From: a candidate division FCPU426 bacterium
GTDB taxonomy: Bacteria > Oederibacteriota > JAAXVQ01 > JAUVAV01
Length of the DNA stretch: 64,000 nt
Assembly (NCBI GenBank): GCA_040756875.1
Contig: JBFLYH010000002.1
Location: 959,078 to 1,023,077 of the forward strand
Reading direction: 5' to 3'
Position 1 is the first letter of the stretch, and every line of letters begins with the position of its first letter. The translations under genes were made by a program, and so were the position numbers. Below the pieces are notes generated by a model. The model was not told the origin of the DNA and made no database searches. It saw only the letters and a list, made by a program, of their open reading frames with translations. Below are positions 1 to 64,000 of the stretch, piece after piece.

Positions 1-15
1 ACCCCTGCGCCTGCC

Positions 16-1095
16 GTGGGGCTGCAACCCGTCCTGCCGCCTGATCAGATGATTTGGCTGCCTACAACGGAATCCGCTGCCGTTGACGCCGCCGCCGGGG
101 CATCTAGCGGGAACGAATCCGCAGTCGAAGCACCTGCAATTGCGGTCATGGCGGAGGTTGAATCCATAGCCAACGGCATGGCGGCGGACACCGCGGAGCA
201 GGCGGTGGCGGATTCGACCCCGCGCCGCGTGCGGCCGGGATTGCGCATTTATGCGGATGCGTTTCCGCCGGGCTGGGAAACGCTGCTTGAGGAAAATCCG
301 CCGGCCAAACCGGCCGCCCAGAATCCGGTAATGCCGGAGGTGCAGTCGGCGCGGGAATCCGGGGGCGCGGCCGTCGAAGCGGCGGAACCGCCTGCGCCCG
401 CGCGCGAATCTTTCAAAACGTACGCCAGCCCGAAGGCCGAAGAGGGGAAGAACTTTGAACGCATGCCTGCGGCTGCGGCCGGCGCAGACGCGGAATCCAA
501 AACGCGGGCCGAAAACGGACAAACCCGCGCTATCACGCCTTCGGATCCCGAACCGGCCCCCAATGACGATGCCATGGAAGTGAACACGGCCTGGAAAACC
601 GAAGTCACAGTTTCAGGGCGGGCGGCAGGCCGGGAAGCGGCGGCTTCGCCGGTCCAGACATTGTCCCGCCTGAGCGAATTGGAGAAACAGCTGTCGATTC
701 GGGAATTCACCACCCAGACGGCGGCCGGTATCCGCCGGGGAGAGGAACGCATCAGCGTGGATCTGCATCCGCCGGAACTCGGAAGGGTGCGGGTGGTGGT
801 GGAAAGCCGCGGCGAACAGGTGCACGCCCAATTGACTTTGCAGGATGCGGGTGTGGGTGAATTTTTCCAGGACCGCCTGGAAGGGATCAGGCGGCAGTTG
901 TCCGAGGCCGGCATCAAGCTCGGACAGTTGACCGTGGAAGTCAGGCAGCAATTTGCCAGCGGCACGCAAAACGGATCGGGAAGCCGGGAGCAAGACTACT
1001 CCGCGGCCGAGGAAAGAGTCCCGGCCCCTGCGGCCCGGACAGCGGCCCGCCCGGCGCGGCTGGCGCCCGGCCAGAAAGTGAACATGCTGATGTGA
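16..1095 (+). CDS. fliK: Flagellar hook-length control protein (probably 5'-truncated by window edge)
   Basis: Low-complexity Pro/Ala/Glu-rich N-terminus; C-terminal LHPPELGRVRV motif of the FliK domain; directly upstream of flgD-flgE. Confidence 0.85.
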   Translation: MGLQPVLPPDQMIWLPTTESAAVDAAAGASSGNESAVEAPAIAVMAEVESIANGMAADTAEQAVADSTPRRVRPGLRIYADAFPPGWETLLEENPPAKPAAQNPVMPEVQSARESGGAAVEAAEPPAPARESFKTYASPKAEEGKNFERMPAAAAGADAESKTRAENGQTRAITPSDPEPAPNDDAMEVNTAWKTEVTVSGRAAGREAAASPVQTLSRLSELEKQLSIREFTTQTAAGIRRGEERISVDLHPPELGRVRVVVESRGEQVHAQLTLQDAGVGEFFQDRLEGIRRQLSEAGIKLGQLTVEVRQQFASGTQNGSGSREQDYSAAEERVPAPAARTAARPARLAPGQKVNMLM

Positions 1096-1167
1096 CGCCG
1101 GAACCAGCGTCCTGGCTGGGTTAAGGCCGGATCAACGAGGACGATACTCAAAATGGAGGATACCGAC

Positions 1168-1527
1168 ATGAGTGTAGATGCCATAGGTTCGTTGGGAAAA
1201 ACCGATTTTCTGAATCTGCTGGCCACGCAACTGCGCTACCAGGATCCGTTGAACCCGCTGGAAAGCAACGAATTCATCTCCCAGTTGGCGCAATTCTCTG
1301 CCCTGGAGACCGCGGACAACACCCGGACCGCGGTGGAGCAGATGTCCAAGCAGGAGAGCCGGCAATTTGCGACCCAGTTGTTGGGAAAAAACGTGGCCGG
1401 CGTGGCGAGCGAAACGCAGACGTTTTTCAGCGGAACCGTGACCGGCGTGGCGCTGACCGGCGACGAGCCGGTGGTTTACGTGGACGGAGTGGCTGTCAAA
1501 CTGACGGATATTCTCACCATCGCCTAG
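1168..1527 (+). CDS. flgD: Flagellar hook capping protein
   Basis: [22 protein letters not shown]...QLAQFSALE motif; GGAGG at 1155-1159 favours ATG 1168. Confidence 0.93.
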
Positions 1528-1547
1528 GGGCGAGAAGGAGCGGTACC

Positions 1548-2771
1548 ATGTTACGTTCTCTCTTTACGGGCATTTCGGGATTGATCAACCATCAGACGCG
1601 CATGGACGTGGTGGGCAACAACATCGCCAACGTCAACACCACGGGGTACAAGAGCAGCCGTGTCACGTTCGGGGACATGATGTCCCAGACCCTTTCGGGC
1701 GCCAGCCCGGCCCAGGGCGGACGGGGAGGCACCAACCCCAAGCAGGTCGGCCTGGGCGTGAACCTGGCCACCATCGACAGCGTCCACATCCAGGGCGCCT
1801 TGCAAAGCACCGGGGTCATGACTGACATGTCGATCCAGGGCGACGGCTTCTTCATCCTCGGCGACGGCACGACCAACCGGTACACCCGCGACGGCAGCTT
1901 CGGCTTGGACGAAGTGGGATTTCTGGTGGAACCGGCCAACGGCCTGAAAGTGCAGGGCTGGACCGCGGTGAACGGCGTGCTGGACACCTCGCAGCCCATC
2001 GGCGACCTGCAGATTCCGGTGGCCGCGGAAATGACCGCCCTGGCCACAGCCAATGCGCAACTAGCCGGCAACCTGGACGCCGGCGCCGCGGTGGGCGATA
2101 CCTACAGCAACACGTTCATCGTCTATGACTCGCTGGGAGCCAGCCACAGCGTGAACATCACGTATACGAAGACAGCGGTGAACACCTGGGATTGGGTAGC
2201 ATCGGGCACGGGCATCGTGGTCGGTCCGGGCGTCAACCAGGGTCAGCTGACCTTCAACCCGGACGGGTCCCTGAATACCCAGAGCGGAAACCTGTCCATC
2301 GTCACGACCAACGGCTCCACCACGCCCCTGGCCATTGCGCCGAGTTTTGCGGACGTCACCCAGTTGAGCGACGTCAACACGGTCAACCTGTTCGGGCAGG
2401 ACGGCTACGCGCCCGGAACGCTGGTTTCCTTCAACATCAGCAACAGCGGCATCATCACCGGCGTGTTCGACAACGGCATCAACCAAACCCTGGGCCAGGT
2501 GGCCCTGGCGCGCTTCACCAACAACAGCGGTCTGGTGAAGGAAGGGGAGAACCTGTGGACGGAATCCGTCAACAGCGGCGTGGCCCAGGTCGGCACCGCC
2601 AACTCCGGGGCCCGAGGCGGCGTGGCGGCCGGCTCTCTGGAAATGTCCAATGTCAGCCTGGCGCAGGAATTCAGCGACATGATCATCACGCAGCGCGGGT
2701 TCCAGGCCAATTCCAGGATCATCACCACGTCGGACGAGATTTTACAGGAGTTGATCAATCTGAAGAGATGA
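1548..2771 (+). CDS. flgE: Flagellar hook protein
   Basis: N-terminal GNNIANVNTTGYK, YTRDGSF, C-terminal LEMSNV...QRGFQANSRII; AAGGAG RBS. Confidence 0.95.
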   Translation: MLRSLFTGISGLINHQTRMDVVGNNIANVNTTGYKSSRVTFGDMMSQTLSGASPAQGGRGGTNPKQVGLGVNLATIDSVHIQGALQSTGVMTDMSIQGDGFFILGDGTTNRYTRDGSFGLDEVGFLVEPANGLKVQGWTAVNGVLDTSQPIGDLQIPVAAEMTALATANAQLAGNLDAGAAVGDTYSNTFIVYDSLGASHSVNITYTKTAVNTWDWVASGTGIVVGPGVNQGQLTFNPDGSLNTQSGNLSIVTTNGSTTPLAIAPSFADVTQLSDVNTVNLFGQDGYAPGTLVSFNISNSGIITGVFDNGINQTLGQVALARFTNNSGLVKEGENLWTESVNSGVAQVGTANSGARGGVAAGSLEMSNVSLAQEFSDMIITQRGFQANSRIITTSDEILQELINLKR

Positions 2772-2804
2772 TCAGGCGCCACGGGGTTAATCCGGTGATT
2801 CGCA

Positions 2805-2836
2805 GCGCAGGGAACAGGTCCGCTTGTTCCCTGCGC
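2805..2836. repeat. GC-rich intergenic hairpin (REP-like or RNA-stabilising) after flgE
   Basis: GCGCAGGGAACAGG-TCCG-CTTGTTCCCTGCGC; no U-tract. Confidence 0.55.
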
Positions 2837-2888
2837 GCGATATGCAGGTGATGAATCCTGCGGCTATGAAAAAGGCAGGTGCGCATCC

Positions 2889-3113
2889 ATGATCGAGCTG
2901 ACCAAGTTGAACGGCGACCGGTTTTACCTGAACGAAAACTGGATCGAAACCGTGGAAGCCCTGCCGGATACCACCATCACGCTGCGCTCCGGCAACAAGG
3001 TGGTGGTGCTGGAGAAGATGGACGATGTTTTCGAAAAGATGCTCGACTGGCAGGTTATTCGCGACAAAGTCGGCAAACGCAGCCCGTTGAATCCCGCTTC
3101 CCACCGGCGCTGA
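2889..3113 (+). CDS. flbD: Flagellar FlbD-family protein
   Basis: MIELTKLNG..FYLN..IETVEALPDTTITL..G.KVVV.E; usual position between flgE and motA. Confidence 0.88.
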   Translation: MIELTKLNGDRFYLNENWIETVEALPDTTITLRSGNKVVVLEKMDDVFEKMLDWQVIRDKVGKRSPLNPASHRR

Positions 3114-3171
3114 ACGTCCCGCAACCAACCGCTTCCCACCGGCGCCCGGGAAAGAAAGTAGCATCAGGCGT

Positions 3172-3960
3172 ATGGATCTGGCAACTGTCGGCGGACTCAT
3201 CCTGGCATGGGGATCAGTCATTTCGCTGATCTATATCGAGGGCGGCAACCTGGCCAGCTTGTGGAATTTCGGCGCCATGGTGCTGGTCGTGGGCGGCACC
3301 ATCGGCGCTACGGTCATCGGCTCCAAAATGGAGGACATCCTTAACCTGCCCAGCGTCATTCTCAAGGCGGTTTTGACCAAAACCGTGGAAGTGGGAAAAA
3401 CCATCGGCATGCTGGTCGATCTGTCGCGCACAGTGCGCAAGGAGGGGCTCCTTTCCCTGGAGCGGGCGAGCGAGAACATTCAGGACGCTTTTTTTAAGAA
3501 AGCCATACAGATCGTGGTGGACGGCTTGGACGCGGAACAAGTCCGCAACATCCTGGAAACCGATCTGGACCTGCTCGAGGAACGGCACAAACGCAGCCAG
3601 AAGATCTTCGCCACCTTGGGCGGGTTCGCCCCCACCTTGGGCATCATCGGCACCGTGCTGGGGCTGGTGCACATGCTGGCCAACATCTCTTCGCCCGACA
3701 CGATGGGACCAGCCATCGCCGCGGCGTTCATCGCCACGCTCTACGGCGTGAGCACGGCCAACCTGCTCTATTTGCCGATCGGCAACAAGCTCAAACGCGG
3801 CAGCGAGGAGGAGACGCTCGAACGCCGCATCATCCTGGAAGGCATCATCTCCATCCAGGCGGGCGACAACCCCCGGATCCTGGAGGAGAAGCTGTTGAGT
3901 TTCCTGCCGCCCAAACTGAGAGTTCAGGTGGCCAGCAAGCTCAAGGAGACCAAAAAATGA
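3172..3960 (+). CDS. motA: Flagellar stator subunit A
   Basis: RKEGLLSLE, APTLGIIGTVLGLV, ATLYG, IQAGDNPR motifs. Confidence 0.95.
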   Translation: MDLATVGGLILAWGSVISLIYIEGGNLASLWNFGAMVLVVGGTIGATVIGSKMEDILNLPSVILKAVLTKTVEVGKTIGMLVDLSRTVRKEGLLSLERASENIQDAFFKKAIQIVVDGLDAEQVRNILETDLDLLEERHKRSQKIFATLGGFAPTLGIIGTVLGLVHMLANISSPDTMGPAIAAAFIATLYGVSTANLLYLPIGNKLKRGSEEETLERRIILEGIISIQAGDNPRILEEKLLSFLPPKLRVQVASKLKETKK

Positions 3961-4772
3961 GCGGGCGCAAGCACAAGGAAGAGGAAGAAAACCAGGAGCG
4001 CTGGCTTTTGACCTATGCGGACATGATCACGCTGCTGGTGGCCTTCTTCATGATGATGTATTCCATGTCCGTGCTCAACCTGGAAAAATTCAAGGCTGCG
4101 GCCATGGGCATCCGCTCCGGGTTCAACAGCCCGGCCATGGGGCTCAAGCACACGGGCGACTCGCTGCTGGAGAAAGGCGCCAGCACGCAGGTCCAGCCGA
4201 AGATCGAACTGCCCGTGGAGCCGCCGCCTTCCATGCGGACCGAAACCAGGCCGCCGCAACCGGCGCCTTCGGCGCGGCGGCAGGGCGTGCCGCCGCAGCC
4301 GACCCGCTCGGAGCGCGTGCAGCGCCTGGTCGCGGAGCTGAACCGCAGCCTGACCGGCGTGACCCGGGGCAGCGCGGCGCGGGTAACCGCGGAAAAATCG
4401 GGCGTAGCCATCGAATTGATGGGAGACCTGATCTTTTTTCCCACTGGCAGCGCCGAGCTCAGCGCGGAAGCCAGGAACATCCTTTTGGCTGTCAGCGGCG
4501 CCTTGCGGCCCCTGCCGAACGAGATTTCAGTGGAAGGCTATACAGGACATTTCGAAGCCGCGCCTTCAAACCCATTTACCAGCAGTTGGGAGTTGTCCGC
4601 GGCCCGCGCCGTGGCGGTGATTAAGTTCCTGACGGAAAAGACCAATATCAGTCCGGGCCGGATTTCCCTGACCGGTTACGGGCAATACCGCACGCGCCCC
4701 GTCGGCCCGGCGGCTGTTCCGCGGCCGAATATGCCTAATGATTTGGTGCGGATATTTATTTATCAGGATTGA
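3957..4772 (+). CDS. motB: Flagellar stator subunit B
   Basis: RWLLTYADMITLL TM motif; OmpA-like domain with WELSAARA; ATGA overlap with motA. Confidence 0.93.
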   Translation: MSGRKHKEEEENQERWLLTYADMITLLVAFFMMMYSMSVLNLEKFKAAAMGIRSGFNSPAMGLKHTGDSLLEKGASTQVQPKIELPVEPPPSMRTETRPPQPAPSARRQGVPPQPTRSERVQRLVAELNRSLTGVTRGSAARVTAEKSGVAIELMGDLIFFPTGSAELSAEARNILLAVSGALRPLPNEISVEGYTGHFEAAPSNPFTSSWELSAARAVAVIKFLTEKTNISPGRISLTGYGQYRTRPVGPAAVPRPNMPNDLVRIFIYQD

Positions 4773-4794
4773 TCCGTAATCCGGCAACCGGAGT

Positions 4795-4823
4795 CTAAAG
4801 TCGCATAAGTTAACAGCCGATAC
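4795..4823 (+). promoter_or_regulatory. Putative sigma28 (FliA) promoter
   Basis: CTAAAG (TAAA 4796-4799), 16 nt, GCCGATAC (4816-4823); matches the TAAA-N15/16-GCCGATA(A/T) consensus; fliA is in the same cluster. Confidence 0.65.
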
Positions 4824-4843
4824 TTGCTCAAGAAAAAGATGGC

Positions 4844-5171
4844 GGCTTGCGCCGCAAAAGATTCATCCCCTTCGCCATGCGCAACAGTTGGCAATGAAGC
4901 CAGGCGGAGGATGCCAGGCTCGGGGATGATATAAACAAGTTTTACGGCTTGCGCCGCAAAAGATACATCCCCTTCGCCATTGGCAATTGTTGGTTGTGAG
5001 TGCCGGCGAAAATTGACGGGCTCGGGGATGACATTCACAGGTTTTGCGGCTTGCGCCGCAAAAGATTCATCCCCTTCGCCATGCGCAACAGTTGGCAATG
5101 AAGCCAGGCGGAGGATGCCAGGCTCGGGGATGATATAAACAAGTTTTACGGCTTGCGCCGCAAAAGATTCA
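4844..5171 (+). repeat. Tandem array of 102-bp structured units (A-B-A plus partial)
   Basis: Units start at 4844, 4946, 5048 and 5150; units 1 and 3 identical, unit 2 diverged; conserved palindromic block GGGGATGA...TTTTrCGGC-TTGC-GCCGCAAAA...CATCCCC. Confidence 0.95.
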
Positions 5172-5182
5172 CCTCACGGGGT

Positions 5183-5216
5183 ACAGGGGCTTGGGAAACC
5201 AAGCCCCTGTTTTTTT
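5183..5216 (+). terminator. Intrinsic terminator closing the repeat array
   Basis: ACAGGGGCTTGG-GAAA-CCAAGCCCCTGT (12-bp perfect stem) followed by TTTTTT. Confidence 0.9.
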
Positions 5217-5405
5217 ACGCCTGTTTGGATGAACCGCCTGGAAGTATTTCCATACTTTGGGTTCATCCACTATGGAACCACCTACCTAGTTCTCTCCAGT
5301 CTGTGGAGCGGATGCCGCAGTCTGTCTGCAGGGAAAAAAAGCCTCAATAATTAAGCCGATATGAAATGCATTCCGCCCTTTATGGCGCCGGCTGGCCGCG
5401 AGGAT

Positions 5406-5421
5406 TGGCATGGGGTTTGCT
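5406..5421 (+). promoter_or_regulatory. Putative sigma54 promoter of the fliL-flhA operon
   Basis: TGGCAT-GGGGT-TTGCT; GG (5407-8) and GC (5419-20) at -24/-12 spacing; a sigma54 activator is encoded in the operon. Confidence 0.65.
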
Positions 5422-5468
5422 TTCCATAGGTGAGGAGTTCACTACCTAATAGGCGGGCGAGGGAAACC

Positions 5469-6074
5469 ATGGACAAAGACAAAAATGCAAGCACTGCGAC
5501 AAACGACCCATCCCAGCAGATTAAATTGTTGCTTATCGTGGTTTTGGTGGCTGCGGTGATCGCGCCGCTGATCTCGAGCCTGGTGGTTGTCGGTTCACTG
5601 GGCGGAAAGTTGTCAAGCATAGCAGCCAAGCAAGAACCCGAGAAAGAGGAAAGCGGCGAAGAAGGTGGAGAAAGGAACGCCGAGGCGCAAAAGCCCATTA
5701 TATTTTATGAACCCATGGAGTTCCTGGTCAATTTGGCGGATACCGAGGCCAATCACTACTTGAAAACCACCGTCAGTCTGGGCGCCCGGATCGAGGAGTC
5801 CGAGGAAAAAAGCGAGGGTAAGAAAAAAGGCGGGCATGGCGGCGGACACGGCGCCAAACAGGCCGGCCCGCAGCCGGCTTTGTTCCAGACCATTAAAGCC
5901 CGCGAACCCATGATCCGCGACCTCATTATTTCGGTGATTTCCGCCTATCCCATGGCGGTGTTGGTGTCCGTGCAGGGCAAACGGGAGCTGAAGGAGGCAC
6001 TGAGCGCCCGCCTGCAACAGGAATTGGGGACCAGCGAACTGACCGTGTATTTCACATCCTTTACCCTGCAATAG
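5469..6074 (+). CDS. fliL: Flagellar basal body-associated protein
   Basis: Single N-terminal TM; EFLVNLAD..HYLK, IRDLII, VYFTSFTLQ. Confidence 0.88.
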   Translation: MDKDKNASTATNDPSQQIKLLLIVVLVAAVIAPLISSLVVVGSLGGKLSSIAAKQEPEKEESGEEGGERNAEAQKPIIFYEPMEFLVNLADTEANHYLKTTVSLGARIEESEEKSEGKKKGGHGGGHGAKQAGPQPALFQTIKAREPMIRDLIISVISAYPMAVLVSVQGKRELKEALSARLQQELGTSELTVYFTSFTLQ

Positions 6075-6089
6075 AGCGGAGCCAAACGC

Positions 6090-7058
6090 ATGGCCAAGAC
6101 GAAAAGCAACGGGGACAAGAACGGCAAGACGCCGGAAAACGCCCCGGAACTCCCCGTCGGCGTCCGGCGGTACGATTTCCGGGTGGCCCGCAAGCTCAGC
6201 GGCAGCCAGCGGATGTGGCTGGGGGCGCTGCATTCGCGGTTGGCTGCGGTCATGACCAAGCAGCTGGGCGAACGCTTCCGCTGCGAGTGCGATTGCGCCT
6301 TTTTGGGGCTGGAGCAAATCCAGGGCGCCAGTTTTCCCCTTCCGGACACGGGGCCCGTGGTCACGGCCGAAATCAGCCTGCCGACCGGCACGACCCGCAT
6401 GTATTTTCTCTGGCCGCGGGAAATGATGTTCTTTTTCCTGGAGCGGCTGCTGGGCGGGTCGGGCGACGAGCTTTTCCTGGACAAAGAGCTTTCCGAATTC
6501 GAGCAGTCCGTGCTGCGGCACCTGTGCCAGGAGGTGGCGCAATGGCTGCACGCGGCCTCCGAGGCCGGCCGCATTCCGGCTGGCAGTTGCAACAGTGTGC
6601 GCGAAGGCCAGGATTCATTTGCGGAGCTGCTGCCGTACGAAATTTTGCTGACGGCCAGCTTGAATCTGAAGCTTGGAACCCGGCAAGGCAAGCTGCTGTT
6701 CATCTACCCTTATGCGCTGGTTAAATCCTGGGTCGACGAGACCGCTCCCTCCCCCGAGACCGCGGTTCCCGAGGCCCCGCCGGCGCCGACGGATCCCGCG
6801 GCAGCCGGCCTGGTTCCCGGACTGGCCCAGGCGCCCCTGCCTGTGCAGGTGCGCCTGGGTCAAACCCGGATCAAAGTGGGCGACTTCGTCAACCTGGCGG
6901 TCGGCGATTGCGTGCAACTCAACCACAGCATTCAGGAACCCTGCGAAGTCTATATCGGTGAAAAGCCGAAATTCAAGGGGCACTTGGGCCTGATCGGTCG
7001 GCAATTGGGAGTCAAACTGACCGGTTCTATCGAGGCCAATACCACGACAACCCACTGA
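6090..7058 (+). CDS. fliM: Flagellar motor switch protein (divergent)
   Basis: YDFR motif, LLGGSG FliG-contact motif, C-terminal SpoA domain; between fliL and fliN. Confidence 0.82.
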   Translation: MAKTKSNGDKNGKTPENAPELPVGVRRYDFRVARKLSGSQRMWLGALHSRLAAVMTKQLGERFRCECDCAFLGLEQIQGASFPLPDTGPVVTAEISLPTGTTRMYFLWPREMMFFFLERLLGGSGDELFLDKELSEFEQSVLRHLCQEVAQWLHAASEAGRIPAGSCNSVREGQDSFAELLPYEILLTASLNLKLGTRQGKLLFIYPYALVKSWVDETAPSPETAVPEAPPAPTDPAAAGLVPGLAQAPLPVQVRLGQTRIKVGDFVNLAVGDCVQLNHSIQEPCEVYIGEKPKFKGHLGLIGRQLGVKLTGSIEANTTTTH

Positions 7059-7068
7059 GGAGGACGTC

Positions 7069-7617
7069 ATGGAGGGTCAGACGCACGAGCAGAGCGAAGC
7101 CGCGGCGGTATCCGAAATCGCGGCTCAAATATTGGACCAGCAGGCGGCCCCAGCAAACGGCGAAACCCCCCCGGAAGAAAGTCCGGAGAGCGCGGCCGCT
7201 GCGTCCGGGGAGGCGGCTTCCGAATCGGAACCCTTGCCGGATTTCCCGCCCGAGCCGAAACCCGCCGCCGTGAAACGCCCGCAGCGGGAGCGGTTCATGG
7301 CCCGGGTCGCGGCCGGCGACGAGAGCGTCCAGCGCGCCAAGTTCACGCCGCTGGCATCGGAACCGGGCGAGGAAGCCTTGGGCAAAATCGATTACCTGCG
7401 GGATGTGGATTTGGAGGCCAGCGTGGAATTGGGCAACGCCGTGCTGACCGTGGACAACATCCTCCACCTGCAGACCGGATCGCTGGTGGAACTGCAGCAG
7501 ACGGTCGGGGATCCGGTGCGGTTGCTGATTAACGGCAATCCCTACGCCCTGGGCGAAGTCGTGGTGATCGGCGATAAATTCGGCGTGCGGCTGACCAAAC
7601 TGCTGCAGGCCAGCTGA
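7069..7617 (+). CDS. fliN: Flagellar motor switch protein
   Basis: C-terminal SpoA domain SVELG...GEVVVIGDKFGVRL; acidic disordered N-terminus. Confidence 0.88.
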   Translation: MEGQTHEQSEAAAVSEIAAQILDQQAAPANGETPPEESPESAAAASGEAASESEPLPDFPPEPKPAAVKRPQRERFMARVAAGDESVQRAKFTPLASEPGEEALGKIDYLRDVDLEASVELGNAVLTVDNILHLQTGSLVELQQTVGDPVRLLINGNPYALGEVVVIGDKFGVRLTKLLQAS

Positions 7618-7628
7618 AGGGGCGCGCG

Positions 7629-8036
7629 ATGGAATCCACTCTGGCTGATTTCTGGGGCAATACCGGCGCGGCGCTGGCTCCGGTTCCGGCTGCGGGCAAC
7701 GCCTCGGCGGGCACGTTTATCTGGTCGCTGTTGTTTGTCATTGTCCTGCTGTTGCTGCTGGCCTGGGGCGCGCGCTGGCTGCTGCGCCTCGCGCCCTCCG
7801 GAACGAGGACCGAGCCCCGTCTGCTGCTCAGCAGCCGCTTGGGCGCCCAGACCTTGGTCCTGTGGGCCGAAGGGGAACAGGTGTATTGCGCACTTTATCG
7901 GGGAAAGCAGGTTGAATTCGCCACGGCCGTTCCCCTGGTGAAAGCCGCGTCGCCGGCGCCGGCATTGGCCGGCGCGGGTTTTTCCCGCCTCGGCGAATGG
8001 CTGGCCAAAAGCCGGGGCGCAAGGAGAAATCCATGA
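7629..8036 (+). CDS. fliO: FliO-like membrane protein
   Basis: One TM helix; position between fliN and fliP; sequence divergent. Confidence 0.55.
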   Translation: MESTLADFWGNTGAALAPVPAAGNASAGTFIWSLLFVIVLLLLLAWGARWLLRLAPSGTRTEPRLLLSSRLGAQTLVLWAEGEQVYCALYRGKQVEFATAVPLVKAASPAPALAGAGFSRLGEWLAKSRGARRNP

Positions 8037-8806
8037 GGCATGCGGTTTTCGCCGGAGTGCTGGCCCTGCTCCTGCTGAGCGCGCCCGCGGCGCGGGCGCA
8101 GGCGACCTTTCAGCTCAGCTTCGGGCAGAGCGGCGGGACCACCGCCCTGTCCCTGAACGCCTCGGAACCGGACCGCAAGGACCTGAGCGGATTGCTGCAG
8201 ATTCTGATCCTGATGACCGCCATCACCCTGGCGCCCGCGCTGCTGGTGTTGTGCACTTCATTCACCCGGATCCTGATCGTCTTGAGCTTTTTACGGCAGG
8301 CGCTGGGCACGCAGCATATTCCCCCCAATCAAATCCTGGTCGCCCTGGCGCTGTTTCTGACTGCCTGCAACATGATGCCGGTCTGGCAATCCATCGAAAA
8401 CGGGGTGGTGAAGCCCTACCAGGCCGGGCAGATATCCTGGCAACAGGTGATCGAACAAGGCCCGCAACCGCTCAAGGAATTCATGCTGAAGCAGACGCGC
8501 CCCAAGGATCTGGCGCTTTTTCTCAAAATGGCGCGGCAGCCCCGGCCGCAGCGGCCCCAGGATGTCTCCTTTTTCATCCTGGTCCCGGCGTTCATCGTCG
8601 GGGAGCTGAAAGTGGCTTTTCAAATCGGCTTCCTGTTGTATCTGCCGTTTCTGGTGGTGGACATGGTGGTGGCCAGCATTTTGCTGTCCATGGGCATGAT
8701 GATGCTGCCGCCGGTCATGGTCTCTCTGCCTTTTAAGTTGCTGCTCTTCGTGCTGGTGGACGGCTGGAATTTGCTGCTGGGATCGTTGTTGAGAAGTTTT
8801 CAGTGA
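8033..8806 (+). CDS. fliP: Flagellar export gate protein
   Basis: TSFTRILIVLSFLRQALG, LPFLVVDMVVASILLSMGMMMLPP, LVDGWNL; AAGGAG RBS before ATG 8033. Confidence 0.95.
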   Translation: MRHAVFAGVLALLLLSAPAARAQATFQLSFGQSGGTTALSLNASEPDRKDLSGLLQILILMTAITLAPALLVLCTSFTRILIVLSFLRQALGTQHIPPNQILVALALFLTACNMMPVWQSIENGVVKPYQAGQISWQQVIEQGPQPLKEFMLKQTRPKDLALFLKMARQPRPQRPQDVSFFILVPAFIVGELKVAFQIGFLLYLPFLVVDMVVASILLSMGMMMLPPVMVSLPFKLLLFVLVDGWNLLLGSLLRSFQ

Positions 8807-8872
8807 GTGGCAGGCGCTCCGCCCGGAAGGGCGGGGAGGCGACGGACGGCCGGGCTGATCGAGAGGTGCGGT

Positions 8873-9142
8873 ATGAACGAACTGGTGATCATGAAAGTGG
8901 CGCGCGACGCCCTGGTGGTGGTGACCATGGTCTCCGCTCCGGCGCTGGGTCTGGGCCTGGTGGTCGGGTTGGCGGTGAGCATTTTTCAGGCCGTCACTTC
9001 GATCCAGGAGATGACCCTGGCCATTATTCCGAAAATATTGGCGGTATTCATTGCGTTGCTGATTTTCGGGCCGTGGTGCATGCGGTTGCTGACGGAGTTC
9101 ACGTACCAGCTGCTGGCCAATCTTCCTGATTACTTGAAGTGA
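8873..9142 (+). CDS. fliQ: Flagellar export gate protein
   Basis: SIFQAVTSIQEMTLAIIPK motif; GAGG RBS. Confidence 0.93.
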   Translation: MNELVIMKVARDALVVVTMVSAPALGLGLVVGLAVSIFQAVTSIQEMTLAIIPKILAVFIALLIFGPWCMRLLTEFTYQLLANLPDYLK

Positions 9143-9183
9143 CGGGGGCCGCGGAGAGAGCGTTTAAAAAAGGGAAAGGACCC

Positions 9184-9957
9184 ATGGAAGCGTTGATTCC
9201 TCTTACGCAAGGGTATCTTCTGGGCCTGGGCCGGGTTCTGGCCCTGGTCATGGTGGCGCCGGTGATCGGCGGACCCATGGTGCCCGGCCGCGTGAAAATC
9301 ATGTTGGCCCTGGCTTTGACTACGGTCTGCGCAGGAGGGAGCACGCTGCCTGCCGCGCCCGCCGGTTTGTCCTGGCTGGCCCTGGCCTTGCTGCTCGCCA
9401 AGGAGACGGCCGTGGGGCTGGGGCTGGGTTTTACCCTGGTGCTGGCTTTGGCCGCGATTCAGGCGGCCGGGGATCTGCTGGGATTCCAGATGCTCTTTTC
9501 GCTGGGCAACACTTTTTTTCCGCTGACCGAAGAGCAGAGCAGTCTGACGGGAAACTGGTTTTACCTGCTGGGGCTCATGGTGTTTCTCAGCCTGGACGGG
9601 CACCATTGGCTGATTCGCGCTCTGGCCGCGAGTTTTCGTGCGGTTCCGGTATGGTCCATGCCGGGCGGCGGAGGCGACGTGGCCTGGTGGCTGCAACAAA
9701 GCGGGCGCTTGTTCGTGCTGGGGCTGCAGATGTCCCTGCCCGTTCTGGCGGCTCTGGTCATCACCAACCTGTCGCTGGGCATGATCGCGAAAACCATGCC
9801 GCAACTCAACATTTTCATCGTGGGCATGCCGGTGCAGGTGTGGGTGGCGTTTCTGTTGATCCTGCTGGCCCTGCCGCCGCTCTTGGGGGCCGAGGCCGAG
9901 GTGTTCAAGGGCTGGGCCCGCGAAACCGCAGGCTGGATCAGACAGCTGGCACCATAA
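9184..9957 (+). CDS. fliR: Flagellar export gate protein
   Basis: Hydrophobic; LDGHHWLI, KTMPQLNIFIVGMP. Confidence 0.92.
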   Translation: MEALIPLTQGYLLGLGRVLALVMVAPVIGGPMVPGRVKIMLALALTTVCAGGSTLPAAPAGLSWLALALLLAKETAVGLGLGFTLVLALAAIQAAGDLLGFQMLFSLGNTFFPLTEEQSSLTGNWFYLLGLMVFLSLDGHHWLIRALAASFRAVPVWSMPGGGGDVAWWLQQSGRLFVLGLQMSLPVLAALVITNLSLGMIAKTMPQLNIFIVGMPVQVWVAFLLILLALPPLLGAEAEVFKGWARETAGWIRQLAP

Positions 9958-9966
9958 TTTGAATTC

Positions 9967-9994
9967 GTAGGGGCGTTTAATTGAACGCCCCTAC
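9967..9994. repeat. GTAG-type REP-like palindrome
   Basis: GTAGGGGCGTT-TAATTG-AACGCCCCTAC; degenerate copy at 21710-21737. Confidence 0.75.
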
Positions 9995-10006
9995 AAAGGT
10001 TGCTCC

Positions 10007-11074
10007 ATGGCTGACTCCAACAAAACCGAACCGTGTACGCCGAAGAAACGGCGTGACGCGCGCGAGCGCGGAGAGGTTGCCCGCAGCGTCGAACTGTCCG
10101 CAGCCATCAACCTTCTGACCGGGTTTGCGTTGAGCGCGCTGCTGGCCGGCTATTTCGGCCGGCAGTCGCAGCAGATGTTCGAGTCCACGGCCGCCGCCAT
10201 CACGCAGGGGGCGCTGAACGAAGCCGCTCTCACCGCCTGTCTGCGCGGGGCGGGGCAGAACGCCCTGGGGTGCCTGCTGCCCGTGTTGGCCGTCGTGCTG
10301 ATCGTCACGCTCCTGACCGGATACCTGCAGGTGGGCTTTCATATGACGCCCAAGGTGCTCAATCTCAACCTAAACAAGCTCAACCCGATCATGGGTGCCA
10401 AGCGCTTGTTCAGCCTGCGCCCCTGGGTGGAATTGATCAAATCCCTGCTGAAGCTGGGGGTGGCGGGAATCATCGTCTGGCTGACCGTGAAGGAATACTG
10501 GCCGCGGATGCTGCCGCTCCTGGCCGGCCCCCTCTCCGCCTCGCTCCTGCTTGTGGGCAGCCTGTTGTGGTCCATTTTTTGGAAACTGGGGCTGTTTTTC
10601 CTGCTGATCGGCGCGGCTGACTTTGCGTGGCAGCGGTTCGACTTTGAAAGAAAGATGCGCATGACCAAACAGGAAGTGCGCGACGAATACCGCCAGAACG
10701 AAGGCGACGCCCAGGTCCGCTCTTTGCGGCGGAGCCGGCACCGCCGCCTGAGCCAGAACCGGCTGGCTGTGGCCGTGGCCAAGGCTGACGTCGTCACCAC
10801 CAACCCCACCCATTACGCCGTGGCCTTGCGCTATGAGCAACGGCGCATGCGGGCGCCCAAAGTAGTGGCCAAGGGCGAGCGGCTGTGGGCCAAGATGATC
10901 GTGCGTCTGGCGCGGCGCCACCAGGTCCCGGTGGTGGAGAACAAAGTCCTGACGCGCGCGTTGTTCAAATCCGTGGAGGTCGGGCGCGAGATTCCGCCGT
11001 CCCTGTACCGCGCGGTGGCCGAATTGCTGGCCATGATTTACCGCTTGCGTTCCGCGAGAAGGAACCGCCCATGA
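10007..11074 (+). CDS. flhB: Flagellar export switch protein
   Basis: KTEPCTPKK, MTKQEVRDEYRQNEGD, NPTH autocleavage motif. Confidence 0.95.
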   Translation: MADSNKTEPCTPKKRRDARERGEVARSVELSAAINLLTGFALSALLAGYFGRQSQQMFESTAAAITQGALNEAALTACLRGAGQNALGCLLPVLAVVLIVTLLTGYLQVGFHMTPKVLNLNLNKLNPIMGAKRLFSLRPWVELIKSLLKLGVAGIIVWLTVKEYWPRMLPLLAGPLSASLLLVGSLLWSIFWKLGLFFLLIGAADFAWQRFDFERKMRMTKQEVRDEYRQNEGDAQVRSLRRSRHRRLSQNRLAVAVAKADVVTTNPTHYAVALRYEQRRMRAPKVVAKGERLWAKMIVRLARRHQVPVVENKVLTRALFKSVEVGREIPPSLYRAVAELLAMIYRLRSARRNRP

Positions 11075-13149
11075 GCGCGCCGCGTCCTGCCTGGCTGGGC
11101 CGCGTGGGGGAGATGAGCGTGGTCGGGGGCATTATCCTGCTCCTGGTCATCATGGTCATCCCCATGCCCACCAGCCTGCTTTCCCTGCTGCTGGTGGTCA
11201 ATCTCAGCCTGGCCCTGGTAATCCTGATGGTGTCGGTGTACATCGGCAAGCCGCTGGAATTTTCCTCCTTCCCCTCGCTGTTGCTGATCATGACCCTGTT
11301 CGATCTGACCCTCCACATTGCCTCGACCCGCAAGATCCTCACCGAAAGCAACGCCGGCGAAGTGATCCGCGGGTTCGGCGAGGTCATGACCGGCGGCAAC
11401 CCCGGGGTGGGGCTGGTCCTGTTCGTCATTATCACCATCGTGCAGTTCGTGGTCATTACCAAGGGCGCGGAGCGCATTTCCGAAGTTTCCGCCCGGTTTA
11501 CCCTGGACGCCATGCCGGGCAAGCAGATGTCCATCGATGCGGACCTCAACGCCGGCCTAATCAGCAACGAGGAAGCCAAGGCCCGCCGCGCCGAGATCGG
11601 CGAGGAGGCCAATTTTTACGGGGCCATGGACGGGGCCAGCAAATTCGTGAAGGGAAACGTGATCGCGGCGTTCGTGATCATCGTCATCAACATCGTGGGC
11701 GGGCTTCTGGTCGGCTTGTTCAAGCAGAAAATGGCCTGGGGCGAAATCTTCTACACCTACACGTTGCTCACCATCGGCGAAGGCCTGGTCATCATCCTGC
11801 CTTCTTTCCTGGTGGCCGTGGCTTCGGCCATCATCATCACGCGGGCCGCCTCGCGTTCGAATCTGGGCGCGGACTCCCTGCGCCAGATCGTGGCCAAGCC
11901 GCAGGCCCTGATGATCGTGGCGGCGGCCACGTTCCTTTTCGGGTTTGCAGGTTTGTTCACGGAATTGCCGGTGCTGCCCTTCTGGATCATGTCCGCCCTG
12001 TTAGGCGGCGGCGCCCGGCTCGTGCAGACCTGGCAGCGGCAAGAGGACGAGGCCGCTGCCGCGCAGCAGGCAACCAAGCCGGAAGAGCCGGCTGAATTTG
12101 TGGCGCCCTTTCTGCTCGTGCCTCCGGTGGAACTCGAACTGGGGCACGGTTTGCTGGGCCTGGTGGACGCCGAACGGCAGAACGGGTTGCTGCACCGGAT
12201 CCGCATGATCCGCCAGAACCTCGCCGTGGAACTGGGCGTCGTGGTGCCTCCCATCCGCGTCAAAGACAACATCAAGCTGCCGACCAACGGCTACGCCATC
12301 CGCATCAAGGGCGTGGAGCGGGCCCTGGCGGAGATCTATCCGGGCCATTACCTGGCGCTGGCCAGCGGCGGCCAGGCGGCCGGACAGCAGCTCCCGGGCA
12401 TCAAGACCAAGGAGCCGACGTTCCAGCTGGACGCGGTCTGGGTCACCGAAGGCTGGAAGGATCGGGCGGAGCTCGCGGGGTACACAGTGGTGGACGCGGC
12501 CACCGTGCTGGTCACCAATTTGATGGAAGTCCTGCGCGCCCACGCGCACGAGATCCTGGGCCGCCAGGAGGTGCAGGTGCTGATCGACCATCTGCGCCCC
12601 ACCAATCCGGCCGTGATCGAGGAACTGCTGCCCAACGTACTGTCCGCCGGCGAAGTGCAGCAGGTGCTTAGAAATCTCCTGCGCGAGCGGGTGCCCATCC
12701 GCGATTTGGTGACCATCCTGGAGACCTTGTCCCAGGCGGCGCGCATGACCAAGGATGCCGATTTGCTGACCGAACAGGTCCGCCTGGCGCTGGGCAGCAC
12801 CATTTGCCAGCAGTTCCAGAGCGACAAGAATTTGCTGTCGGTCGTCACCGTGGATCCGGCGATCGAGCGCCTGATCGCAGACTCCACCCAAAACACGGCC
12901 CACGGGTACACCTACAGCGTAGAGCCGGGAATTCTGCAGAAACTGTACACCCAGCTGACGCAGCTCATGGGCCGGATCATGCCCAGGCTCAAGCAGCCGG
13001 TGGTACTGTGCTCGCCGCAGGTGCGGATGCATTTCAAGCGCATGACGGAAAGGGTGTTTCCGCAGCTGGTCGTGCTGTCCTACAACGAGATACCGCAGCA
13101 GATGAAAGTGCAGTCGCTGGGCATGCTGGAGATGCCGGCGGGCGCTTAA
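11071..13149 (+). CDS. flhA: Flagellar export protein
   Basis: EVSARFTLDAMPGKQMSIDADLNAG, FYGAMDGASKFVKG, LLRERVPIRDL, VLSYNEI. Confidence 0.95.
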   Translation: MSAPRPAWLGRVGEMSVVGGIILLLVIMVIPMPTSLLSLLLVVNLSLALVILMVSVYIGKPLEFSSFPSLLLIMTLFDLTLHIASTRKILTESNAGEVIRGFGEVMTGGNPGVGLVLFVIITIVQFVVITKGAERISEVSARFTLDAMPGKQMSIDADLNAGLISNEEAKARRAEIGEEANFYGAMDGASKFVKGNVIAAFVIIVINIVGGLLVGLFKQKMAWGEIFYTYTLLTIGEGLVIILPSFLVAVASAIIITRAASRSNLGADSLRQIVAKPQALMIVAAATFLFGFAGLFTELPVLPFWIMSALLGGGARLVQTWQRQEDEAAAAQQATKPEEPAEFVAPFLLVPPVELELGHGLLGLVDAERQNGLLHRIRMIRQNLAVELGVVVPPIRVKDNIKLPTNGYAIRIKGVERALAEIYPGHYLALASGGQAAGQQLPGIKTKEPTFQLDAVWVTEGWKDRAELAGYTVVDAATVLVTNLMEVLRAHAHEILGRQEVQVLIDHLRPTNPAVIEELLPNVLSAGEVQQVLRNLLRERVPIRDLVTILETLSQAARMTKDADLLTEQVRLALGSTICQQFQSDKNLLSVVTVDPAIERLIADSTQNTAHGYTYSVEPGILQKLYTQLTQLMGRIMPRLKQPVVLCSPQVRMHFKRMTERVFPQLVVLSYNEIPQQMKVQSLGMLEMPAGA

Positions 13150-13174
13150 GCCGGGGGAGAAACGCGGGGGTTCC

Positions 13175-14662
13175 ATGGAACGGACGAAACGCCTGAAGAT
13201 CGTGGCCATCGACGACGAGCCGGAGATTTGCTGGCTGTTGACCCGCATTCTCGAGGAGGAGGGGCACCTGCCGCTGGTGGCGGACAACGGCCCCGAAGGC
13301 CTGGAGCTCGTCCGGCGGGAAAATCCGGACCTGGTCTTCCTGGATTTGCGCCTCCCGGGCATGGACGGCCTGGAAGTGCTGCGCCAGATCCGCGAGTTCG
13401 ACCAGGACCTGATGGTCATCATCCTTTCGGCCTTTGAAAGCTTCGAGGCTGCGGTGCAGTCCATGAAGCTGGGCTCGTACGATTTTTTAACCAAGCCGAT
13501 CAACGTGGAGGAGATGAAGATCACCCTTAAAAACGCCCTGCGCACCAAGCGCCTGCTCAGCGAAGTGAGCCATCTGCGGCGCCGCATGGCGCAGAGCGAG
13601 GAAGCCAGCCAGCTGATCGGCTCCTGCCCGGCCATGCAGCAGCTTATCAAGCAGATCGACCTGGTGAGCCAGCACAACATCTCCGTGCTCATTCTGGGCG
13701 AAAGCGGAACGGGCAAGGAACTGGTCGCCCGGGCCGTGCATTTTAAAAGCGGACGCCGGGAAGAGCCCCTGGTGTGCATCGACTGCTCGACCATTCCCGA
13801 AAACCTGATCGAGAGCGAACTCTTCGGCTACGAGCGGGGCGCGTTCACGGGCGCGGGGGAGCGCAAAATCGGACGGCTGGAAATGGCCAACCGCGGCACC
13901 CTGTTTCTGGACGAGATCGGCAATATGTCGCCCGCCCTGCAGATCAAGCTGCTTCGCGTCATCCAGGAGCGCACGCTGGTGCGCCTGGGCGGCAAGACTG
14001 CCGTGGCCATCGACATCCGCCTGATCACGGCCACCAACCAGGACCTGCGCCAGGGCATCAGCGCGGGCACGTTCCGGGAGGACCTGTATTACCGCCTGAA
14101 TGAATACGCGCTGGAGCTGCCGTCCCTGCGGGAGCGGGGCGAAGACATCCGGTTGCTCGCCAAGTATTTCCTCGACAAGTTCAACCGCGAGTTCGGCAAG
14201 TCCATCCGCGGCCTGAACCCCGCGGCCCTGGCCTGCCTGGAGGGATATCCCTGGCCGGGAAACGTGCGGGAGTTGCAGGCGGTCATGAAGCGCGCCGCGA
14301 TTCTGGCCACGGACGCCGTCCAACCGGAACACCTGCCCGAAGCCGTGACCGGACGCAACACCGCCAGCCGTCCGTCGGCGCTGCTGATTCAGACCGATTT
14401 GAACGAGATCCGCCCGATCAAAGAGGTGTCGCGGGAAGTCGTGGCCCAGATCGAACGCGAATTAATCCAGCGAGCGCTGGAACGCAGCGGAGGCAACAAA
14501 CTCAAAACCGCGCGCTGGCTGGGCATCGACTACAAGACGCTGTTCAACAAACTCAAGCAGTACCGGATAGACAACAGCGGTTGGGAGCAGGCTCCGCTCG
14601 TGCCGACGGAGGCCTGGCAACCCACGGGGCTCGACGCCGCCCCCGGAGGGGGACAGCCATGA
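13175..14662 (+). CDS. NtrC-family sigma54-dependent response regulator (REC-AAA+-HTH)
   Basis: REC (DDE, LDL, KP), GESGTGKE, GAFTGA, FREDLYYRL, WPGNVREL, Fis-type HTH. Confidence 0.93.
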   Translation: MERTKRLKIVAIDDEPEICWLLTRILEEEGHLPLVADNGPEGLELVRRENPDLVFLDLRLPGMDGLEVLRQIREFDQDLMVIILSAFESFEAAVQSMKLGSYDFLTKPINVEEMKITLKNALRTKRLLSEVSHLRRRMAQSEEASQLIGSCPAMQQLIKQIDLVSQHNISVLILGESGTGKELVARAVHFKSGRREEPLVCIDCSTIPENLIESELFGYERGAFTGAGERKIGRLEMANRGTLFLDEIGNMSPALQIKLLRVIQERTLVRLGGKTAVAIDIRLITATNQDLRQGISAGTFREDLYYRLNEYALELPSLRERGEDIRLLAKYFLDKFNREFGKSIRGLNPAALACLEGYPWPGNVRELQAVMKRAAILATDAVQPEHLPEAVTGRNTASRPSALLIQTDLNEIRPIKEVSREVVAQIERELIQRALERSGGNKLKTARWLGIDYKTLFNKLKQYRIDNSGWEQAPLVPTEAWQPTGLDAAPGGGQP

Positions 14663-15054
14663 ACTGGATTTGGAATTTGTGGCGCGTGGCCATTTACTGG
14701 GGCTTGGCCCTGGTTCTGGGTTGGTGCGCGCTTTTCGGCGGCACGGTGCTGGGCTTTCTCGGGCGGGCGGCGGAAGCCATGCTTCTGCTCGGCGGCATCG
14801 CGCTGGCGGTTGTGGCCCTGGTCAACCGGTGCTGGCATCTGGCGGCGAAACCTGCTTCGATTGAACCCAAGCCTCCGGCCGCAGGGGGTGCGAAGTCCCC
14901 GGCCGTAGCGGGTGCGAAGTCCCCGGCCGTAGCGGGTGCGAAGTCCCCGGCCATAGCGGGGGCGAAGTCCCCGGCGGTCACGGGTGCTAAGCCTCAGGCG
15001 GCAACCGCCGCCAAAACGCCGGCGCTGGCCGGAACCGGACAGAAGGGAGTGTAA
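14659..15054 (+). CDS. Hypothetical two-TM protein with AGAKSPAV repeat tail
   Basis: ATGA overlap with upstream gene, GGAGG RBS; ends 3 nt before fliA. Confidence 0.6.
   Translation: MNWIWNLWRVAIYWGLALVLGWCALFGGTVLGFLGRAAEAMLLLGGIALAVVALVNRCWHLAAKPASIEPKPPAAGGAKSPAVAGAKSPAVAGAKSPAIAGAKSPAVTGAKPQAATAAKTPALAGTGQKGV
14887..14990 (+). repeat. 24-bp in-frame tandem repeat (~4.3 copies)
   Basis: GGTGCGAAGTCCCCGGCCGTAGCG unit encoding GAKSPAVA. Confidence 0.9.
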
Positions 15055-15057
15055 CGC

Positions 15058-15834
15058 ATGCAGGCCGAAGAACGGCGCGATTGGGACGCGTATCAAAAAC
15101 AGGGAGACCGGCAGGCCCATGCCCGGTTGTGCGAACGTTACCTCCCTGACGTGCGCCGGCTGGTCGGCCGCATGGCCATCTACCTGGGAGACGGTGTCTT
15201 GGACCGGGAGGACCTGATCCAGGCCGGCGTGATCGGGCTGATCCAGGCGATCGACCTGTACGATCCCGAACAATCCGTGCCGTTTATTGATTACGCGCGC
15301 AAGCGCATCCGCGGCGCGGTGTACGACGAGCTGCGGGCCCTGGACGGGTACTCTTCCCGCTCCCGGCGCCAGCAGCAGAGCCTGGAACGCATCCGGAACG
15401 TGCTGCAGCAGAAACTGCTGCGGATGCCGAGCGAGGAGGAAATCGCGGAGGAGATGGGCGTCAGCCTGGACCAGCTTCACCAGCTGCAGGCCAGTCTGCC
15501 GGCCATCCACACCGAGCCGCTGGACGCGGACCATGCCGAGGAGTTAGGCGTGCAGCACGGCCCGGGCAAGATCCGCAACTGGATTCCCGGCGCGGACGGG
15601 TGGTCCATGGCGGAAAAGTTTCAATTCGTCGCCCAGCGGATCGAGACGCTGCCCGAACGGGCCCAGATCGTGCTCGGCTTGTACTATCGCGACGGTCTGA
15701 CTTTGCGCGAAATCGCCGAGGTTCTGGACCTGACCGAAGCCCGGATCTGCCAGATTCACTCTGCGGCCCTGGAGGTGCTGGAACAGCAGCTCCAGGACCT
15801 GAGCGGCGCTTTCGTGTCGGAGCTGACGAAATGA
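15058..15834 (+). CDS. fliA: RNA polymerase sigma factor FliA/WhiG (sigma28)
   Basis: DLIQAGVIGLIQAID.YDP, RIRGAVYDELR.LD, LTLREIAEVLDLTEARICQIHS. Confidence 0.92.
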   Translation: MQAEERRDWDAYQKQGDRQAHARLCERYLPDVRRLVGRMAIYLGDGVLDREDLIQAGVIGLIQAIDLYDPEQSVPFIDYARKRIRGAVYDELRALDGYSSRSRRQQQSLERIRNVLQQKLLRMPSEEEIAEEMGVSLDQLHQLQASLPAIHTEPLDADHAEELGVQHGPGKIRNWIPGADGWSMAEKFQFVAQRIETLPERAQIVLGLYYRDGLTLREIAEVLDLTEARICQIHSAALEVLEQQLQDLSGAFVSELTK

Positions 15835-15844
15835 GGTGACGGCC

Positions 15845-16162
15845 ATGGTGGAACCTCTGGACGCCCAAAATTTATTCAGCCGGACTCCCCTGGTGGAGAA
15901 GACCGCGGCCGCCCAACGGGACCAGGCCGCGCACCTCAATCTTCCGGCCCGGCAGATGGAAAAGGACGCGCAACACATGCCCGGCGGAGTGGAAATGCAC
16001 CGCCAGGTGCAGAAGACAGAAGACCGGGACCCGGGCCGGTCCGGCCAGGGAAACCGTTCCGGAAGCCATGGGACCCAGGCGGATGCGCCCTCGCCGATCG
16101 AGGTGACCGAGGTGCAGGAAGAGGCTGAGACGCCGGCGCATGAGCTGGACATTACGATTTAA
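15845..16162 (+). CDS. Hypothetical hydrophilic protein
   Basis: GAGGTG RBS; in-operon; ends in ELDITI. Confidence 0.6.
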   Translation: MVEPLDAQNLFSRTPLVEKTAAAQRDQAAHLNLPARQMEKDAQHMPGGVEMHRQVQKTEDRDPGRSGQGNRSGSHGTQADAPSPIEVTEVQEEAETPAHELDITI

Positions 16163-16231
16163 GGGAGACACCGTCCCCAAGCGGCGCGGGATGCGGCGAA
16201 GGACGATGCCATGCGGAGGACGGAGGTGGAT

Positions 16232-16951
16232 ATGCCTCACAGGACGGAACGTTCTGAAACCATGCGGATCGAGCAGGTGTTTTCGCCCCACAGCCTGCTG
16301 CGCCTGATTTACTTGGACCAGCACCGGCCCGTGCAATTCAAGGCGCGCGTGGTCGGCGGCGAATCCGGCCGCCTGGAGTTGGAGTTGCCGGAAGGATGGT
16401 GGCGGCTGCGCGCCGAAGGCGCCAGGACGCAGACCGTTCGCCTCATGCGCCTTTTTCAAGGCGGGCTTTACACGCAGGAAGCCGTCATCCGCGAAGAGCG
16501 CCCCCAGGGCTCCCACCTGGTGGTGGAACTGACCGGGGAGCTTCAACGCAGCCAGCGCAGGCAATTCTACCGCGTGCCCGTGGGAACCACGCTGCAGGCG
16601 GAGGAAATGCCGGCCCGGGGCGGAACGGCCGGGGAGGCATTGCAGATGACGCTGGAGGACATCAGCGCCGGGGGCGCGGGCCTCGTGGTGCCGGTGTTTC
16701 TGGCGCCCGGCAACCGCCTGCGCCTGAAAAAGGCGCCCGCGCTGCCGGGCGGATTGGAAGCGCACTGGCCCGCGGAGCTGGAGGTGGTTTGGTGCCGGGT
16801 GCGGCGGCCGCACGGCTTCCGCGTGGGCGCGCGCTTTGTATTCGCCACGGACCTGGAACAGGAAACCCTGGCGCGGATGATAAACCGCTTGCAGCTTAAA
16901 CGGCGCGCTGCTTATTACCACGTTTCTCTGGACGACACCTGGGCGGCCTAG
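16232..16951 (+). CDS. PilZ-domain (YcgR-like) c-di-GMP receptor
   Basis: QRRQFYR (RxxxR) and DISAGG (DxSxxG) motifs; start codon uncertain. Confidence 0.82.
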   Translation: MPHRTERSETMRIEQVFSPHSLLRLIYLDQHRPVQFKARVVGGESGRLELELPEGWWRLRAEGARTQTVRLMRLFQGGLYTQEAVIREERPQGSHLVVELTGELQRSQRRQFYRVPVGTTLQAEEMPARGGTAGEALQMTLEDISAGGAGLVVPVFLAPGNRLRLKKAPALPGGLEAHWPAELEVVWCRVRRPHGFRVGARFVFATDLEQETLARMINRLQLKRRAAYYHVSLDDTWAA

Positions 16952-17010
16952 CCGCCCGGGTCTCGGGATGCCAGGAAGGTTGCGGGATATTTCGCAGGGA
17001 GGGAAGGCCA

Positions 17011-17865
17011 ATGACAGTAAAAACCATCAATCTGGAAGAAGTGCAGGCCAAAGTCCAGAACGTTTTTCCCATGCCGCAGATCCTGGCCAAAATCATGCGG
17101 GTGGTCAACGATCCCACGGCCAGCGCCGCCACGCTGGAGCAGATCTTCAAATACGAACCCAGTTTCACGCTGAAGATCCTGACCCTGGCCAATTCGGCTT
17201 ACTACGGTTCCCCTGGAAAAATCACGAACATCCGGGCCGCGATCACGCTGCTGGGGTTCAACCTGATCAAAAGCATCGCCATCCACGCCAGCGTCAATGA
17301 GTTTTTCAATTTCGGCACCACCAATTCCATTTTTTCCGGGTACGAATTGTGGAAGCACTCGGTGGGTGTCGGCGTCTGCGCCAAAATGATATCCCGCCGG
17401 TTGAAACTCGGCAATGCCGAGGATTTTTTCACTTTGGGAATTCTGCACGACGTGGGCCTGATCATCGAGTATCAATTCTACCGGGAACCCTTTCTGGCGG
17501 TCATGGCCCGCCTGCAGGGGCGGGTGGCCTCCCTGCTGGAAACGGAACAGGAAATGCTGGGTACGGATCATGCGGCGCTGAGCCAGCTTATATGCGACAA
17601 ATGGAATCTGCCCAAAACCATGGGGCAGGCTTTGCGGTACCATCATGATCCCCTGGAAGCGCCCGCGTCCGTGCAGGCCCAGGCGTGCGCCTTGTACGTG
17701 GCCAATGAAATCGTGAAGCAAAAACAATACGGATTTTTTTACCCCACGCCGGCGGGGTTGGACGCCCGCGCCCAGGAATTGCTGAAAATCAGCGCGGACG
17801 ACTTGGAAGTGCTGGCCGAGGATTTCGATCAGGAAATCCAGGAAATGACCCGGATGCTGGAATAG
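17011..17865 (+). CDS. HDOD-domain protein
   Basis: KILTLANSAYYG, LWKHSVGV, GILHDVG, WNLP, YHH. Confidence 0.9.
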   Translation: MTVKTINLEEVQAKVQNVFPMPQILAKIMRVVNDPTASAATLEQIFKYEPSFTLKILTLANSAYYGSPGKITNIRAAITLLGFNLIKSIAIHASVNEFFNFGTTNSIFSGYELWKHSVGVGVCAKMISRRLKLGNAEDFFTLGILHDVGLIIEYQFYREPFLAVMARLQGRVASLLETEQEMLGTDHAALSQLICDKWNLPKTMGQALRYHHDPLEAPASVQAQACALYVANEIVKQKQYGFFYPTPAGLDARAQELLKISADDLEVLAEDFDQEIQEMTRMLE

Positions 17866-17878
17866 AAAGGATCGACGT

Positions 17879-18898
17879 ATGCACGGCCCTATGACCAACC
17901 CCCCATTTTCCCAAAGCGGCGGGTCCGCTCCGCCCTCGTTTTTGGCGGACCGCAACGCCCTGCCGGCGGAGGACGTGGAACACCTGATGAAGAAACTCAG
18001 CGCCCGCATCCGGCAGCTCCGGAGCGAGATCGAATCGCGGCAGGAGGAGAACGAACGTATCATCGCCGAAAACCTGAAGCAAAACGAGGAGTTGCGGCTG
18101 CTGAACCAGGGGCTGGATCAGGTCGTGCAGGAGCGGACCCGGGAACTGGAGGCCTCCAAGCACACACTGGAGACGCAGAACCAGGAGCTCCAGGAGCTGA
18201 GCGAAAGCAAAGAGGCCATGATGCACATGATCGTGCATGATTTGAAGAATCCCCTGACCACGGTGATGGGGGCGCTGACGCTCTCGTTGCATCCGCGCTT
18301 CGAATTGCCTGAAGACCTGCGGGGTCTGATGAAGGACGCCAATGTCCGCGCCATCCAGTTGCGCGCCATGATCGACGACATTCTGGTCATCAGCCAGATG
18401 CGGTCGCGCGAATTCCAGCCGCAAACCGCACCGACCGAGCTCAACAGCCTCATCCAGCAGAGCCTGCAGCTGATGAACGCCACTAAAAGCGTCAAACCCC
18501 TGCAGCTTATATTTCATCCGGCGTCCGACGATGTCATCGCGGCCATTGATTATCAAATGATCGAACGCGTGGTCAACAATCTTATCAACAACGCCATGAA
18601 GTATGCGCCGGCGGGAAGCGAAATCGTCCTCGATCTGGAACGTGCCGGTGCCTGGGCCAAAGTCAGCGTGGCCAACCAGGGCGAAGCCATCCCTCCCAAC
18701 TGCCACGGAAAAATATTCGAGCTGTTCGGCCGCGCCAAACCTCAGGACCGGTCCATTCAGGGCACGGGCCTGGGGCTGGCATTTTGCAAGCTGGCGGTTG
18801 AGGCCCACGGCGGCACGATCAGCGTTGAATCGCCGCTCCCGGGCTCTGAGCGCGGCGCACGCTTCACGCTCACCCTGCCCCTGGCGGTCCAGCCCTAG
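17879..18898 (+). CDS. Soluble histidine kinase (coiled coil + HisKA + HATPase)
   Basis: VHDLKNPL H-box, NLINNAMKY N-box, GTGLGL G2 box; no TM or recognisable sensor domain. Confidence 0.9.
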   Translation: MHGPMTNPPFSQSGGSAPPSFLADRNALPAEDVEHLMKKLSARIRQLRSEIESRQEENERIIAENLKQNEELRLLNQGLDQVVQERTRELEASKHTLETQNQELQELSESKEAMMHMIVHDLKNPLTTVMGALTLSLHPRFELPEDLRGLMKDANVRAIQLRAMIDDILVISQMRSREFQPQTAPTELNSLIQQSLQLMNATKSVKPLQLIFHPASDDVIAAIDYQMIERVVNNLINNAMKYAPAGSEIVLDLERAGAWAKVSVANQGEAIPPNCHGKIFELFGRAKPQDRSIQGTGLGLAFCKLAVEAHGGTISVESPLPGSERGARFTLTLPLAVQP

Positions 18899-18998
18899 CC
18901 CCTGTTTTGCCTCTTTCGCCAAGGTCCCGCAGCTTGCCGCGGGGAGGTTGTCCACTTTAGGGGCCTTTTCACCGGTTCCATGTTATATAATGATGCGC

Positions 18999-20447
18999 AT
19001 GCGACGCCTCCTCCCTCTGTTGCTGTTATTGCCCCTGGCGGGCTGCGCTCTGCTACCCACGCAGGAAGGACCGCCTCCGCGCGAAATAGCACGGCCGCCT
19101 CTCCCGAATTGCTCCCAGGCCATGGATGATCCCCAATACTGGAGCAACAAATACCTGTTCCAGGACCAAATGCTGCTGACGCCCGAACAAATTTCCGCTT
19201 TAAACCGGCAAAATTTCAACCGGGGGCTCCTCACCGACGTGTTTTCGGGGGAGTTGTGGCGGATGCCGGCGTGGGAGTCCGCCTGGGGCGAATTGAACCA
19301 GGCGGAAGACAGCAACGAAAATCCATCGCTTCCGGGCCGGGGTCTGCAAGGATATACCCTCTATACCTATTTAAAAGACGAAACCGAGCGCATCAAACGC
19401 AGGCCGCGCTGGGCCGAGGATGGCCAGCCGGTGCCGGATGAGCGTTTCGCAGAACTGGACCGCAACCTCAACTTGTACGGGCTGCGGGAGAACAATCCGG
19501 TGCGCTACGGGCTGACCCGGCGCCGGACCGACGTACGGTATTACCCCACGGACCAAGTCATTGCCGGCCAGCGCTGGGAAACGGATTTCGACATTGTGCA
19601 GGTGTCTTCCGTGCCGGCTTTCCAGCCGGTGGCGATTTTACATACCAGCCAGGACCAGGAATGGGTGTTCGCGGTCACGGCCTATTGCCGCGGCTGGATT
19701 AAGCGCTGCGACGTGGTGGAGGGCTGCGCACCCAGCGTCCTGCGCGCGTTCAGCCAGCCTTCGCAGTTCGTAGTGGTCACCGGTCATGCCGTGGAAGCGC
19801 TGGAAGCTCCGGGAAATACCGCAGTGGCCGAACGGCTTTACCTGGGGACCGTCTGTCCGCTGCTGGAGCGGACAGAGGCATACTACGTGCTTGCCTTGCC
19901 CGGAAGCGTGTCAGCCGGGCAGCCCAAAATCCGGAAAGCTTATTTGCCCCGGAGCGCGGACGTGAGCGAGTCGTTCCTGGCTTTCACGCCCCGCACGCTC
20001 TGGCAACTGGTCTTCAAACTGCTTCATCAGCCCTACAGCTGGGGCGGCAGGGGCGAATACCGGGATTGTTCCCAGTTGATCATGGACGTGTTCGCGGCCA
20101 TGGGCCTTAATCTGCCGCGCAATTCCTCAGCGCAATCCCTGGTGGGCGTGCAGCGGCTGTCAATGCCGGCCGGCCTGTCGGCCGAAGAACGCAGCCGGCA
20201 GCTGGACCGCCTGAACCAGCCGGCGCTGTTGCAGTTTCCCGGACACATCATGCTGTATCTGGGCCGGGACAATGGCCGTCATTATGTCATCCACGACATT
20301 TGGTCTTTCCGGCGCGGGCAGGTCTCAGGCAAAGACCGCAAGGTCATTATCGGCCAGGTGGTGGTTTCGGACCTGTCCCTGGGCGAGGGCAGCAGCAAAG
20401 GGTCACTCCTGGAGCGGATCACGACCGTTAACCTGCTGCAGCCGTAA
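18999..20447 (+). CDS. NlpC/P60 cell-wall peptidase lipoprotein with SH3-like domains
   Basis: Lipobox LAGC; PYSWGG..DCS, HIMLY and IH catalytic motifs. Confidence 0.88.
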   Translation: MRRLLPLLLLLPLAGCALLPTQEGPPPREIARPPLPNCSQAMDDPQYWSNKYLFQDQMLLTPEQISALNRQNFNRGLLTDVFSGELWRMPAWESAWGELNQAEDSNENPSLPGRGLQGYTLYTYLKDETERIKRRPRWAEDGQPVPDERFAELDRNLNLYGLRENNPVRYGLTRRRTDVRYYPTDQVIAGQRWETDFDIVQVSSVPAFQPVAILHTSQDQEWVFAVTAYCRGWIKRCDVVEGCAPSVLRAFSQPSQFVVVTGHAVEALEAPGNTAVAERLYLGTVCPLLERTEAYYVLALPGSVSAGQPKIRKAYLPRSADVSESFLAFTPRTLWQLVFKLLHQPYSWGGRGEYRDCSQLIMDVFAAMGLNLPRNSSAQSLVGVQRLSMPAGLSAEERSRQLDRLNQPALLQFPGHIMLYLGRDNGRHYVIHDIWSFRRGQVSGKDRKVIIGQVVVSDLSLGEGSSKGSLLERITTVNLLQP

Positions 20448-20574
20448 CCTGAATACTACATTATATATAGCAGGGGGCCGCTGAGCGGTTTCCGGTCCGG
20501 ATTAATACCGCGGGGTTGAAACTTTTACCGCCTATAGGGGTCTATGACATTGTTGTTAGGCAACCCATCCGGGA

Positions 20575-20603
20575 TTGACAAATTCTTTTTTTTTACATAA
20601 AGT
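20575..20603 (+). promoter_or_regulatory. Putative sigma70 promoter of the moxR-bat operon
   Basis: TTGACA-17 nt-TAAAGT; T9 tract in the spacer. Confidence 0.6.
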
Positions 20604-20702
20604 GAGCAAAAATCGCCTGAATTCCGCAAGTCTTCCCAAGGGACATCCCCGGCAGCATACGCCAGGATTCACGCCCCCGCGAAGGGGGACCAGGAGGCTG
20701 TT

Positions 20703-21692
20703 ATGGACAAAGACATCCGTGCATTGACCGAAAAAGTCAAAAAGGAGAGCGTGCTTACCGAAACCATCCGCCAGGAGGTGGGCCGCGTCATCGTCGGCCA
20801 GAGCCAGCTGGTGGACGGCCTGCTCATCGGCCTTTTGGCCGACGGGCATGTGCTGCTGGAAGGCGTGCCCGGCCTGGCCAAGACCCTGACCATCCGCACC
20901 CTGGCCCAGTGCCTGGACGCCCACTTCCAGCGGCTGCAATTCACGCCGGACCTCCTGCCCGCGGACCTGATCGGGACCATGATCTACAATCCGCGCGGCG
21001 AGGGCTTTACGGTCAAAAAGGGGCCGGTCTTCGCCAATCTTATCCTGGCCGACGAAATCAACCGCGCCCCTGCCAAGGTTCAAAGCGCCCTGCTCGAAGC
21101 CATGCAGGAGCGCCAGGTCACGATCAGCGACAAGACCTACCCGCTGGAGCAGCCGTTCCTGGTCATGGCCACCCAGAACCCGATCGAGCAGCAGGGAACC
21201 TACCCCCTGCCCGAAGCCCAGGTGGACCGCTTCCTGTTGAAAATCAAAATCGGCTATCCCAGCCGCGAGGAAGAAAAGGAAATCCTGCGCCGCATGACCG
21301 GCGGCGAGCCGCCGCAGGTGCGGCAAACCGTCAGCGTCAAGGATCTGCTCAAGGCGCGCAAACTGGTTGAGCAGATTTACGTGGACGAGAAGATGCAGAA
21401 TTACATCGTGGACCTGGTGTTCGCCACGCGCGAGCCCGAGGCCGCGGGCTTGAAGGAGCTCAAGCCCCTGATCGCCTATGGCGCTTCGCCGCGCGCCACG
21501 CTCGGCTTGACCACGGCGGCCAAGGCCCTGGCCTTCCTGTCCGGCCGCGGGTTCATCACCCCCGAGGACGTGAAGACCGTGGGGCCGGACGTGCTTCGGC
21601 ACCGCATCATCGTCACCTATGAGGCCGAGGCCGAGCAGATTACCTCCGAAAACGTGGTGCAGTCCGTGTTTGACGGAGTCGAAGTTCCATAG
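20703..21692 (+). CDS. moxR: MoxR-family AAA+ ATPase
   Basis: LLEGVPGLAKT, FTPDLLPAD, DEINRAPAKVQSALLEAM, ATQNPIE. Confidence 0.95.
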   Translation: MDKDIRALTEKVKKESVLTETIRQEVGRVIVGQSQLVDGLLIGLLADGHVLLEGVPGLAKTLTIRTLAQCLDAHFQRLQFTPDLLPADLIGTMIYNPRGEGFTVKKGPVFANLILADEINRAPAKVQSALLEAMQERQVTISDKTYPLEQPFLVMATQNPIEQQGTYPLPEAQVDRFLLKIKIGYPSREEEKEILRRMTGGEPPQVRQTVSVKDLLKARKLVEQIYVDEKMQNYIVDLVFATREPEAAGLKELKPLIAYGASPRATLGLTTAAKALAFLSGRGFITPEDVKTVGPDVLRHRIIVTYEAEAEQITSENVVQSVFDGVEVP

Positions 21693-21709
21693 CAGCGATC
21701 AGTGGAATG

Positions 21710-21737
21710 GCAGGGGCGTTCAAGTGAACGACCCTAC
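21710..21737. repeat. Degenerate REP-like palindrome
   Basis: GCAGGGGCGTTCAAGTGAACGACCCTAC; related to 9967-9994. Confidence 0.65.
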
Positions 21738-21769
21738 GCAATAATCCGAAAAGGTAAAAAGACAATACC

Positions 21770-22648
21770 ATGCTGCCTGCAGAGATCATCGCCAAAATCC
21801 GCCGCCTGGAGATCCGCACCGGCCGGCTGGTGAACGAAATATTCGCCGGCCAGTACGAGAGCGTGTTCAAGGGGCGGGGCATGGAATTCGACGAAGTCCG
21901 GGAGTACCTGCCGGGCGACGACATCCGCTCCATCGACTGGAACGTCACCGCGCGCACCGGCCACCCCTACATCAAGAAGTACGTCGAAGAGCGCGAGCTG
22001 AACATCATGCTCCTGGTCGACTTGTCGGCCTCGCAGCGCTTCGGAACCCGCGGCCGCGCCAAATCCGACCTGACCGCGGAGCTGGCCGGCGTGCTGGCCT
22101 ACGCGGCCCTGAAAAACAACGACCGGGTCGGCGCGGTCCTGTTCGGCAGCCGGGTGGAGAAATTCATCCCGCCGGCCAAGGGCGCCACCCAGCTTTCCCG
22201 CATCCTGCGCGACATCCTCTACACCGAACCCGGGCAGCCGGGAACGGACTTCAATCCCGCCCTGGAATACCTCAACGAAATCATGAAGCGCAAGAGCATC
22301 GTGTTCCTCCTGTCGGATTTCCACGCGCCGGACCATGGCCGCGCCCTGGGCGCGACCAACCGCCGCCACGACGTGATCGCCGTGGAGATCCGCGATCCCG
22401 GCGAGGCTGCCCTGCCCGCGGTGCCTTACCTTGCCCTGCAGGATCTGGAGCAGGGCACGAGCCGCCTGGTGCCCGCCGGTTCGGCCGCTTTCCGGCGCGC
22501 CTACGAGGAACACCGGCGGCTGCAGGATGAAGCCCGGCGTTCCACCTGGAAGCGCCTGGGCGTGGACCACATCGAGGTGAGGACCGACCGCTCCTATGTG
22601 GAGCCCTTGATCAACTTTTTCCGTATGCGCGCCCGGCGGTTCCACTGA
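21770..22648 (+). CDS. DUF58 (VWA-like) protein
   Basis: GMEFDEVREYLPGDDIRSIDWNVTAR, DLSASQ, LSDF. Confidence 0.92.
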   Translation: MLPAEIIAKIRRLEIRTGRLVNEIFAGQYESVFKGRGMEFDEVREYLPGDDIRSIDWNVTARTGHPYIKKYVEERELNIMLLVDLSASQRFGTRGRAKSDLTAELAGVLAYAALKNNDRVGAVLFGSRVEKFIPPAKGATQLSRILRDILYTEPGQPGTDFNPALEYLNEIMKRKSIVFLLSDFHAPDHGRALGATNRRHDVIAVEIRDPGEAALPAVPYLALQDLEQGTSRLVPAGSAAFRRAYEEHRRLQDEARRSTWKRLGVDHIEVRTDRSYVEPLINFFRMRARRFH

Positions 22649-22670
22649 GCCGGCGCGAAGGCAAGGACCA

Positions 22671-23678
22671 ATGACGCGAGCCGCCGTTTTTCACATTTGC
22701 CTTCTGGGCCTGGCGCTGGCTTTCAGCCGGCCGGGGCTGGCTTTGGACGTTCGTTTCGGCGATCCGGCGGGCACCACGCCCGCGGCCAGCAGCGCCCTGC
22801 TGCCGCCGCTGACCTGCAAACTGCAGACACTGACGCCCAAACCGCGCCAGGGAGAGCCGGTTCAATTCAGCCTCACTTTGCAGCTCCAGCCCGGCGTGGT
22901 GGCGGACTCGGGCACGACCCTGACCAGCCTGGGCGAGTGGGAAGTGCTGGGCGTGGAGCGCGGGCCGGCGCAGGACCAGGAAGAAAAGCGCGTGCGCCAG
23001 GACCGGCTGACCCTGGTCACCTTTGCCAGCGGCAAAGTGGAAGTTCCGGCCTGGATCCAGACCTTCCGGCTGGCCGACGGCCAGCCCGGCGAATTCCGGA
23101 CCGCGCCCTTGACCGTGAACGTGGAGCCCGTGCCGCACCACTCCGGAGACCGGCCGGGTGAAATCCGCGGCTTGAAGCCGCAGCGCGGCCTGTTTGTCGC
23201 CTGGCCGTGGCTGTTGGCCGCCGCGCTCGCCTCGCTGGCCGTGGCGGCCGGATGGTGGTGGAGCCAGCGGCAAAAACCCGGCGCGCTGCCGTTCGCTGCG
23301 CCCAGCCGTCCGCCGGCCGAAGTCGCGCGGGAGCAGTTGGAGCGTCTGCGGCAGGCGGATTGGCCCGGCCAGGGTAACTTTAAAGCTTACTACGTCGAAT
23401 TGTCGGCCATCTTGCGCTTGTATGTGGAAGGATGCTTTCAAGTGCCGGCGCTCGATCAAACCACGCCCGAGCTGCTCAAGGCTCTGAAACACGCGCGCGC
23501 CAAACTGCCGGACATCAATGCCAGCCGCGAGGTGTTGAACCGCAGCGACCTTGTGAAATTCGCCAAGTGGCTGCCCACGGCCGCCGAAGCCCAGGCGGAC
23601 TGGCAGGCGGTCTGGGATATGGTTGAGCGCACGGAACCCAAGCCCGAGCCGGCGGAGGAACCCCATGCAGCTGGCTAA
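22671..23678 (+). CDS. Bat-operon accessory membrane protein (BatD-like N-terminus, one TM)
   Basis: Signal peptide, TM, YYVELS.ILR.Y and SDLVKFAK; between DUF58 and batA. Confidence 0.75.
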   Translation: MTRAAVFHICLLGLALAFSRPGLALDVRFGDPAGTTPAASSALLPPLTCKLQTLTPKPRQGEPVQFSLTLQLQPGVVADSGTTLTSLGEWEVLGVERGPAQDQEEKRVRQDRLTLVTFASGKVEVPAWIQTFRLADGQPGEFRTAPLTVNVEPVPHHSGDRPGEIRGLKPQRGLFVAWPWLLAAALASLAVAAGWWWSQRQKPGALPFAAPSRPPAEVAREQLERLRQADWPGQGNFKAYYVELSAILRLYVEGCFQVPALDQTTPELLKALKHARAKLPDINASREVLNRSDLVKFAKWLPTAAEAQADWQAVWDMVERTEPKPEPAEEPHAAG

Positions 23679-24654
23679 TCCGTGGTGGCTGCTCCTGCTT
23701 CTGCCCGTGGCCGGACTAGCCTGGCTGCTGTGGCTGCGCAGCCGGCGGCCCGAGGGCTTCAAGTACGCGGAGCTGTCCTCCTGGCGAAAACTGGGCCCAG
23801 CGCAGGCCTTCGGCCCCGATGAGGCGATCTTCGCGCTTTTTATTCTCGGTTTGTGCCTGCTGGTCATGGCCCTGGCCAGGCCCCAAGCCGGCGTGAAAAC
23901 CGAGGAAGTCACGGGCCGGGGCGTGGACATCATGCTTTGCCTGGACACCTCGGGCTCCATGCGGGCCGTGGATTTCCAGCCGCAGAACCGGCTGGGTGCG
24001 GCCAAGGAAACGGCCATCCAGTTCATCCAGGCCCGGCCGCGCGACCGCCTGGGTCTGGTGGTGTTCGGCGGCGCAGCCCAGACTGTCTGCCCGCTGACCG
24101 CGGACAAAAAGGCGCTGCTGGATTTCATGCGGCAGGTGCGGATCGACATGACCGGCGTGGACGGCACGGCGCTCGGATCGGCCGTGGCCCTGGCTGCGGA
24201 CCGGCTGCGTTCCTCGAAAGCGGCCAGCAAGGTGATATTGCTTTTGACCGACGGCCGCAACAACACAGGGTCGGTTTCGCCGCTGACTGCAGCTAAAGCC
24301 GCGGCTGCGCTGGGGATCAAGATTTATGCGGTCGGCGCCGGGTCGCCCGGCGGCGGGCTGATTCCGGTCCAGGACCCGGTTTTCGGCACGCGCTACGCCC
24401 GCATGGAGCAGGACTTGGATGAGGACACATTGCGCGCCCTGGCCGCGGAAACCGGAGGCAGTTATTTCCGGGCCAAGGACAGCGAGGGACTCAAACGGAT
24501 TTTCGAGCGCATCAATCACATGGAAAAAAGCGATTACCAGATCAAGGCCTTCACCCATTACCGGGACTTGTATTTCAACTGGCTGGCCGCTGGCTGGTTG
24601 CTGCTGGCCGCGGCCCTGGGTCTGCGTTACGCGGTTTTCAGGCGGTTGCCGTAG
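23665..24654 (+). CDS. batA: VWA-domain protein BatA
   Basis: ANPWWLLLL, ALARPQ, MIDAS DTSGSM, LLTDGRNN. Confidence 0.88.
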   Translation: MQLANPWWLLLLLPVAGLAWLLWLRSRRPEGFKYAELSSWRKLGPAQAFGPDEAIFALFILGLCLLVMALARPQAGVKTEEVTGRGVDIMLCLDTSGSMRAVDFQPQNRLGAAKETAIQFIQARPRDRLGLVVFGGAAQTVCPLTADKKALLDFMRQVRIDMTGVDGTALGSAVALAADRLRSSKAASKVILLLTDGRNNTGSVSPLTAAKAAAALGIKIYAVGAGSPGGGLIPVQDPVFGTRYARMEQDLDEDTLRALAAETGGSYFRAKDSEGLKRIFERINHMEKSDYQIKAFTHYRDLYFNWLAAGWLLLAAALGLRYAVFRRLP

Positions 24655-24660
24655 AGAAGG

Positions 24661-24779
24661 GGGGATGGCGGCCTTTCACCCGCGGGACGGCGGCCATTGG
24701 GTAGGCCGCCTCGGCTTGCGAAAAACGATGCCTACCAGTGTTTTTCGCAAACGCCCGCTGGCGAAAGGCCGCCATCCCC
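24661..24779. repeat. 119-bp structured intergenic element, copy 1
   Basis: 17-bp perfect terminal inverted repeat GGGGATGGCGGCCTTTC enclosing two hairpins; core shared with 46118-46234. Confidence 0.8.
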
Positions 24780-24813
24780 ATGAAGATAAGTTGTAAAACA
24801 CACTAAGGGATTG

Positions 24814-26604
<1,791 letters not shown>

Positions 26605-26617
26605 GCAAGAGGACAGC

Positions 26618-28498
26618 ATGAGAAGAGGGATAGCCAGACTGGGGTTGGCGGCAGTGGTTTTGGCCCTGCCGCATGCCGCCCTGGCCCAGGACATTACCAT
26701 TCAGGCGGATGTGAATCCCAAGCAGGCGGCGGTCGGTCAGCCGCTGCGCTTGGTGGTCTCCATTTCAGGCCAAGCCAACCTGCAGGGAGGGCCCCAGCTG
26801 CCGGATCTTTCGGATTTTCAGGTCTACAACGGCGGGCAGTCCACCAATTTTTCCTGGGTCAATGGCCAGGTGTCTTCTTCCCTGAATTATACCTATGTGC
26901 TGGTTCCAAAACACTCCGGCCAGTTCACCATCGGTCCGGTGCAAATTACGCATGCAGGCCAGACCTATGCCACCCAGCCCATGACTGTGAGCGTGGGAGC
27001 GGCAGCCAGTGCGCCGCCTGCGGCCAGCGCACCCCCGGCCGGCGCGCCGCAGGCGGCCAATGCGCCCCAGGCCAGCGCGCCGCCCATCCAGACCGAGCGC
27101 AACCGCGGCGCGGCCTTCGTGACCACCAGCGTGGACCGCAAGCACGTTTATGTCAACGAGCCGGTGATCCTTTCCTTCCGCTTCTACACCCGCGTGCCGA
27201 TTTTATCGCAGCCCCAATACCAGCCGGCGGATACCAACGGCTTCTGGGCCGAGGACCTTCCGCCCCAGCGCCAATACACTCAGATCGTCAATGGCAACGA
27301 CTACCGGGTCATTGAAATCCGCACCTTGCTGTTTCCGACCACAGCCGGGTCTCTGACCATCGGCCCGGCCAAATTGATCGTACAGATGGAAAACTTTCAG
27401 CGCCGCATGGCCGATCCCTTTGCCGATGATTTTTTCCGCAACTTTTTCTCCCGCGGACAGACCGCGGAACTGCAATCCGAGCCGATTACCGTTCAGGTCA
27501 AATCCATCCCCCAGGAGGGGCGGCCGTCCAATTTTACGGGTGCGGTCGGGAAGTGGTCCCTGTCCGCCAAACTGGACCGCAGGGAAGCCAAAGTCAACGA
27601 CGCCGTGACCCTGGAGGTGCGCATTTTCGGAGAAGGCAACGTCAAGTCCGTGGGCAAGCTCGAGCTCCCGCCCCTGACCGGATTCAAGGTGTACGAAACC
27701 ATTTCATCCTCGGAGGTGCAGAAACAGGGAGACCAGGTGCGCGGCGTCAAGATCTACCGAACCCTGCTGCGGCCTGAAGTCACGGGCGTGCTCGCGATCC
27801 CTGAACTCGCCTACAGCTATTTCGATCCCCAGTCCGGCACGTTCGAGCAAATCCGGGTGCCGAGCCTGAGCCTCAAGGTGCTGCCCGGCGAGCCGGCGGC
27901 GGCCGGGCAGGCCGCAGCCGTGTTCGCGCCCGGCGCGTCGGCTGCGCCGGCGGAAGGCGTGAAGCTGATGGCGCAGGACATCCGTTATCTGAAAACCAGC
28001 CTGCCGCTCGCGCCCCGGGCCCAGCCCCTGGCCGGGTGGTTCTGGCTGCTTGGCTTCGGGCTTCCGCCCCTGATGCTGGCCGGCTTATGGAGCTGGCATC
28101 GCTGGCAGGACCGGCTGGCGGCTGATCCCCGGTTTGCGCGGCGCCTGAGCGCCGACAAAAGCGCGCGCCAGGCCCTGCGCCAGGCGCATCGCTCGCGCCA
28201 GCGCCGCGACGCCAAGACGTTCTATGCGCAGCTTATTCAGGCGGTCAACGGGTATTTGGCCGACCATCTCGGCCTCTCCCGCGCGGGCGTCACGCAGCGC
28301 GAATTGCTGCAGCTCCTGCGCCAGCGCCGGGCCCAGGAAGCGCTTCTGTCCGGACTGACCCGTTTGTGGGAGGAATGCGATTACGCCCGCTTTGCACCCG
28401 GCGCCTCTGACCCTGCCGCCATGGAAGCGCACGAGCGCCAGGCCGAATCCCTGCTGGCACAATTGGGACGGATTCTTTCCCGGGAGACAAAAGCATGA
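26618..28498 (+). CDS. batD: BatD-family protein
   Basis: Signal peptide, repeated beta-sandwich modules, FTGAVG, C-terminal TM then CDYARFAP. Confidence 0.85.
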   Translation: MRRGIARLGLAAVVLALPHAALAQDITIQADVNPKQAAVGQPLRLVVSISGQANLQGGPQLPDLSDFQVYNGGQSTNFSWVNGQVSSSLNYTYVLVPKHSGQFTIGPVQITHAGQTYATQPMTVSVGAAASAPPAASAPPAGAPQAANAPQASAPPIQTERNRGAAFVTTSVDRKHVYVNEPVILSFRFYTRVPILSQPQYQPADTNGFWAEDLPPQRQYTQIVNGNDYRVIEIRTLLFPTTAGSLTIGPAKLIVQMENFQRRMADPFADDFFRNFFSRGQTAELQSEPITVQVKSIPQEGRPSNFTGAVGKWSLSAKLDRREAKVNDAVTLEVRIFGEGNVKSVGKLELPPLTGFKVYETISSSEVQKQGDQVRGVKIYRTLLRPEVTGVLAIPELAYSYFDPQSGTFEQIRVPSLSLKVLPGEPAAAGQAAAVFAPGASAAPAEGVKLMAQDIRYLKTSLPLAPRAQPLAGWFWLLGFGLPPLMLAGLWSWHRWQDRLAADPRFARRLSADKSARQALRQAHRSRQRRDAKTFYAQLIQAVNGYLADHLGLSRAGVTQRELLQLLRQRRAQEALLSGLTRLWEECDYARFAPGASDPAAMEAHERQAESLLAQLGRILSRETKA

Positions 28499-29247
28499 AA
28501 CCCAGCGCCCTGATCTGTTTGTTGTGGCTGGCGCCGGGCCTGGTTTGGGCCGCGGCTGCGACCGATCCCGCGGCCGCAGCGCGCGCGGCTTATGACGCCG
28601 GCAATTACGTTCAGGCGGCGGAAGAATACCGGGCGCTGGAAGGGCGTGGTTTCGGGAGTGCGGCCCTGTATTACGACTGGGGCAACGCCGAATACAAGGC
28701 CGGGCATCTGGGCCGCGCCATTGCCCTTTACCGCCGGGCCGAGAAGCTTGGGCCGTGGGACGAGGATGTGCGCTTCAATCTGGATTACGCCCGCAAGCAG
28801 GTCAAGCGGCCCGAGGATCCCAACGGCCCGCTCACCCGCTGGTTGTTGTCCGTTTACCGGAGTCTGCCCGGCCCGACCCTGCTGGCCGCAGCCTGGGCCA
28901 TCTACCTGCTGTTGTCGGCCCTGGCGGCGGTCTTGATCGTGCGCCGCGGCCAGGGCGCGCTCTGGCGCTGGCTGGCCCTGGCTGCCACTGGTTTATTCCT
29001 GATCGCCGCCGGCTGGGCCTCCCTGCGGCTGCTCGATGAGAAACAGGCTGCCATTGGGGTGATTGTCACCAACCAGGCCGAGGCCCGCAACGGCCCGGCC
29101 GCGGACTTCGACGTGGGCTTCAAGATTCCCGAAGGCCGTGAAGTGCGCGTCTTGGGGCACGAGGCCGGCTGGGTGGCCGTGGGCCTGGCGCCCGAGGGGT
29201 ATAAGGGCTGGGTCAAATCCGAAGATATTTGGGAAGACGGGGAATGA
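28495..29247 (+). CDS. batE: BatE-family TPR/SH3 protein
   Basis: TPR (GNAEYKAG.LGRAI..YRRA), two TMs, C-terminal SH3-like KGWV. Confidence 0.82.
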   Translation: MKPSALICLLWLAPGLVWAAAATDPAAAARAAYDAGNYVQAAEEYRALEGRGFGSAALYYDWGNAEYKAGHLGRAIALYRRAEKLGPWDEDVRFNLDYARKQVKRPEDPNGPLTRWLLSVYRSLPGPTLLAAAWAIYLLLSALAAVLIVRRGQGALWRWLALAATGLFLIAAGWASLRLLDEKQAAIGVIVTNQAEARNGPAADFDVGFKIPEGREVRVLGHEAGWVAVGLAPEGYKGWVKSEDIWEDGE

Positions 29248-29801
29248 ACCGACCAGACTGGCCGAACCCTTATCGGTTGCTCGCGCATCCTGCTTTCATC
29301 CTGGCTTCGGCCGCGCTGATGGTCATTGCTTACAGTTGCATGACCCACGGCTTCGCCCGCCATGCCCTGGATCACATCCTGGCCTTTCAGCTCTCCTTCA
29401 CCCCCGCCCGGGCGCTGCGGGCGATTGCGGAGTGGGGCCTGCCGGGCGTCCAGGCGTATATGGCCAGCATGTGGCTGGATTTTATTTTTCCGCTGGGCTA
29501 CGGGCTGTTCATTTCGGGCCTGTTGGCCAGGACGCTGATCCGCGGCGGCGAACAAGCGAATGCCCGCACCCTGCGGCTGGCGGCGCTGCCCTGGACGGCC
29601 GTGGGCTGCGATTACCTGGAAAACGTGCTGCACCTGTGGATGCTTTCCCGCGGCTGGCCCAGCGAGTGGCTGCCCCTGCTCGCGGCTTCCATAGCCGCGG
29701 CCATCAAGTGGGGGATCATGGCTTTCGTGATCCTGGCCCTGCTCGCCACCTGGGGCCGGCGGCTGATTGAGCGTTTTTTCCCTATGGCCTCCCGTCCCTG
29801 A
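29244..29801 (+). CDS. Hypothetical membrane protein
   Basis: ATGA overlap; four hydrophobic segments; LDFIFPL.Y and DYLEN motifs. Confidence 0.7.
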   Translation: MNRPDWPNPYRLLAHPAFILASAALMVIAYSCMTHGFARHALDHILAFQLSFTPARALRAIAEWGLPGVQAYMASMWLDFIFPLGYGLFISGLLARTLIRGGEQANARTLRLAALPWTAVGCDYLENVLHLWMLSRGWPSEWLPLLAASIAAAIKWGIMAFVILALLATWGRRLIERFFPMASRP

Positions 29802-29843
29802 TTTTTTCCTGGTTATTTCGTTGTTCGTCTGTCCCGGTTGTCC

Positions 29844-29871
29844 TTGACAGCTCCCCAGCCGCTGCTATAAT
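29844..29871 (+). promoter_or_regulatory. sigma70 promoter
   Basis: TTGACA-16 nt-TATAAT with TGn extension. Confidence 0.8.
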
Positions 29872-29918
29872 CTGGGCCAACGCGGTTTTCTCATCAAGGG
29901 TCCAAAGGAGTCCTGGCC

Positions 29919-30086
29919 ATGAAAGGCAATTCTGCTTGCGGTGGGTGGTACTTCATCGCCATGATCGGCGCGGCGGTTTATTTCGTCCAGCAATCCGCCA
30001 CGTTCTGGGGCGGCGTGCTTGGCGTGTTGAAAGCCCTGGTCTGGCCCGCGTTCCTGATTTATCGCCTACTGGTCTACCTCGCGTAA
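29919..30086 (+). CDS. 55-aa membrane microprotein (absent from the ORF track)
   Basis: AAAGGAG RBS; MKGNSACGGWYFIAMIGAAVYFVQQSATFWGGVLGVLKALVWPAFLIYRLLVYLA; own promoter. Confidence 0.8.
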   Translation: MKGNSACGGWYFIAMIGAAVYFVQQSATFWGGVLGVLKALVWPAFLIYRLLVYLA

Positions 30087-30166
30087 CCGGCTGTCTTCCT
30101 ATTATATAGCGGAAGCCTCCGAACCCCGCGGGCCGGCGTTTTGGCTGGAAACGCGGCTTTCCTTGA

Positions 30167-30195
30167 TTGACTTTCCCTGGCGCCTTGCGTATATT
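30167..30195 (+). promoter_or_regulatory. Putative sigma70 promoter of the TCA cluster
   Basis: TTGACT-17 nt-TATATT. Confidence 0.65.
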
Positions 30196-30265
30196 TAACC
30201 CCCAAAGCCAGCCGAGTTCTGGTTTGTTTGTCCGGCTGGTATTTGGGAAGAAGGAGGCGCCTGTC

Positions 30266-31657
30266 ATGATCAAATACGACCACCACCATCACACTCTCAA
30301 GCGGGATGAATTCCGCTATCAGCTGCAGGAAGTCAAGGAACCCAATCTGTACCGCGACATCTATACCTATGAAATGCCGCCCCTGCTGTGCTTCAACCAC
30401 CGCATATCGCCTCTGATGCCGGCCGAGGATATTTGGATCACAGACACGACTTTCCGCGACGGGCAGCAGGCGCTGCCGCCCTTTACGCCGGACCAGATCG
30501 TCCACCTCTACGACCTGCTGCACAAACTGTCCGGGCCGCGGGGCCTGATCCGCCAATCCGAGTTCTTTTTGTATACCGACAAGGACAAGGAAGCAGTGCG
30601 GCGCTGTCTGGAGCGCGGCTACGAGTTTCCCGAAGTCACGGGCTGGATCCGCGCCAAGAAGGAAGACCTCAGCCTGGTCAAGGAAATCGGCATCAAGGAA
30701 ACGGGCATTTTGACCTCGGCCTCTGACTATCATATTTTCAACAAACTGAAAATGACCCGGCGCCAGGCCCTGGACAGCTACCTGGAGATCGTACGCGCCG
30801 CGCTGGAGATGGGCGTGATTCCGCGCTGCCACTTGGAGGACATCACCCGGGCGGATTTCTACGGCTTCGTCATCCCCTTTGCCCAGGAGCTCATGAAGCT
30901 TTCGCGGGAAGCCGGCGTGCCGGTCAAGATCCGGGCCTGCGACACCCTGGGGTACGGCGTGAGCATTCCGGGCGTCATGCTGCCGCGCAACGTGAACGGC
31001 ATCATCTACGGCCTCAAAGAATATGCCGGCGTGCCTTCGGAGCTGATGGAGTGGCACGGCCACAACGATTTCTACCGCGCGCTGAGCAATTCCGTGGCCG
31101 CCTGGCTGTACGGCTGCTCGGCTGCGAACGGCACCCTGCTCGGCATCGGCGAACGCACGGGCAACACGGCCATCGAGGCCCTGATCATCGAATACATCGG
31201 CCTGCGCGGGGAATTGGCGGGCGTGGATACGTCCGTGATCACCGAGGTGGCCGAGTACTTCGAAAAGGAACTCAAATACGTCATACCGCACAACCAGCCG
31301 CTGGTGGGCAAGAACTTCAACGTCACCCGGGCCGGGATCCATGCGGACGGGCTGATGAAGGACCAGGAAATCTATAATATCTTCGACACGGAAAAACTGT
31401 TAAAGCGGCCGGTGGACATCGGCATCACGGACAAATCCGGCGCGGCCGGCATCGCCTACTGGCTCAACGCGCGCCTCAAGATCCCCGAGGCGCACAAAGT
31501 GCAAAAGAACGATCCGGGCGTCATAGCCATCAAGGATTGGGTGGACCTGGAATATAAAAACGGGCGCATTACCGGCATTTCCGACGAGGAAATGTGGGAA
31601 CAGGCCCGCATCCACTTTTCCGAGTGGGTGGGTTACGCCCAGAATGACAGGCGGTAG
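30266..31657 (+). CDS. Re-citrate synthase-like enzyme (DRE-TIM / isopropylmalate synthase family)
   Basis: WITDTTFRDGQQ, HLEDITRAD, EWHGHND, GIGERTGN, TRAGIHADG; first gene of a TCA cluster; AAGGAGG RBS. Confidence 0.8.
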   Translation: MIKYDHHHHTLKRDEFRYQLQEVKEPNLYRDIYTYEMPPLLCFNHRISPLMPAEDIWITDTTFRDGQQALPPFTPDQIVHLYDLLHKLSGPRGLIRQSEFFLYTDKDKEAVRRCLERGYEFPEVTGWIRAKKEDLSLVKEIGIKETGILTSASDYHIFNKLKMTRRQALDSYLEIVRAALEMGVIPRCHLEDITRADFYGFVIPFAQELMKLSREAGVPVKIRACDTLGYGVSIPGVMLPRNVNGIIYGLKEYAGVPSELMEWHGHNDFYRALSNSVAAWLYGCSAANGTLLGIGERTGNTAIEALIIEYIGLRGELAGVDTSVITEVAEYFEKELKYVIPHNQPLVGKNFNVTRAGIHADGLMKDQEIYNIFDTEKLLKRPVDIGITDKSGAAGIAYWLNARLKIPEAHKVQKNDPGVIAIKDWVDLEYKNGRITGISDEEMWEQARIHFSEWVGYAQNDRR

Positions 31658-31663
31658 CGTCCC

Positions 31664-32911
31664 ATGTCCAAGCTGACGTACACCCCGCCTGCCTCCGGCG
31701 AAACGATCGCCTGGCAGGACGGGCGCCTGCAGGTGCCGGACCGGCCCATCGTCGCTTTCGTCGAGGGCGACGGCATCGGCCCGGACATCTGGCGCGCCAG
31801 CCGGCAGGTGCTGGACGCGGCCGTGGAAGCCGTATACCAGGGCCGGCGGCGGATCCACTGGCTGGAAGTACTGTGCGGCGAGAAAGCCGTGGCCGCCGGC
31901 CATTCCGCGCTGCCCGAGGAAACCCTGGAAGCCATCCGCCGCTACCGCGTGGCCATCAAGGGGCCGCTGACCACTCCGGTCGGAGGCGGGTTCCGTTCCC
32001 TCAACGTCAGCCTGCGCCAGCTGCTCGACCTCTACGCCTGCGTGCGGCCGGTGCGTTACTACGCCGGCACCCCGGCGCCGGTGAAACAGCCCGAAAAACT
32101 CGACGTGGTGATCTTCCGCGAGAACACCGAGGACGTGTACGCCGGCCTCGAATGGCCCAGCAACAGCCCCGAGGCGCGCAAGCTCGCGGCCTTTGTCACC
32201 GCTGAGCTCAAGCAGCCCGTGGCCGGGGACGCGGGCCTGGGCTTGAAGCCCATGACCCGCGCCAACACCCAGCGCCTGGTGCGGGCCGCGATACAATTCG
32301 CCCTGGACCACGGCCGGCCTTCGGTCACCCTGGTGCACAAGGGCAACATCATGAAATACACCGAAGGCGCGTTCCGCGACTGGGGCTACGAAGTGGCGGC
32401 CGCGGAATTCGCCGGCCGCGCGGTGACGGAAAAAGACCTGGCCGAAAAACACGGCGGCAAAGCCCCGGCCGGCTGCGTGGTGATCAAGGACCGGATCGCG
32501 GACGCCATGTTCCAGCAGGTGCTGCTGCGGCCGGACGAATACTCGGTGCTCGCCACGCCCAACCTCAACGGCGATTACCTCTCCGACGCCTGCGCCGCCC
32601 AGGTGGGCGGCCTGGGCATGGCCCCGGGCGCGAATCTCGGCGACGGCCTGGCCGTGTTCGAAGCCACGCACGGCACGGCGCCCAAGTACGCGGGCCAGGA
32701 CAAAGTCAACCCCGGTTCGCTGATCCTTTCCGGCGTCATGCTGTTGGAGCATTTGGGGTGGGTGGAGGCGGCCCGCGCGATTCAACAGGCGCTGGAGCGC
32801 ACGATCCTCTCGGGCGTGGTAACCTATGATCTGGCCCGGCAGATGCCCAAAAGCCGCGAGGTCAAGTGCAGCGCCTTTGCGGCCGAGATCGTTTCCCATT
32901 TGTCCGCCTGA
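31664..32911 (+). CDS. icd: Isocitrate dehydrogenase
   Basis: [50 protein letters not shown]. Confidence 0.95.
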
Positions 32912-32939
32912 CCACCGCCCCCTCCCCGTTCCGGGAAAA

Positions 32940-33118
32940 ACAGCAAAACCATCCTCCCTTCGCCCCGTTGGATACCGGCGGAAGACGTCCTTACCAGCCT
33001 ATCCGTAAAAAGGTTTGTTCGGATTCGGATTTGCCCTTCCGAATCCGAACATGGAATGCCAGAGGCCTTAAGGCGGATTCCGACGGTATCCTGCGGAGCG
33101 GTGAATGGGCTTTGTTGT
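32940..33118 (+). other. ~180-nt rod-like structured intergenic element
   Basis: Nested complementary pairs, e.g. GGATACCG/CGGTATCC and a 14-bp perfect inner stem 33016-33029/33038-33051. Confidence 0.6.
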
Positions 33119-33191
33119 TCGAATCTGGTTTTTTTTAGAAAGTATGTTAAGATAGCCCCGGAATTTATTCGTTCCTCCGAAGGAGCTCCTT

Positions 33192-34145
33192 ATGGCACGT
33201 CGAAAAATCACGGTCATCGGCGCGGGCAACGTGGGCGCGAGCGTGGCGCAGCAGGTGCTGGCCCAGCACCTGGGGGACGTGGTGCTGGTGGACGTGCAGG
33301 AAGACCTGGCCCAGGGTAAAGCCCTGGATTTGTCGCAGGCCGGCGCGATCCTGGGATATACCGGCAGCTGCGTGGGCACGGGCAAATACGAAGAGACCAT
33401 CGATTCCGACGTCATCGTCGTGACCTCGGGTTCGCCGCGCAAGCCGGGCATGAGCCGCGACGACCTGCTGAAAATCAACTGCGAAATTGTGCACACCGTG
33501 GTCGGCCACGCGGCCGCCGCCTCGCCGGACGCCGTGCTGGTGGTGGTGACCAATCCGCTCGACGCCATGACCTATGCCGCCCTGAAGGCTTCGGGGTTTC
33601 CGGCGCGGCGCGTAACCGGCATGGCCGGGATTCTGGACACGGCCCGCTACCGTTTTTTCCTGTCCCTGGCGCTGGGCGTGTCGCCGGAGAACGTGGAGGC
33701 CATGGTCCTGGGCGGGCACGGCGATGAAATGGTGCCGTGCGTGCCCCTGACCCGCGTGGGCGGTTCGCCGGTCGCGGACTGGCTGCCTGCCGAGGAGCTG
33801 GAGCGGCTGGTGGCCCGGACCCGCGCCGGCGGCGCTGAAATCGTCCAGTTGCTGAAAAGCGGCAGCGCCTATTACGCGCCGGCCGCGGCCGCGGTGCGGA
33901 TGGTGGGCGCGATCCTGCGCGACGAGCAGGCGCTCCTGCCCTGCGCCGCCTGGCTGGAGGGGGAATACGGACTGCGCGACGTCATGGTGGGCGTGCCCGT
34001 GGTCCTGGGGCGCGCGGGCATCCTGAGAATTCCGGAACTCAAGCTCGCAGCCGAAGACCTGGCCGCGCTCCGGCGTTCCGCCGAGGCGGTGCGCGAGCTG
34101 ATGCGCCAGGTGGATGAGTGGTGCCTGGGGAACCTGCCCAAATGA
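33192..34145 (+). CDS. mdh: Malate dehydrogenase (LDH-like)
   Basis: GAGNVG, PRKPGMSRDDLL, VTNPLD, LGGHGD, GSAYYAP. Confidence 0.93.
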   Translation: MARRKITVIGAGNVGASVAQQVLAQHLGDVVLVDVQEDLAQGKALDLSQAGAILGYTGSCVGTGKYEETIDSDVIVVTSGSPRKPGMSRDDLLKINCEIVHTVVGHAAAASPDAVLVVVTNPLDAMTYAALKASGFPARRVTGMAGILDTARYRFFLSLALGVSPENVEAMVLGGHGDEMVPCVPLTRVGGSPVADWLPAEELERLVARTRAGGAEIVQLLKSGSAYYAPAAAAVRMVGAILRDEQALLPCAAWLEGEYGLRDVMVGVPVVLGRAGILRIPELKLAAEDLAALRRSAEAVRELMRQVDEWCLGNLPK

Positions 34146-34249
34146 CGCGGGAGCGGGCGGGCGAAAGCGGAAAATAGGGAACAGACCGCCGTTCGGGTTG
34201 CCGGAGGGTCCGGCGCCGGTTCCGGAGTGGCCAAGAGAGGGGTGGGCGC

Positions 34250-35092
34250 ATGCGGGAAATCACCGTTGAATCCGTGCAGAAGGCCGTGGTCACGGCCTTG
34301 AAAGAGCTCCATTACCAGTTGCGGCCCGATTTACGGACGCGCATCCAATCCGCGATCGAACAGGAAGCGTCGCCCCTGGGACGTCAGTCCCTGGAGCTGC
34401 TTCTGGACAACGCCAAAATGGCTTCGGCCGGCGTGCAGCCCTTGTGCCAGGACACGGGGCTGACCACGATCTTCGTGGAACTGGGGCAGGAAGTGCAAAT
34501 CACCGGGGGCTCCCTCGAAGCCGCGCTGCAGGAAGGCGTGCGCCAGGGGTCCGCGGAACTGCGCCTGCGGCACTCCGTGGCCGGGCATCCCCTGAAGCGC
34601 GTCAACACCGGTGACAACACGCCGGCGTTTATTCATTACGAGATCGTGCCGGGCAAAGGCTGCAAGCTGCGGGTGCTGGCCAAGGGCGGCGGCAGCGAGA
34701 ATATGAGCGCCCTGGCCATGCTGCTGCCTTCGGCCGGCATGGAAGGCGTCACGGATTTCGTGCTCAACCATGTCCGCCTGCACGGCGCCATGGCCTGCCC
34801 GCCCCTGATTGTCGGCGTGGGCGTGGGCGGCAGCTTCGAGACCGCGCCGCTGCTGGCCAAAAAAGCGCTGCTGCGCCCGGTGGGCCAGCCCTCGTCCGAT
34901 CCGGAGACCGCGGCGTGGGAGGATAAGTTGCTCGGCTGGATCAACCGCCTGGGCATTGGCCCGCAGGGGTGGGGCGGCACGACCACCGCCCTGGCCGTGG
35001 CCATCGAGACCGCGCCCTGCCACATCGCGTCCCTGCCCGCGGCCGTGAACATCGAATGCCACAGCCACCGCATGGCGGAGGTGATGCTATGA
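34250..35092 (+). CDS. Class I fumarate hydratase, alpha subunit
   Basis: PLCQDTG, KGGGSEN, ACPP, PCHIASLP, CHSHR. Confidence 0.88.
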   Translation: MREITVESVQKAVVTALKELHYQLRPDLRTRIQSAIEQEASPLGRQSLELLLDNAKMASAGVQPLCQDTGLTTIFVELGQEVQITGGSLEAALQEGVRQGSAELRLRHSVAGHPLKRVNTGDNTPAFIHYEIVPGKGCKLRVLAKGGGSENMSALAMLLPSAGMEGVTDFVLNHVRLHGAMACPPLIVGVGVGGSFETAPLLAKKALLRPVGQPSSDPETAAWEDKLLGWINRLGIGPQGWGGTTTALAVAIETAPCHIASLPAAVNIECHSHRMAEVML

Positions 35093-35649
35093 GCGGCAAA
35101 TGGTTGCAGTTGCCCCTGGATCCCAAGGCGGTGGAAGAGCTGGCCGTGGGCCAGTGGGTGAATTTGTCCGGGCCGCTCATCACGGCGCGCGACGCGGCCT
35201 TGAAGCGCATCTATAACCTGCTGCTGGAATACAAAAAGCCGCCGGTGGACCTGCAAAACCAGCTGGTGTATTTCGTCGGCCCCACGCCCGCGGCGCCGGG
35301 CGAGCAGATCGGTTCCGCCGGGCCCACCACCAGCCGCCGCATGGAGCCGTACCTTCCCTCCCTGTTGTCGGCCGGCGTCAAAGCCGTCATGGGGAAGGGT
35401 CCGCTGTCCGAGGGCATGGTCGCCGAGTTCCACCGGCGCGGCGCGATCTATCTGGCCGCGGCCGGCGGCGCGGGCGCGTACTACGGCTCCAAAGTGCGCG
35501 GCGCCATGGTCATGGCCTACGAAGAACTGGGGCCCGAAGCCGTCTACAGCCTGATGGTGGACAATTTTCCGGCGGTCGTGGCCATTGACCTCAAGGGCGG
35601 CAATCTGTTCGAGCAGGGGCCGAAAGCCTATTTCAGGGAGCAAGCATGA
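35089..35649 (+). CDS. Class I fumarate hydratase, beta subunit
   Basis: TARDAA, GPTTSRRM, GKG, ELGPEAV. Confidence 0.88.
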   Translation: MSGKWLQLPLDPKAVEELAVGQWVNLSGPLITARDAALKRIYNLLLEYKKPPVDLQNQLVYFVGPTPAAPGEQIGSAGPTTSRRMEPYLPSLLSAGVKAVMGKGPLSEGMVAEFHRRGAIYLAAAGGAGAYYGSKVRGAMVMAYEELGPEAVYSLMVDNFPAVVAIDLKGGNLFEQGPKAYFREQA

Positions 35650-37604
35650 AGCGAAAGACCGTCTCCAGCCGCGCGCCGCTGACCGCGGCTGAAAAAATCC
35701 TGGCCGCCCACGGCATGGCCGCGGGGAGCCGGCCCGGCGATGAAATCGCCCTGCGCATTGACCAGACCCTGACCCAGGACGCGACCGGTACCCTGGCCTG
35801 GCTGCAGTTCGAGGCGCTGGGCCTGCCGCGGGTCAAGACCCGCCTGTCGGTTTCCTACGTGGACCACAATACCCTGCAAACCGGATTCGAGAACGCCGAC
35901 GACCACGCCTATCTGCAGAGCGCCGCCCGAAAATTCGGCGCGGTGTTTTCGCGGCCCGGCAACGGCATCTGCCACCAGGTGCACCTGGAACGGTTCGGCA
36001 AGCCCTGGGCCACGCTGCTCGGCTCGGATTCCCACACGCCCACGGCCGGCGGCCTGGGCTCGCTTGCCATCGGCGCGGGCGGGCTGGATGTGGCCGCGGC
36101 CATGGCCGGCGCGCCGTTCTACCTGCTCCATCCGAAGATCCTCAACGTGCTGCTCACCGGCCGGCTGGCCAGGCGCGTTTCGGCCAAGGACGTGATATTG
36201 GAAGTGCTGCGCCGGATTTCCGTCAAGGGCGGGGTGGGCAAGATCCTCGAATACTCCGGTCCGGGCGCGGCCTCGCTCTCCGTGCCCGAACGGGCCACGA
36301 TCACGAACATGGGCGCCGAGACCGGCGCCACCACCAGCCTGTTTCCCGCGGACGCCACCACCCGCGCTTTTCTGGCTTACCAGGGCCGGGCCAGGGAGTA
36401 CCGGCCTTTGGCCGCGGACCCGGGCGCGGTTTATTCCGGCGGCGAGCTGGCGATCGACCTGTCGCGCCTGGAGCCGCTGGCCGCCAAACCCCACTCGCCG
36501 GACGCGGTCGTGCCGGTCCGCGAGCTGGCCGGGCTCAAACCCCAGCAGGTGGTCATCGGCTCCTGCACCAACTCCTCCCTGGCCGACCTGGCGACCGTGG
36601 CCGGGCTGCTGGCCGGCCGGCGCGTCCACCCCGACGTGTCGCTGGTGATCACGCCCGGCTCCCAGCAGGTGCTCAACGCCCTGGCGGAGAACGGCGCGCT
36701 CGCGGCCCTGATCACGGCCGGCGCGCGGGTCATGGAGCCCGCCTGCGGCGCCTGCATCGGCATGGGCCAGGCGCCGGCCACGGGCGCGGTGACCCTGCGC
36801 ACCTTCAATCGCAATTTCAAGGGCCGGTCCGGCACGCCGGACGCCCAGGTGTACCTGGTTTCAGCCGAGACCGCGGCCGCGGCCGCGGTCATGGGATCGG
36901 TCGTGGATCCGCGCCGCTTTCAGGCCGCCAAGACCTTCCGCCTGCCGAAACGCGCCGAGGCCTCGGACAGCCTGCTCATCCGCCCCGCGGCCCGGAAGCA
37001 GGCGGTTGAGATCGTGCGGGGGCCCAACATCAAGCCCCTGCCGCAGTTCGCGCCGCTCGCGGACGCGGACCAGGGCCAGGTCCTGGCCAAGTTCGGGGAC
37101 CACGTGACCACGGACGACATCATGCCCGCGGGCGCCAAGCTTCTGCCCCTGCGCTCCAACATCCCGGCCCTGGCGCAGCACGTCTTCTCGCGTCTGGACG
37201 CGGACTTCAGCCGACGCAGCCAGGAGCAGGGGGGCGGCTACGTGGTGGGTGGCGACAACTACGGCCAGGGCTCCTCGCGGGAGCACGCGGCCCTGGCGCC
37301 GCGCTACCTCGGCGTGCGCGCCGTGCTGGTCAAGTCCTTCGCGCGCATCCACCTGGCCAACCTCATCAATTTCGGCATCGTGCCCCTGACCTTCCGCGAT
37401 CCGGCGGATTACGGCCGGGTGGAGGCCGGGCACACGCTGAGCCTGCCGGACCTCAAGGCCGACCTCGCGGCCGGCCGGGCCGTGCGCGTGAAAAACCTCA
37501 CCACGGGCGCGGCCTGGGAGATGGAGTGCACCCTGACGCCCCGCCAGCGCGAGCTGGTGCTGGCGGGCGGGACGCTCAATTATCTGAAACGGCATTTTGC
37601 CTGA
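35646..37604 (+). CDS. Aconitate hydratase (short ~650-aa type)
   Basis: DQTLTQDATG, GICHQVH, GSDSHT, GSCTN, CGACIG, NRNF, GSSREHA. Confidence 0.9.
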   Translation: MKRKTVSSRAPLTAAEKILAAHGMAAGSRPGDEIALRIDQTLTQDATGTLAWLQFEALGLPRVKTRLSVSYVDHNTLQTGFENADDHAYLQSAARKFGAVFSRPGNGICHQVHLERFGKPWATLLGSDSHTPTAGGLGSLAIGAGGLDVAAAMAGAPFYLLHPKILNVLLTGRLARRVSAKDVILEVLRRISVKGGVGKILEYSGPGAASLSVPERATITNMGAETGATTSLFPADATTRAFLAYQGRAREYRPLAADPGAVYSGGELAIDLSRLEPLAAKPHSPDAVVPVRELAGLKPQQVVIGSCTNSSLADLATVAGLLAGRRVHPDVSLVITPGSQQVLNALAENGALAALITAGARVMEPACGACIGMGQAPATGAVTLRTFNRNFKGRSGTPDAQVYLVSAETAAAAAVMGSVVDPRRFQAAKTFRLPKRAEASDSLLIRPAARKQAVEIVRGPNIKPLPQFAPLADADQGQVLAKFGDHVTTDDIMPAGAKLLPLRSNIPALAQHVFSRLDADFSRRSQEQGGGYVVGGDNYGQGSSREHAALAPRYLGVRAVLVKSFARIHLANLINFGIVPLTFRDPADYGRVEAGHTLSLPDLKADLAAGRAVRVKNLTTGAAWEMECTLTPRQRELVLAGGTLNYLKRHFA

Positions 37605-37626
37605 TTCCACCAAGGAGGTTAGGATC

Positions 37627-38166
37627 ATGCGCCAATGGATCGTCCTGGGCACGGCGGCGCTGCTGCTGGCCGGCGGCTGCGCCAGCGTGCCCGAAATCAA
37701 AGGAAAGGAAGCGAAGACCGAAACCATGACCGAAAGCACACCTGCCACCGAAGCTGTTATTCAGACCAACAAAGGCGAGATCGTGTTCAAGTTCTACCCT
37801 GAAGACGCACCCAAGACCGTGGAGAATTTCGTCAAGCTGGCGCGCAAGGGCTTTTACGACGGGCTGACTTTCCACCGCGTGGTGCCGAACTTCGTCATCC
37901 AGGGCGGAGATCCCAAGGGCGACGGCACCGGCGGGCCCGGTTACACCGTTCCCGCGGAATTCAACAGCCGCTCGCACCTGACGGGCACGGTGGCCATGGC
38001 GCGGGCCTTGGATCCCAACTCCGCGGGCAGCCAGTTCTACATCTGCCTCGCCCGTCAGCCCGGCCTCGACGGACAGTACACGGTCTTCGGCCAGGTCACC
38101 TCGGGCATGGACGTGGTGCAATCGATCCGCGTGGGCGACAAAATGCTCAAGGTCACGGTGCGCTGA
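37627..38166 (+). CDS. Cyclophilin-type peptidyl-prolyl isomerase, lipoprotein
   Basis: LAGGC lipobox; FHRVVPNFVIQGGDP, SAGSQFYI, YTVFG. Confidence 0.93.
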   Translation: MRQWIVLGTAALLLAGGCASVPEIKGKEAKTETMTESTPATEAVIQTNKGEIVFKFYPEDAPKTVENFVKLARKGFYDGLTFHRVVPNFVIQGGDPKGDGTGGPGYTVPAEFNSRSHLTGTVAMARALDPNSAGSQFYICLARQPGLDGQYTVFGQVTSGMDVVQSIRVGDKMLKVTVR

Positions 38167-38270
38167 AGCGGATAAAAAAATTTGCGGAACGCAAGAAAAC
38201 ATTTCTCCTTTGACGCGCGAATGTGCTATAAAAGAATTAACACATGCACGTCGAAAAAGGAGGTGACAGC

Positions 38271-38321
38271 ATGGCGGTGAAGAAGGCGAAGAAAAAGGCC
38301 ACGAAGAAGAAAAAGAAATAA
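38271..38321 (+). CDS. 16-aa Lys-rich microprotein MAVKKAKKKATKKKKK
   Basis: AAGGAGGTGA SD 4 nt before ATG; upstream TGCTATAAA extended -10; downstream terminator. Confidence 0.65.
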   Translation: MAVKKAKKKATKKKKK

Positions 38322-38362
38322 GTTGATTCGATTTCGTGTGCATTGATACGCTTTGGTTTGCG

Positions 38363-38395
38363 AACCGGAGGGGGCCCTGCTCCCTCCGGTTTTTT
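38363..38395 (+). terminator. Intrinsic terminator
   Basis: AACCGGAGGG...CCCTCCGGTT followed by T-tract. Confidence 0.85.
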
Positions 38396-38447
38396 ATTCA
38401 TCTCCTTTAATCTCCCGCGTCGGCGTTTTTAGCGGCGTCCTTAACGC

Positions 38448-38476
38448 TTGACATTCATGCGGGTCAGGCGTATCTT
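38448..38476 (+). promoter_or_regulatory. sigma70 promoter of the pyr operon
   Basis: TTGACA-17 nt-TATCTT. Confidence 0.72.
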
Positions 38477-38491
38477 CTTAAACGGTCGCAA

Positions 38492-40098
<1,607 letters not shown>

Positions 40099-40115
<17 letters not shown>

Positions 40116-41412
40116 AGGCGGACGCTTGCTCGACCCGGCCAGCCGGCACGACGCGCCGGCGGACCTATGGCTGGAAAACGGACGCGTGGCGGAGGTCACT
40201 CCGCCGGGCGCCCGCAAACCCCAGGCGCAGGACGAGGTCTGGGAGGCCGGCGGCCTGGCCGTGGCGCCCGGGCTGGTGGACGCGCACGTGCACCTGCGCG
40301 AGCCGGGCGCGGAATACAAGGAAACCATCGCCTCGGGCACGCGCGCAGCCGCCGCGGGCGGCGTGACGAGCCTAGCCTGCATGCCCAACACCACCCCGCC
40401 CATCGACAATCTGGCCATGGTGGAGCTGGTGCTGTCCAAAGCCAAAAGCCAGGGCGCGGTGAACGTCTTTCCCGTGGCCTGCATCACCCAGCGCCGGGAA
40501 GGGAAGCAGCTCACCGAAATGGGCGAACTCAAGGCCGCGGGCGTGGTGGCCGTGTCCGACGACGGCGAGCCCGTGGAATCGCCGACGCTCATGCGCAGCG
40601 CCCTGCAGTACGCCGGCATGCTCGACCTGCTGGTCATCAACCACGCGGAAGACAAGTCCCTCGCCGGCAAGGGCGTGGCCCACGCCGGGTTCATGGCCTG
40701 CAAGCTGGGCCTGGCGGGCGTGCCCCGCTCGGCCCTGGAGGTCATGATCAGCCGCGACCTGCTTCTGGCCGAGGAGACGGGCAGCCGCATCCACATCCCG
40801 CACGTGTCCACGGCCGGGGCCGTGCGCCTGATCCGCGAAGCCAAGGCGCGCGGCGTGCGCGTGACGGCCGAGACCGCTCCCCACTACCTCGCGCTCACGG
40901 ACGAGTGCCTCGCGGGCTACGACACCAACGTGCGCGTCAACCCGCCGATCGCCGAGGCCGCGGACCAGGCGGCGCTTATCGACGGGCTGGTCGACGGCAC
41001 CCTGGACGCGATCGCCACGGACCATGCCCCGCACTCGCGCCGCGAAAAGGAAATGGAGTTCGCCCTGGCCGCGCCGGGCATCTGCGGCCTGGAAACTTCG
41101 CTCTCCCTCTGTCTCACGGTCCTCGTGGCCTCGGGCCGGATGCCGCTGCTCGAATTGATCGACCGCATGTCGCTGCGGCCGGCCCGCCTGCTGGGCGTGC
41201 CCAAGGGCACGCTCGCGGCCGGAGCGGACGCGGACCTGGTGCTGTTCGACCCGGACGCGGACCGCACGGTCCAGGCGTCGGAGTTCCACAGCCAGTCGGA
41301 CAACACGCCCTTCGACCAGTGGCGCGTGAAAGGCCGCGTGGCCGCCACCTTCGTGGCCGGAGAACCGGTGTATATCGCTCCTCAAGACCAAGCCAGGCGG
41401 AAGCCATCGTGA
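40099..41412 (+). CDS. pyrC: Dihydroorotase
   Basis: [24 protein letters not shown]. Confidence 0.95.
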
Positions 41413-42173
41413 ACTGCCGCGTGCTGCGCGTCCGGCGGGCGGGTTCCTATGCCCGCCTTTGGCTGGAGGCGCCGGACATCGCCCGCCGGGCCCGGCCCGG
41501 GCAGTTCGTCATGGTCCGGCCCCGGGGCGCGGACGCGCCGTTTTGGCGCCGGCCGTTTTCCCTGTGCTCGGCCGACGGCCGGCGCAGCGTGGAACTGCTG
41601 ATCAAAGCCGTGGGTCCGGGCTCCCGCCTGCTCGCCGCCTCGCGTCCGGGGGACCTCCTCGACGTCACGGGCCCCTTGGGCACGGGGTTCAGCCTGGACG
41701 TCACGGGGCCTGTGCTCCTGGTGGGCGGAGGCTTCGGCATCGCGCCTCTGCGATTTTTAGCCGAGTGCCTGCGCCGCCGCCGCATTCCCTGCGAGGTGTT
41801 CCTGGGCGGTCGATGCCGCGAAGATCTGCTGCTGCAAAGCGAGCTTAAACTCGCGGCCGCGGGCGTGGCCTGCACCACCGAAGACGGCAGTTTTGGCCGG
41901 CGCGGCCGCGTGACCTTGCTTCTGGCCGAGCGCCTGGCCGGCAGCCGGAAACCGGCGCGCATCGCGGCCGCCGGGCCCGAAGCCATGCTCGCGGTCGTGG
42001 CGGACCTGGCGGAAAAGCACGGCGTGGCAGCCGAAGTTTCGCTGGAGACGGTCATGGCCTGCGGCCTGGGCGTGTGCAACGGCTGCGTGCGCCGCGTCAA
42101 CGGGCAATACCAGCGCGTGTGCGCCGACGGCCCGGTCTTCGACGCCGCGGCCGTGGATTGGAGCCAAGCATGA
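41409..42173 (+). CDS. pyrK: Dihydroorotate dehydrogenase electron-transfer subunit
   Basis: PGQFVM, RRPFS, GPLG.GF, GGGFGIAP, MACGLGVCNGC...C.DGPVF. Confidence 0.9.
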   Translation: MNCRVLRVRRAGSYARLWLEAPDIARRARPGQFVMVRPRGADAPFWRRPFSLCSADGRRSVELLIKAVGPGSRLLAASRPGDLLDVTGPLGTGFSLDVTGPVLLVGGGFGIAPLRFLAECLRRRRIPCEVFLGGRCREDLLLQSELKLAAAGVACTTEDGSFGRRGRVTLLLAERLAGSRKPARIAAAGPEAMLAVVADLAEKHGVAAEVSLETVMACGLGVCNGCVRRVNGQYQRVCADGPVFDAAAVDWSQA

Positions 42174-43099
42174 GCCCGCGTGCCGCAGCACCTTCCCTGT
42201 CCTGCACGGTGGGCCGCGTGCGCCTGGCCGCGCCGGTCCTGCTCGCTTCTGGCACCTGCGGCTACGGCCTGGAGCTGGCCGGGCACGTGGATTTCCCGGC
42301 TCTGGGCGGCGTGGTCCTGAAAAGCCTGACCCAGGAGCCGCGCGCTGGCAATCCCATGCCCCGCGTGGCCGAATGCAGCCAGGGCATGCTCAATGCGATC
42401 GGCCTGGCCAATGTGGGCGTGGAGGCGTTTTGCCGCGAGAAGTGGCCCAAGGTCAAAGCGTTGCCTTGCGCCGTGCTGGCCAACGTGGCTGGCGCTTCGC
42501 AGGCCGAGTACGTGGCCGTGGCGCGGCGCCTGGACCGGCTGGACGGGCTCGCGGGCCTGGAGCTGAACGTGTCCTGCCCCAATGTCAGCCACGGCGGGAT
42601 GGAATTCGGCCGCGAGCCCCGCGTGCTGGAACGGCTGGTGGCCGCGGTGCGCAAAGCGACGAAGCGTCCGCTGTGGGTGAAGCTCACGCCCAACGTGGCG
42701 GACATCGCGCCCCTGGCCCGGGCGGCCGAAGCCGCAGGCGCGGACGCAATCACGGTCATCAACACCCTGCGCGGCCTGCGCATGGACCTCAAGCAACAGC
42801 GGCCTGTGCTGGGCAATGTGACGGGCGGGCTCTCGGGCCCGGCCATCATGCCCGTGGCCCTTTTTCACGTCTACCGCGCGGCCGGAGCGGTGAAGATCCC
42901 CGTGGTGGGCTGCGGCGGCATCGAGACCGCGGAGGACGCGCTCGAATTCATCCTGGCCGGCGCCAGCGCGGTGCAGGTCGGGACCGCGACCTTCCGCCGG
43001 CCGCGGGCCGCGGAGCTGATCGCGGCCGGGCTGCGGCGCCAGCTGCAGGCCCGGGGCCTGCGCAGCCTCAAGCCCCTGATCGGAGCCGGAAGGATATGA
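42170..43099 (+). CDS. pyrD: Dihydroorotate dehydrogenase family 1B
   Basis: ASGTCG, NAIGLAN, ELNVSCPN, VKLTPNV, GGLSGPAI. Confidence 0.95.
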   Translation: MSPRAAAPSLSCTVGRVRLAAPVLLASGTCGYGLELAGHVDFPALGGVVLKSLTQEPRAGNPMPRVAECSQGMLNAIGLANVGVEAFCREKWPKVKALPCAVLANVAGASQAEYVAVARRLDRLDGLAGLELNVSCPNVSHGGMEFGREPRVLERLVAAVRKATKRPLWVKLTPNVADIAPLARAAEAAGADAITVINTLRGLRMDLKQQRPVLGNVTGGLSGPAIMPVALFHVYRAAGAVKIPVVGCGGIETAEDALEFILAGASAVQVGTATFRRPRAAELIAAGLRRQLQARGLRSLKPLIGAGRI

Positions 43100-43695
43100 A
43101 CTGGCAGGCAGCGGTGATCCAGGCGGTGTCGTGGGACGCGGCCGGGCTCCGCCTGATCAACCAGGGCGCCTATTGGCGTCCGCTCGCGGATCTGACTTAC
43201 TGGGTGGCGCGCGACCAGGTCATTCTGGGCGTGCTCGGCGGCGCGGTCGCGGCCTACATCCTGTACGCGGGCCTGCGCCGCGCGTTGTGGGTGTCCGCCT
43301 GGAGCGCCGCGGCCGTAATGCTCACGCAATTGATCCACAACAGCTGGTTCAAGCTTTTTTTCAACCGCCCCCGGCCGTTTCTCCGCCAGGAGGGCGTGCG
43401 GCTGTGCGTGGCTTTGAACGATTTATCGCAGGTTTCGCTGTCCTTCCCGTCCACTCATTCGGCCAGCGCCGCGGCCCTGGCCGTGGTAATCGCCGGTTTG
43501 GATCCGGCGCTCAAGTGGCCGGCCATCGGGTTCGCCCTGCTGATCGGCCTGGGCACCGTGTATTCCGGCGGGCATTATCCGGCGGACGTGCTCGCGGGGT
43601 ATGCGGCCGGTGGCGGCGTGGGCTGGCTGTTGCTGCGTCTACGGCCGTTCCTGTCCTGGGCGGACCCTTGCAGCGCAGGCCAGGGCAGGCCATGA
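43096..43695 (+). CDS. PAP2-family membrane phosphatase
   Basis: KLFFNRPRP, SFPSTHS, HYPADV; ATGA-coupled on both sides. Confidence 0.82.
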   Translation: MNWQAAVIQAVSWDAAGLRLINQGAYWRPLADLTYWVARDQVILGVLGGAVAAYILYAGLRRALWVSAWSAAAVMLTQLIHNSWFKLFFNRPRPFLRQEGVRLCVALNDLSQVSLSFPSTHSASAAALAVVIAGLDPALKWPAIGFALLIGLGTVYSGGHYPADVLAGYAAGGGVGWLLLRLRPFLSWADPCSAGQGRP

Positions 43696-44792
43696 GCAGG
43701 GGAGCGGGCATCCGGATGCTGCTGGCCGCGGCCGCGTTTCTGGCCGCAGGCCCGGCGGCAAGGGCGCAGGACGGGAACACTCTGTCCGCGGCCTCCATAC
43801 CCGTGCTGTGCTATCATCGCTTCGGCGGGCACAACGCCCAGGACGCTTATTCGGTCACGCCCGAGGAATTCGCGGCGCAACTGGAAATGATCCAGGCCGA
43901 AGGCATGACCCCCGTTTCCCTGAGCAGCCTGGCCGCAGGGCTCAAGGGCGCGAGCCGACTGCCGGCCAAACCCGTGGTGATCACGGTGGACGACGGGTAC
44001 CGGGACTTCAACAAACACGCCCGGCCCCTGCTCGCGGCCAAGGGCTATGCGGCCGCCTTGTTCGTCTACCCCGCGTTCGTGGGCACCAAGCACGGCTTTT
44101 CGCGGCAGGACCTGGCCGAGCTGCAGGCCGCGGGCTTCGAGATCGGCTCGCACTCCGCGACGCACGCCTATCTGACGCGCCGTCCCGCGGGAGAAACGCC
44201 GGAAGCCCGGCAGGCGCGCCTGCAGGCCGAACTGGCGGGTTCGCGGGAAAAACTCAGGGAGTGGTCAGGCGGCGAAGTGCTGGCCCTGTCCTATCCCTAC
44301 GGCCTGTGGGACCAGGAAACGGCGGAGGCGGCGCAGGCCGCGGGGCATGAGTTGATGTTCACCGTGGATCCCGGGCCGAACGACGCGGCGACGCCCCGCT
44401 ATGCCTTGAAGCGCACCATGATCCTGCGCGGCCTCACGCCCGGCATTTTCCTCAGCATCCTGCGGGAGGCGCCCCTGCGCGTCGGCGGCTGGGAGCCGGC
44501 GCTCGGCGCGCGGGTGGCCGGGCCGCTCCTCAGGCTGACCTTCAGCCTGGACCCGGAGCAGAGCCAACGCCTTAAGCCGAACACCCTGGCCGTGACGCGC
44601 CAGAACCAGGCGCTGCCCCTGCGCTTCGACGCAGCGCGCGGCCGCTACGAAATCACGCTGCCCAAACCGTGGCAGCGCGGCACGGATTTGCTGATCCTGA
44701 CCGCGCGGGACCAAGGCAACCGCCGCCTGCGCGACAGCCGCCTGGTCATCGTGGACCCGGCAATGGAAGCGAAAGGACTCACAACCCCATGA
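43692..44792 (+). CDS. Secreted polysaccharide deacetylase (NodB/CE4)
   Basis: Signal peptide; PVLCYH, TVDDGY, GSHSATH, SYPYG. Confidence 0.88.
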   Translation: MSRGAGIRMLLAAAAFLAAGPAARAQDGNTLSAASIPVLCYHRFGGHNAQDAYSVTPEEFAAQLEMIQAEGMTPVSLSSLAAGLKGASRLPAKPVVITVDDGYRDFNKHARPLLAAKGYAAALFVYPAFVGTKHGFSRQDLAELQAAGFEIGSHSATHAYLTRRPAGETPEARQARLQAELAGSREKLREWSGGEVLALSYPYGLWDQETAEAAQAAGHELMFTVDPGPNDAATPRYALKRTMILRGLTPGIFLSILREAPLRVGGWEPALGARVAGPLLRLTFSLDPEQSQRLKPNTLAVTRQNQALPLRFDAARGRYEITLPKPWQRGTDLLILTARDQGNRRLRDSRLVIVDPAMEAKGLTTP

Positions 44793-45520
44793 CCGTCAAA
44801 CCCAAAGACCGCCTGTTCATCGCCCTGGATGTGGATGATTTGAAGGCCGCGGACCATCTTATGAGCCGCATGCAGGGCGTGGTGTCACAGTACAAGCTGG
44901 GCGCGCAGCTGCTCACGGCCGCCGGACCGGAGGCCGTGATGCACGTGCGCCGCCGCGGCTTCGGCGTCTTTTACGACGCCAAGTTCCACGACATCCCGCG
45001 CACGGTCGGCGCGTCCGTGGCCGCGGCCTGCCGCATCGGCGCCACCATCGTCAACGTGCACGCCGGCGGCGGCAAGGACATGATGGCCGCCGCAGCCCAG
45101 GCGGCCCGCGACGTGGCGCACAAACTGCGCCAGCCCCGCACCCTGGTGCTGGGCGTGACCGTGCTGACGTCGCTCACCCAGGCCAACCTGACCCGGGAGC
45201 TGGGCGTGCGGCGCCGCCTGCAGTCGCAGGTGGTGCAGCTCGCGCGCCTGGCGAAAGCCTCGGGATTGGACGGCGTGGTCGCCAGCCCGCAGGAGATCGC
45301 GGCCGTGCGCCGGGCCTGCGGCCGGGATTTCGTGATCCTCACACCGGGCATCCGGCCGGCCGGGGCCAGCCTCAATGACCAGAAACGCACCCTGACCCCG
45401 GGCCAGGCCATGGCCGCGGGCGCCGATTACCTGGTGGTCGGCCGTCCGGTGTACGAGGCGCGCGACCCGCTGGCCGTGGTGCGGTCCATTTTCAGCGAAA
45501 TGGAGGAGTTCATGCGATGA
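44789..45520 (+). CDS. pyrF: Orotidine-5'-phosphate decarboxylase
   Basis: IALD, DAKFHDIPRT, VTVLTS, TPGIRP, VVGRP. Confidence 0.95.
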   Translation: MTVKPKDRLFIALDVDDLKAADHLMSRMQGVVSQYKLGAQLLTAAGPEAVMHVRRRGFGVFYDAKFHDIPRTVGASVAAACRIGATIVNVHAGGGKDMMAAAAQAARDVAHKLRQPRTLVLGVTVLTSLTQANLTRELGVRRRLQSQVVQLARLAKASGLDGVVASPQEIAAVRRACGRDFVILTPGIRPAGASLNDQKRTLTPGQAMAAGADYLVVGRPVYEARDPLAVVRSIFSEMEEFMR

Positions 45521-46110
45521 CACCCGCGCAAGTGCAAACCCTGTTCGAAGAGTCCGGCGCCCTGCTCAGCGGGCACTTCCAGCTGACCTCGGGCAACCAT
45601 TCCAACCGCTACCTGCAGTGCGCCCTGGTCACCCAGCATCCGGGGCATGCCGCGAGCCTGGCCGACGCCCTGGCCGGACGGTTCAAGGACCAGGACGTGG
45701 ACGTGGTCCTGGGCCCGGCCGTGGGCGGCATCGTGCTGGCCCAGGAAGTGGCGCAAGCCCTGTACCGCCAGGGTCGCCGGCAGGTGCGCGCCATTTTTTG
45801 CGAACGCGTGGACGGCCGCATGGCCCTGCGCCGCGGGTTTTCGCTCTCGTCCGGGGAACGGGTGCTGGCCGTGGAGGACGTGGTGACCACCGGCGGTTCG
45901 GTGCAGGAAGCCGTGGCCCTGGCCCAGGCCGCGGGCTGCACGGTGGTCGGCGTGGGCTGCCTGGTGGACCGCAGCTCCGCGCCGCCGCAACTCGGCGCGC
46001 CCCTGGTCTCGCTGCTCAAGGTGAACGCCGATTTGTTTCCGCCGGACAACTGCCCCTTGTGCCGACAGGGCCTGCCGGCCATCAAGCCCGGCAGCCGGGG
46101 ATTAAAATGA
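45517..46110 (+). CDS. pyrE: Orotate phosphoribosyltransferase
   Basis: GHFQLTSGNHS, VEDVVTTGGS, KPGSR. Confidence 0.95.
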   Translation: MTPAQVQTLFEESGALLSGHFQLTSGNHSNRYLQCALVTQHPGHAASLADALAGRFKDQDVDVVLGPAVGGIVLAQEVAQALYRQGRRQVRAIFCERVDGRMALRRGFSLSSGERVLAVEDVVTTGGSVQEAVALAQAAGCTVVGVGCLVDRSSAPPQLGAPLVSLLKVNADLFPPDNCPLCRQGLPAIKPGSRGLK

Positions 46111-46117
46111 AAGGGAT

Positions 46118-46234
46118 GGGTCGAAGATTCACCCTAGGGCGGACGGCGGTTTGCTCTGCAAACCGCCTCGGATCGAAAAATCCCCTTGCCAATGCGGTTT
46201 TTCTCAACGCCGCCTGCGGGTGAATCTTCGACCC
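46118..46234. repeat. 117-bp structured intergenic element, copy 2
   Basis: 17-bp perfect terminal inverted repeat GGGTCGAAGATTCACCC enclosing two hairpins; core shared with 24661-24779. Confidence 0.8.
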
Positions 46235-46284
46235 GTGTTGGGTGTGATGAGAAGGATGTTACACAAACCGCAAGGAGCAATGAC

Positions 46285-47202
46285 ATGCCTTCCCGCATGA
46301 AGAGCGCGCTCTGGTACCTGGCGCTCACGTTCATCCTCAGCTGGAGCTTGGTGGGCGTTGCGTTCTACGGGCTCAAACTCCACCTCAACCAAGGCGCCGG
46401 GCTGGCGGTCGCGGTCCTTTATATGTTCATGCCCCTGTGCGCGGTTGTCCTCGTGCGCAAATTCATCCTGCGCCAGCCTGTCCGGGAAGCGCTGGGCCTG
46501 TCCTTCAAGCTCAATGCCTGGTGGCTTGTGGCCTGGCTGCTGCCGCTGGTTTTAAGCGTGGGCGCCTTGTTCGCTTCACTCCTGGTCCCGGGCGTGGAAT
46601 GGTCCTGGTCCATGGAGGGGATGATCCAGCGCTTTGGCAGCCAGTTGACGCCGGCCCAGATCGAAGCTATGCGCCAGCAAACCGCGGCTTTGCCCTTGCA
46701 TCCCTTGTGGCTGGGGATGATCCAGGGGCTCCTGGCCGGCGTAACGGTCAATGCCGTGGCCGGGTTCGGCGAGGAAGCCGGGTGGCGGGGCCTCCTGCAG
46801 CGCGACCTGCAATTCTTGGGATTCTGGCGCTCATCCATCTTCATCGGGCTGGTTTGGGGCATCTGGCACGTGCCGATCATTCTGCTGGGCCACAATTATC
46901 CCCAGCATCCTCGCGAAGGCGCTTTTTACATGGCGTATTTCACCATTTTAATGGCCCCCTTGTTCGCTTATATCCGCGCCCGCACCCGCTCCGTGGTGGC
47001 CGCGGCCGTCATGCACGGCACGCTCAATGCCGTGGCAGGCATTTCCTTCATGACCCTGGCGGGCGGGAGCGATTTGTCCGTGGGCCTGACCGGCCTGGCC
47101 GGCCTGGCGGTGCTGGCCGGCGCCAACGGCCTGCTGTGGGTGTACGACCGGTGGTTGAGCAAAGACCCGCTGATTCCGAATTACAGAACCTGGGTTTTCT
47201 AG
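46285..47202 (+). CDS. CPBP (CAAX/Abi) intramembrane metalloprotease
   Basis: GEEAGWRG, WGIWH, HGTLN; AAGGAG RBS. Confidence 0.9.
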   Translation: MPSRMKSALWYLALTFILSWSLVGVAFYGLKLHLNQGAGLAVAVLYMFMPLCAVVLVRKFILRQPVREALGLSFKLNAWWLVAWLLPLVLSVGALFASLLVPGVEWSWSMEGMIQRFGSQLTPAQIEAMRQQTAALPLHPLWLGMIQGLLAGVTVNAVAGFGEEAGWRGLLQRDLQFLGFWRSSIFIGLVWGIWHVPIILLGHNYPQHPREGAFYMAYFTILMAPLFAYIRARTRSVVAAAVMHGTLNAVAGISFMTLAGGSDLSVGLTGLAGLAVLAGANGLLWVYDRWLSKDPLIPNYRTWVF

Positions 47203-47210
47203 GGGAGAAA

Positions 47211-47732
47211 ATGGAACCTTGGTTGTACGCTGCTTTGTTGGCTGTGCACAATCTCGTGCTGGTGATTTTCGGCGGCGGGATGTTCAGCGTCTGGCTCTTG
47301 AACCGGAAGCGTTCGGATTACGACCGGACGTCCCTGCACCCGGGCGACCATTTGCTCGAAGCATCAATGATCGCCCATCCGGACGGCTACTTGCGTGGCC
47401 TGATCATGCTCGCGCTCACGGGCGGCGGCATGCCCCTGGTCCACTTTCTTTATCACGGCCACATCAAGCCGCAGACCGCGGTCTCCTGGTCCGCTTTCGG
47501 GTTTAAAGGCGTGCTGGTGACCGTGCTTTTTGTCGTGCTGATCCGGTGGCTGAAGCAGGTCGAACTCCCGCTGGGCCGGGCTTACGCCGAAGCCAAGGCT
47601 GCGCCCACGCCCGCGAACTGCCAGCGCTACTTCGAGCTCTCGGCCCGGCGCACGCGCTGGTGCCTATGGGGCTGGGTGGTGGCCCTGCTGGTGCTGCTGG
47701 TCACGCCGCTGGTGACTTTTTTCCAGGGCTGA
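47211..47732 (+). CDS. Hypothetical four-TM protein
   Basis: GGAG RBS; four hydrophobic segments. Confidence 0.7.
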   Translation: MEPWLYAALLAVHNLVLVIFGGGMFSVWLLNRKRSDYDRTSLHPGDHLLEASMIAHPDGYLRGLIMLALTGGGMPLVHFLYHGHIKPQTAVSWSAFGFKGVLVTVLFVVLIRWLKQVELPLGRAYAEAKAAPTPANCQRYFELSARRTRWCLWGWVVALLVLLVTPLVTFFQG

Positions 47733-47755
47733 GCGTGACGGCAATCTATAAATGA

Positions 47756-47784
47756 TTGAGTTTGGCCCGGACCCGGTGTAAAAT
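47756..47784 (+). promoter_or_regulatory. Putative sigma70 promoter
   Basis: TTGAGT-17 nt-TAAAAT, 30 nt upstream of ATG 47815. Confidence 0.55.
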
Positions 47785-47814
47785 AAGCTCAACTTCACGA
47801 CGCCGGGGGGACTT

Positions 47815-48222
47815 ATGCGACGCTATCTCAACATTCTGGAAGAGAAAAACGATCCCCGCCACATCGAGGAATACCTCGGCGCCTTCAGCGAGAGCCTCAA
47901 ACTCATCCTGCAGCAAAATCCGGTGGAGCGCATGGGGCACGCCGTGCTCCTGGCCGCGAAAACCGCCATGCGGCTCAAGGCCGCGGAACCCCGCTTGCGC
48001 GAACATGAAATCGCCAACCGCCTGCAGTTCATCGCCCGCAACATCCGCCTGACCACTATTCTCAAGGACCTGACTCCCGAGGAGAAACGCATTCTCAAGC
48101 TGCATCCGAGCAATCACAACGCTCCGGTCTCCAAACCGCGGCGCAAGCCGGCGGCTTCCTCCGGTGTGATTCCCCGCGGCGTCCGCAAGAGATCACAAAG
48201 GAGTAAGCCGCGGGGACGCTGA
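47815..48222 (+). CDS. Hypothetical protein with basic C-terminal tail
   Basis: Host-like codon usage; candidate promoter upstream. Confidence 0.65.
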   Translation: MRRYLNILEEKNDPRHIEEYLGAFSESLKLILQQNPVERMGHAVLLAAKTAMRLKAAEPRLREHEIANRLQFIARNIRLTTILKDLTPEEKRILKLHPSNHNAPVSKPRRKPAASSGVIPRGVRKRSQRSKPRGR

Positions 48223-48298
48223 ATGTCACACCCCGAACCTGTCATCCTCCCTCCGAATCCCCGATGCATACTGCGAGGCGCTGGTGAAGGGGTGAAAC

Positions 48299-49624
48299 GT
48301 GCCTGAATCTTTCTCCGCCAGACAATTAATCGGTTGCGCCCTGGCTATCGGGCTGCTGCTTACAGGCTGCCGCGGCGCCACCCAGGCCCCGGCCTGGTCC
48401 CAGCGCTCCCTGATCGCCGGCCCTGAAATCCTCGTCCGTCTCTGGCGCAAAACCCCCTTCACGCAAGTGCAGCTCTCCTGGGACGGCACGCCGCTGCTGG
48501 CGGTGGATGCCAACGGAGAAATCATCCCCCTGCCGCAGGTCAACCGGCTCTATTTCTACCAGCGCGGCGAGCAGGTGGCCCTGGCATTCAAAGCCGGCCG
48601 CAAGGCGGCCCGCGAAGCCCAGGCGTACTCCTCGCTGGTGCTGCGGGTCCCGGGATCCGAGGTCAAGGCGTTCACGGTGTTGATCCCGGAATACGGCCGG
48701 CGGCGCAACTACGGCGCCCAAGCCGTGAGCCTGTCCGTGAAATACGGGCACTTGGCGCTGATCAACCATCTGCCGCTGGAAATGTACCTGGCGCGCGTGC
48801 TGCCCGAGGAAATGGATCCGGAGCATTTCACGCTGGAGGCGCTCAAAGCCCAGGCCGTGGTGGCGCGCACCTGGTCCCTGACCAATCTCAACCGGCACGC
48901 CCGCTATGGGTATCATTTTTGCGACGGGCCCCACTGCCAGGCCTACCGCGGCCGCAAGCGGGTGTCCGGCCGGGCCGAGGACGCGGTGAAGATGACCCTG
49001 GGCGAAGTGGTGCTCTCCGGCGGCGAGCCGGCCGAGGCGTTTTACCACAGCACCTGCGGGGGCAACACGGCGTTCGTGGAAGACGTATGGCCCGGGGCCC
49101 GGCTTCCGTATCTGAGGCGCGTCGAGGACCGCTTCCGCCCCGGTCAGCGCGCCTACTGCGCCCATTCCCCCTATTCACGCTGGACGCTGTGGACTTCGCT
49201 CCGGCACGTGGAGCGGGTATTGAAACGCCGCCAGGCGATCGCCGCCGAAACCAATCTGCTGGACGTCAAAGTGGACGCGGTCAACCGTTCCGGCCGCGTG
49301 CTCAGGATTTGGCTGGCCACAGACCGCGGCGAATTGACACTGGGCGGGGAGTCCTTTCGCGCGTGGCTGAACGAGGAGTTCGGGCGAAAGCTCCTGAGCA
49401 CGTTTTATTCCATCAGGGTGGAGGACGGGCAGTTTAAGCTGGAGGGGAAAGGCCTGGGACACGGGGTCGGCATGTGCCAATGGGGCGCCCGGGGCATGGC
49501 CCAGCTCGGTTTTTCCTACCAGGACATCCTACAGCATTACTTTCCGGGGACCACGATCGGCCGGTTCGAGGGGGCGGCCGTGGAACCCGGGGCGACCACG
49601 GTGAATTCGCACGCCGGGAAGTAG
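48299..49624 (+). CDS. SpoIID/LytB-domain lytic transglycosylase (probable lipoprotein)
   Basis: LLTGC; YLARVLPEEM, EALKAQAVVART, CQAY, YHSTCGG, GHGVGMCQWGA. Confidence 0.9.
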   Translation: MPESFSARQLIGCALAIGLLLTGCRGATQAPAWSQRSLIAGPEILVRLWRKTPFTQVQLSWDGTPLLAVDANGEIIPLPQVNRLYFYQRGEQVALAFKAGRKAAREAQAYSSLVLRVPGSEVKAFTVLIPEYGRRRNYGAQAVSLSVKYGHLALINHLPLEMYLARVLPEEMDPEHFTLEALKAQAVVARTWSLTNLNRHARYGYHFCDGPHCQAYRGRKRVSGRAEDAVKMTLGEVVLSGGEPAEAFYHSTCGGNTAFVEDVWPGARLPYLRRVEDRFRPGQRAYCAHSPYSRWTLWTSLRHVERVLKRRQAIAAETNLLDVKVDAVNRSGRVLRIWLATDRGELTLGGESFRAWLNEEFGRKLLSTFYSIRVEDGQFKLEGKGLGHGVGMCQWGARGMAQLGFSYQDILQHYFPGTTIGRFEGAAVEPGATTVNSHAGK

Positions 49625-51735
49625 CGGGGCGTGCGGGTTACCTGCAGGGGCGAACGCGAACGGCGGGCCGATCCCATGGGCGCCACTTTCAGGTTCACCT
49701 GATACCGGCCGGCCGGAAGGCCCGGCGGCACTGCCAGCTGATAAATTTCCTCCAGATTGCCGGGCGCGTAGGCCCACGAGGGCGGGGGCCAGTAACCCAG
49801 GCGCCGGACCGCTTTCCAGGGCCGGCGCAGGGTTCCGGAAACGGACGGCTGGATCCAAAAATACACCACCCATTGTTCGCCGTTGGGCGCGGGCAGAAAT
49901 TGCCAGCGCAAGGAAACAGTCAGCACGGAATCCAAACCCTCCGAAGCGGCCGGCGGCTGCACGCCGGCTGCCACCAGGCGCATGGGTCCTGCCGTCTCCA
50001 GCGGAGACGGGGTTTTGGCCGGGCCCAGGCCTGATTCGCCCCAGACCGGGCCGCGGGCCACGGGAAACGGTTCAACGTGATAGGCTGAAAACCGCCGGTT
50101 GGTTCCGTCCGGGCCGTTCACTAAATAGCCTCCATCCTCCATTGCCAATAATCTGAAGCTTTGCAGAAAGTATTCCCAAGCCGGAGAGGACAGTTTGGGC
50201 CTGGCCAAGACCACCACCGGTTTTCCCGCCGACACCTGTTGGCCGAGTTCCCGGTTCCAGGCGGCCCATTTGCGCCAGGCCTTGCCTTTTTCCGCAGCGC
50301 GGGCGCCGGCGGCAGCCGGCCAGGGTTTGGACAGAGGTTGCAGCAGCAAATCCGGACGCACGCCTTTGCGGGTTTGCAGCAACAAAGGCAGCAGCCCCTG
50401 CTGCATGTCCGGAAAAACCACGATGGCGGATTCGGGCAGGCTTTTCATCCCGCGGCCGACTTCGTCCACGTCGGAAATCCGGGGGCCGGATGCCGCTTCC
50501 GGCCATCCCTGCAGCAACATCAGCACCGGGGCCAGGGCCACCAGGCTCATGCCGATCCAGGTGGGCTTGAGACGCATGCCCAGGCTCAAGCGGTGGTCGC
50601 CCTGCCCCAGCACGGTCAGGACATACTGCAGGGCTTCCAAACCCAGCCAGGGGCCGGCCATGGCCAGCCCCAGCATCACGTCCTCGCTTTGCCGCAGGGG
50701 CAGCAGCAGCAAACCCGCCAGGGAACAGACGATCAGAAGCGCCAGGAACTGGCGTCCCGGCAGGTTGATTTCCTCGGTTACGCGCAGCGGGGTTTTGAGA
50801 AACAACCGGCGCAGGTTGGCGGCCAGCCCCAGGCCGGCCAAGGCCCAGGAAAAAACGGGAAAATGCCGCAGCCAGACGGACCAGACCGTCGACCAAGGTC
50901 CCTGCGGGGCAGCAGGGGGGGACCCGTGCGACTGGAGCTGGGTCAGGAAGCCCTGCCAGGCGTGAAGGTTCAGGGCCGGGCCGAGCGGCTGGAAATGATC
51001 CGTGTTGATGAAGACGTGATCCGCAGTCAAGCGCAGGGGCAGGTACAGATAGGGCAGCAAGGCGCCAACCAGGGCCGCGGCCACGGCCTGGCCGTACATC
51101 CAGGCCTGCACGCGTTGGCGGGGGAGCCCCAGCACCAACCCCAGGAGCAGGGCCGAGGCTGCCCAAGGAAGCAAGCCCAGGGATTGGGAAGCCGTGGCGC
51201 CCAATAAAGCGGCCCAGGCCGTGAGGCGCCAGACGGACACCGGGTGACGGCCGGGCGTGAGCAGACCCAGCGTTAAGTACACGCCAACAGCCAACAGCCA
51301 AAGGTGGAAGGACATCGGGCCGATGCGCAAGCCGGCCTGCCAGACCGGAAAAAACCAAAAACAGGACAAAGCCGTGGCCAGGGAGACGAAGGGCGGAAAC
51401 AACAGGCGGCGCGCGATCAAATAAACGAACAGGCAGGTTCCGGAGCCGAACAGCAGGCTGAGCAGGCGGTACCGCCACAGCTCTTCGCCCAAGGGCAGCA
51501 CGACGGACAGGAACTTGGCGCTGAGCAGATACAACGGATAGCCCGGAAAACGGACCACGCCCAGCGTGCTCGCGCCCAGCACCCATTCGGCCTGGCCGCC
51601 GGCCCACGAGCTTGTGGCCAGCCAGGGCCAGGAAGTCAGCAAGGGCAGGAAAAAAGCCAGCAGGCCGAACCAGCCGTCGGGTTTAAGGAAGAAAATCGTC
51701 TGATCCACCCGTTCCGGGCGAGAGGGTGCGTACAC
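49537..51735 (-). CDS. DUF2723/TMEM260-like GT-C membrane protein (divergent)
   Basis: GVVRFPGYPLY, LPYLYLPLR, many TMs; GGAGG before GTG 51735 (ORF track starts at 51789). Confidence 0.7.
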   Translation of the reverse strand: MYAPSRPERVDQTIFFLKPDGWFGLLAFFLPLLTSWPWLATSSWAGGQAEWVLGASTLGVVRFPGYPLYLLSAKFLSVVLPLGEELWRYRLLSLLFGSGTCLFVYLIARRLLFPPFVSLATALSCFWFFPVWQAGLRIGPMSFHLWLLAVGVYLTLGLLTPGRHPVSVWRLTAWAALLGATASQSLGLLPWAASALLLGLVLGLPRQRVQAWMYGQAVAAALVGALLPYLYLPLRLTADHVFINTDHFQPLGPALNLHAWQGFLTQLQSHGSPPAAPQGPWSTVWSVWLRHFPVFSWALAGLGLAANLRRLFLKTPLRVTEEINLPGRQFLALLIVCSLAGLLLLPLRQSEDVMLGLAMAGPWLGLEALQYVLTVLGQGDHRLSLGMRLKPTWIGMSLVALAPVLMLLQGWPEAASGPRISDVDEVGRGMKSLPESAIVVFPDMQQGLLPLLLQTRKGVRPDLLLQPLSKPWPAAAGARAAEKGKAWRKWAAWNRELGQQVSAGKPVVVLARPKLSSPAWEYFLQSFRLLAMEDGGYLVNGPDGTNRRFSAYHVEPFPVARGPVWGESGLGPAKTPSPLETAGPMRLVAAGVQPPAASEGLDSVLTVSLRWQFLPAPNGEQWVVYFWIQPSVSGTLRRPWKAVRRLGYWPPPSWAYAPGNLEEIYQLAVPPGLPAGRYQVNLKVAPMGSARRSRSPLQVTRTPRYFPACEFTVVAPGSTAAPSNRPIVVPGK

Positions 51736-52072
51736 GAGCAGCAAGCCTCCGCGGAGCCTGAGCCGGTGACGGCGTACGCTCCAGAGCATTTAAAGCAGAC
51801 AGGGTGATTCGAGAGCAGACAGCAGCAAGGTGAAAGGGCAGCCACTGCGTTCACCTTGCTGCTGTCTGCTTATATTGTATCTGATTCACTGTCCGAGTGC
51901 CGGATGGCGCTCAGTCCGATTATACCCGCCCGGCGCCTTGAGCCAAGCATTAAGTTGCTGGACGCCCATTTTTCTTCTCTATCTCGCCGCAAGCCGGAGG
52001 CAGGGCAGGGACGGGAGCCGGGTCTGACGAAAATCATTCATTTAAGCTGGTCGGCGTCAAAGGCTTTAAAAG

Positions 52073-52101
52073 TTGACAAGGCCATGACCCCCGACTATAA
52101 T
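52073..52101 (+). promoter_or_regulatory. Consensus sigma70 promoter
   Basis: TTGACA-17 nt-TATAAT. Confidence 0.85.
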
Positions 52102-52107
52102 TGCACC

Positions 52108-52310
52108 AATTGTATTAAATTTTAGGCTTTTTCTGACCCTCGGTCTGTTCCGCCCTACCCGAACGAACGGGTTCCCGCAAGTTATCCCGCAACGCCGAAG
52201 ACCTTGGGTATGCCAGGGTATAAAGGCGTCATCAAGCGTTGCGGGATGTCGCCTGCCACTTGGCCGACGACGCGAGGATGTTTAGTTATACCCCGGGCTT
52301 CGCCCGGGGG
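52108..52310 (+). ncRNA. Candidate ~200-nt structured ncRNA or leader
   Basis: Follows the consensus promoter; stems CCTCG/CGAGG and ATCCCGCAACGC/GCGTTGCGGGAT; terminal CCCCGGGC-TTC-GCCCGGGG hairpin. Confidence 0.4.
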
Positions 52311-52337
52311 CTCTATATATATAATGTAGGCGTGGGC

Positions 52338-52354
52338 TTGGCACGGGAATGGCT
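52338..52354 (+). promoter_or_regulatory. Putative sigma54 promoter
   Basis: TTGGCACG-GGAA-TGGCT; GG (52340-1) and GC (52352-3) correctly spaced; one mismatch at -12. Confidence 0.45.
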
Positions 52355-52380
52355 TTGACACAGGAAGGGGATTCGCGCTG

Positions 52381-54786
52381 GTGACCGGTATTTTCGTGTG
52401 GTGGTTGTTGATCACAATCATGGGGCTGGCTGTTGTCCCGATCGCGTTCCGGGTTTTTCCGTTTCTTCCTGACCGGGGATATGCGTTTTCCAAACCCTTG
52501 GGGCTGGTGCTGGTCGGGCTGCTGACCTGGTGGATCGGGCAGGTGCATTTTTCAGTCCTTACCATTCTCCTGGCATTCGGGCTGATCGCCGGCCTGTCGT
52601 ATTGGCTGTGGGTCCGCTCGGCCGCGGAGTTCCGTTCCCTGCTGTCCGAGCGGCTCGGGTTGATCGTGGCGGTGGAACTGTTTTTCGCGGTTCTCTTCCT
52701 CCTTTTCTGCTGGTTCCGCATGTACAACCCGGACATCATCGGCACCGAAAAATTCATGGACCTGGCGTTTCTCAATTCGCTCTCCCGCGCCACGTCGTTT
52801 CCGCCGCCGGACCCGTGGATGGCCGGCTCGAAATTTTTCATCAGCTACTATTATTTCGGCTACCTGCTCATGGCCATTCTGCTCCGCCTGTCGGCCGTGG
52901 CGCCGGCCGTGGGCTTCAATCTTTCCCTGGGCATGCTGTTCGCGCTCGCCGGGATCAGCACGTTCGGCGTGCTGTACAACCTCACGCGGCGCCTGAGCGC
53001 GGGCTTTGGCGGCTGGGCGCTGATCTACCTGATCGGCAATCTCGACGGGTTCAGGCAGGTGCTCGCCACCAAAAGCATCGCCAGCTTCAACTGGTGGACG
53101 CCGTCGCGCGTCATCCCCGACACCATCAACGAGTTTCCGTTTTTCTCCTTTCTCCTCGGGGACATGCATCCGCACATGCTGTCCATCCCCGTGGTCATGC
53201 TGACCCTGGGGTTCACGCTGAACCAGCTCAAATCCATGAACCGCGAGCCGAACTTCCGCGAGCCGGAGCAGCTTGCGACTACGCTGCTCTGGGGCCTGCT
53301 GATCGGGGCGCTGGGGTTCGCCAACAGCTGGGACCTGCCCACCACCTTCGGGCTGGCAGGGGCGGCGTTTCTGCTGCAGCAGTTGCGTTTCAAGCCGCGC
53401 CTGGCTGACCTGCCCTGGCGGCAGTGGGGGCTGGGCCTGGCGCTGATGCTGGGCGCCATGTTCGTGCCGTACCTGCCCTTTTATTTCCACTTCCACAGCC
53501 AGGCCAAAGGCCTTGCCTGGACCACGCAGAACACCCGGTTGGGGGATTTTCTGCTCCTCTTCGGCGTGTTCGCCTATCTCGGCCTGACCTTTCTCCTGGC
53601 CCGATACCATGCCTGGTTTTTGGCCGTGCTGTCCCGTCCGCAGGCCGCCTCCGGGGAAGGCAAGGCCGCCAAAGCCAAAGCCAGCCGTTTCTGCCCGCAG
53701 TGCGGGCATACGCTGCGCGAAGGCAAGCGCATTTGCGGCCAATGCGGGTACCAGACGGCGGGCGGAGGGTCTGAACAGGAATCTTCGCTCCTGTTGCGGC
53801 CCGTGGAAGAAACGCCGGAATGGCTGCGCGGGCTGTTCCTGTTCCTGCTGCAGCCCGTGGCGCGCTGGCGCCAGGGCCGGGGCGCGGCCCTGATCACAGC
53901 CGGCGTGCTCGCGGCGGCGGTCGGCGGCGCGCTGGTGAAAGGCCTCTTTTTCTCCACGCCGGGCAATCCCGCGCCCGTGTTCCTCGGCATCATGATTTTC
54001 GCGCTGGCGGCCGCCACCCTGCTGCTGTTCGCCCGCGTGGACAAGCCGGAGACAGTGTTCGCCCTGCTGCTGCTGGCCACGGCCCTGGCGCTGTTCATGG
54101 GCTGTGAAGTGCTGCATATCAACGACACCTTCAATCCGCCGCTGGACAGGATGAACACGGTTTTCAAGTTTTACTACCAGGCCTGGTTCCTGCTGGGCAT
54201 CGCCGGCGTCTACGGCGTTTTCTGGACCTGGAAGTATTCGCTGCGCCACGCGAACCTCAAGGTGGTCTGGCTGTCGGGCCTGGCCCTGCTGCTGGCCGCG
54301 AGCCTGGTTTATCCTTACGCGGCCGCGGGCGTCAAGACCAACCGGTTTGCCACCCTCCCGACCCTGGACGGCTCGGCATACCTGAATCAGGCGTACCCGG
54401 CCGACCGCGCGGGCATCGAATGGCTGCGCCGTTCGGTGGCCGGCAATCCCGTGGTGCTGGAAGCCACGGGCGGCGAATATACGGATTTTGCCCGCGTGTC
54501 CACGTTCACGGGCCTGCCCACGGTCCTGGGCTGGGCCGGCCACGAACTGCAGTGGCGCGGGAACTACGACGAACCCGGCCGGCGGATTCCGGACATCGAC
54601 ACGCTCTACGGCTCTTCGGACGTGGCGGCCACTCAGGCCCTGCTGGACAAATACCAGATTACTTACGTTTTTGTCGGCACCCTGGAGCGGCAAAAATACC
54701 CGGAAGAAGCGCTGGCGAAATTCACCCAGTTGATGGACGTGGCGTTCGAACACCCCGGCGGCGTGCGGATCTACCGCCGGCGGTGA
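52381..54786 (+). CDS. DUF2298 (Chlor_Arch_YYY) membrane protein with zinc-ribbon insert
   Basis: TEKFMD, PPPDPW, YYYFG, INEFPFFSFLLGDMHPH, RMNTVFKFYYQ, TGLPTVLGWAGHELQWR; CPQC...CGQC. Confidence 0.88.
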   Translation: MTGIFVWWLLITIMGLAVVPIAFRVFPFLPDRGYAFSKPLGLVLVGLLTWWIGQVHFSVLTILLAFGLIAGLSYWLWVRSAAEFRSLLSERLGLIVAVELFFAVLFLLFCWFRMYNPDIIGTEKFMDLAFLNSLSRATSFPPPDPWMAGSKFFISYYYFGYLLMAILLRLSAVAPAVGFNLSLGMLFALAGISTFGVLYNLTRRLSAGFGGWALIYLIGNLDGFRQVLATKSIASFNWWTPSRVIPDTINEFPFFSFLLGDMHPHMLSIPVVMLTLGFTLNQLKSMNREPNFREPEQLATTLLWGLLIGALGFANSWDLPTTFGLAGAAFLLQQLRFKPRLADLPWRQWGLGLALMLGAMFVPYLPFYFHFHSQAKGLAWTTQNTRLGDFLLLFGVFAYLGLTFLLARYHAWFLAVLSRPQAASGEGKAAKAKASRFCPQCGHTLREGKRICGQCGYQTAGGGSEQESSLLLRPVEETPEWLRGLFLFLLQPVARWRQGRGAALITAGVLAAAVGGALVKGLFFSTPGNPAPVFLGIMIFALAAATLLLFARVDKPETVFALLLLATALALFMGCEVLHINDTFNPPLDRMNTVFKFYYQAWFLLGIAGVYGVFWTWKYSLRHANLKVVWLSGLALLLAASLVYPYAAAGVKTNRFATLPTLDGSAYLNQAYPADRAGIEWLRRSVAGNPVVLEATGGEYTDFARVSTFTGLPTVLGWAGHELQWRGNYDEPGRRIPDIDTLYGSSDVAATQALLDKYQITYVFVGTLERQKYPEEALAKFTQLMDVAFEHPGGVRIYRRR

Positions 54787-54870
54787 TCGCTGTGTATTGC
54801 CCCGGTGAGGAGCTCTCCGGGGTGACGTTGCCGGAACGACAAATTGAGTGAATATCGAAGGAGGCTCGGC

Positions 54871-56859
54871 GTGAACTGCCCGAACTGCGGCGCGGAAAAC
54901 CCCGCCACCAACCTGTTCTGCGACTCGTGCGGGACCAAGCTGGTCAAACGAGACGCAGAAAAGCAGAAGAAAAAGCACATTCCCGAAGGGAGGGGCGTTC
55001 AGGTGAACACCCCTGCTCAAACCAAATCCTACCTGCCGGCCGAACCCGTAAAGCCGGCGTTGTCCCTGACCGCCGTTCCGCTCGAAACCCTGGCCTGGGC
55101 CGTGGTCTTCGCGGTGGGCGCCTGGCTGCTGTTTTTCCAACTGGGCATGAAGCCCCTCCACCACGACGAGAGCCTGCACGCCTATTACGCCTGGGAGCTG
55201 TTCAAGGGCATGGGCTACAAGTACAACCCCATGATGCACGGCCCCTTCCTGTTCCACGCCAATGCCCTCATGTATTTCCTGTTCGGCGCCTCGGATTACA
55301 CCTGCCGCATCATGCCCGCGCTCGCGGGCCTGACGGTGCTGGTGGTCACGTACTTCCTGCGCCCCTATCTGGGCCGGACCGGCGCCCTGTTCACGGCGGC
55401 CATCATCGCCCTGTCGCCGTCCTTTACGTACTTCGGCCGGTTCATCCGCAACGACATTTACATTGCCGCGGATTCCATGCTCATGATTTACGGTTTTTTC
55501 CGCTATCTGGACACGCGCAAGCCCCGCTTTCTCTACCTGGCCGCCGTCGGCCTGGGCCTGGCGTTTTGCACCAAGGAAGTCACCTACATCAACGGCGCGA
55601 TTTTCGTGACGTTCATGTTTTTCCGCTGGCTGTGGGAGTACACCATGCGCCCCGGCGCGGGCGAGAGCCGCTTCCTGCCGGCGCTGCAGGACCTGCTTAA
55701 ACAGAGGAAGCCGCTGTGGGTTTCAGCCGGCATATTCTTCGGCCTGGTGCTCGTGCTCTACACCACCGTGTTCACCAACCCCAAGGGCTTCCTGGACGCG
55801 TTCACCGCTTCGCTGACCTATTGGCTGGGGCAGCACGAGGTGCAGCGCGGCAGCCAGCCGGTCTACTTCTACGCCGGGTTGATCCCCCTGTACGAAACCC
55901 TGACCACCCTGGGCGCGATCGGCGCCCTGGTTTACTACAGCTTCCTCAAGGACCGGGCCCACCGCGTCTGGCGCCTGTCCGCCTACCTGATCCTGGCCGC
56001 GGCCTGGTGGCTGTTCGCCTCGCAGGGCAACGAGACCTTCGGCCTGATATTCTCGCTGCTGCTCGTCACGCTGGGCGTGGGTATGCTGGCGTATTTTTCG
56101 TTCGCCGAGGGCAATACGTTCGTCACGTTCCTGCAGTTGTGGACCCTGGCGGCTTTTTCGGATTATTCCTTCGCGGGCGAGCGCATGCCCTGGCTGATCC
56201 TCCACCCCCTGCTGCCCATGACGCTTTTGACCGGGTTTTGGCTGGGGGAACTGTGGAACCGCTTCCAGCGCCAGCGGGCCTGGCTGCTCGCCGTCTTTAC
56301 CGCGGGCGCCGTGCTCATGCTGCACAACGCCAGCCTGGTGAACTTCTACGGCGGCGGGGCGAACCCCGCGGAGCTCCTGGTGTACGTGCAGTCCTCGACC
56401 GACGTCAAGCAGGTGGTGCGGCAGCTCACCAATATGTCCAAGCGCCTGACCGGCGGGCTGGAGATGAAGATCACCTGCGAGGATTACTGCTCCTGGCCTT
56501 TCGCCTGGTACCTGCGCGATTTCAAGTTCGTGGGGTATCCCAAGTTTACGGCCACCCAGTCGCCGGGCTCGATCGAGGAAAACCCCGTGATCATCACCGG
56601 CGTGGAAATGGCCGCGCCCGGGCACGATGACCGCGTGGCCGAGCTCCTGGCGGAGAAGTACGTGGCCCAGCGCTACAAATTGCGCGTGTGGTGGGCCCCG
56701 GACAGCCGCGCGTTTTTTGACGACACCTTCGGCGGAAAACTGAAGAAGATCTGGAAATTGGTGGTGTACAAGGAGCCGTGGAGCGGGCTCGGGTCCTACG
56801 ACATGATCGTGTACGTGCGCAAGGACCTGGCCCATTTGTACTGGAGCCACGCGGAGTAA
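54871..56859 (+). CDS. TIGR03663 / Agl23-like GT-C membrane protein with N-terminal zinc ribbon
   Basis: AAGGAGG + GTG; CPNC...CDSC; HHDESLHA, YNPMMHGP, RFIRND, TKE, MPWL, LVYVQS, WPFAWYLR. Confidence 0.85.
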   Translation: MNCPNCGAENPATNLFCDSCGTKLVKRDAEKQKKKHIPEGRGVQVNTPAQTKSYLPAEPVKPALSLTAVPLETLAWAVVFAVGAWLLFFQLGMKPLHHDESLHAYYAWELFKGMGYKYNPMMHGPFLFHANALMYFLFGASDYTCRIMPALAGLTVLVVTYFLRPYLGRTGALFTAAIIALSPSFTYFGRFIRNDIYIAADSMLMIYGFFRYLDTRKPRFLYLAAVGLGLAFCTKEVTYINGAIFVTFMFFRWLWEYTMRPGAGESRFLPALQDLLKQRKPLWVSAGIFFGLVLVLYTTVFTNPKGFLDAFTASLTYWLGQHEVQRGSQPVYFYAGLIPLYETLTTLGAIGALVYYSFLKDRAHRVWRLSAYLILAAAWWLFASQGNETFGLIFSLLLVTLGVGMLAYFSFAEGNTFVTFLQLWTLAAFSDYSFAGERMPWLILHPLLPMTLLTGFWLGELWNRFQRQRAWLLAVFTAGAVLMLHNASLVNFYGGGANPAELLVYVQSSTDVKQVVRQLTNMSKRLTGGLEMKITCEDYCSWPFAWYLRDFKFVGYPKFTATQSPGSIEENPVIITGVEMAAPGHDDRVAELLAEKYVAQRYKLRVWWAPDSRAFFDDTFGGKLKKIWKLVVYKEPWSGLGSYDMIVYVRKDLAHLYWSHAE

Positions 56860-56866
56860 AACGACA

Positions 56867-56888
56867 CCCTCCCCTTTGAGGGGGAGGG
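56867..56888. repeat. Short intergenic palindrome
   Basis: CCCTCCCC-TTTGAG-GGGGAGGG. Confidence 0.45.
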
Positions 56889-56915
56889 GGAAAAATAAAG
56901 ACGGAGGAAAGAAAC

Positions 56916-57872
56916 ATGCGTCAGCAGGAAAAAGTTGCGGCGATTGTGTTGGGTGCCAGCGTCGTGGTTTTGGCGGTCGCCATTTTCTTCGGTTTGCAGC
57001 GCGGCCGCGACGGCAACGCCAAACCCGGCGGCCAGGCCAACCCCATGGCCGGCGGCGACCGGGGCAAGGCGTCCGGGCAGTTGTGGGACCCGCGCGGTGT
57101 GGCCGTGGACGCCAAGGGCTTCGTGTACGTGGTGGATTCGAGCAACCACCGCATCCAGAAGTTCGACGCCGAAGGCAAGTTCGTGGCCAAGTGGGGGCAG
57201 GAAGGGCAGGGCGACGGCGAGTTCAAGACGCCGGGCGGCATCGACGTGGGGCCGGACGGGAACGTGTACGTGGCGGACACCTGGAACCACCGGATACAAA
57301 AGTTCGACAACCGGGGCAAGTTCCTCAAGCAGTGGCCGGGCGAGGGCGGGTTCTGGGGGCCGCGTGACGTAGCCGTGGATTCCAAAGGCTTCGTGTACGT
57401 GACGGACACGGGCAACCGCCGCATCCAGAAGTTCACCGGCGACGGCCAGTTCGTCAAGATGTGGGGGCAGAAAGGCTCGGGCCCCAACGACTACGACGAG
57501 CCCTTCGGCATTAAAGCCGACGACAAGGATTTGCTGTATATCTGCGACCGCCTCAATTTCCGCATTCAGGTCTGCGACACCGAGGGGCGCCTGGTCCGTT
57601 CCTGGCCCGTGGACGGCTGGCAGAAGGAACAGTTCTTCATGGAGCCCTACCTCTCCATCGACAACCGCCGCGACCGGGTGTACGTGACCGACCCGACCAA
57701 GCACCGCGTGCTGGTGTACGACCGCCAGGGCGGATTCAAGCAGCACCTGCTGCAGGACCCGGCCACCCAGCAGGCGTTTTCCACGCCCCTGGGCGTGGCG
57801 GTGAACGAGGAAACCGGCATGATTTATATCACGGATATGACGGCCAACCGGCTGTATAAAATCCAGCCTTAG
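56916..57872 (+). CDS. Membrane-anchored NHL-repeat beta-propeller
   Basis: N-terminal TM; PRGVAVD..G.VYV.D..NHRIQKF repeats. Confidence 0.92.
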   Translation: MRQQEKVAAIVLGASVVVLAVAIFFGLQRGRDGNAKPGGQANPMAGGDRGKASGQLWDPRGVAVDAKGFVYVVDSSNHRIQKFDAEGKFVAKWGQEGQGDGEFKTPGGIDVGPDGNVYVADTWNHRIQKFDNRGKFLKQWPGEGGFWGPRDVAVDSKGFVYVTDTGNRRIQKFTGDGQFVKMWGQKGSGPNDYDEPFGIKADDKDLLYICDRLNFRIQVCDTEGRLVRSWPVDGWQKEQFFMEPYLSIDNRRDRVYVTDPTKHRVLVYDRQGGFKQHLLQDPATQQAFSTPLGVAVNEETGMIYITDMTANRLYKIQP

Positions 57873-57883
57873 GAGGGATGAAC

Positions 57884-58996
57884 ATGGCCACCAAACGCAA
57901 ACCAAGCCGGACGCAAACCAAGCCGGCGGCGCGCAAATCCGCGGCGGCGCGCAAGCCTGCTGGCGCCGCACTCAAAACCAGCGCGGCCAAAGCCGCCGCC
58001 GGACGCAAACCCGCCCACCGCGAAAGCCATAAAACCGCCTCCGGCGGCAACCGCGGCCTGGTGTTTTTCGGCGCGATCGCCGTGCTGGTCGTGGCCATGG
58101 CCGTGGTCGCAAAACTCAGGCAGGGGCCGCCGGTGAAGCTCCTGCCCGCGGAGGTGCTGGGCACTTACACCGCGGCGGACAACGCCGCCGGCGCCCTGTC
58201 GTCGCCGCGCGGGATCGCCGTGACGCGTGAAGGGGAAGTGGTGGTGGCTGATCTGGGCAACCACCGGATCGTGGCTTTTGCGCCGGACGGCAGCGTGGCC
58301 GACACCTGGGGCCGCAAGGGCACGGCCGCCGGCGAGTTCAACGAGCCGTCGGGCGTGGCCGTGGACAGCCGAGGCGACTTCTACGTGGCCGACACCTGGA
58401 ACGGACGCATCCAAAAATTCTCCCCCCGCGGCGAGTACTTCGGCGAAATCACCTCGAAAACCGGGAACTTCTATTCGCCGCGCAACGTGGCCGTGGACAG
58501 CCATGGGTTCGTGTACGTGGCGGACACGGGCAATTCCTGCGTGAAGAAATTCGACACGGACGCCAACCTGGTGAAACGCTGGGGCGAATACGGCTCCGGG
58601 CACGACCGGTTCCAGGAAACCTTCGGCCTGGCCGTGGACGCGGCCGGCCAGGTGTACGTGGGCGACGCGGGCAACCGCCGCATCAAAATTTACACCAGCG
58701 ACGGCAAGTTCCTGCGCGACCTGCGGGTCAAGGGCTGGCAGAGCGGGGTGGGCTGGCCCATGCTGGCGCTGGACGCGCAGGGCCGGGTTTACGCCACGGA
58801 CGTGCAGCACAACATGGTATGGATTTACAGCCGCGAGGGCAAGTACCTGGGGAGCTTCGGCAACCAGCCGGGCAAGGAGCTGTTCTCCTCGCCGCTGGGG
58901 ATCGCCATCGGGCCGGACGGCAGCGTGTACGTGTCGAACATGAACCGCGGCGAGATTCTGAAACTCAAAGGCTTGGCCCCGGAGCCGCCGAAATAG
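57884..58996 (+). CDS. Membrane-anchored NHL-repeat protein with Lys/Ala-rich N-terminal tail
   Basis: Basic tail, TM, NHL repeats (P.GVAVD...ADTWNGRIQKF). Confidence 0.92.
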   Translation: MATKRKPSRTQTKPAARKSAAARKPAGAALKTSAAKAAAGRKPAHRESHKTASGGNRGLVFFGAIAVLVVAMAVVAKLRQGPPVKLLPAEVLGTYTAADNAAGALSSPRGIAVTREGEVVVADLGNHRIVAFAPDGSVADTWGRKGTAAGEFNEPSGVAVDSRGDFYVADTWNGRIQKFSPRGEYFGEITSKTGNFYSPRNVAVDSHGFVYVADTGNSCVKKFDTDANLVKRWGEYGSGHDRFQETFGLAVDAAGQVYVGDAGNRRIKIYTSDGKFLRDLRVKGWQSGVGWPMLALDAQGRVYATDVQHNMVWIYSREGKYLGSFGNQPGKELFSSPLGIAIGPDGSVYVSNMNRGEILKLKGLAPEPPK

Positions 58997-59044
58997 GGCG
59001 CGCCCGGGCATCGTGGTCATCCCCGAGGGATGAGGAGGGACGGC

Positions 59045-60091
59045 ATGGCAACAGCAAGCGACAAACGGAAGCCGAAAAAGACAGCGGCCCAGGGAAGCAA
59101 AGCGGCCACCCGGGCCAGACAGGCCAAAAGCCAGGCGGCGATTCCCGCCCCGGTTGCGGCCTCCGCGCCCGCGGCGCCGCCCCGGGCTGCCAAACCGGGC
59201 TTGCCGCACGGAATCATTCTGGGCGTTTTGCTGGCCCTGGTGGTTTTGGTCAGCGTGGAGGTCGTGATCCTCATGAAGGACAAGGCGGACCGGAAGCGCA
59301 TTCTGCGCGTGGTGGAAGTGGTGCCGGAACGCGGCGGGCCGCCGGACATGCCGGGCAAGTTCTGGGGGCCGTACCAGGTCAAGGTCAACGAACAGGCGGG
59401 CCGCTTGGCCCTGGTCGACCACGCGTTCAACAAGGTCGTGCTGTGGGACCTGGCCACCAAGAAGCACGTGGTCGACGTCAACGCCGCCTTGCTGGGACGG
59501 GAGCAGTTCGTTCCAAAGGACGTCGATGTGGCCGATGACGGCGACTATTACATCCTCGACCACTCTGACATGACGGTCAAACGGTTCTCGGCCCAGAACC
59601 AGCTGGTCCAGCAGTGGAAGATTCCGGAGAGCGTCAGCCTGACGGCCGGCAAGGACCGCGATGTGTACGTGCTGGACGGCAGGGCCCAGGAGATCGTCCA
59701 TTATCAAAACGACGGCACCGAACTCGGGCGTTTCGGCAAGGGTAAGTTGAAAAACGGCCTGTTGATGGACACGGATGAGGCCGGCAACATCTACGTGGTG
59801 GATTCCGGCTACAACGGCATGGTGGTTTTCTCGAAGGCGGGCAAGCACCTGTATTCCTGGCCGATCAAGGAAGTGAAGCCCTTGCAGATGTCGCGCATGG
59901 CGGCGGTCAACAACCAAGTGTATTTCTACGACCTGGTCAACAACAACGGGATCATCAGAGTGTACACCCCCAAAGGCCGCCTGGCGTGGGATATCGGCCC
60001 GCAGCGCACAGAATCATTTGACGTCGGCCGCTCGGGGACGGTGTACATGTCCGGCAACGACGGCATCGTCATTCAGCAAATCGAGAAGTGA
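59045..60091 (+). CDS. Membrane-anchored divergent NHL/beta-propeller protein
   Basis: Basic tail, TM, degenerate repeats (GNIYVVDSG.N). Confidence 0.78.
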   Translation: MATASDKRKPKKTAAQGSKAATRARQAKSQAAIPAPVAASAPAAPPRAAKPGLPHGIILGVLLALVVLVSVEVVILMKDKADRKRILRVVEVVPERGGPPDMPGKFWGPYQVKVNEQAGRLALVDHAFNKVVLWDLATKKHVVDVNAALLGREQFVPKDVDVADDGDYYILDHSDMTVKRFSAQNQLVQQWKIPESVSLTAGKDRDVYVLDGRAQEIVHYQNDGTELGRFGKGKLKNGLLMDTDEAGNIYVVDSGYNGMVVFSKAGKHLYSWPIKEVKPLQMSRMAAVNNQVYFYDLVNNNGIIRVYTPKGRLAWDIGPQRTESFDVGRSGTVYMSGNDGIVIQQIEK

Positions 60092-60105
60092 GGCCCAGGT
60101 AGCCA

Positions 60106-63100
60106 GTGGCGGATAAAATCAAAGCGGCCTTCGAGGCCTTGAAAAAAAGCGGAATCAATGTTTCTTTGCGGTTCGTGTGGCTGGCGCTGGCCGTCGGGCT
60201 GATTGGCCTGGGCCAGGTCAATTTCTTCTCGCGCAATCTGGCCGCGGGCATGGGTCTGACCCTGCTGGGCGCCGTCGTGCTCCTGCTGGCGGCGGGCGAG
60301 AGCGGCAAACAGGCCGCCCTCCTGCAGCGGGCGGGGAAGTGGTTTGGCCGGGCGGCTGAGCGCTTTTCCGCGTTCGCCCGCGCGCGCCAAAAGGCCGAGG
60401 ATCTCGCCACCGGAACCGCCGGCCAGCCGGCCGCCAAGACGAATTGGAAACCGCTGAAAACCCAGTTCGAGGAAACCCGGCGCTCCTGGCTGGCCTTTGC
60501 CGAGGAAACCACGTTCACGGCGCCGAAGAACCTGGTCATGATCCTCGGCATTCTCTTGATTCTGGCCGGCCAGCCCTTCCTCGTCGCCGAGAAGTTCGTC
60601 CTGGCCCTGATCCTCATCATTCCCGGCTTGTACCTGCTGGTCAACGTCATTTTCGCCCCCCAGGAACGGTACGTCATCGGCCGGCTCGACCACATCATCC
60701 GGACCGTTTTATTCCTGATTCCGGGCGTGGGCTTGATCATCCTGGGATGCATGATTCATTTCCAGGCGGTCAGCCTGAGCCTCCCCCGCGAAGCCCTGGG
60801 CTTGGGGCTGAACGCGCTCGGCATTTTCATCATCTTCTCCCTGTTTCCGAGGATCATCCCCGATTCGTTCCCTGAGTCAGGCGATCCGGTGGATCAGGTG
60901 ACCGGCCGGGCCGCGAACCGGACGCAGGTATTCATGAAAATCGGACTGGTGGCCCTGGCCCTGGTGTTTTTCCTGGCTTCCAAGCATTATGCCAACCCGG
61001 CTACCCTGAACCTTTCCGCGCTGATGGCCCTTCTGTTTCTCACGGCGATGAGCCTGTCTTTTCCCTGGAGCGCCGAACCTCGCGACCAAACCAGCGGCGA
61101 AAACATCGTCCTGAAATGGCTGGTGAAATACCTGCGCCTGGCGGCTTTCGGCCTGGGCCTGTATTGGGCCTACCGCGGGCAGGTGCTGATCTCGCACGAA
61201 CAGCTTTATCCGGGGCTGTACCGGTTCCTGGCCGCGGCCATCGCCATGTGGATCGCCCTGCGCGAACCGGACCCCAAGTACGTGGATGAATTGAAGGAAA
61301 AGCCCCTGGCCTGGTACTGGGAGGCGCTGGCCCTGGTGGCCATCCTGTCGGCCGCCACCTGGGTCCGTGTCCATCTCCTGAAGGACATACCTTACGGGAT
61401 CGAGTGCGACGAGGCGGGCGCCGGCGCGCACGCCGTCGATGTTTTGCAGAACCACTTCAGTTCGCTGACGATCCATCCCAGCGGACGCCCGCTGTTCATG
61501 CTGCTGGACAAAGTGGTCACCATCCGCTTCTTCGGCATCGACAACATCGGGATGAAGCTGGGCGCAGCCATCTGGGGGACCGCGGGCGTTTTCTGCGTTT
61601 ATCTCATGACCCGGTTTTTGTTCGGCACGCGCGCGGCCCTGGCCACGGCAGCCCTGATGGCCTGCTCGCGCTGGCACATCCATTTTTCGCGCTACGGCTG
61701 GGCGAACACCCTGATGCTGGTGCTCCAGATCACGGGATTCTATTTCATCGCCAAGGGCATCCAGACGCGGAACAAATGGTTCTTTTTTCTCGCGGGCGTG
61801 GGCCTGACCCTGTCCATCCACACCGAGACCGCGGCGCGCATGGTGCCCTTCATGTGCCTGGGCCTGCTGGTGTACTTCGTCCTGTTTTACAAGCGGTTTT
61901 TCCGGCGCAATTGGCAGACCCTGCTGGTGTTCCTGCTCGGGGTGTGGCTGGCCGGCGCCAGCCTGTTCCTGTTTTGGGTGAAGCAGCCGCGCTACCTGTT
62001 CAACCGCGTGTACGAAGTGTCGGTGTTTTCCGGCGACGCCAACGCGCCTCGGAACCTGGTCAAGGGGCTGGTCGAAAGCACCAAGCTCAGCCTCACGCAG
62101 ATGAACTGGCACGGGGACACCCGGACCCGCCACAACGGCGGCCTTTCGGGCGAGCCGGTGCTCGATTTCTGGTCGGCCATCCTCTTCGCCCTGGGGTTCG
62201 GCTTTTCGCTGTATTACTGGAGGCGGTTCCGATACACCATACTGCTAATGTGGTTTTTCGGGTCCATGGCCGCCTCGATCTTCGCCCTGGAGGCGCCGCA
62301 ATCCCACCGGGCCTTTGGCGCGCTTCCGCCGATTTTCATGCTGATGGGCGCGTTCATCGACCGCTCCCGCAGGCTGCTGCGGGAGACGCTGGGCAAGCCC
62401 GGCACCCTGGCCGGCGGCCTGGTGCTCCTGCTGCTCCTGGTTCCCATCGCCAAGATCAATTACAAAAAATACTTCGACGCGTATCCGGGGTTCGACACGG
62501 CCTGCACGGCCGCGGCCAAGTACATGGGGCGCGTCTGGCCGAAGGCGGAGCAGGTCATCATGTCCGCTTATTTGTGGATCGGCCATCCGCCCTTCGAGCT
62601 GTACGCCCGCGGGATATCCGGCCACTTTTACTTTGCGGCCTCCGAAGCGGTTCCGTTCCGCCAGCAGACCGACCGGGATGTGAATTACACCCTGATCCTG
62701 GAATATCCGGAGATCATGCCGACCATCCAATGGTACTATCCGGAAGGCGAATATTCCGAGGAGACGCACGTCCGCTACGGGCTGCAGTACCGCGGCTGGG
62801 GCGTGAAACACGAGATCATCCAAAAATACCGCGGCCTGAACGCTTCGTACTGGTCGAATCCCTATTGGGCCGGGGAGCCGAAACTGCGGCGCAAGGACGC
62901 GGATTTGAACCTGACCTTCGACCAGACCACCTGGCCCTGGAACGGCCCGGGGTCGGTGAAATGGGAAGGGACCGTGTTCATCCCCCGCGAAGGGAAGTAC
63001 GTTTTCTACCTGTACGGCACCAATGAGGTCGAAGTCAAGGTCGGCTCCCAGGTGCACCTCCGCGCCGGCAACAAGCAGGAACAAACCTACGAAACGTATA

Positions 63101-63705
63101 TGGCCGGCGGCTTGCACCGGCTGGACGCCCGGGCGGTTCACAGCGCCCCGGGCGAAAGGATCCTGTTCGCCTGGAGCTGCAGCCAGGATGTGCCGTACTA
63201 CCTCTATGACGAAGCGCACCAGAACCGGTTTGCCAAGGAGCCTGTCCCGAACACGCACCTGTTCACCTACCCCGAACCCAAAGGGCTCCTGGCCACTTTT
63301 TATTACAAACCGGACTGGACCGGCGGGATCGCCCGGCAAGTGGTGGAACCCGCCCTGTTCTACTTGTGGATGGGGCCGCCGTACGGCCTTAACATGCCCT
63401 TCTCAGCGGATTGGAAAGGCTGGATCGACATCGAAAAACCCGGCACGTACCAGTTCGGCGTGGACTGCAGCGGGTACTCGGATGTCACGATCGACGGCAT
63501 CCCGGTCGTCGTCCAGGGCGAGCCGCCTTTTTCCGGCGTTCCCCGCCTGCAGGGCCGCAATTCAGTCCAGCTGGCGGCCGGGCGCCATCCGGTGACTGTC
63601 CGCTGGTCGCAGCAGTACGGGCTGTTGTTCAGGTTCTGGTGGGTTCCGCCCGGCCAAAAGAAGGAAATCGTTCCCGTTTGGGTTCTGACGCCTCAGGACA
63701 AGTAA
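60106..63705 (+). CDS. GT39/ArnT-like GT-C glycosyltransferase with C-terminal PA14-like domains
   Basis: DEA in the first external loop, WHIHFSRYG, many TMs; C-terminal GL...Y, W.G.I.I...G.Y.F and L.AGRH PA14-like motifs. Confidence 0.8.
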   Translation: MADKIKAAFEALKKSGINVSLRFVWLALAVGLIGLGQVNFFSRNLAAGMGLTLLGAVVLLLAAGESGKQAALLQRAGKWFGRAAERFSAFARARQKAEDLATGTAGQPAAKTNWKPLKTQFEETRRSWLAFAEETTFTAPKNLVMILGILLILAGQPFLVAEKFVLALILIIPGLYLLVNVIFAPQERYVIGRLDHIIRTVLFLIPGVGLIILGCMIHFQAVSLSLPREALGLGLNALGIFIIFSLFPRIIPDSFPESGDPVDQVTGRAANRTQVFMKIGLVALALVFFLASKHYANPATLNLSALMALLFLTAMSLSFPWSAEPRDQTSGENIVLKWLVKYLRLAAFGLGLYWAYRGQVLISHEQLYPGLYRFLAAAIAMWIALREPDPKYVDELKEKPLAWYWEALALVAILSAATWVRVHLLKDIPYGIECDEAGAGAHAVDVLQNHFSSLTIHPSGRPLFMLLDKVVTIRFFGIDNIGMKLGAAIWGTAGVFCVYLMTRFLFGTRAALATAALMACSRWHIHFSRYGWANTLMLVLQITGFYFIAKGIQTRNKWFFFLAGVGLTLSIHTETAARMVPFMCLGLLVYFVLFYKRFFRRNWQTLLVFLLGVWLAGASLFLFWVKQPRYLFNRVYEVSVFSGDANAPRNLVKGLVESTKLSLTQMNWHGDTRTRHNGGLSGEPVLDFWSAILFALGFGFSLYYWRRFRYTILLMWFFGSMAASIFALEAPQSHRAFGALPPIFMLMGAFIDRSRRLLRETLGKPGTLAGGLVLLLLLVPIAKINYKKYFDAYPGFDTACTAAAKYMGRVWPKAEQVIMSAYLWIGHPPFELYARGISGHFYFAASEAVPFRQQTDRDVNYTLILEYPEIMPTIQWYYPEGEYSEETHVRYGLQYRGWGVKHEIIQKYRGLNASYWSNPYWAGEPKLRRKDADLNLTFDQTTWPWNGPGSVKWEGTVFIPREGKYVFYLYGTNEVEVKVGSQVHLRAGNKQEQTYETYMAGGLHRLDARAVHSAPGERILFAWSCSQDVPYYLYDEAHQNRFAKEPVPNTHLFTYPEPKGLLATFYYKPDWTGGIARQVVEPALFYLWMGPPYGLNMPFSADWKGWIDIEKPGTYQFGVDCSGYSDVTIDGIPVVVQGEPPFSGVPRLQGRNSVQLAAGRHPVTVRWSQQYGLLFRFWWVPPGQKKEIVPVWVLTPQDK

Positions 63706-63707
63706 GC

Positions 63708-64000
63708 ATGGCCGCGGAACGGAAGGAAGGCTTGGTCGGCGTCTCCCTGCTGCTGTTCCTGCTGACCATGGGGAACAGCGTCTGCGGCTTTGCGCTCCAC
63801 GCCGTGGCCAGCCGCGTGCTGGGCCCGGAGGACTATGGCGCCTTCGTAAGCCTGCTGGCCCTGCTGATGATCCTGGCCGTGCCCAGCCAGGCGGTGCAAA
63901 TGATCGTCGCCAAACAGATCACGCTCGAGTTGATCCAGAACCAGCTGCGCCGCGCCGTCGTCCTGACCTGGCAGGCGGTGCGCTGGTCGGCGGCCGCCGG
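63708..64000 (+). CDS. Oligosaccharide flippase (Wzx/MOP family), 3'-truncated by window edge
   Basis: MAAERKEGLVGVSLLLF...ASRVLGPEDYGAF; RxLGPxxYG motif. Confidence 0.75.
   Translation, partial: MAAERKEGLVGVSLLLFLLTMGNSVCGFALHAVASRVLGPEDYGAFVSLLALLMILAVPSQAVQMIVAKQITLELIQNQLRRAVVLTWQAVRWSAAA

Follow-up and report, generated by a model that had tools for sequence, protein, structure and literature searches.

A Tandem Array Between motB and fliL in a Candidate Division FCPU426 Bacterium, Probably Amplified from a Dispersed Hairpin-Forming Element

The motB-fliL Junction

The window analyzed here comprises 64,000 nucleotides from the genome of a candidate division FCPU426 bacterium and includes a flagellar gene cluster. 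Between motB, the last gene of the block fliK-flgD-flgE-flbD-motA-motB, and fliL, the first gene downstream, a repeat array occupies positions 4842-5172. The array had been interpreted before as a self-contained, modular RNA gene that fits no known family and is under the control of FliA (the original prediction), and every item of that description was found in the sequence. The features of the region are the following:

2889-3113, FlbD, within the block upstream of the array
3957..4772, plus strand, motB (Pfam MotB_plug and OmpA)
4796..4823, plus strand, sigma28 (FliA)-type motif TCTAAAG-N-GCCGATAC, a candidate promoter with a putative start at about 4830-4831
4842..4866, plus strand, stub E0, a truncated element copy holding the 3' part (second hairpin and GATTCAT)
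4867..4968, plus strand, element copy E1, variable segment A and core, starting with CCCCTTCGCC and ending with GATACAT (boundaries read from the sequence)
4969..5070, plus strand, element copy E2, variable segment B and core
5071..5172, plus strand, element copy E3, variable segment A and core, ending with GATTCAC
5183..5216, plus strand, intrinsic terminator, predicted to end the motB transcript and any sigma28-driven transcript
5226..5277, plus strand, upstream-activator-like inverted repeats TGGATGAACC/GGTTCATCCA and TTCCATAC...TATGGAA, outside the array
5335..5362, plus strand, second, weaker sigma28-like motif AAAA-N14-16-GCCGATAT, ahead of fliL
5406..5421, plus strand, sigma54-type promoter of the fliL operon, TGGCAT-N5-TTGCT (assigned by sequence)
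5430..6074, plus strand, fliL (Pfam FliL)
13175-14662, sigma54 activator gene, within the cluster
15058..15834, plus strand, FliA/WhiG-family sigma factor (TIGR02479, 192.7 bits, cut-off 189.6), which would read the motif at 4796

On the fliL side, the boxes TTCCAYAC...TATGGAA are invariant in all three junctions that were aligned, and TGGCA and TTGCTT of the sigma54-type promoter are invariant in the three-way alignment with two relatives. In metagenome contigs, MotB identified three relatives with identities of 56, 48, and 37%. The array is absent from the motB-fliL junction of the two flagellated relatives that were read, genome G003 and contig L022, in both of which the sigma54 promoter is present together with the activator boxes; in G003, a terminator is located about 70 nt past motB, with no array. 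The L021 junction equals that of G003 over the stretch read and likewise has no array. Judged from these junction sequences, the array is lineage-specific.

Organization of the Array

Tandem Repeats Finder reported a repeat at 4843-5171 with a period of 102, 80% matches, and a score of 502, in agreement with the 3.2 copies of a 102-bp unit described earlier. The arrangement is A-B-A, since positions 4842-4964 recur exactly at 5046-5168 with an offset of 204. E3 equals E1 over the shared part and has a model score of 68.2 bits, and the stub E0 is identical with 5046-5070, with a weak match to the family model R1 over this stretch (29.6 bits). E2 differs from the A-type unit at 23 of 102 positions, 17 of which fall into the 38-nt variable hairpin, as compared to 6 of 64 positions in the core (Fisher p = 6e-5). 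The two types of variable segment still match at 21 of 38 positions, as had been stated, a value reached by only 2 of 20000 shuffles. Altogether, the array contains a 25-nt stub and three full copies in head-to-tail order, with TTCAT directly followed by CCCCTTCGCC at the junctions.

Pairing as the reason for the conservation of the core was considered and rejected, since differences between A and B occur with equal frequency at paired (4/44) and unpaired (2/20) positions, and the comparison of A and B alone gave no covariation. A misassembly had been raised as a concern for the A-B-A arrangement. An independent Logan assembly of the sole run found to contain the stretch, a DNA run that is probably the source sample, supports the copy numbers: the flanking contigs have depths of 59 and 55, the A piece 105.6, and the B piece 44.5, as would be expected with A present twice and B once.

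That the array holds no credible open reading frame was supported. A 31-aa frame on the plus strand and a 111-aa frame on the minus strand were both rejected as genes; the latter has a GC3 of 0.48 as compared to about 0.75-0.85 in the neighbouring genes, it belongs to no Pfam or NCBIfam family, and its sole match among 5.8 billion proteins was itself. No common reading frame was found across 26 copies of the family described below, so that a conserved frame with homologues, as demanded of a protein-coding repeat, is lacking for the array unit.

A Dispersed Family of Elements

With the array units as queries, nhmmer found nothing else credible in the genome itself. The next-best match (E = 0.031, C1:45199-45262, 25/30, inside a likely gene) was judged to be due to chance. 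A BLAST search of the spacer against 60 relatives gave just two 23-nt chance matches, exact 20-mers gave two unrelated single matches in genome contigs in which the similarity ends at the 20-mer (about chance level), and no match to the array was found among plasmids, phages, and viral contigs. BLAST of the unit, which had been proposed as a check, returned the array only, and a diverged family emerged with covariance models built stepwise, from the core model R1 to R2 and R3.

R1 identified one copy in the genus-mate G001 (31.8 bits), and R2 and R3 gave full-length matches at many places, including full-length matches to the array. At E <= 1e-3, R3 had matches in 9 of 40 genomes, counting the genome studied here (G000); the E-values of the models are rough, with 87 candidates per genome scored in the 40-genome scan. 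G000 contains 17 matches, three of them in the array with 64.6-73 bits. Elsewhere, 18 were found in G001, 16 in G012, which represents another family of the order, 6 in G013, 5 in G007, 3 each in G009 and G020, and 2 in G003, while the 6 in G005 are mostly partial matches to the second hairpin. The element is shared within this genus and with further genomes of the order. Outside the array, one example of a family copy lies at C3:31716, and one further single copy was identified within the window:

48154..48307, minus strand, full-length family copy (R3 38.5 bits, E = 6e-8)

A second tandem array of the family was not found in the 40 scanned genomes. Copies outside the array are old and have diverged, and it is the array units that depart most from the family, having the stem UUUUGCGGC instead of ACCCyGCrG.

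Shared boxes are visible in an alignment of 26 copies, in which the parts of the element follow each other in this order:

5' box ACCCCTTCGCC
variable first hairpin
box GGCyCGGGGyATGAyAT
second hairpin
3' box AGTTCAT

In the second hairpin, the sequence drifts and the pairing is kept by compensatory changes: 91.4% of the cells are paired, and six of the seven pairs have changed on both sides. Over the whole model structure, the observed covariation was reached by none of 500 shuffles, and pairing falls from 82.9% to 37-47% when the partners are slid against each other. With ACCCCTTCGCC at one end and AGTTCAT at the other, the element lacks complementary termini and thus terminal inverted repeats. 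No -35 element or terminator is shared among the copies, and a U run, as read by eye, follows in about 2-7 of 21.

Genomic Context and Mobility

For 13 loci in this genome, the orientation of the copy relative to its flanking genes was determined with heuristic gene calls (ORF >= 70 aa, GC3 >= 0.66). Between co-directional genes, four copies lie in sense and three in antisense orientation; four more lie between convergent genes and two inside ORFs. Both orientations occur, with no bias.

At three positions, G001 carries a copy where G000 has an empty site, namely the mutS leader, the rplN-rplX junction, and a position directly before parA. At parA, the empty site reads GGTTTAT followed directly by GAGC, and the filled site reads GGTTGAT, the element ending with TTCAT, and GAGC, with no target duplication. 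Such differences could also have been caused by deletion. As a separate observation, the MutS protein of this genome has no mismatch-binding domain I.

Genes for Y1 transposases are present in G000 and G001, two in each; RayT-like genes of G000 are located at C1:1034297 and C1:1040425. One of the Y1 genes matches REP-associated tyrosine transposases as its best family, with 75.6 bits and thus below the cut-off of 80. Neither R2 nor R3 gave a match below E = 0.5 within 1.5 kb of these four genes. TnpB-type genes above the cut-off were not found in G000, G001, and G009, and no autonomous parent element was identified. Since no parent was found and the element does not flank the RayT-like genes, what would indicate mobility is the set of three filled and empty sites. 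The RayT-like Y1 transposases may be regarded as candidate mobilisers, with no link to the element found.

On this basis, we consider it probable that the array arose by tandem amplification of a dispersed, non-coding, hairpin-forming element of about 102-155 bp of the REP/MITE kind. Single copies usually follow a TTAT-like sequence (12 of 21 copies), and the element itself ends with TTCAT, so that a new copy could land directly behind an old one. Unequal recombination would then yield the exact 204-bp A-B-A duplication. Speaking against this reading are the searches with BLAST and nhmmer, which gave no further copy in G000, the atypical sequence of the array units, the missing parent element, and the lack of a second array in the 40 genomes. 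For the stand-alone RNA gene, a unit scattered over the genome as an ordinary REP or MITE had been named as the observation that would speak against it, and this is what was found, at the level of diverged copies. Because the array consists of copies of an element scattered in the genome and its relatives, a dedicated flagellar RNA gene is unlikely, and so is a dedicated CsrA-sponge RNA. The promoter-like motif, the terminator, the plus-strand layout, and the absence of both an open reading frame and an Rfam family stood up; the interpretation as a modular RNA gene standing on its own and outside every known kind found no support.

Transcription of the Array and the Sigma28-Type Motif

On the plus strand, no terminator-like site was found from the motB stop codon to 5183. 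The terminator was confirmed, with a 12-bp stem at 5183-5210 containing 8 G-C pairs, a GAAA loop, and a T run. Since the array lies between the motB stop and the operon terminator, it would most likely be transcribed passively, and it is probably part of the motB message as its 3'UTR; perhaps it is also driven by the sigma28-like motif just upstream. Any effect would probably be a by-product, in that the motB message carries stable hairpins at its 3' end.

The motif was correctly described with TAAA at 4796, GCCGATAC at 4816, and a spacer of 16 nt from TAAA to GCCGATA. The criterion applied for sigma28 was TAAA(GTTT)-N11-GCCGATAA together with an encoded cognate sigma factor. In PMC2859248, the consensus is given as TAAAGTTT-n11-GCCGATAA, and the fliC promoter of Pseudomonas contains TCTAAAG, and GCCGATAA at -15 to -8, according to PMC12784957. 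Compared to this consensus, the motif TAAAGTCG-N12-GCCGATAC has a spacer longer by one base and ends with C instead of A. The strict pattern has a single match in the 64-kb window as compared to 0.05 expected, and when the 328-nt non-repeat spacer was shuffled 200000 times, it appeared in 41 of the shuffles. Allowing for at most one mismatch, the 51-kb flagellar region has sites only at 4796 and 5335-5362, and the latter is not conserved in G003. A search of 4300-5700 that also scored terminators gave no promoter-like site on either strand. A chance origin of a sigma28-like motif precisely ahead of the array is unlikely, and amplification of a dispersed element, the reading preferred here, leaves this placement unexplained.

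An alternative is that the motif drives a structured late-flagellar RNA of about 385 nt (about 4830-5216), which has been exapted from element copies and acts in trans or is processed, as is the case for E. coli sRNAs that depend on sigma28 or for FlmR in Campylobacter. The motif TCTAAAG with GCCGATA, located 24 nt past the motB stop, is locally improbable by chance, a FliA/WhiG gene is part of the same cluster, a second GCCGATAT lies within the same spacer, a strong terminator closes the unit, and the plus strand folds with z = -4.7. RNAs of this kind are already known, as described for MotR, FliX, UhpU, and FlgO of E. coli (PMC10578931) and for CJnc170/FlmR, a sigma28-dependent small RNA of C. 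jejuni (PMC11187230); they resemble the array in their position in or at the UTR of flagellar genes, in a sigma28-type motif, and in an intrinsic terminator. However, the whole genome contains four strict sites as compared to a mean of 2.8 for permuted -10 words, and thus no enrichment. Apart from the site at 4796, they lie ahead of three non-flagellar genes (a clpC-like gene, a gene for a hybrid kinase, and ftsH), and the flagellin leader has no sigma28 motif of this type. The departures from the consensus, the absence of promoter and array from the two flagellated relatives, and a body consisting of a generic repeat also speak against it. Unlike the small RNAs mentioned, the array is known from sequence, is not conserved, and is built of repeat copies. 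Altogether, an exapted flagellar RNA seems unlikely.

A variant of this idea, which we regard as quite unlikely, is that a hitherto undescribed, long-lived hairpin element of an uncultured candidate phylum, inserting 3' of TTAT-like sites and carrying a self-targeting tail, moved perhaps by the RayT-like Y1 transposases, has given rise to an array that was captured between a FliA promoter and a terminator and is now a newborn late-flagellar RNA. If true, a regulatory RNA with two SD/CsrA-like GGAGGAU loops would have been caught at its birth from a mobile element.

Other Possible Functions of the Array and the Family

The family as a whole might be a multi-copy structured RNA or a cis-regulatory leader, with the array consisting of three such RNAs one after the other, on either strand. 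In favor of this are the strong covariation of the second hairpin, the conservation in two families of the order of the boxes that separate the hairpins, and the terminal hairpin with a U-rich stretch behind it in some copies. Read on the minus strand, the hairpins of the array have GCAA loops, and the A/G variant would form a G-U pair. In the plus orientation, G-U pairs exceed A-C pairs (44 versus 24, p = 0.02), which could hint at selection at the RNA level, although a plus-strand model was used to fit the alignment and the counts are 4 versus 4 in the well-aligned second hairpin. Against such a family stand the lack of an orientation bias and the two copies inside ORFs, the lack of a shared promoter, with a U run in few copies, and the filled or empty sites between two species. 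No Rfam family matched at gathering thresholds over the whole window, as expected from the original prediction, or at the loci of five other family copies; the best match in 4300-5700 was sX12 on the terminator, with 23 bits as compared to a threshold of 106. A structured RNA family is considered very unlikely. A minus-strand RNA was rejected as the main reading: this strand folds better (z = -7.0 versus -4.7), but it has no promoter-like site, and both neighbouring genes lie on the plus strand. A weak terminator-like site is present on the minus strand at 4855-4842.

For CsrA, it can be envisaged that the GGAGGAU of the A units, presented in a 5-nt hairpin loop, titrates the protein and couples late flagellar transcription to the translation of flagellin. 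Both fliW and csrA were found next to the flagellin gene, 22 kb upstream, and the flagellin leader contains a similar hairpin, CGGC-AGGGAU-GCCG, and a ribosome-binding site AAGGAGGA. The GGA of both A loops is predicted to be unpaired with a probability of about 1. However, these two are the only exposed GGA loops in 387 nt of the predicted fold: pairing is complete at the three GGGGAUG sites, and the loop of the terminator contains one further GGA. The hairpin is not kept in the B unit, and its loop belongs to the variable segment of the family. Moreover, FliW is present as a protein antagonist, an arrangement with no known sRNA antagonist according to PMC4894983. Because the B unit has no GGAGGAU loop and only two GGA sites are predicted to be exposed, the sponge of the CsrB type that had been proposed is weak, and a CsrA decoy must be called highly improbable.

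It is hardly credible that the array acts at the DNA level by binding a regulator of the fliL sigma54 promoter to its four near-palindromes TTTTRCGGC-TTGC-GCCGCAAAA, spaced by 102 bp, since, although the array lies 240-580 bp upstream of this promoter and an activator gene is found in the cluster, conserved activator-like boxes are present elsewhere (5248-5277) and are common to relatives without the array, the terminator separates the array from the promoter, and the hairpin sequence differs between family copies with the pairing being kept.

Comparison to Known Systems

MITE-like intergenic repeats include ERIC, Correia, and RUP. With this class, in its general description in PMC3184786, the element has in common a length of 100-150 bp, the intergenic location, the occurrence in either orientation, the putative cotranscription with flanking genes, and the folding into RNA hairpins. 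Unlike these repeats, it has neither terminal inverted repeats nor a TA-type duplication.

Non-autonomous elements of the IS200/IS605 type, or palindrome-associated transposable elements, have asymmetric ends and subterminal hairpins, and they insert just 3' of a short specific sequence, leaving no evident target duplication. This pattern agrees with the parA site and with the TTAT-like sequence that precedes 12 of 21 copies. However, no parent IS with tnpA or tnpB and these ends was found, and the mechanism proposed here stays putative.

REPINs are short non-coding hairpin repeats, mostly intergenic and persisting within a lineage, as outlined in PMC3337134 and PMC3116915. The element resembles REP/REPIN sequences and their RAYTs in all of these properties, and RayT-like Y1 genes of low copy number are present. 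In contrast to REPINs, it consists of two hairpins in direct order with asymmetric ends instead of two inverted REPs, it is present in tens and not hundreds of copies, and it was not found beside the RayT-like genes, with the RayT score being just under the cut-off.

With CsrB/RsmZ sponge RNAs, the array shares GGA in hairpin loops; it differs in having two exposed sites instead of many and no Rfam match, and the motif is absent from unit B and from the family. ToxI and CRISPR arrays also combine a promoter (here a motif), tandem repeats, and a terminator. Unlike in ToxIN, no toxN-like gene follows, the next gene being fliL. Unlike in a CRISPR array, the "spacer" A is repeated identically, the repeat has 64 nt, and the unit is single elsewhere.

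Significance

Taken alone, the array is a local curiosity, in which a repeat amplified in a 3'UTR explains away an attractive "new RNA gene". The family to which it belongs is absent from Rfam and combines conserved boxes, a covarying hairpin, and putatively site-specific insertion in at least two families of an uncultured lineage, where it could give a handle on the movement of such elements. In addition, searches with the unit's own sequence may report it as "unique" where an iterated, structure-aware model finds a family, which bears on other "orphan" repeats.

The tandem array at the motB-fliL junction

The array lies between two groups of flagellar genes, with fliK, flgD, flgE, flbD, motA and motB upstream, and fliL, fliM, fliN, an unassigned ORF, fliP, fliQ, fliR, flhA, a sigma54 activator gene and the gene for a FliA/WhiG sigma factor downstream. 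Tandem Repeats Finder placed it at 4843-5171 (period 102, 3.2 copies, score 502). Self-comparison at offset 204 showed that 4842-4964 is identical to 5046-5168, which gives the layout A-B-A. The variable segments of A and B match at 21 of 38 positions, a value reached in 2 of 20000 shuffles, and the differences between the two types are distributed unevenly, with 6 in the 64-nt core and 17 in the variable segment (Fisher p = 6e-5). The array stretch is present in a single sequencing run, probably that of the source sample. Logan contigs of this run, which are an independent assembly, end exactly at the array repeat, and their depths (flanks 59 and 55, A piece 105.6, B piece 44.5) fit two A copies and one B copy. 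In agreement with the original prediction, which saw no credible ORF, the 111-aa minus-strand ORF in the array has low GC3 and no family, and its sole match among 5.8 billion proteins is itself.

Features of the motB-fliL junction (window positions)
4796 and 4816: TAAA and GCCGATAC, spacer N16, sigma28-type motif
4842-4866: stub E0
4867-4968: element copy E1
4969-5070: element copy E2
5071-5172: element copy E3
5183-5210, plus strand: terminator hairpin from the terminator scan, 12-bp stem, GAAA loop, then T run
5248-5277: upstream boxes TTCCAYAC...TATGGAA of fliL, conserved in two relatives
5406-5421: sigma54-type promoter TGGCAT-N5-TTGCT of the fliL operon, conserved in two relatives

The terminator and the sigma54 promoter before fliL thus divide what is usually a single flbD-motAB-fliL operon. 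Of 10 other genomes in the host's family, only 3 were found to have MotB of this type, and FlhA was not found in four searched members, among them the genus-mate G001. In the relative G003, a terminator is located about 70 nt after the motB stop, followed by the boxes TTCCAYAC...TATGGAA and a sigma54 promoter (TGGCAY-N5-TTGCTT) ahead of fliL; the junction of metagenome contig L021 is identical, and the boxes and promoter are also present in metagenome contig L022. Neither the array nor the sigma28 motif was found at the G003 and L022 junctions. Since these relatives share boxes and promoter without the array, the latter is, to judge from the sequences compared, a lineage-specific insertion between the motB stop and the operon terminator. 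Two further genomes, G007 and G009, are not comparable at this junction, because fliL is not downstream of motB there.

A window-specific 10-bp inverted repeat, TGGATGAACC/GGTTCATCCA, was identified within 5226-5277. A separate 24-bp repeat (4.9 copies, 14875-14991) follows the sigma54 activator gene, ahead of fliA, inside a 131-aa ORF (14659-15054, plus strand) whose start overlaps the activator stop (ATGA); its product is hydrophobic at its N-terminus, contains (P-A-x-x-G-A-K-S)-type repeats and matches no Pfam family.

A dispersed family of hairpin elements

As predicted, no known RNA family was recognized: Rfam gave no match at gathering thresholds in the whole window, and the best match in 4300-5700 falls on the terminator (23 bits, threshold 106). 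When the units of the array were used as queries, neither BLAST nor nhmmer identified a further copy in the 3.2-Mb source genome (G000), and only chance matches were obtained in 60 relatives, in plasmids, phages and viral contigs, and in species-representative genomes scanned with a 20-mer. However, R1, a covariance model built on the 64-nt core, gave one full-length match in G001 (31.8 bits), consisting of a 102-nt unit and the first 13 nt of another. Flanked by a SPOR/TPR gene and mutS, it runs antisense to the latter, and three U-A pairs of its inner hairpin are changed to C-G. BLAST with this copy identified two more in G001, one in the rplN-rplX gap and the other right next to the parA start codon. 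Many more were found with the successive models R2 and R3, built from 5 and 26 sequences. At E <= 1e-3, with rough E-values, R3 matched in at least 9 of 40 genomes, and no match was found in the other 31 among the 87 candidates scored per genome, which makes the counts lower bounds.

R3 matches per genome
G000: at least 17, of which three in the array and one at window 48154-48307
G001: at least 18, same genus as G000
G012: at least 16, same order, another family
G013: at least 6
G005: at least 6, mostly partial, second hairpin
G007: at least 5
G009: at least 3
G020: at least 3
G003: at least 2

The array units are atypical members of this family (64.6-73 bits). The single copy at 48154-48307 (minus strand, 38.5 bits) has on one side a plus-strand ORF with its end near 48222 and on the other the minus-strand gene 48326-49165. 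In G005, repeated partial matches on several contigs (for example, C64:20019-20062) comprise only the second-hairpin part, and some G005 matches are spaced about 45-70 nt apart; these may represent a different, shorter hairpin repeat family. The features seen in the original prediction are confirmed, and its reading is partly supported on the anatomy; the dedicated new RNA gene at its centre is unlikely because the unit is scattered as a REP/MITE-like repeat, the very finding it had named as speaking against itself.

Structure of the element

In the family alignment, a TTAT-like sequence lies directly upstream of the element. The element consists of a 5' box (ACCCCTTCGCC), a variable first hairpin, a middle box (GGCyCGGGGyATGAyATyCgGAT), a second hairpin (ACCCyGCrG / loop / CyGCrGGGT) and a 3' box (AGTTCAT). 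Compensatory change keeps the second hairpin, which is 91.4% paired with both-side changes in 6 of 7 pairs. Covariation over the whole structure was reached in 0 of 500 shuffles, and sliding the pairing partners lowered pairing from 82.9% to 37-47%, on an alignment that was fitted to the model and is biased towards structure. In plus orientation, 44 G-U and 24 A-C pairs were counted over the family with a model that itself favours G-U; the well-aligned second hairpin has four of each. The copies have no common reading frame on the reverse strand, and no common -35 element or terminator.

Genomic behaviour of the element

At 13 loci of G000, by heuristic gene calls, four copies are sense and three antisense between co-directional genes, four lie between convergent genes and two inside ORFs. 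One of the latter is in a 2003-aa ORF (C3:64666-64793); its position appears to be shared with G001 (C4:240110-240244), since the flanks are similar, and the element may have inserted in frame into a coding region there. Several copies start directly where an upstream terminator's T run ends, and 12 of 21 are preceded by (T/C)TAT (counted by eye from printed flanks). The three checked G001 sites (mutS, rplN-rplX, parA) are all empty in G000. The parA comparison is clean, with GGTTTAT/GAGC when empty and GGTTGAT(element...TTCAT)GAGC when filled; no duplication is seen, and the ATG is restored by the last bases of the element. Taken together, mixed orientation, empty sites and lack of a common frame, -35 element or terminator show that the family behaves as a REP/MITE-like DNA element and not as a sense-specific RNA. 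The array is thus probably a tandemly amplified member of this family in the motB 3'UTR.

MITE-like intergenic repeats include ERIC, Correia and RUP, and non-autonomous IS200/IS605-type elements serve as the comparison class for the element. REPINs are described in PMC3116915 and PMC3337134, and intergenic repeats of the MITE-like class in PMC3184786 (see also PMC3733652). Two RayT-like Y1-transposase genes each are present in G000 (C1:1034297-1034623 and C1:1040425-1040754) and G001 (C2:90008 and C2:98993), of about 336-350 aa and about 6-9 kb apart in each genome. For one, the best family is the REP-associated tyrosine transposase (75.6 bits, cut-off 80); the C1:1040425 gene of G000, the only one of the four scanned, codes for an N-terminal Y1 domain and a long C-terminal extension without known family. 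The element was not found flanking these genes, and a TnpB search gave nothing above cut-off.

Transcription and alternative roles

Since the plus strand contains no terminator-like site from the motB stop to 5183, the array is most likely part of the motB transcript. An element exapted as a sigma28-dependent RNA (for such small RNAs, see PMC11187230 and PMC10578931) is an unlikely alternative, although the sigma28-type motif is unlikely by chance in this spot: the window has one occurrence with 0.05 expected, 41 of 200000 spacer shuffles contain it, and it resembles both the consensus of E. coli and the fliC promoter of Pseudomonas as given in PMC2859248 and PMC12784957. However, across the genome its 4 sites show no enrichment over permuted -10 words (mean 2.8), and the flagellin leader does not contain it. 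The other three strict sites in G000, TAAA-N14/15-GCCGATAA at C1:995016, C2:722597 and C2:707436 (all minus strand), lie 92-146 nt before a clpC-like gene, a receiver-histidine kinase hybrid gene and ftsH, each aimed at the gene, and may represent a non-flagellar FliA/WhiG-type regulon. A second sigma28-like site, AAAA-N14-16-GCCGATAT (5335-5362), is located about 50 nt upstream of the fliL sigma54 promoter; in the 51-kb flagellar region, only this site and that at 4796 have at most one sigma28 mismatch.

That the family consists of structured RNAs is improbable, as mixed orientation, empty sites and the lack of a common -35 element or terminator are DNA-element behaviour. A CsrA decoy is more doubtful still. 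The machinery exists in G000, where fliW, csrA and a flagellin gene are consecutive (C2:936562-937765; for FliW/CsrA, see PMC4894983), and the flagellin leader contains a hairpin similar to that of the array (CGGC-AGGGAU-GCCG) and the ribosome-binding site AAGGAGGA, by its sequence a classic two-site CsrA arrangement. The GGA proposed in the original prediction is exposed in the predicted array RNA, but only in two A-unit loops; the hairpin is not kept in the B unit, and its loop falls in the variable part of the family. A DNA binding-site array is very improbable.

Origin of the array and mismatch repair

For the tandem amplification of the element, a new copy would have inserted directly behind an older one, which is plausible given that the element ends in TTCAT and that TTAT tends to precede single copies; the junctions between array copies read TTCAT/CCCCTTCGCC. 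A later unequal exchange would then have produced the exact 204-bp duplication. No other tandem array of the family was found among the R3 matches listed.

Outside the window, MutS of G000 (C1:678122-680158; 1459-3495 of locus L044) carries an in-frame deletion of about 140 residues (...HPEALL/ELGRLQP...), with which all of domain I, the mismatch-binding domain, and the beginning of domain II are lost. In G001, MutS_I scores 143 bits, and eight further family genomes match MutS query residues 1-323, a ninth (G008) in two pieces on separate contigs. A search for MutS_I domains gave none in G000, a 100%-complete genome. The deletion may represent a natural mismatch-repair defect and, if so, might promote both the expansion of repeats and recombination among diverged ones.
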